Virus record (IMG/VR): IMGVR_UViG_2740892369_000023
Length of the DNA: 4,269 bases
Strand: one strand, 5' to 3'
DNA from: a virus
Lineage: Duplodnaviria; Heunggongvirae; Uroviricota; Caudoviricetes
Below, piece after piece: positions 1-4,269 of the stretch. The notes under the pieces are model-generated. The model searched no databases. It worked only from the letters and a program-made list of their open reading frames with translations, and had not been told where the DNA came from. The position numbers were made by a program, and so were the translations under genes. Positions within the stretch are counted from its first letter, which is position 1. Each line of letters opens with the position of its first letter.

Positions 1-43
1 TCATCAGATGGCTGCTTAAAAAAAGAACAAATGGTAGTGTCCG

Positions 44-985
44 CTATTGCCAGTACACCTCATTGTCACTGGAAGGCGGGTGGCCAACGCCAATCTTGTA
101 GGCCGGGACACGGAACACCGAACAGACAATTTCAGCCGTCATTTTCAGTTGTTCCACCGTCTGCGCATCCACCGGTGAAAACGTCGTGGGGCTGTATTTT
201 GCCCCGTTGCTCAGTATGGCCGTCTTCCCGGCATTTTCGCCCGTATATCCGCTGTCCCAGTTCCCCTTCAGTTTTTTCGCGTTTTCTTCCGTAATACTGC
301 CGGGGACCTCAATCACGCCTGATGGTCGCCCGCCATTTCTGAAAAAATACGTCGAATTTGCCTGAATATGATGCCCCTGCATGGCGGCCAGTCCTGCGGC
401 ATACACCGGCGGCAGCCCCACAAGCGGATGAAAAAAACAGTTAAAACGGTCGTGGATCACCTCCCGGGCAGGCACCGTCACCGACTCTGTGATCCCACAG
501 TTCCGGTCCGGCGTGATGCGGTAGAACACGTCGCCGTCATCCGCCACCAGAGGTTCAACCCGGTTCCAGTCCAGAATACGCAGTTCTTTGATCTGCCCCC
601 GGGGGTTGCGGATTTTCAGCACCACCGTATTGCCGTGACGCAATTTGGAATTCAGCCACAGTTCAAAAAACTGGATGCGATTCTGCTGCGCATTAGGACG
701 ACGACAGAGACGGGCAGTATCTCCCTGCCGCTTTTCCCGGCGTATTCCCTGTACATCAGTCTGCATCAGGCGAAGCCGCATTTTGGCGATATCCTGGGAT
801 ATCAGCGAAATGCATGAAAACACCGCGTGAAAGGACAAAACGGTTTCCGGATCGGCTTTCACACCCTGCTGCCAGGCACCGGCAAAAGGCTCAGCCACCG
901 CCTGAAACAGGGACCGCCAGCCCACTTCTCTTACGTCACGTCCTGATTTCTGGTTTTTTCGGGTTCGCCGCAAAAGGTTCCACAT
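44..985 (-). CDS. Phage portal protein, HK97 family (possibly C-terminally truncated)
   Basis: 313-codon minus-strand ORF. ATG at 983..985 is preceded by GGAG (994..997) with an 8-nt spacer; an in-frame stop lies upstream at 1001..1003. Portal-family motifs: PETVLSFHAVFSCISLISQDIAKMRLRLMQ, DGDVFYRITPDRNCG, STYFFRNGGRPSGVIEVPGSITEENAKKLKGNWDSGYTGENAGKTAILSNGAKY, and SPVDAQTVEQLKMTAEIVCSVFRVPAYKIGVG. Stop TAG at 44..46, only about 12 residues after the last motif. Confidence 0.85.
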   Translation of the reverse strand: MWNLLRRTRKNQKSGRDVREVGWRSLFQAVAEPFAGAWQQGVKADPETVLSFHAVFSCISLISQDIAKMRLRLMQTDVQGIRREKRQGDTARLCRRPNAQQNRIQFFELWLNSKLRHGNTVVLKIRNPRGQIKELRILDWNRVEPLVADDGDVFYRITPDRNCGITESVTVPAREVIHDRFNCFFHPLVGLPPVYAAGLAAMQGHHIQANSTYFFRNGGRPSGVIEVPGSITEENAKKLKGNWDSGYTGENAGKTAILSNGAKYSPTTFSPVDAQTVEQLKMTAEIVCSVFRVPAYKIGVGHPPSSDNEVYWQ

Positions 986-1152
986 TCGCCATGCTCCGCA
1001 TCACGTTTCTTTTTCTGACCTGCCGGACGTCGCGCTGTGATGTACTCCGCCTTCCCCAGGCGAACCAGCACCTCCGCACACGGCTGTGCCACATCACGGA
1101 TATCCCCGGCCCGGGCATCATGCGTGCCCTGCAGATACTGGATTTTTGCCAT
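931..1152 (-). CDS. Hypothetical small protein (73 aa) in the capsid-portal gap; uncertain
   Basis: Minus-strand ORF MAKIQYLQGTHDARAGDIRDVAQPCAEVLVRLGKAEYITARRPAGQ... with coding-like GC-rich codon choice in its first ~45 codons. It has no convincing Shine-Dalgarno at proper spacing, overlaps the portal start by about 55 nt in another frame, and I recognise no family. It could be a remnant. Confidence 0.2.
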   Translation of the reverse strand: MAKIQYLQGTHDARAGDIRDVAQPCAEVLVRLGKAEYITARRPAGQKKKRDAEHGECGTFCGEPEKTRNQDVT

Positions 1153-1196
1153 CTGTTACTGCGGGAAGCTCGCGCCTCCCGCCCTCCTCATCAGAC

Positions 1197-2558
1197 TCAG
1201 CCACCGGACGCAGTTCCGTAGTTCACACCGGTGATCACCGCCACTGCCGCGGTACGGCGACGACGCCAGTTGATCCAGCGCTCCGCACGGATGGCCACGC
1301 TGCCGGTCTGAAACATGGAGACCAGTTCCACCGGTGACGGTGTGCTGCTGTCGCTGGTCGGTTCAGACTGCATCTCCAGTGACGCTTCACGGGACATATC
1401 CACCGCCACACCGCCGTCATCAGCCAGATAAATATCCGGTGCATTCACCAGTACCAGCTGGTCACCCACATACTGGGAGACAATCACCGGCAGCCCCTGG
1501 AAGGTCCCGCCCAGCAAGGTCATGTCCGGATATTCCTTCTGCCCCAGCGCATTTTTACGCATGGACAGCGCCAGGGCATTGGTGCTGGACATCAGCCAGA
1601 CCGCACCGGTGGGCTGCAGATTTGCCGTCACAAACTGGCCAAACGCGGCCTCGGCATCCGCATCCGGGTTACCGGTTGATGCCGTGCCCTTCACATCATG
1701 GGTGATGGACGCCGGGGAGACATCCGCCACCGCCGCTTTTTTCGGGTCCACAAAGTCTGTGTCCAGACGCGCCACCACCGCTTCCGCCAGCGCATTACGG
1801 ACCAGTGCATCAGCAGCCGGACTGGAAAAACGGATCAATTCTTCCGTCAGTACCGCAATGGCCGACACTTTCGCATGACTGAAGGTGATGGATTCAAAAT
1901 CAAACTTCGTCAGGGGTCTGGCCTTACCCTCACCCACCCAGCCGGCAGCACCACCGGACACCTGGGCATGCACGCGGATATTGAACGGCACCTGACGAAG
2001 TGCAGGGATCCCGCCCTGACCAAATCGCCCGATAATGGTCTGCGGACGCAGGTAATCAATAAAGTCCTGCGCATATTCCTGGTATTCAGACAGGCTGCCT
2101 GCCCACTGCGGGTCCGTGGTGGTCCCTGCCCCCACCGCCGATTTCAGGACATGATGCAGACGGCTGTCATCCGGATACTGACGACGGGCCACTTCCAGGG
2201 CTTCAGAGCGGACACCTTTAGCCGCGGCCAGTGATTTGGCAAAGCGGGCGAAACCAATCCCCTTCTCCAGTTTCTGCTCAACACGGATCACCGGCGCTGA
2301 AGCCACCGTGGCCACATTCCCGTTACCGGCCTGTTTCACCGGCTGTGCCGTGGCGGCCTTACTGGTTTCCAGTTCACGCAGACGCTTCAGGTGCGCATCC
2401 ACCTGACGGATTTCCGCTGCGGTGTTGTCGTAGTGCTCTTCCTCTTCCACATCCAGTGTGCGGCCTTCCTCTGCGGCTTTGTTCATGATCTCCTCAAGGG
2501 AGGCTGCCAGCGCCGCACGCTTGTTTTCAAAACTTTTAATCTGTTCACCAGTATTCAT
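1197..2558 (-). CDS. Possible nested in-frame product: major capsid protein with its delta/scaffold domain, initiated internally at Met193 of the fusion ORF
   Basis: In-frame ATG at 2556..2558 (minus strand) preceded by AGGA (2569..2572, 10-nt spacer), sitting in a local AT-rich patch (2556..2600) that looks like a former intergenic region. The N-terminus MNTGEQIKSFENKRAALAASLEE resembles a capsid-protein delta-domain start. Hypothesis only; the full-length fusion may be the sole product. Confidence 0.3.
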   Translation of the reverse strand: MNTGEQIKSFENKRAALAASLEEIMNKAAEEGRTLDVEEEEHYDNTAAEIRQVDAHLKRLRELETSKAATAQPVKQAGNGNVATVASAPVIRVEQKLEKGIGFARFAKSLAAAKGVRSEALEVARRQYPDDSRLHHVLKSAVGAGTTTDPQWAGSLSEYQEYAQDFIDYLRPQTIIGRFGQGGIPALRQVPFNIRVHAQVSGGAAGWVGEGKARPLTKFDFESITFSHAKVSAIAVLTEELIRFSSPAADALVRNALAEAVVARLDTDFVDPKKAAVADVSPASITHDVKGTASTGNPDADAEAAFGQFVTANLQPTGAVWLMSSTNALALSMRKNALGQKEYPDMTLLGGTFQGLPVIVSQYVGDQLVLVNAPDIYLADDGGVAVDMSREASLEMQSEPTSDSSTPSPVELVSMFQTGSVAIRAERWINWRRRRTAAVAVITGVNYGTASGG

Positions 2559-3134
2559 TGCTGACTTTTCCTTATGAAAAGAGGTTATTGACTGTGCCGA
2601 AGCGCCGGCAGAAGATGCGATTTTCACCACCGGTTTCCGGTTGCCGGACGCGGCAGAAAACGGGCGGTCGTAAGATTTAATGGTCCGGATGGTGCATTCC
2701 GCATTCGCGGGCACGGTGACGGCAGACACCTCCATCAGCTCCCAGCGCAGAAAATGCAGTCCGCCTCCGTCCAGATAAGTGTATTCATGGGGCCGGAAGC
2801 CCACAGAAAGCCCCCTGACCAGCCCGGTCTTAATGGCAGCCCAGGCCTCATCCAGCCGGGCTGCCATCTGGGAGGGCATCCCCGGCTCCGGCTTCACCAG
2901 CATTGCCGTGATTTCCAGCCCTTCCCTGACCCGACGCACCGTACACTGGCCTACAGGGCGGGAATGGTCATGCTGCCAGAGAAACGGGATCGTACTGCCA
3001 AACTCCGCCCCCTCCGGCTCCAGGATGTCACCATCCCGATCCGGAGAAGGCGTTGACGCAATCCCGGTGATCACCCGTTCATCCTCACTGAAGGATTTCA
3101 CCGTCAGCAGGGAACAGGCCCGTTTAAGAGTCAC
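1197..3134 (-). CDS. Prohead maturation protease (HK97 gp4-like, peptidase S78/U35) fused in frame to a scaffold/delta-like linker and an HK97-fold major capsid protein
   Basis: 645-codon minus-strand ORF. Start is GTG at 3132..3134, preceded by AGGAGG (3140..3145) with a 5-nt spacer; no in-frame ATG exists between the terL stop and this GTG. Residues 1-160 carry prohead-protease motifs: GIASTPSPDRDGDIL, WQHDHSRPVG (His codons at 2970..2972 and 2964..2966) and RGLSVGF (Ser codon 2805..2807), then EVSAVTVPANAEC. Residues 193-260 are charged and coiled-coil-like (EQIKSFENKRAALAASLEEIMNKAAEEG ... LKRLRELETSK). Residues 330-645 look like an HK97-type capsid protein (QTIIGRFGQGGIPALRQVPFNIRV, SAIAVLTEELIRFSSPAADALVRNALAEAVVARLDTDFV, and a C-terminal SVAIRAERWINWRRRRTAAVAVITG). 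Stop TGA at 1197..1199. Confidence 0.9.
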   Translation of the reverse strand: MTLKRACSLLTVKSFSEDERVITGIASTPSPDRDGDILEPEGAEFGSTIPFLWQHDHSRPVGQCTVRRVREGLEITAMLVKPEPGMPSQMAARLDEAWAAIKTGLVRGLSVGFRPHEYTYLDGGGLHFLRWELMEVSAVTVPANAECTIRTIKSYDRPFSAASGNRKPVVKIASSAGASAQSITSFHKEKSAMNTGEQIKSFENKRAALAASLEEIMNKAAEEGRTLDVEEEEHYDNTAAEIRQVDAHLKRLRELETSKAATAQPVKQAGNGNVATVASAPVIRVEQKLEKGIGFARFAKSLAAAKGVRSEALEVARRQYPDDSRLHHVLKSAVGAGTTTDPQWAGSLSEYQEYAQDFIDYLRPQTIIGRFGQGGIPALRQVPFNIRVHAQVSGGAAGWVGEGKARPLTKFDFESITFSHAKVSAIAVLTEELIRFSSPAADALVRNALAEAVVARLDTDFVDPKKAAVADVSPASITHDVKGTASTGNPDADAEAAFGQFVTANLQPTGAVWLMSSTNALALSMRKNALGQKEYPDMTLLGGTFQGLPVIVSQYVGDQLVLVNAPDIYLADDGGVAVDMSREASLEMQSEPTSDSSTPSPVELVSMFQTGSVAIRAERWINWRRRRTAAVAVITGVNYGTASGG

Positions 3135-3146
3135 ATCAGCCTCCTG

Positions 3147-3172
3147 AAAATAAAAAAACCGCCGCAGCGGTT
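3147..3172 (-). terminator. Possible weak intrinsic terminator or attenuator between terL and the protease-capsid gene
   Basis: On the minus strand, just after the terL stop: CCGC-TGCG-GCGG (4 bp GC stem, 4 nt loop, extendable by two A-U pairs; plus coordinates 3157..3172) followed immediately by TTTTTTTATTTT (plus 3147..3158). Short stem, so it is weak at best. Confidence 0.3.
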
Positions 3173-3197
3173 CATGATGGTTACAGGGTGAGCAGGG

Positions 3198-4269
3198 TTA
3201 TATGAAAAAAACCTCATACGCTTTCTTTTTCGGTTCCGGATTCAGGGACATCAGGGACACCGCATTGAAGAGCGCCATCAGCGGGTCAATTTTTCCCCGT
3301 CCGCTGGCCTGTTTGGTGATAAGAATGGCGTTACCTTTAGGCTCCACCCGGGCATTACCGACACACCAGGCCATCAGGGGCTGATCACCGTGAATCAGCA
3401 CCCCTTCAGCCAGTTTGCGCTCGGTGGTTTTGATGGCCCCGCCCAGCTTCCAGCCCTGGCTTATCCCCACCACACTCTCATCGGGGATCCCGGCTTCCGC
3501 CAGTGAATCCAGAATCTGCCCCACACCTGACGGGTCAATACCGATATGATCCAGTAACTCAGCCTCATGAATACGACGCACATACTCCGCCACTTCCGCC
3601 GTGTCATCCCCGACCCGACGGACAATCGTCATGTCTCCACAGGCCACAAAATCCTGAAACCGGGATGCCTCACTCTTCCGTCTGACCACCGCGGTTTCAT
3701 GCACCCAGGCATGGCCCCAGCCCAGCCATTCGCGGGTTTCCCTGTCACGGCCAGTCACGTACATTCCCAGCAGATCATCCAGGCCCCCGCCGTCAATCCC
3801 CACCGTCACCACATCAGCGCGCTGCAGGATATCGTCCAGGCTGACGCGCCTGCCCTGCTGCTCCCAGAAATCCGCGCCCGCCCAGCGGTCAGAACGCAGG
3901 GCAAGACCGATTTCCACATTGGCGTGTTTTGACATGACGCCACGAAATGCTTCCTCACCAGCCTCCCGGGCTTTACGGTACTCCCGGTACAGAAAGGCCT
4001 CATCCACCGAATAACCGAGATTCGGGTTAACCATGGCGAGGTTTTCCATCAGCAGGTGAGCCCCGCTTTCCACCATTTCAGGAGGATGCTCAAAAATCAC
4101 CGGCAGAAAGTGCGGATCATGAATTTTGCCGTCACGGACATCCCGGGCATACTGCAGTTTCTGTCTGAACACCCCGGCGGGCGGTTCATTCGACTGGGTG
4201 GTCGTATACACCACAAACCCTTCCGGACGGGAGGCCAGCCCGCCGATGGCTTCACGTAGCATGTCTTCC
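3198..4269 (-). CDS. terL: Phage terminase large subunit, C-terminal portion (partial; 5' end lies beyond the window edge)
   Basis: Minus-strand ORF open to the window edge; the Met at 4262 in the ORF track is only the first in-frame ATG, and the two codons upstream of it (to 4268) are also sense codons. The translation has terminase large-subunit character: an acidic nuclease-domain stretch (VVTVGIDGGGLDDLLGMYVTG, then HIGIDPSGVGQILDSLAEAG) and a typical C-terminal tail (LMAWCVGNARVEPKGNAILITKQASGRGKIDPLMALFNAVSLM). The N-terminal ATPase (Walker A) region is not in the window. Stop codon TAA at 3198..3200. Assignment is by recalled motifs, not a search. Confidence 0.85.
   Translation of the reverse strand, partial: EDMLREAIGGLASRPEGFVVYTTTQSNEPPAGVFRQKLQYARDVRDGKIHDPHFLPVIFEHPPEMVESGAHLLMENLAMVNPNLGYSVDEAFLYREYRKAREAGEEAFRGVMSKHANVEIGLALRSDRWAGADFWEQQGRRVSLDDILQRADVVTVGIDGGGLDDLLGMYVTGRDRETREWLGWGHAWVHETAVVRRKSEASRFQDFVACGDMTIVRRVGDDTAEVAEYVRRIHEAELLDHIGIDPSGVGQILDSLAEAGIPDESVVGISQGWKLGGAIKTTERKLAEGVLIHGDQPLMAWCVGNARVEPKGNAILITKQASGRGKIDPLMALFNAVSLMSLNPEPKKKAYEVFFI

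Follow-up and report, generated by a model that had tools for sequence, protein, structure and literature searches.

A portal gene fragment closed by IS600 in a decayed lambdoid prophage of Escherichia coli

Results

A short portal reading frame in a lambdoid late-gene cluster

The window (the whole 4269-nt stretch of DNA analysed here) holds late genes of a lambdoid, HK97-like prophage that are read from the minus strand (Table 1). Their order is that of the large terminase subunit (TerL), a prohead protease-major capsid fusion, a 73-aa ORF and the portal. This departs from HK97, where the canonical sequence of genes is TerL, portal, protease and capsid, in that the portal gene comes after both the protease-capsid fusion and the 73-aa ORF. 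Proteins of the 645-aa type are named 'ClpP-like prohead protease/major capsid protein fusion protein' by PGAP in some genomes. The 73-aa ORF between the capsid and portal genes belongs to phrog_829 and shares 55 nt with the start of the annotated portal gene; it is conserved, and also annotated, at every related locus that we inspected.

Table 1. Features of the window and of the adjoining insertion element. Positions are those of the window unless a locus (L001, from strain 97-3250) or an accession is given.
Feature	Position	Strand	Basis
IS600, right-hand 62 bp, ending ...CCTCA at 58-62	1..62	plus	PGAP, TG...CA ends, homology limit
IS600, full element, 1264 bp	L001 4799-6062 = NZ_CP027599.1 3301972-3303235		PGAP, ends, inverted repeats
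Last codons of transposase orfB/orfAB (..HQMAA) and TAA (17-19)	1..19	plus	orfB translation ends ...EKYHQMAA
A7 homopolymer, overlapping the transposase stop	18..24	plus	AAAAAAAG at L001 6018, inside IS600
IS600 right terminal inverted repeat (IRR)	36..62	plus	Pair I1, L001 4798-4825 / 6036-6063
Breakpoint between IS600 and portal gene	62..63	.	DNA alignment, flank mapping
Portal ORF, 313 aa	985..44	minus	Pfam Phage_portal, E = 9.9e-61
Portal 5' fragment, 307 codons + 2 nt (pseudogene without the last 146 codons)	63..985	minus	PGAP, Pfam and alignment
73-aa ORF	1152..931	minus	phrog_829, E = 8e-39
Prohead protease/major capsid fusion, 645 aa	3134..1197	minus	Peptidase_S78 aa 48-152, Phage_capsid aa 386-635
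Large terminase gene, 3' part	4262..3198	minus	Window late genes

The initial annotation of this DNA had singled out the portal ORF as stopping abruptly, close to a homopolymer and to the edge of the window, and most of what it described is borne out. The 313-residue frame closes with a TAG at positions 46..44 (CTA at 44..46 on the plus strand), 12 residues separate the stop from the motif FRVPAYKIGVG (the tail of the ORF reads ...FRVPAYKIGVG HPPSSDNEVYWQ, then stop), and beyond the stop the same frame stays open, translating from position 43 down to 2 as RTLPFVLFLSSHLM. The A7 run is present as described, although the T7 that it forms on the coding strand begins about 19 nt past the stop and not about 15 nt, a trivial difference. 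What does not stand is the view that FRVPAYKIGVG is the last conserved motif of the protein, as intact copies continue for 80 further Pfam positions and 146 further residues.

That the portal is abnormally short and lacks its C-terminal part, as had been proposed, is apparent from both close and distant homologues. The window ORF covers positions 2-241 of the 321-position Phage_portal profile (PF04860), as compared to 2-321 in an intact relative, so that it falls short of a full-length match and the early stop is a true truncation. Portal homologues retrieved from a search of 5.8 billion proteins are 444-454 aa long and come from Escherichia, Citrobacter, Klebsiella, Kosakonia, Cronobacter and other genera, and portals of solved structure contain 424-431 residues, which places the 313-aa ORF below the length range of about 390-450 aa. 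The intact portal aligns over residues 41-420 with residues 48-424 of 9lbn (gp1), and over residues 45-400 with residues 53-409 of the HK97 portal (8cez). Thus, compared with HK97-family portals, the N-terminal 308 residues encoded in the window are typical and the intact relative matches nearly end-to-end, whereas what the window carries is the 5' part of such a gene, without the last 146 residues, i.e. a pseudogene and not a variant.

The gene arrangement downstream of the intact portal is annotated inconsistently. In the intact Stx1a phage the 454-aa portal gene is followed by a 407-aa ORF that shares an ATGA stop/start overlap with it (L003 4339-5562 and 5559-6923), and a Pfam search with the 407-aa protein returned no significant domain. 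PHROG 2271 models this pair as a single 859-position 'portal protein', and PGAP calls the pair one 'frameshifted' portal pseudogene in otherwise intact prophages. We considered a portal of 859 aa as the norm and rejected it, as the homologue search gives 444-454 aa across the Enterobacteriaceae; the one-gene treatment of the pair is probably an annotation conflict. The region of L003 that encodes the portal C-terminus and the 407-aa ORF is deleted in the genome from which the window comes.

Window positions 1-62 are the right end of IS600

When window positions 1..1200 were compared by megablast with 5426 complete E. coli genomes, nine chromosomes matched over the full length at 100% identity, and more than 1200 other E. 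coli genomes matched from position 63 onward only. The match likewise begins at position 63 in 180 phage records, most of which are Stx1a- or Stx2-converting phages. DNA alignment with two intact loci places the start of homology exactly at the TTGTCAC that begins at window position 63; in the intact genes this is preceded by ...CTCCAGCGCCTCCACG, a sequence unrelated to window positions 1..62, and no portal similarity was found in any frame within these 62 positions. The entire 4269-nt window is 100% identical in E. coli 97-3250 (NZ_CP027599.1), in which PGAP annotates an "IS3-like element IS600 family transposase" whose coding sequence ends at window position 19 (L001 6019), adjoined by a portal pseudogene ('phage portal protein, incomplete, missing C-terminus'). 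The PGAP annotation, the alignment and the features of the element, described below, together identify window positions 1..62 as the right end of IS600.

IS600, an element of 1264 bp that was originally reported from Shigella sonnei, belongs to the IS3 family, whose members measure ~1.2-1.5 kb, carry terminal inverted repeats with 5'-TG...CA-3' ends, and encode overlapping orfA (helix-turn-helix) and orfB (DDE/rve) frames, which are connected through -1 programmed frameshifting at an A-rich slippery site; a simple insertion of such an element is flanked by a 3-bp direct duplication of its target site. The element next to the portal fragment is 1264 bp long, starts with TGAGG and ends with CCTCA, and is bounded by imperfect terminal inverted repeats of 28 nt that are 71% complementary. 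Its orfA matches HTH_Tnp_1 (1.5e-20) and its orfB matches rve/DDE (3.2e-26), the A7G string AAAAAAAG at L001 5114 near the end of orfA is the predicted frameshift site, and PGAP joins the transposase coding sequence by a predicted 'programmed frameshift'. The copy is 99.9% identical over 1264 bp to one in strain 2014C-3051, and there are thousands of matches to the insertion-element part of the query at places that PGAP annotates as IS600; the name IS600 as used here rests on the PGAP annotation and on the agreement in length with the 1264 bp of IS600. The window copy therefore resembles the IS600 of STEC in length, termini, imperfect repeats, orfA/orfB layout and A7G site, and differs only in being without the 3-bp target-site duplication, since the flanking triplets are TTA on one side and TTG (63-65) on the other. 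The duplication is missing because one flank of IS600 has been deleted, which counts against a simple insertion but not against the identity of the element.

These assignments account for the features that had drawn attention to the portal stop. As the transposase TAA occupies positions 17..19, the A7 run is composed of that stop codon and the A residues that follow it, and both the run and the open frame lie inside IS600 sequence and have no bearing on the portal. The initial annotation had offered an amber nonsense mutation, a frameshift at the A7/T7 run or a sequencing error as causes of the stop, to which an assembly error can be added, each of them acting within an otherwise continuous portal gene. 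All that speaks for these causes comes down to the early TAG, the homopolymer nearby and the frame that is open to the window edge. Against them, positions 1..62 are unlike a portal in any frame and correspond to the end of IS600. The TAG is the wild-type inverted repeat of IS600 read in the portal frame and not an amber mutation, and the supposed site of a frameshift is the stop and 3' end of the transposase gene, with no portal coding in any frame beyond position 62. Nine complete genomes that were assembled independently share the identical junction, which disposes of a sequencing error and on the same ground led us to reject misassembly. In line with an outcome that the initial annotation had named as contrary to its own readings, the gene directly downstream is unrelated, being the IS600 transposase, and has no portal coding potential; the nonsense, frameshift and error readings are thereby excluded, and we consider that there is practically no chance that one of them explains the stop.

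The 313-residue ORF is a chimera of portal and IS600 codons

Protein alignment showed that residues 1-308 of the ORF are 100% identical to the 454-aa portal of the Stx1a phage Stx1_132418 and of strain E2865, and that residues 309-313 (EVYWQ) stand in place of the VEALEQ... sequence with which the intact portal continues. The residues EVYWQ and the TAG that follows them are the right inverted repeat of IS600 (TGAGGTGTACTGGCAATAG) read from the minus strand in the portal frame. At the junction itself, the codon AAC of the intact gene has become AAT, which retains the asparagine (N308). The 313-aa ORF is a chimera comprised of 307 portal codons, the junction asparagine codon and five codons derived from IS600.

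HK97-family portal proteins form a dodecameric ring at a vertex of the capsid, and a naturally short but functional portal of 313 residues had also been put forward for this locus. The ORF runs unbroken from its ATG to its stop and retains 241 of the 321 Pfam positions, as such a protein would. However, homologues from many genera, including close ones, do not end at this point but extend to 444-454 aa, the last five residues are derived from the insertion element, and the ORF is without 80 C-terminal Pfam positions as well as the region that matches the C-terminal third of the solved portals. In addition, the downstream head-tail and tail genes have all been lost. A short functional variant is accordingly a reading to which we attach almost no probability, and judging from its sequence the fragment encoded in the window is unlikely to assemble into the dodecameric ring.

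Late genes are missing on the other side of IS600

In 97-3250, the DNA to the left of IS600 contains no portal sequence. It carries a 5'-truncated DUF1076 (NleG-like) gene, which is an effector-like gene normally located beyond the tail-fibre genes, followed by the NleG, EspW and EspM2 effector genes. The truncated gene is itself a chimeric ORF (L001 4423-4824, minus strand), with a GTG start that lies within the left inverted repeat of IS600.

An intact arrangement is provided by strain 2012C-4606 (L005), in which the effector locus and the head genes are part of one prophage, in the same order and the same orientation, and are separated by the tail-fibre, J, tape-measure, major-tail and head-tail genes and the 3' part of the portal gene. 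Exact mapping of the two flanks of IS600 to this prophage revealed that both are collinear with it and that the breakpoints are 16,628 bp apart, a figure that is approximate for the true ancestor because 2012C-4606 is not the direct one, as its head-side flank is 95.9% identical, its effector-side flank 98.5%, and its chromosomal neighbours differ (potB in 2012C-4606, a ykgJ fragment in 97-3250). Relative to 2012C-4606, the 97-3250 locus has lost the last 146 portal codons, the 407-aa ORF, the head-tail genes and all of the tail genes. No IS600 is present in the 2012C-4606 prophage or in the other intact loci that were compared.

The right junction (62/63) and the left junction occur in the same nine of the 5426 complete E. 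coli genomes and in no others, so a wider distribution of the left junction, sought as a trace of the primary insertion, was not found; two additional two-piece matches in the left-junction search proved to be different sites. The uninterrupted portal site, in turn, is present in 1244 of the 5426 genomes, and a single genome may contain as many as seven copies. Two further junctions are absent from the 5426 complete genomes, namely the portal C-side (...CACGTTG) joined to the left end of IS600, and the right end of IS600 joined to TTA and the N-side of the effector gene; the closest match was an independent insertion 32 bp away, described below. The absence of these ancestral or inversion junctions indicates that the missing part of the portal gene was lost and not moved. 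Taken together, IS600 almost certainly broke the portal gene at 62/63 and marks a prophage deletion of ~16.6 kb.

A simple insertion that split the portal gene, leaving its C-terminal half across the element in an otherwise complete prophage, has a direct precedent. Strain 2014C-3051 (NZ_CP027338.1) carries an independent IS600 (L007 3113-4376) that interrupts the same portal gene 32 bp from the breakpoint described here and has the same orientation; in that strain both portal halves are kept and the element is flanked by a 3-bp CTT duplication, as expected for a simple insertion. At the locus in the window, by contrast, the other side of IS600 in the matching genome is the truncated DUF1076 gene and not the portal, the flanking triplets TTA and TTG differ, and 16,628 bp are missing as compared to the collinear prophage. 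Since the junction between the portal C-side and the left inverted repeat is also absent from the 5426 genomes, a simple insertion is extremely unlikely. The two IS600 insertions only 32 bp apart are a hint of local target preference.

The element could also be the scar of a chromosomal deletion or rearrangement in which IS600 copies from two separate prophages recombined, so that the head region came from one prophage and the effector locus from the other. These genomes contain many IS600 copies, with 12-17 matching places in each of the nine that bear the junction, several similar lambdoid prophages are present, some genomes having as many as seven portal sites, and the identities of the two flanks to the comparator are unequal (95.9% for the head side and 98.5% for the effector side), all of which fit such an exchange. 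However, in an intact prophage the effector locus is followed by the tail, head-tail, portal, capsid and terminase genes, collinearly and in matching orientation, so that an internal deletion requires a single event and is the simpler account. Moreover, the remnant in 97-3250 has one integrase, at its far end, and its effector locus is located at the expected end of the prophage. We therefore consider an origin from two prophages to be unlikely, and prefer a deletion within a single prophage.

Discussion

The stop in the portal ORF is real, and it is an ordinary result of IS-mediated prophage decay. As events of this type are well documented, and as the RefSeq annotation already records the gene as a pseudogene, the finding is already known. 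The short portal is a pseudogene fragment and represents neither a new architecture, nor a suppressor-dependent gene, nor a recoding site. It also carries a practical lesson for annotation: when an ORF ends a few codons past the limit of its homology at the edge of a window, the end of a mobile element should be looked for before point mutations are considered. The clues in this instance lay within 62 nt, in the form of the TG...CA termini and the transposase stop codon.

Two routes could have produced a deletion with IS600 at its border. In the first, the portal gene and the effector gene would each have carried an IS600 copy, the two in direct orientation, and recombination between them would have deleted the interval. 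In the second, a single IS600 copy would bring about a one-step deletion of flanking DNA, as promoted by the IS-excision enhancer in STEC. None of the 5426 complete genomes carries an intermediate, with IS600 in the portal site alone or in the effector gene alone, and the one-step and two-step routes are consequently indistinguishable. IS600 and other IS3-family elements have been amplified in the major STEC serotypes, including O26:H11 (PMC9397093), and a passage of the same article, citing Kusumoto et al. 2011, attributes deletions of IS-flanking regions to the IS-excision enhancer (PMC9397093). An IS-mediated deletion of ~18 kb from the late region has been described for a Stx1a phage of O26:H11 (PMC10042803). 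This literature supports both routes as routine in this host group.

The deletion resembles that of the O26:H11 Stx1a phage (PMC10042803) in its host group, in the lambdoid long-tailed type of phage with HK97-like head genes, in its location in the late region, in its size and in having an IS3-family element at its border. Two features set it apart from other IS-mediated prophage deletions of EHEC and STEC, namely that no stx genes were seen in the inspected region of the 97-3250 remnant, and that the breakpoints, at portal codon 308 and in the DUF1076 gene, are particular to the nine genomes.

The remnant in 97-3250 still has its lysis genes along with TerS, TerL and the protease-capsid gene, and is without complete portal, head-tail and tail genes. 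As a result, it would be incapable of producing virions of its own, and the prophage is best regarded as a defective remnant that would be unable to build its own portal ring or tail. Its type III secretion system (T3SS) effector cargo (EspM2, EspW and NleG-like) is retained, except for the DUF1076 gene that is cut at the breakpoint. For STEC, the locus adds a further case in which IS600 erodes the late region of an effector-carrying lambdoid prophage, where the effectors stay and the head-tail and tail genes go.

The fragment retains its native start and intact upstream genes and has acquired a stop from IS600, and it is conceivable, though very unlikely, that it is expressed as a dominant-negative subunit that poisons assembly of the portal ring of several closely related co-resident lambdoid prophages, Stx phages among them, whose portals are nearly identical to one another. 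If it were, the fragment would modulate the output of phage and Stx-phage particles in the group of nine genomes. Equal genome counts suggest that 97-3250 also carries intact paralogous portal genes. In the surrounding chromosomal region (L006, NZ_CP027599.1 3290000-3339000), the remnant is flanked by more prophage material, with integrase/excisionase and dicB-ydfC genes on one side and an EspK effector gene and Mu-like mom/com genes on the other, which indicates that the region is a cluster of tandem or decayed prophages.

Follow-up and report, generated by a model that had tools for sequence, protein, structure and literature searches.

Portal-after-capsid gene order in a probable head-operon remnant of a BP-4795-like Escherichia coli prophage

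The 4,269-nt stretch of DNA analyzed here (hereafter, the window) comes, with little room for doubt, from the late (head) operon of a lambdoid E. coli prophage of the BP-4795 type that is now defective and has an inherited gene order. In a distinct clade of HK97-type head modules the portal gene has long stood downstream of the capsid gene, and this stable layout was inherited rather than produced by a recent event. This order deviates from the textbook yet has long been deposited, in one of the commonest STEC prophage types, and is in that sense already known. The other features of the window that had been flagged as odd are due to an IS600 lesion and to the edge of the window.

Gene content of the window

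The window is identical (100%) to positions 3303174-3307442 of NZ_CP027599 (E. coli strain 97-3250). The first-pass annotation had read terL, then a protease-capsid gene, then a portal gene, all co-directional, and every one of these genes is present, on the minus strand, where the 3' portion of terL precedes a 645-aa HK97-type protease-capsid fusion, an ORF of 73 aa, and the portal ORF. The terL segment (3198..4269, minus strand; Pfam TerL_nuclease, E=3.6e-10; 23% identity to HK97 gp2, E=1e-11) covers about residues 197-553 of 553, and is incomplete because the window edge cuts it rather than for any biological reason; in the source genome terL is an intact gene of 553 aa, preceded by terS and HNH genes. 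Annotation of the source genome further places lysis, Q-region, and tRNA genes of lambdoid type upstream, shows antirepressor and replication-side genes in the element, and places an IS element and effector genes downstream of the head genes.

The 63-nt gap between terL and the capsid gene contains a terminator-like hairpin (GAACCGC-TGCG-GCGGTTT plus a T-run; 3156..3173, minus strand) that is visible in the sequence and lies immediately 5' of the capsid gene's Shine-Dalgarno sequence. A terminator scan of the whole window returned three sites against 3.6 expected by chance, and the intergenic site alone is taken as real, because it is conserved: the hairpin is kept in 20 of 21 aligned relatives (phages and prophages of Enterobacterales, Proteus, and Pseudomonas), among which its stem shows compensatory changes at two pairs.

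The fusion gene (1197..3134, minus strand) starts with GTG behind an AGGAGG Shine-Dalgarno sequence, and Pfam, NCBIfam, and phrog profiles resolve its product into a prohead protease, a delta/scaffold-like region, and a major capsid protein. Peptidase_S78 (PF04586) matches residues 48-152 (E=6e-8, 33.3 bits, cut-off 21), Phage_capsid (PF05065) matches residues 386-635 (E=7.5e-15), and TIGR01554 major_cap_HK97 matches residues 204-584 (E=1e-22, 80.8 bits, cut-off 27.5); the protein also matches the major head protein family phrog_617 (E=1e-259), and TIGR01543 scores under its cut-off (45 vs 59). Two-domain homologues of 644-648 aa are found across Enterobacterales. The protease domain (residues ~21-156; 2667..3074, minus strand) is an S78 serine protease of the HK97 gp4 type, with 30% identity to gp4 by BLASTP (E=3e-8). 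His55 of the fusion aligns with gp4 His65, and Ser110, within a GLSVGF motif, aligns with gp4 Ser114; both are invariant in our alignment of the fusion and its homologues (A1). The two gp4 residues are said to have been assigned a catalytic role by Duda and colleagues in 2013.

Between the protease and the capsid domain lies a helical, coiled-coil-like linker (residues ~195-335; 2130..2552, minus strand), as judged from the start of the TIGR01554 match, where fusion residue 204 corresponds to model position 3, and by an AF2 model. This model, built from a 10-sequence alignment, has a mean pLDDT of 40.9 and a pTM of 0.25, and was used for one feature only: a long helical hairpin at residues 195-261, the sole region with a pLDDT of 70-76. 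A mean pLDDT of about 41 rules out both a fold search and confirmation of the fold. The linker is probably a delta/scaffolding domain, cleaved off as the head matures. The fusion segment TDPQWAGSL (from residue 340) aligns weakly with SDADSAGSL of HK97 gp5 (from residue 107), and this weak alignment would place the cleavage position there. Pairwise BLASTP of the capsid domain against gp5 gave no significant match, so its assignment to the HK97 capsid family rests on the profile hits; a profile-profile comparison of the homologue alignment with gp5 likewise gave no signal, the alignment being shallow (Neff 1.3).

The interval 986..1196 between the capsid and portal genes is occupied by a conserved 73-aa ORF (931..1152, minus strand; phrog_829, E=8e-39), which shares 55 nt with the start of the portal gene and leaves 44 non-coding bases. 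The ORF has no Pfam or NCBIfam match. Almost every related locus has a positional homologue behind its capsid gene, and these homologues have in common the motif ..Y.G....G..F...RDA..L...G.A.Y.. followed by a basic C-terminal tail.

Portal truncation and the IS600 junction

The ORF at 44..985 (minus strand) is a portal gene, as had been proposed (Pfam Phage_portal, E=1e-60), and holds native codons 1-308 in nt 62/63..985. It covers only positions 2-241 of the 321-position Phage_portal profile, whereas the intact homologue, of 454 aa, covers positions 2-321, scores 365 bits against TIGR01537 portal_HK97 (cut-off 112), shows 28% identity to HK97 gp3 along its entire length, and matches the solved portals 9lbn and 8cez. 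The shortness of the portal that drew attention to this locus is thus real, but it is specific to this copy, which IS600 cuts after residue 308 of 454, and is not a trait of the lineage. The last five residues of the ORF (EVYWQ) and its stop codon at 44-46 derive from IS600, and PGAP labels this copy 'incomplete; missing C-terminus'.

Positions 1..62 (plus strand) make up the last 62 bp at the right end of IS600, a 1264-bp element of the IS3 family, and end in ...CAGTACACCTCA, as delimited by blastn and by the limit of alignment with intact relatives, which align to the window from nt 63 onward only. A transposase CDS is annotated directly upstream of this IS600 end, and the IS600 element of locus L001 matches the copy in L002 over 1264 bp at 99.8% (blastn). 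No 3-bp target duplication is present at the window's IS600 (TTA | TTG), whereas the copy in L002 has one (AAT|AAT). Compared with the intact-type locus L041, 190 bp are missing on one side and ~16.45 kb on the other, with a 4-nt TTGT microhomology at the deletion junction; the larger segment held what is now missing from the portal gene, the repeat-protein gene that follows it, the connectors, and the entire tail module. Portal codons 309-454 and ~16.4 kb of downstream genes were lost in a deletion adjacent to IS600. With the C-terminal part of the portal, the connectors, and the tail module lost, the prophage cannot make portal-containing heads or tails, and terS, terL, and the capsid fusion are still intact in this copy only because the lesion is recent. 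The exact IS600-portal junction occurs in 9-10 of 5,426 genomes.

In the intact relatives, PGAP labels the portal gene and the next ORF as one 'frameshifted' gene, so that the exact native portal product could be debated. A programmed -1 frameshift joining the two ORFs, prompted by this label and by the 859-position phrog_2271 profile, was considered and set aside. Slippage is possible at the E. coli junction (AGA AAA TGA), but comparison across genera found no shared slippery heptamer there. The ATGA overlap between the two ORFs is kept in different genera, and all that the junctions have in common is a stop codon overlapping the next start, whether as ATGA, as ATGAATGA, or as a TTG start that has a Shine-Dalgarno sequence to itself. 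Since the overlap is conserved and a heptamer is not, translational coupling of the repeat-protein gene to the portal gene is the simpler reading. The C-terminus of the ~407-aa repeat protein is CBM_5_12-like, which is a hint only; matches to TetR_C_35, FliG_N, and similar Pfam families all fell below their cut-offs and were discounted. The protein is a candidate portal- or neck-associated fibre. Automated annotation routinely mislabels the intact portal and repeat-protein genes as one "frameshifted portal," and functional prophages of a medically important group could therefore be scored as defective.

Conservation of the order and alternative explanations

The block is contiguous in 92 of 93 matching phage records, at 93-100% nt identity, and 1,243 complete E. 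coli genomes carry it as well. Its carriers include BP-4795 (Marienburgvirus), WGPS2 (Sawaravirus), 2851, 1717, YYZ-2008, and phi330 (Pankowvirus), and the order can be read directly from ORF53-60 of BP-4795, from WGPS2, and from Stx1_699. Positions 63-4269 of the window align in one piece, at 93.7% identity to BP-4795 and phi330, 98.7% to WGPS2, and 99.8-100% to Stx1a phages. Among GTDB loci from other genera, which span Enterobacterales, Pseudomonas, and alpha- and betaproteobacteria, the fusion is followed by the portal on one strand in all 30, and terL lies upstream in 28. The order is likewise invariant in intact, virion-forming phages (BP-4795, phi330, WGPS2, FSL SP-016, and IME307); phi330, for example, which was sequenced by the Sanger method, forms plaques and has the siphovirus form, its head measuring 55 nm and its tail 145 nm (PMC12502783). 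Intact relatives of the window locus carry full lambda-like tail modules, and the native order of the lineage is HNH, terS, terL, the hairpin, the fusion of S78 protease, delta/scaffold, and HK97-fold capsid, the small basic protein, the portal (454 aa), the repeat protein (~407 aa), head-tail connector, head closure, gp10, and tail genes.

This record bears directly on the explanations first offered for the arrangement. The order departs from the textbook but is the norm for the BP-4795-like phages, a large and well-described group, which is a finding that the first-pass annotation had named as refuting its observation. The suggestion of a divergent head module proved apt: the genes belong to a distinct HK97-type lineage with the portal after the protease and capsid. 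Because the order is unlike that of HK97, Gifsy-2, D3, Moraxella Mcat12, and actinophage Anseraureola, and IS600 damage is visible at the locus, one might suspect that capsid and portal genes were rearranged locally in this genome or wrongly joined in its assembly. However, the identical junction, including the portal-overlapping 73-aa ORF, recurs in those 92 phage records and 1,243 genomes; hundreds of independent assemblies reproduce it; it is found in Sanger-sequenced phi330 and at all 30 distant loci; and the IS600 lesion lies ~920 bp away, at the opposite end of the portal ORF. We therefore give this explanation virtually no credence. Decay of the prophage, also raised initially, is real for this copy, with its IS600 cut and lost downstream genes, but it did not produce the gene order.

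It is exceedingly improbable, too, that the element is a cf-PICI-like satellite that encodes its own head and hijacks helper tails. This copy does have head genes without connector or tail genes, and an IS element and effector genes in its downstream DNA; the tail genes are absent, though, because of the mapped deletion relative to L041. The element carries terL, terS, and HNH along with the lambdoid and replication-side genes listed above, and every intact relative encodes a complete lambda-like tail. A further reading, which we consider improbable but give somewhat more weight, is that the remnant (HNH, terS, terL, and the fusion, all intact beside a dead portal) is kept because it is still of use, either as a reservoir for recombination or by providing proteins in trans to co-resident lambdoid prophages. 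The surviving genes are uninterrupted and match their counterparts in functional Stx1a phages at 100% identity, the allele is common to nine genome records, and the same module occurs in multiple prophages of STEC genomes, in which BP-4795-like prophages are the commonest predicted (PMC6986202). Yet a recent deletion without selection predicts near-identity equally well, and the allele is rare among the genomes surveyed.

By homology to HK97, the inherited module may work as follows in its intact form. Antiterminated RNA polymerase would read through the late transcript; the fusion protein and a portal dodecamer would co-assemble into a procapsid with the N-terminal protease domains inside; the protease (His55/Ser110) would cut away both its own domain and the helical delta-like one (about residues 1-335), to give a mature capsid protein of ~310 aa; HNH, terS, and terL would cut and package cos DNA; and connector and tail proteins would complete the siphovirus particle. 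Self-cleavage of the fusion, the cleavage site, and the T-number are predictions drawn from HK97 and from the domain order, and no experiment on maturation of the fusion was found in the searchable literature. In the literature searched, which did not take in the genome papers PMC1317009 and PMC2583581, we likewise found no explicit description of the portal-after-capsid order, the 73-aa protein, or the ~407-aa repeat protein. We tentatively suggest that terL, hairpin, protease/capsid, small basic protein, portal, and coupled repeat/fibre-like protein may constitute a distinct, widespread, proteobacteria-wide, and experimentally uncharacterized type of head module, in which the 73-aa and ~407-aa proteins would have real assembly roles.

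Comparison with known head modules

The lineage resembles HK97 in its HK97-family portal, its S78 protease with conserved His and Ser, its capsid profile hits, its terL, and the HNH gene beside terS; the HNH of the HK97 head module is gp74, found alongside gp1-gp5. Connector genes like HK97 gp6, gp7, gp10, and gp11 occur in the window's intact relatives, at 43-75% identity. By capsid family, protease, and portal family the module is therefore of the HK97 type, but it lacks the canonical order with separate genes: HK97 has terL, portal, protease, and capsid, with the last two separate, whereas here the portal follows a fused protease-capsid gene and two added genes (73 aa and ~407 aa) flank the portal.

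Gifsy-2 of Salmonella offers a second parallel. A 'tripartite capsid gene' of this lambdoid prophage is reported to unite protease, scaffold-like region, and capsid protein (Effantin et al. 2010, Virology 402:355). The Gifsy-2 protease, however, is annotated as Clp-type rather than S78, and its portal precedes the fusion (terL-W-portal-fusion, lambda-like); the window has neither a fused Clp protease nor a lambda-B-type portal ahead of it. Protease-capsid fusion in one gene has been described as common in small-genome siphoviruses (PMC9671004), and actinophage Anseraureola has such a fusion in the canonical terminase-portal-fusion order, with hosts and sequences unrelated to those of the window.

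Closer in layout are vB_SBP9, IME307, Salmonella phage FSL SP-016, and SOVA965, in which terL, protease/capsid, small ORF(s), portal, and connector follow one another as in the window's lineage, with portals 36-69% identical. Burkholderia phage vB_SBP9, unlike the window, keeps this order with separate protease and capsid genes, so the order is independent of the fusion; Stenotrophomonas phage SOVA965 differs in its extra fibre-like genes and intein-bearing terL. Pseudomonas phage IME307 belongs to the same genus (Detrevirus) as D3, whose order is canonical, and the different orders of these congeners indicate that whole head cassettes are exchanged between related phages. Among HK97 head modules, the portal-after-capsid arrangement is an ancient variant of cassette-like character, distributed from Enterobacterales to alphaproteobacteria.

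The nearest counterparts are the BP-4795-like phages themselves (BP-4795, WGPS6/phi330, WGPS2, 2851, 1717, YYZ-2008, and Stx1a/Stx2c-converting phages), which have the same HNH-terS-terL-fusion-73 aa-portal series, collinear with the window at 93-100% nt identity. Their modules are complete and functional, whereas in the window the portal is truncated by IS600 and everything downstream is gone, which makes it a defective member of this group.

The head module and its gene order

Every long open reading frame (ORF) with protein-family support in the window lies on the minus strand. The C-terminal part of the large terminase (terL; 3198..4269, minus), whose 5′ end falls outside the window, carries a TerL_nuclease domain, and the 645-aa protease–capsid fusion (1197..3134, minus) joins an N-terminal Peptidase_S78 domain to a C-terminal Phage_capsid domain, the latter assigned to major_cap_HK97 in NCBIfam. 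The 73-aa orf73 (931..1152, minus) lies between the fusion and the portal ORF (44..985, minus), which matches only positions 2–241 of 321 in the Pfam portal profile. Given this ORF layout and the Pfam and NCBIfam assignments, the order terL, fusion, portal is real, and the first-pass annotation had identified the genes correctly.

The same annotation called this order non-canonical and, together with the fusion and the short portal, took it to suggest a divergent head module, a rearranged or decaying prophage, or a capsid-encoding satellite, an interpretation that is only partly correct. In a well-known phage group, the portal after the capsid gene is the normal arrangement, an outcome that the annotation itself had named as refuting its reading. 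Once the query was stripped of its insertion-sequence part, the whole block was contiguous in 92 of 93 matching phage records, at 93–100% identity, and in 1,243 complete E. coli genomes. The phages include BP-4795, 2851, 1717, YYZ-2008, JLK-2012, the WGPS phages, vB_EcoS_phi330 and dozens of Stx1a and Stx2c phages. BP-4795 (ICTV genus Marienburgvirus) encodes, in order, an HNH protein (ORF53), terS (ORF54), terL (ORF55), the capsid fusion (ORF56), a small ORF (ORF57) and the portal (ORF58), followed by ORF59, an adaptor (ORF60), head closure, gp10, tail terminator and tail genes; the layout of WGPS2 (Sawaravirus) is the same. The siphovirus phi330 (Pankowvirus), whose genome was Sanger-sequenced, forms plaques and depends on OmpC; its head measures 55 nm and its tail 145 nm (PMC12502783). 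BP-4795-like elements have been reported as the most frequent type among the prophages predicted in STEC (PMC6986202).

Misassembly, strain-specific rearrangement and a satellite are all ruled out by these comparisons. The head module was already known and annotated; the window contains a defective copy of it.

Truncation of the portal and the prophage setting

The window matches E. coli strain 97-3250 (chromosome) and a small number of sister genomes at 100% identity; many Stx1a- and Stx2c-converting phages match it at 99–100% from nt 63 onward. Window positions 1..62 are the right end of IS600, a 1264-bp element (10799-12062 in L001, the source locus) that is 99.8% identical to another copy. 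The portal of intact relatives has 454 aa and covers the whole Pfam profile; it scores 365 bits on TIGR01537 (portal_HK97), shares 28% identity with HK97 gp3 from end to end, and matches solved portal structures. The window's portal retains native residues 1–308, followed by five IS-encoded residues and a stop; its shortness is thus an IS600 truncation.

The 3-bp target duplication seen at a simple IS600 insertion elsewhere is absent at the window's copy. The undamaged arrangement is preserved in L041, an intact-type locus of strain 12689, which reads effectors, IS600, tail fibres, J, tape measure, major tail, connectors, portal, orf73 and capsid, with IS600 already placed between an effector gene and a tail-fibre gene. 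Aligned with L041 21400-39307, the L001 10799-12066 region shows two losses in the window's genome, ~190 bp at one flank of IS600 and ~16.45 kb at the other, and the portal junction bears a 4-nt microhomology, TTGT. Only 9–10 of the 5,426 complete E. coli genomes contain this exact IS600/portal junction, whereas sequence without the interruption is common.

The source genome carries the block within a lambdoid prophage, where it is preceded in transcription order by Q-region genes, tRNAs, holin, lysozyme, antirepressor, Rz, HNH endonuclease, terS and terL, the last intact at 553 aa. Past the portal fragment come IS600 and type III effector genes, and no connector or tail genes were found downstream of the fragment. 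The prophage seen in the window is defective and decayed recently, with its presumed head-assembly pathway broken at the portal. Of the interpretations first offered, the divergent head module stands, and so, for this copy, does the decaying prophage, given the IS600 truncation and the loss of ~16.45 kb; rearrangement and satellite do not. Around it (L001 1-5400 and 5782-10797), the defective prophage adjoins a second prophage end (exo-xis-int, dicB, ydfC) and is bordered by a T3SS effector cluster (espM2, espW, nleG, DUF1076), which suggests that the prophage region of the source strain is composite or rearranged.

Conserved small features and the post-portal gene

The 63-nt gap between terL and the fusion (3135-3197) contains a terminator-like hairpin with a T-run (3156-3173, minus), directly upstream of the fusion's Shine-Dalgarno sequence AGGAGG and GTG start. 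Its form, ACCCGC-loop-GCGGGTTTTTT, is kept in 20 of 21 aligned relatives (Enterobacterales, Proteus, Pseudomonas), among which the stem shows two covarying pairs; it is absent from the alpha- and betaproteobacterial loci and from phage vB_SBP9.

The product of orf73 is one of a family of small proteins conserved in position, with homologues in loci of other species (L007-L036) and in Stenotrophomonas phage SOVA965 (L004 5637-5888). The family shares the motif ..Y.G....G..F...RDA..L...G.A.Y.., followed by a lysine/arginine-rich tail, and corresponds to phrog_829, function not assigned; no Pfam or NCBIfam family was found for it.

The window has also lost a post-portal ORF (L003 12339-13562, minus; BP-4795 ORF59, L006 3177-4562; L041 37642-40226). 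Among Enterobacterales loci and phages, at least 11 have it overlapping the portal stop (ATGA). The ORF's product contains ~54-aa tandem repeats (IPxPxDGxDYDP...IPVPADGKSITPDD...), whose number varies from phage to phage (407 aa in one, 461 aa in another), and ends in a CBM5/12-like C-terminus; the gene after the portal in SOVA965 (L004 8573-9484) encodes collagen triple-helix repeats. Even where the prophage is intact, PGAP joins the post-portal ORF to the portal as a "frameshifted" pseudogene. PGAP and several submitters apply this merger, or the name 'portal', to intact inducible phages too, which is probably a systematic mis-annotation.

Likeness to HK97 and the spread of the order

The fusion's protease domain shares 30% identity with HK97 gp4, and its His55 and Ser110, invariant among fusion homologues, align with gp4 His65 and Ser114, which are reportedly catalytic (Duda et al. 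2013). Fusion residues ~195–335 are predicted to be helical and are covered by the delta-domain part of TIGR01554. The terminase is 23% identical to HK97 gp2, and an HNH gene precedes terS, as in the HK97 cos region; HNH reportedly acts in HK97-type packaging (Kala et al. 2014). From these likenesses we infer an HK97-style assembly, in which the fusion protein and portal would co-assemble, the internal protease would cut off itself and the delta-like region to leave a capsid protein of ~310 aa, the terminase would package cos DNA, and connectors, then a lambda-like tail, would join the head. The searchable literature yielded no demonstration of assembly or maturation steps for this module.

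A search of one genome per GTDB species with the fusion-protein alignment recovered 32 loci, of which 30 had enough sequence for gene order to be assessed. All 30 have the portal downstream of the fusion and on its strand, and 28 have terL upstream. Hosts include many Enterobacterales, Proteus, Arsenophonus, Pseudomonas, Halopseudomonas, Pseudorhodoferax, Methylobacterium, Haematobacter and Brucella, along with one MAG labelled Prevotella. The order is old; it also occurs in the isolated phages Salmonella FSL SP-016, Pseudomonas IME307, Stenotrophomonas SOVA965 and Burkholderia vB_SBP9.

Several peculiarities accompany individual relatives. The capsid–portal interval is an insertion hot spot in distant relatives, as is the terL–capsid interval in one case (L025 10824-15009; L033 11024-11849; L004 5888-7284; L018 7252-9010), and some inserted genes carry a fibre-like N-terminal motif, TLGxVIKTxYEAExNTNAxTDAEKxKL. 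The SOVA965 terminase (L004 457-3360; 967 aa) has LAGLIDADG/HINT matches, which suggest an intein, and annotation of its protease/capsid region runs over three frames, perhaps because of frameshifts in the sequencing. Two single-contig database proteins, P0002 (1079 aa) and P0003 (784 aa), unite terL and fusion or fusion and portal domains in one ORF, most likely through a frameshift or assembly artefact and not by genuine fusion.

The portal's position is independent of the fusion, since vB_SBP9 keeps the order terL-protease-capsid-portal with separate protease and capsid genes. Conversely, Gifsy-2 and actinophage Anseraureola possess fusion genes in canonical order, and portals of ~30% identity or less belong to canonical modules, for example those of Moraxella Mcat12 and HK97. 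Within the single genus Detrevirus, IME307 carries the fusion/portal-after-capsid cassette, whereas Pseudomonas phage D3 carries a canonical portal-ClpP-capsid arrangement; the whole head cassette is thus exchanged as a unit.

Follow-up and report, generated by a model that had tools for sequence, protein, structure and literature searches.

How might a phage that encodes its prohead protease and its major capsid protein in a single reading frame avoid delivering one protease with every subunit of the shell? The question is raised by a 4,269-nucleotide stretch of Caudoviricetes DNA (IMG/VR record IMGVR_UViG_2740892369_000023; hereafter the window), in which a protease, a linker, a delta/scaffold-like segment and an HK97-fold major capsid protein are encoded by one unbroken 645-amino-acid (aa) open reading frame (ORF; 1197..3134). 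The initial annotation of this DNA had reported the single frame correctly and left its strand unstated; the ORF list places it on the minus strand (3134..1197), as are all genes and sequence features described below unless indicated otherwise.

Domains and predicted folds of the fusion protein

The ORF opens at a GTG codon (3134-3132), 5 nt downstream of an AGGAGG Shine-Dalgarno (SD) sequence (3140..3145), and closes at a stop codon at 1199-1197. Its translation matches PHROG 617 over the full length (E 1e-259), and the RefSeq entry for the protein (WP_044165271.1) is named 'phage major capsid protein'. Both of the domains that a profile search had been expected to recover score above their Pfam cut-offs: Peptidase_S78 (Pfam accession: PF04586) at aa 48-152 (33.3 bits vs a cut-off of 21; profile positions 51-155 of 165) and Phage_capsid (PF05065) at aa 386-635 (55.5 bits vs 24.2).

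The prohead serine protease domain (aa 1-144; 2703..3134), modelled by AlphaFold as a folded N-terminal domain, is followed by a poorly conserved linker (aa 145-192; 2559..2702) that features insertions and deletions among relatives, an internal ribosome-binding site at its 3′ end, and pLDDT values below 50 indicative of disorder. The delta/scaffold-like segment (2280..2558) opens at Met193 with the conserved motif MN(I/T)xEQIKSFE.KRAAL and comprises a helical hairpin (aa 195-261), modelled as two long helices at aa 195-223 and 229-261 (pLDDT 85-89), and a disordered stretch (aa 265-285); the capsid body (aa 286-645; 1200..2279) consists of a helical N-terminal region (aa 293-330) and the HK97 fold (∼aa 345-645). 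The 'scaffold-like linker' of the initial annotation is present, but is really two parts, the disordered linker (aa 145-192) and the delta helices (aa 193-264), and the ancestral gene boundary lies between them.

With the domains tethered by disordered linkers, the full-length model has a pTM of 0.49, and it was therefore used domain by domain. Structure prediction, which had been proposed as a check on the fusion, recovers the protease domain, the delta helices and an HK97-like fold in the C-terminal part, with Foldseek matching the capsid domain to the capsid proteins of Bxb1, Muddy, D3, HK97 and T5 (probability 1.0, E 7e-15 to 3e-9). Searched by sequence against PDB chains, the whole protein gave only a marginal capsid match (Bxb1, E 0.003), and a protease-domain profile found no match among PDB sequences. 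The protease domain has an assemblin-like fold, as in T4 gp21 and the herpesvirus proteases, at sequence identities of only 13-22% to T4 gp21 and herpesvirus assemblin; unlike the fusion, T4 gp21 is encoded by a gene of its own and has its own pro-peptides. In the model a helical domain directly precedes the capsid fold, which places the protein in the delta-domain capsid class; these helices presumably have a scaffolding role, and between the terminase and portal genes there is no separate scaffold gene.

The catalytic motifs described at the outset as intact are present, with candidate catalytic His55 in WQHDHS (aa 53-58; codon 2972-2970) and candidate catalytic Ser110 in GLSVGF (aa 108-113; codon 2807-2805). 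Among the homologues aligned from 150 cluster representatives (38-54% identity), His55 is conserved in 145 of 145 and Ser110 in 144 of 145, and Glu135, Ser137 and Asn144 are likewise conserved. Judging from the range of the Pfam alignment, His55 and Ser110 are the probable equivalents of HK97 His65 and Ser114. We know of no reliable sequence rule for the maturation cleavage site of S78 proteases, although the cut in this protein would be expected within aa 262-345; self-excision of the protease during maturation, as the initial annotation had envisaged, is a reasonable expectation.

Distribution of the fusion and state of the prophage

HK97-type temperate phages of a widespread family carry this 645-aa ORF as their head gene; the member represented here is a Stx1a/Stx2c-type lambdoid prophage of E. 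coli. Identical or near-identical DNA is found in 1,243 of 5,426 complete E. coli genomes and in ∼180 phage records, and inducible Stx phages carry the same frame at 95-100% identity. Homologues number 2,458; nearly all of the best 120 of these 2,458 carry both Pfam domains, and the top 150 representatives (38-54% identity) are mostly end-to-end matches of 630-680 aa. Distant genera (38-77% identity) have the same frame, with length and catalytic residues conserved, and of 80 loci, each sampled from a different bacterial species, ∼72 have the two genes fused. The ORF is, by these data, a single-gene protease-scaffold-capsid fusion, in one frame and conserved among relatives.

The window copy itself belongs to a prophage remnant. 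Directly upstream in the operon lies the terminase large subunit gene (identified by Pfam TerL_nuclease and RefSeq), which extends beyond the window and is represented here by its 3′ portion (3198..4269). In the gap that separates the terminase stop codon from the fusion gene's ribosome-binding site, a consensus scan identified a terminator-like GC hairpin with a T-run (3147..3173); this putative terminator has homologous hairpins and T-runs, differing in loop and stem sequences, in 21 of 69 related loci, every one of them from Gammaproteobacteria. Between the capsid and portal genes lies a 73-aa ORF of unknown function (931..1152; PHROG 829, E 8e-39), with a small ORF at the same position in related phages. 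The portal gene (62..985) is truncated at its 3′ end, matching Pfam Phage_portal at profile positions 2-241 of 321 only, and is a RefSeq pseudogene 'missing C-terminus'; it is cut by the end of an IS600 element (1..61, no strand assigned), with an annotated IS3-like IS600 transposase adjacent, and phage records match only from window position 63. The tail genes are lost, and with no complete portal gene beside the fusion gene, heads may not be built in this genome.

Such degradation, with an IS600-cut portal gene and missing tail genes, speaks for a reading of the single frame as an artefact or product of decay, arising from a lost stop codon, an assembly frameshift or a pseudogene in a dying prophage. 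The same frame nevertheless recurs across the 1,243 complete genomes and the inducible Stx phages, and distant genera keep both its length and its catalytic residues, leaving this explanation with a negligible probability and upholding the earlier view that the gene is not decayed. A reading of the frame as a sequencing error or pseudogene is ruled out by the comparative data.

Presented initially as a departure from canonical HK97-like phages, the fusion is not new: public records already annotate it, and the phage literature recognises such fusions and describes them as common. The E. coli phage records BP-4795 ('putative major head protein/prohead protease') and YYZ-2008 ('.../prohead proteinase') contain direct homologues of the same architecture at 95-100% identity, and the same gene in Stx2a_F349 is also annotated as a head protein/prohead protease fusion. 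ORF003 of Pseudomonas phage PAJU2 carries the annotation 'prohead protease fused capsid protein'; it matches end to end at 48% identity and shares the order terminase, fusion, small ORFs, portal. No internal start or second product is annotated in the BP-4795, YYZ-2008, PAJU2 or PHROG 617 records. A 'protease-scaffold-capsid fusion' has been described as common in Actinobacteriophages, and the class as common in small siphoviruses (PMC7302621, PMC9671004); protease-capsid fusions have also been noted in archaeal proviruses (PMC6563490), and MD8 gp5 combines protease, scaffold and capsid in one gene, although with a ClpP-like protease, modelled on a ClpP template, and not an S78 protease as in the window gene (PMC8508860). 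The likeness of MD8 and the published small-siphovirus fusions to the window gene is drawn from their published descriptions, and the genome of the window's phage measures ∼50 kb, so that small genome size is not the driver here.

A conserved candidate internal start at Met193

The initial annotation also held that the fusion would bring only a 'few' protease copies into each procapsid. A single 645-aa product loads one protease per subunit, and 'few' copies therefore need a second, protease-free source of capsid protein; the claim fails for a single product and would stand if such a source exists, as is suggested by an internal start in the same frame that had escaped notice in that annotation.

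The in-frame ATG of Met193 (2556..2558), the proposed start of a 453-aa short form comprising the delta domain and capsid, lies 10 nt downstream of an SD-like TAAGGA (2569..2574), and is flanked in the AlphaFold model by the end of the disordered linker (aa 192) and the beginning of the first delta helix (aa 195). Met193 is invariant in 12 enterobacterial sequences, where the preceding residues vary and include indels; this indel-rich region is unfit for codon alignment, so alignments were anchored on the start codon. Among 71 fused genes, counting that of the window, 70 have a start codon where the delta domain begins (65 ATG, 3 GTG, 2 TTG): where the residue at position 193 is not Met, Val is encoded by GTG in three of three cases and Leu by TTG in two of three. 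One fused locus (L068) has CTG at this position and no start nearby.

An SD motif is found 6-12 nt upstream of the internal start in 66 of the 70 genes, and a 4-nt SD core at -16..-5 likewise in 66/70, vs 12% of other codon positions; start codon and SD core occur together at only 0.6% of other codon positions, and the purine share at -12..-9 of the internal start is 93-96%. The mean anti-SD duplex energy of the internal site is -7.0 kcal/mol vs -2.3 kcal/mol at other codon positions (Mann-Whitney p 6e-31, with related sequences treated as independent), equalling the -6.9 kcal/mol of true 5′ starts, as averaged over the equivalents of the GTG start in 69 related loci. The signal is kept in 51 of 55 loci once close enterobacterial relatives are dropped. 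The TAAGGA of the window is itself moderate: at -6.2 kcal/mol it ranks in the top 12.5% of positions within the ORF, and one of the 11 other in-frame ATGs is as good as ATG193. Across the fused genes, the site constitutes a conserved in-frame internal start codon with a ribosome-binding site, of the type found in nested genes.

These signals suggest that the ORF is probably a nested gene, in which a protease gene and a delta-capsid gene have been joined in frame and which encodes two forms of the capsid protein, a long one that includes the protease and a short one that does not. Initiation at GTG 3134 would yield the 645-aa long form (∼69 kDa) with protease, linker, delta domain and capsid, and initiation at the internal ATG 2558 behind its own SD would yield the 453-aa short form (∼49 kDa) with delta domain and capsid alone. 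Sharing a C-terminus, the two forms would co-assemble in the procapsid lattice via their common delta and capsid domains, each long form placing one protease inside the shell, such that the protease dose would be fixed by how often ribosomes initiate at one start relative to the other. Once the shell is assembled, the linkers and delta domains, the protease's own tether among them, would be removed by the Ser/His protease until every subunit is an identical mature capsid protein. We infer the use of both starts, the ratio of long to short form, co-assembly and self-cleavage from sequence and predicted structure. A promoter scan found no sigma-70-like promoter for a separate capsid transcript inside the ORF. 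Ribosomes elongating the long form may partly occlude the internal start site.

If the 645-aa polyprotein were instead the only product, each subunit would bring its own protease, ∼415 per T=7 shell, all copies would cut themselves, and the internal ATG and SD would be leftovers. The frame is indeed uninterrupted, the 5′ start of the window has the stronger SD (AGGAGG vs TAAGGA), L068 does without an internal start, and by a rough estimate ∼415 extra 21-kDa domains would still fit a T=7 procapsid; published accounts mention the fusion only (PMC7302621, PMC8508860, PAJU2 annotation). The part of the literature that was searched likewise gave no statement on an internal start or second product in such fusions, nor any virion proteomics for the E. 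coli phages of this group. Repeated recent fusions could, moreover, leave behind a start codon and SD that survive for a while as relics. However, a relic start codon would not endure in all but one of the 71 fused genes, at protein identities as low as 38% and within an indel-rich linker under no other constraint, its non-Met replacements would not be confined to GTG or TTG (five of six), and its SD would not match in strength those of true gene starts; production of the polyprotein alone is, in our judgement, possible yet rather unlikely.

Unfused members of the family bear on the same site. Seven related loci and Moraxella phage Mcat5 have separate protease and capsid genes, with the capsid gene starting exactly at the Met193-equivalent position and, in two split loci, overlapping the protease gene in an ATGA stop/start; counted along the query, the first residue of stand-alone capsid proteins and of the capsid proteins of split loci falls at aa 193-197. 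In a neighbour-joining tree the split forms are nested within fused clades at at least four places, indicating that a capsid translated from the Met193 site is viable. The protease of the split relatives ends in a conserved C-terminal tail (...KPFVIR.I...) that the fused forms lack.

The free protease of HK97 is packaged via its C-terminal tail and not as a lattice subunit, and by analogy the long form might be a non-structural carrier that supplies protease without occupying a lattice position, being packaged through delta contacts or acting in trans before its degradation. The absence of the conserved tail from fused forms can be read in favour of such a carrier, but a covalent link to the capsid protein in place of the tail is consistent with entry by way of the lattice, and the capsid domain of the long form is complete, identical to that of the short form and devoid of any sequence feature that would exclude it from the lattice, making a carrier role improbable.

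Nested head genes and the proposed control of the protease dose

The window gene shares with HK97 gp4 (MEROPS S78) and gp5 the families PF04586 and PF05065, the order protease, delta domain, HK97 fold, and the lack of a separate scaffolding gene, and unfused members of the family keep the HK97 arrangement. Unlike in HK97, the two genes form one frame, the module lies between terminase and portal and not after the portal gene, and the HK97 fold of the capsid protein is preceded by an additional helical region (aa 293-330); absence of the protease tail further separates the fused forms from the HK97-style arrangement of their split relatives.

The nested reading has counterparts in lambda C/Nu3, Mu I/Z and herpesvirus UL26/UL26.5, nested in-frame head genes sharing a C-terminus. 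In each, a long protease form and a short form from an internal start have a common C-terminal assembly domain, and the relative use of the two starts determines how much protease enters the procapsid, as would be the case here. The shared C-terminal part in those systems is a scaffold that leaves the capsid, whereas here it would be the capsid protein itself with its delta domain, and use of the internal start, experimentally demonstrated there, is here proposed on the basis of sequence conservation. On a narrow balance we favour extending the proposal to the fusion genes across the phage family, which would make the short form the capsid protein itself and the protease an N-terminal extension on a minority of lattice subunits.

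The fusion alone alters nothing; its by-product is a testable idea of how fusions avoid one protease per subunit. Pipelines label the gene 'major capsid protein' in some records and 'prohead protease' in others, and its annotation should carry both functions, possibly with a second coding feature; as the gene occurs in approximately a quarter of complete E. coli genomes, including those of Stx-converting phages, correct annotation touches many records. If the nested reading is true, two initiation rates, and not a binding signal, would determine how much protease each capsid receives, and switching between fused and split states would be nearly neutral, because the capsid start is functional in both. 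Use of the internal start would provide a simple natural case of an enzyme-to-shell ratio set by translation, which is relevant to protease targeting in HK97-type capsids.

The protease-capsid gene and its conservation

The 645-aa gene occupies window positions 1197..3134 as one uninterrupted frame, as the initial annotation had proposed; it lies on the minus strand and opens at a GTG codon (3134-3132, minus strand) with AGGAGG (3145-3140, minus strand) placed 5 bases upstream. Both expected Pfam domains were recovered above their cut-offs, Peptidase_S78 at the N-terminus (aa 48-152, 33.3 bits vs a cut-off of 21) and Phage_capsid at the C-terminus (aa 386-635, 55.5 bits vs 24.2); the protein also matches PHROG 617 ("major head protein", 626 positions) from end to end (E 1e-259), with a further match to PHROG 4523 ("major head and protease protein"). 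The protease motifs quoted in that annotation, WQHDHS (His55) and GLSVGF (Ser110), are present, the histidine being conserved in 145/145 and the serine in 144/145 aligned homologues (150 cluster representatives, 38-54% identity). An AlphaFold model (37-sequence alignment, mean pLDDT 75) predicts a beta-rich domain (aa 1-144), a disordered stretch with pLDDT <50 (aa 145-192), two long helices with pLDDT 85-89 (aa 195-223 and 229-261), a second disordered stretch (aa 265-285), a small helical region (aa 293-330) and a C-terminal fold from ~aa 345, for which Foldseek retrieved the solved HK97-fold capsid proteins of Bxb1, Muddy, D3, HK97 and T5 (E 7e-15 to 3e-9). The predicted domains and capsid matches therefore bear out the three-part reading as protease, scaffold-like segment and capsid. 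In a natural variant of the fusion from E. coli O157:H- (P0005, 602 aa), ~43 residues (GIGFARFAK...HHVLKSAV, aa ~291-334 of the window protein) are missing from the helical part that connects the delta segment with the HK97 fold; the allele may be defective, or this part of the protein may not be required.

The fusion is real and conserved. Among 2,458 homologues returned by a word-indexed search, the best 120 are nearly all 640-650 aa in length with both Pfam domains, and nearly all derive from Enterobacterales, including Salmonella, Klebsiella, Enterobacter, Serratia, Pantoea and Kosakonia (73-77% identity). An exhaustive search of 50%-identity representatives identified 1,180 proteins with E <1e-30, and among the 150 best of these, at 38-54% identity, the majority align with query residues ~3-642 within proteins of 630-680 aa. 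Scanning one genome per species yielded 294 confirmed loci; ~72 of the best 80 are fused, and they span Gamma-, Alpha- and Betaproteobacteria, with a few metagenome-assembled genomes that bear other phylum labels.

Protease-capsid fusion is itself ordinary and already annotated. In GenBank the gene is labelled "putative major head protein/prohead protease" in BP-4795, "putative major head protein/prohead proteinase" in YYZ-2008 and "phage major head protein/prohead protease" in Stx2a_F349, and the homologue in Pseudomonas phage PAJU2 (48% identical), where the surrounding gene order is the same, is described as "structural protein; prohead protease fused capsid protein". Protease-scaffold-capsid fusions are described as common in small-genome siphoviruses (PMC7302621; also PMC9671004, PMC6606914), with analogous fusions reported in Pseudomonas phage MD8 (PMC8508860) and thaumarchaeal proviruses (PMC6563490). 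Labelling is inconsistent across LC567827, AP012536, NC_049941, ON470625 and NZ_CP027599, ranging over 'phage prohead protease', 'major head protein', 'major capsid protein', 'capsid and scaffold' and 'hypothetical protein'.

Head-module order and prophage setting

Over their late region, Stx1a- and Stx2c-converting lambdoid phages and some of the Stx2a-converting ones match the window DNA at 99-100% identity, and at least 80% of the window is present in 1,243/5,426 complete E. coli genomes. Strains such as E. coli 97-3250 match the window exactly, bases 1-62 included; phage and genome matches together with annotation identify these bases as an IS600 end that cuts the portal gene (62-985, minus strand) after ~308-313 aa. 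In 97-3250 and its relatives, T3SS effector genes (NleG family, EspW) replace the portal remainder, connector and tail genes. With its portal cut and head-tail module replaced, the window copy is therefore an intact 645-aa gene in a defective prophage remnant.

The minus strand carries, in order, the terminase small subunit, terminase large subunit, 645-aa gene, a 73-aa ORF and portal. The head-module order of terminase large subunit, protease-capsid gene, one or two small ORFs and portal (window 44-4269) differs from the canonical terminase, portal, protease, capsid, yet is conserved, recurring at related loci L001, L020, L027, L035, L048 and L082 and kept from E. coli to Pseudomonas (PAJU2), Microvirga and Paracoccus. 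The 73-aa ORF (931-1152, minus strand) shares 55 nt with the start of the portal gene; it has a match to PHROG 829 (unknown function) at E 8e-39, with no Pfam family found. Directly downstream of the portal, L001 (4339-5562, minus strand), L020 (7583-8689), L027 (8402-9409) and L048 (7537-8493) encode a protein of 320-410 aa for which Pfam gives only sub-threshold matches, to CBM_5_12 and, in one case, a collagen repeat; the label of a second 'phage portal protein' given to this gene in LC567827 seems mistaken.

A terminator-like GC-rich hairpin followed by a T-run (3147-3173, minus strand) separates the terminase stop codon from the fusion gene's ribosome-binding site. Homologous elements with differing loop and stem sequences occur at 21/69 related loci, all from Gammaproteobacteria, and at none of the alphaproteobacterial relatives among the 69; the element might serve as a terminator that late antitermination overrides, stabilise the mRNA or mark a processing site.

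Split relatives and the Met193 position

Protease and capsid genes are separate at 7/80 loci (L069, L070, L071, L073, L076, L079, L080), and also in Moraxella phage Mcat5 and phages of Burkholderia and Stenotrophomonas. At the junctions of the seven split loci and Mcat5, the capsid gene starts at the Met193-equivalent position, with N-termini such as MATYAEQIAAFE and MKTIAEQLEAL. Stop and start codons overlap as ATGA in L069 and Mcat5, so that altering one base would turn either state, split or fused, into the other. A neighbour-joining tree built on the capsid portion places split forms at no fewer than 4 separate positions among fused forms, with split L070 the sister of fused L027. The split proteases of L070, L071, L076 and, more loosely, L080 have a common C-terminal tail (...KPFVIR.I...) absent from fused forms; this tail may be a capsid-targeting signal made unnecessary by covalent fusion, and replacement of a non-covalent signal by a covalent tether would fit the pattern.

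In the window gene the Met193 ATG lies at 2558-2556 (minus strand). Met193 is invariant in enterobacterial homologues, where the 20 preceding residues are variable with indels and strong conservation restarts exactly at MN(I/T)xEQIKSFE. The statistics that follow count related sequences as independent, although protein identity falls as low as 38% and the linker around the site is free of constraint. An in-frame start codon occupies this position in 70/71 fused genes, the window's own and those of 70 related loci (65 ATG, 3 GTG, 2 TTG; valine is encoded by GTG in 3/3 cases and leucine by TTG in 2/3), and a 4-nt Shine-Dalgarno (SD) core is found at -16..-5 in 66/70 (vs 12% background) and a 5-nt core in 47/70 (vs 2.6%). 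Elsewhere in the ORFs, a start codon and an SD core coincide at just 0.6% of codon positions. Purines account for 93-96% at positions -12..-9, and the motif persists in 51/55 loci once closely related enterobacterial loci are dropped. Upstream motifs include AAGGAGGG, GAGGAGGG and AAAGGA, among others; the window carries TAAGGA, 10 nt from the ATG (2574-2569, minus strand). Mean anti-SD duplex energy is -7.0 kcal/mol at the internal start, vs an average of -2.3 over the remaining codon positions of these ORFs and -6.9 at the true 5' starts of the same genes; that of the window and E. coli lineage is only moderate, at -6.2 kcal/mol, and ranks within the top 12.5% of positions across its ORF.

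Predicted products of the fused gene

Judged from sequence, the 645-aa ORF probably yields two in-frame products with a common C-terminus, a long protease-delta-capsid form that would be translated from GTG 3134 and a short delta-capsid form from ATG 2558. A single polyprotein, with only the 645-aa product made, seems rather unlikely: the conserved start and SD sequence at Met193 point to another arrangement; the remaining probability is shared by other readings. The initial annotation, in which fusion would co-assemble a few protease copies into each procapsid, holds for the three-part architecture, but a single product would mean one protease on every capsid subunit; long and short forms together would give "few protease copies per procapsid" by a route that annotation missed. 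Only the conserved internal start may be new, no description of it having been found in the searchable literature, where HK97 coverage was incomplete. Lambda C/Nu3 and herpesvirus UL26/UL26.5 each give two in-frame products with a common C-terminus, and the proposed nested gene would follow the same logic, although here, unlike in either of these systems, the common part would be the capsid protein itself.

Follow-up and report, generated by a model that had tools for sequence, protein, structure and literature searches.

In phage lambda, the C/Nu3 locus is a long ORF with an N-terminal head protease, in which a second start, in frame and served by a separate ribosome-binding site (RBS), yields a shorter co-terminal product. 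Procapsid assembly requires more of this shorter product, and the ratio of the two is set by translation (bioRxiv 10.64898/2026.09.13.751334). The same nested layout, a full-length protease and a co-terminal shorter scaffold, is found in UL26/UL26.5 of HSV and in gp17/gp17.5 of the archaeal virus HFTV1. For gp17/gp17.5 it was shown by initiation-site Ribo-seq and mass spectrometry, and the C-terminal part was 7.8 times more abundant (bioRxiv 10.64898/2026.09.13.751334). Fusions of a prohead protease with a major capsid protein (MCP) have also been described, among others in actinobacteriophage clusters AN, AU, AW, and EE and in Rhodobacter RcC phages, and the published accounts of them in the searchable literature treat the ORF as a single protein. 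We analysed such a fusion in a window of 4,269 nt (the whole stretch of DNA under study, to which all positions refer). Comparison with relatives indicated that its 645-codon ORF most likely comprises two nested in-frame genes, one encoding a 69-kDa protease-MCP fusion and the other a 48-kDa MCP precursor.

The fusion ORF (1197..3134) and all features described below are located on the minus strand. The ORF starts with GTG and encodes a prohead protease joined to an MCP (645 aa, 69.3 kDa), as indicated by the ORF list, Pfam, and RefSeq; RefSeq WP_044165271.1 annotates 3134..1197 as one 'phage major capsid protein' CDS. It belongs to an EHEC lambdoid prophage and precedes the portal gene. Since this prophage is a remnant in which the portal gene is interrupted by IS600, useful expression of the window copy may never occur in its genome. 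The N-terminal part is an S78 (HK97 gp4-like) protease domain by Pfam and BLASTP (approximately residues 9-156, 2667..3110). Pfam PF04586 (Peptidase_S78) matched residues 48-152 with 33.3 bits against a cut-off of 21, and the domain shared 30% identity with HK97 gp4 by BLASTP (E=3e-9). His55 (in LWQH) and Ser110 (in GLSxGF) aligned with His65 and Ser114 of gp4 and did not vary among 11 sequences with identities as low as 33%, which suggests an active protease domain. An AlphaFold model with a mean pLDDT of 44 served for domain boundaries only. It placed the strands of the protease part at residues 9-139 and left residues 141-193 without secondary structure (pLDDT 23-32, a low-confidence model); by this model and the alignments, a hypervariable linker of predicted disorder covers approximately residues 157-192 (2559..2666). 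Two long helices were predicted at residues 195-222 and 229-261 (2352..2552), with a local pLDDT of ~69-76 in an overall poor model. By analogy with the HK97 delta domain, these helices are taken to be a putative N-terminal scaffolding (delta-like) domain of the MCP (PMC10275583). The HK97-fold capsid domain followed at residues 386-635 (1230..1979), where Pfam PF05065 (Phage_capsid) matched with E=7.5e-15 and 55.5 bits against a cut-off of 24.2. Solved structures gave one weak capsid match only (9d9w, E=0.003).

A first-pass annotation, made from the letters of this DNA alone, had proposed a nested capsid gene that starts from an AGGA and an in-frame ATG in a locally AT-rich patch, roughly at the protease-capsid boundary, with products of about 69 and 48 kDa. 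A pattern search found this site exactly (AGGA at 2572..2569, a 10-nt spacer at 2568..2559, and the ATG at 2558..2556), and the accompanying particulars were confirmed. The ATG (2556..2558) is codon 193 of the ORF and falls between the Peptidase_S78 (48-152) and Phage_capsid (386-635) matches, 2 residues before the first predicted long helix, which begins at residue 195. The computed masses were 69.3 kDa for the full-length product and 48.4 kDa from Met193, and the GC content was 0.30 in 2520-2579 versus ~0.59 for the ORF. The site reads ...TTTTCAT AAGGA AAAGTCAGCA ATG AAT ACT GGT GAA..., in which the Shine-Dalgarno (SD) core AAGGA (2569..2573) stands 10 nt before the ATG, with an anti-SD-aligned spacing of 7 nt. 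The proposed nested gene (1197..2558), based on the conserved initiation signals, would encode an MCP precursor of 453 aa and end at the same stop codon as the fusion. The surrounding patch (2520..2579) was AT-rich and weakly structured. It contained the ORF-wide GC minimum, centred 1 nt from the internal ATG (offset -1), and the least-structured 61-nt segment of the ORF was 12 nt downstream of this ATG (MFE -4.1 versus a mean of -18.0 and an S.D. of 5.2).

The motif itself was ordinary in the window. AGGA-N5-10-ATG was not enriched, with 5 matches versus 3.1 expected and 46 of 200 shuffles reaching 5, and the anti-SD pairing of the internal SD (-6.2 kcal/mol) was not unusual, ranking 14th among the 115 start codons in the ORF. 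With the motif unenriched and the SD energy only in 14th place, the window motif alone was no evidence. The internal site is distinguished by where it lies, by the scarcity of structure around it, and most of all by its conservation. Met217 (window position 2486), a second conserved in-frame methionine with GAGGAG upstream, was also considered as a start and was rejected, since its spacer is only 3 nt and its context is GC-rich and structured; it is conserved because it falls in the conserved helical domain. HSV UL26.5 has a separate promoter and transcript, not an internal SD. A search for an internal promoter of this kind, which would give a separate capsid mRNA, detected no sigma-70-like site in the whole window. 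An Rfam search returned no relevant RNA family match.

We compared the internal site with the corresponding region of relatives. In Moraxella phage Mcat3, Stenotrophomonas phage SOVA965, and Snodgrassella prophages, the protease and the MCP are separate genes, and Met193 aligned with Met1 of the separate-gene MCP in each. From GTDB genomes and IMG/VR, 77 unique fused junctions were collected, which ranged from 31 to 100% identity and came from gamma-, beta-, and alphaproteobacteria. All 77 had a start codon at the Met193 position (75 ATG, 1 GTG, and 1 TTG), and in 76 an SD core was located 4-12 nt upstream of it. Homologs thus keep a start codon, nearly always ATG, and the upstream motif; conservation of the two was a check named by the first-pass annotation. 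The analysis was then widened to the best 150 cluster representatives from an exhaustive search clustered at 50% identity. The protease and the capsid protein were fused in 141 of these representatives; a methionine was present at the aligned column in 112 of the 141 and within 4 residues in 126, compared with ~20% by chance. Four of the 141 (P0134, P0136, P0139, and P0156) had no obvious start within 4 residues at the protein level. The isolated phage PAJU2 carries a fused homologue, ORF003, which is annotated as 'prohead protease fused capsid protein' and is called a structural protein by its depositors. At the protein level, ORF003 has the same internal methionine, preceded by an SD-compatible P-Q-E-G codon run.

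The breadth of this family bears on whether the fusion is genuine. It could be an artefact or a pseudogene, produced by stop-codon loss or a frameshift in decaying prophages, with functional phages keeping two genes. The window copy does lie in a truncated prophage with a portal gene cut by IS600, and the copy in strain EH031 has a portal gene flagged as frameshifted by PGAP. However, the 90%-identity cluster of the fusion protein has 9,916 member sequences, and fusion is the state of nearly all of the best 50%-identity representatives, as given above. Moreover, despite indels and low conservation, the linker keeps the reading frame open in every fused relative, and the fused gene occurs in complete Stx1a/Stx2c-converting phage records as well as in the isolated phage PAJU2. 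We consider an origin by decay barely credible.

The level at which selection acts was apparent from the codons at the boundary. GTG and TTG stand in for ATG in some lineages. Wherever a valine occupied the boundary and DNA was examined, its codon was GTG (12 of 12 cases), with an SD upstream in each. For 8 of the 12, the chance of all being GTG was 1.4e-4, given the valine codon usage of each ORF. As the boundary valine is always GTG, it is the start codon and not methionine that selection maintains. The SD core is situated in a hypervariable linker with indels, occurs in different codon phases (two phases recorded), and encodes K-E, K-G, Q-G, T-G, Q-E, P-E-G, P-K-E-G, and others, depending on the relative; the codon-shuffle P for the SD ranged from 0.000 to 0.30 per sequence. 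Because the core persists across codon phases and differing residues, it is the nucleotides and not the peptide that selection maintains. Across 102 unique fused CDSs, GC3 reached its gene-wide minimum (0.35 versus a mean of 0.65) at residues 182-187, just upstream of the internal start. Of 26 relatives, 22 had their ORF-wide GC minimum no more than 16 nt from the internal start and 21 had the structure minimum no more than 21 nt from it, and an AT-rich patch was also present at the internal start in 69 of the 77 fused junctions. The abundance of Lys, Asn, and Thr in the linker could account for part of this AT-richness, but the GC3 result speaks against composition as the sole cause.

These observations were weighed against a constraint at the protein level, by which the methionine and the preceding K-G or K-E would be kept, for example, as a maturation-protease cleavage site or as a need of the linker, and AT-richness would reflect Lys/Asn composition. 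Lysine is common just before the methionine, and the window sequence alone cannot separate a peptide constraint from a nucleotide constraint. Among the relatives, however, the residues vary (L-E and S-G-A occur besides K-E, K-G, Q-G, T-G, Q-E, and P-E-G), while AGGA, GGAG, or GAGG persists in different phases. The methionine was replaced only by GTG-encoded valine or TTG-encoded leucine, with no other valine codon in the 12 cases examined, and synonymous third positions were AT-enriched. A purely peptide-level explanation is thus highly improbable.

The internal SD and ATG could also be an unused relic of a two-gene ancestor. Translation would then begin at the upstream start alone and give a polyprotein that cleaves itself, with protease and capsid protein at 1:1. 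Such an ancestor is made plausible by the split relatives, the upstream SD is strong (AGGAGG, -10.3 kcal/mol), and the internal motif is ordinary in a single sequence. A relic should nevertheless decay, yet all 77 junctions retained the start and 76 of them retained the SD, down to 31% identity and with linkers that were otherwise unalignable. The invariable use of GTG for the boundary valine and the GC3 minimum at the site also argue against a relic. Furthermore, fusion extends across deep nodes of the MCP tree and is therefore old, so that relic signals not under selection would have been lost. We regard the polyprotein alternative as very unlikely. Together, the alignments established that the internal signals exist, sit at the ancestral MCP start, and are under nucleotide-level purifying selection across a large and old fused family. 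Given that virtually all of the relatives compared retain these signals, two proteins are very probably made from the gene. The comparative support for a nested in-frame capsid gene that begins at the internal SD and ATG was strong, as it came from the split-gene alignment, the conservation of the site, the GTG and TTG replacements, and the synonymous AT-enrichment.

The two starts differ in their initiation signals. The upstream translation initiation region (3132..3145) consists of AGGAGG (3145..3140), a 5-nt spacer, and GTG (3134..3132), and the anti-SD pairing of its SD given above is stronger than that of the internal SD. Relatives have A/TGGAGG and ATG at the homologous upstream position, and in most of them the upstream SD likewise exceeds the internal one. 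Between the terL stop and the upstream SD lies a terminator-like hairpin with a T-run (3147..3173), which is conserved in most relatives with changes on both sides of the stem. This hairpin may influence the use of the upstream start. A putative terminator is annotated at the equivalent place, before gene 4, in the HK97 record.

Initiation strength was estimated in 26 relatives by a crude thermodynamic calculation of the RBS-calculator type with two folding windows. With one folding window the internal site was predicted to be stronger in 24 of the 26 (median ~42-fold), and with the other in 21 of the 26 (median ~3-fold); the corresponding predictions for the copy analysed here were ~19-fold and ~5-fold. 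The first-pass annotation had expected abundant capsid protein and a minor amount of the fusion. Only the direction of this expectation agreed with the crude estimate, and the upstream start has the stronger SD. The MCP-to-fusion ratio is uncertain, because of that stronger SD and because elongating ribosomes cross the internal site and may occlude it. For the same reasons, both starts could be used with the fusion as the major or an equal product, and the internal start would only top up the capsid protein. The spread of the estimate with the folding window (~3-fold to ~42-fold) and its reversal in 2 to 5 of the 26 relatives leave room for such an arrangement. Against it, the internal site comes out as the stronger one in 21 to 24 of the 26, and the upstream start of the window copy is GTG, generally weaker than ATG. 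In addition, nested protease/scaffold systems that are already known make an excess of the inner product, as in HFTV1 with its 7.8-fold more abundant C-terminal part (bioRxiv 10.64898/2026.09.13.751334). A predominant or equal fusion product is therefore unlikely.

Taking the nested-gene reading with capsid protein in excess, we infer the following for the use of the internal signals, the product ratio, and assembly. Ribosomes at the upstream AGGAGG and GTG would produce the 69-kDa protein, composed of the S78 protease, the linker, the scaffolding domain, and the HK97-fold capsid domain. Ribosomes binding independently at the internal AAGGA and ATG, in the unstructured AT-rich patch, would produce the 48-kDa capsid precursor alone. 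The fusion and the MCP would co-assemble into the procapsid via their identical capsid parts, and because these parts are shared, each fusion subunit would bring one protease domain into the interior of the shell. A covalent tether would take the place of the non-covalent targeting on which free-standing proteases, HK97 gp4 among them, rely. Once the shell has formed, the protease would cut away the linker, the scaffolding domains, and itself. How much protease each capsid receives would depend on how strongly the two sites initiate relative to each other. A more tentative extension, which we hold to be unlikely, is that the whole protease-capsid fusion family (hundreds of 50%-identity clusters in Proteobacteria, including Stx-converting phages) is a two-start dosing device in which the number of protease copies is fixed by competition between the initiation sites. 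The conserved hairpin abutting the upstream SD would then belong to the same mechanism and would restrain or modulate either the upstream start or the transcript that reaches it, so that transcription read-through and translation would together adjust the dose.

Should the internal start be used, thousands of prophage and phage genes annotated as 'major capsid protein' or 'prohead protease' would be two nested genes, among them the head genes of long-tailed Stx1a/Stx2c-converting EHEC phages. Phages in which the scaffold is inside the capsid protein would join lambda, herpesviruses, and an archaeal virus as users of the nested protease/scaffold strategy. Tethering of the protease to a minority of capsid subunits would also be a simple answer to how limited protease is loaded into the procapsid, and would provide a natural design for cargo loading into HK97-type shells.

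A search of the full-text literature open to searching found annotations of fusions and examples of nested protease/scaffold genes, and no internal start in a protease-MCP fusion; a prior mention in the subscription literature is possible. In the same literature, neither ribosome profiling nor N-terminal sequencing nor a western blot was found for the fused family. The window gene has homologues in PAJU2 ORF003 and the Stx-phage genes, whose fused architecture annotators had already recognised. Among phages with separate genes, HK97 gp4/gp5 resemble the window gene in the protease family, in the MCP family by Pfam PF05065, and, as predicted, in a helical N-terminal domain with a putative scaffolding role, and in both a terminator-like hairpin stands just upstream of the protease gene. 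Pairwise BLASTP between the window MCP and the HK97 MCP gave no significant similarity. In HK97 the two genes are separate (gp4 stops at 4025 and gp5 starts at 4028) and follow the portal gene, whereas the window has one ORF that precedes it. In phage P2 gpO, too, a covalent link holds a protease to an assembly domain until self-cleavage removes the protease; however, gpO is reported as a full-length product only, with no nested one (bioRxiv 10.64898/2026.09.13.751334). The conserved internal signals of the window gene point to a difference in this respect.

The nested genes of HSV and HFTV1 differ from the window gene in that their inner product is scaffold only, and they belong to other hosts and other protease families. 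Another counterpart in layout is lambda C/Nu3, whose protease is not known to belong to the S78 family. The first-pass annotation had likened the two loci, and the likeness held for the nested in-frame layout: the window ORF has an N-terminal protease, and its internal start and RBS signals are both present and conserved. It did not extend to the inner product, which is scaffold alone in lambda and here would be capsid protein with a putative scaffolding (delta-like) domain. The capsid protein of lambda, gpE, is encoded by a separate gene, whereas the window fusion combines protease, scaffold, and coat. Because the nested product would consist of a helical N-terminal domain and a complete HK97-type capsid protein, the window gene would represent a distinct variant of the lambda C/Nu3 type.

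In the 645-codon ORF (3134..1197, minus strand), a fusion of an HK97-type S78 prohead protease with an HK97-type major capsid protein, Pfam assigned residues 48-152 to Peptidase_S78 and residues 386-635 to Phage_capsid. The protease fold, spanning about residues 9-156, was 30% identical to HK97 gp4, and its His55 and Ser110 aligned with His65 and Ser114 of gp4. In an AlphaFold model of low confidence, residues 141-193 were disordered and long helices began at residue 195. Met193 lay in the stretch that separates the protease fold from the capsid part, and the first-pass annotation had placed its internal start roughly at this boundary. The codon of Met193, an in-frame ATG at 2558..2556 (minus strand), was preceded with a 10-nt spacer by AGGA at 2572..2569 (minus strand); the minus strand reads ...CAT AAG GAA AAG TCA GCA ATG AAT ACT GGT..., and both sequence reading and pattern search returned exactly the site that had been proposed. 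The predicted products were 69.3 kDa (full length) and 48.4 kDa (from Met193), in agreement with the earlier figures of about 69 and 48 kDa. The local AT-richness was also borne out, with a GC content of 0.30 at 2520-2579 versus an ORF mean of 0.59. This was the minimum of the whole 1.9-kb ORF, centred 1 nt from the ATG, and by folding no 61-nt stretch of the ORF was less structured than the one 12 nt downstream of the same ATG. The Shine-Dalgarno (SD)-ATG motif by itself has little meaning; AGGA-N5-10-ATG was found 5 times in the window versus 3.1 expected, and the internal site ranked 14 among 115 candidate starts by anti-SD pairing energy. A second in-frame ATG, Met217 (2484-2497, minus strand), located 24 codons into the capsid part, was invariant among close relatives. 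It had GAGGAG upstream, and is probably not a start given its spacer of only 3 nt and its GC-rich, structured surroundings.

To examine conservation of the site, 113 loci were collected out of GTDB genomes and IMG/VR; these gave 77 distinct fused junctions. A start codon occupied the aligned position in all 77 (75 ATG, one GTG, and one TTG), and an AGGA, GGAG, GAGG, AGGG or GGGA core was present 4-12 nt upstream in 76; start codon and upstream motif are conserved in nearly all of these fused homologs. The ORF-wide GC minimum was within 20 nt of the internal start in 69 of the 77 junctions, and in 21 of the 26 loci collected first the structure minimum was no more than 21 nt from it.

We then asked at which level the constraint acts, RNA or protein. 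The linker was hypervariable and rich in indels in the alignments, and the SD core occurred in differing codon phases among fused relatives. It encoded K-E in the window, K-G, Q-G or T-G in other Enterobacterales, Q-E in Phlomobacter, and P-K-E-G, P-E-E-G or P-E-G in alphaproteobacterial and metagenomic relatives. When the 20 upstream codons were shuffled, an SD of equal strength and correct placement arose with a probability of 0.000-0.30 per sequence. Where representatives had Val instead of Met at the boundary, the DNA read GTG in 7/7; an SD stood 6-9 nt upstream, and the ORF GC minimum was at most 22 nt away. A Reyranella locus raised this to 8/8, a chance of 1.4e-4 given the Val codon usage of each ORF. 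Four further representatives that seemingly had no start each had a GTG a few codons from the aligned column, with AGGAGA, AGGAGG, AAGGA or TGGAGA as the SD. Across 102 unique fused genes aligned by codon, third-position GC fell from a mean of 0.65 to a gene-wide minimum of 0.35 at residues 182-187, the ribosome-binding region immediately 5' of the internal start, and remained low until about residue 200. This drop at synonymous sites is not explained by amino-acid composition. Together, the varying codon phase, the exclusive use of GTG for Val, and the AT-enriched synonymous sites point to a constraint on the RNA.

The internal site thus shows the marks of a functional translation initiation region maintained by selection, and the ORF around it has likewise been kept open; a nested gene pair is therefore the most likely reading. 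On the comparative evidence (conservation of start and SD, alignment with the capsid-gene starts of split relatives, GTG at Val, and third-position GC), the nested in-frame capsid gene suggested earlier is well supported, and we consider it highly probable that the 645-codon ORF encodes both a protease-capsid fusion and a free capsid precursor. The full-length product would be a capsid subunit to which the protease is covalently tethered, and the internal product an ordinary capsid precursor including its N-terminal scaffolding domain. Fusion subunits would co-assemble with free subunits and bring the protease into the shell, tethering would replace the non-covalent targeting of a free-standing protease, and the protease would afterwards trim the linker, the scaffolding domains and itself.

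Within this nested-gene model, the product ratio is the least secure element. The upstream start had a stronger SD than the internal one (AGGAGG, or TGGAGG in most relatives); the window copy begins there with GTG, the other relatives shown with ATG. A crude RBS-calculator-style sum of SD pairing, start codon, spacing penalty and local unfolding favored the internal site, because that site has almost no structure. With folding over -35..+35, which takes in an upstream hairpin, the internal site was stronger in 24/26 loci (median 42-fold; 19-fold in the window), and with folding over -18..+35 in 21/26 (median 3-fold; 5-fold in the window). Only the direction of this estimate is usable: abundant capsid with minor fusion, as first proposed, is tentatively favored, and the estimated median ratio varied from 3- to 42-fold with the folding window. 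The hairpin itself, GC-rich and followed by a T-run (GAACCGCTGCGGCGGTTTTTTTTATTTT; 3147-3173, minus strand), follows the terL stop and precedes the SD of the protease-capsid ORF. It recurred in most relatives (L003-L036), among them Moraxella, Burkholderiaceae and Candidimonas, and both arms of its stem carried changes; the HK97 record (L131 3309-3335) has a putative terminator annotated directly before the protease gene. The hairpin could be a terminator, an mRNA stabiliser or a modulator of the upstream start.

Separate protease and capsid genes were found in Moraxella phage Mcat3, Stenotrophomonas phage SOVA965 and Snodgrassella prophages, and the first Met of these capsid genes aligned with Met193. 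The close cluster of the fused gene had 9,916 member sequences. When 1.84 billion cluster representatives were searched exhaustively without a profile, 1,180 matched at E<1e-30, and fused proteins of about 630-680 residues made up 141 of the best 150. A neighbour-joining tree was built from the capsid part; its deep nodes were spanned by fused genes of Enterobacterales, alpha- and betaproteobacteria, and split forms made up one outlying clade and one lineage nested among the fused; by these sequence comparisons the fused form is widespread and old. SOVA965 has its protease split from the capsid gene yet was nested among fused relatives, and its capsid gene (L002 3681-5086) carries two overlapping CDS annotations that lie in different frames; either a sequencing frameshift or a true secondary split may account for this.

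Every gene of the window is on the minus strand: the 3' part of the large terminase gene (4262..3198), the protease-capsid ORF, a 73-codon ORF (1152..931) and the 5' part of the portal gene (985..44). This order (window 44-4262; L001, a related locus, 13339-19797) was common to all relatives seen, including the split Mcat3 and SOVA965 and the isolated phage PAJU2, and differs from that of HK97 (terminase, portal, protease, capsid). The 73-codon ORF overlaps the portal start by 55 nt and had no match in a Pfam search; small ORFs of about 70-110 codons occupied the equivalent place in four further loci (L119-L122) and in PAJU2 (ORF004/005). At L001 13339-15923, PGAP calls one 2.6-kb 'frameshifted' portal gene. 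The DNA there contained a 454-codon portal ORF and then, with an ATGA overlap, a 407-codon ORF in which a unit of about 55 residues (IPVPADGKSITPDDVRPMLEQMVKEAVSHIPAPRDGRDYDPEVLKQAVNDAVAN) is repeated in tandem three to four times; this second ORF looks like a separate repeat-rich head protein, not a frameshift product.

DNA identical or near-identical to the window was present in lambdoid prophages of EHEC strains (O26, O103 and others) and in Stx1a- and Stx2c-converting phage records, and RefSeq gives the 645-codon ORF as a single CDS, 'phage major capsid protein'. Bases 1-62 of the window are the end of an IS600 copy, and in genomes matching the window 100% the portal gene was truncated by IS600 and tail genes were missing. 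The window copy is therefore part of a defective prophage remnant, in which the protease-capsid ORF is still intact. In the fully matching genomes, for example E. coli 97-3250 (L129 2863-4985), T3SS effector genes (NleG family, EspW) replace the head-completion and tail genes.

The nested-gene reading would affect how a very large gene family, head genes of Stx phages included, is annotated; it is general, and sensible to a specialist rather than startling. Protease-capsid fusions were already recognised by annotators, as in ORF003 of PAJU2 ('prohead protease fused capsid protein'), which shares the gene family and has the internal Met of the window gene preceded by P-Q-E-G in the protein sequence; going by the peptide rather than the DNA, this run can encode an SD-like CAGGAGG. 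We found no paper on an internal start yielding free capsid protein in such fusions, and an earlier mention in subscription literature is possible. Lambda C/Nu3 and HSV UL26/UL26.5 are established nested protease/scaffold genes. In the archaeal virus HFTV1, a nested protease/scaffold pair (gp17/gp17.5) was found by initiation-site Ribo-seq (bioRxiv 10.64898/2026.09.13.751334). The likeness to lambda C/Nu3 noted in the first-pass annotation extends to the nested in-frame arrangement, but not to the nested product, which would be a capsid precursor with a scaffolding domain and not, as is one defining feature of C/Nu3, a scaffold alone. The window gene thus works like the C/Nu3 family, yet is not a member of it.
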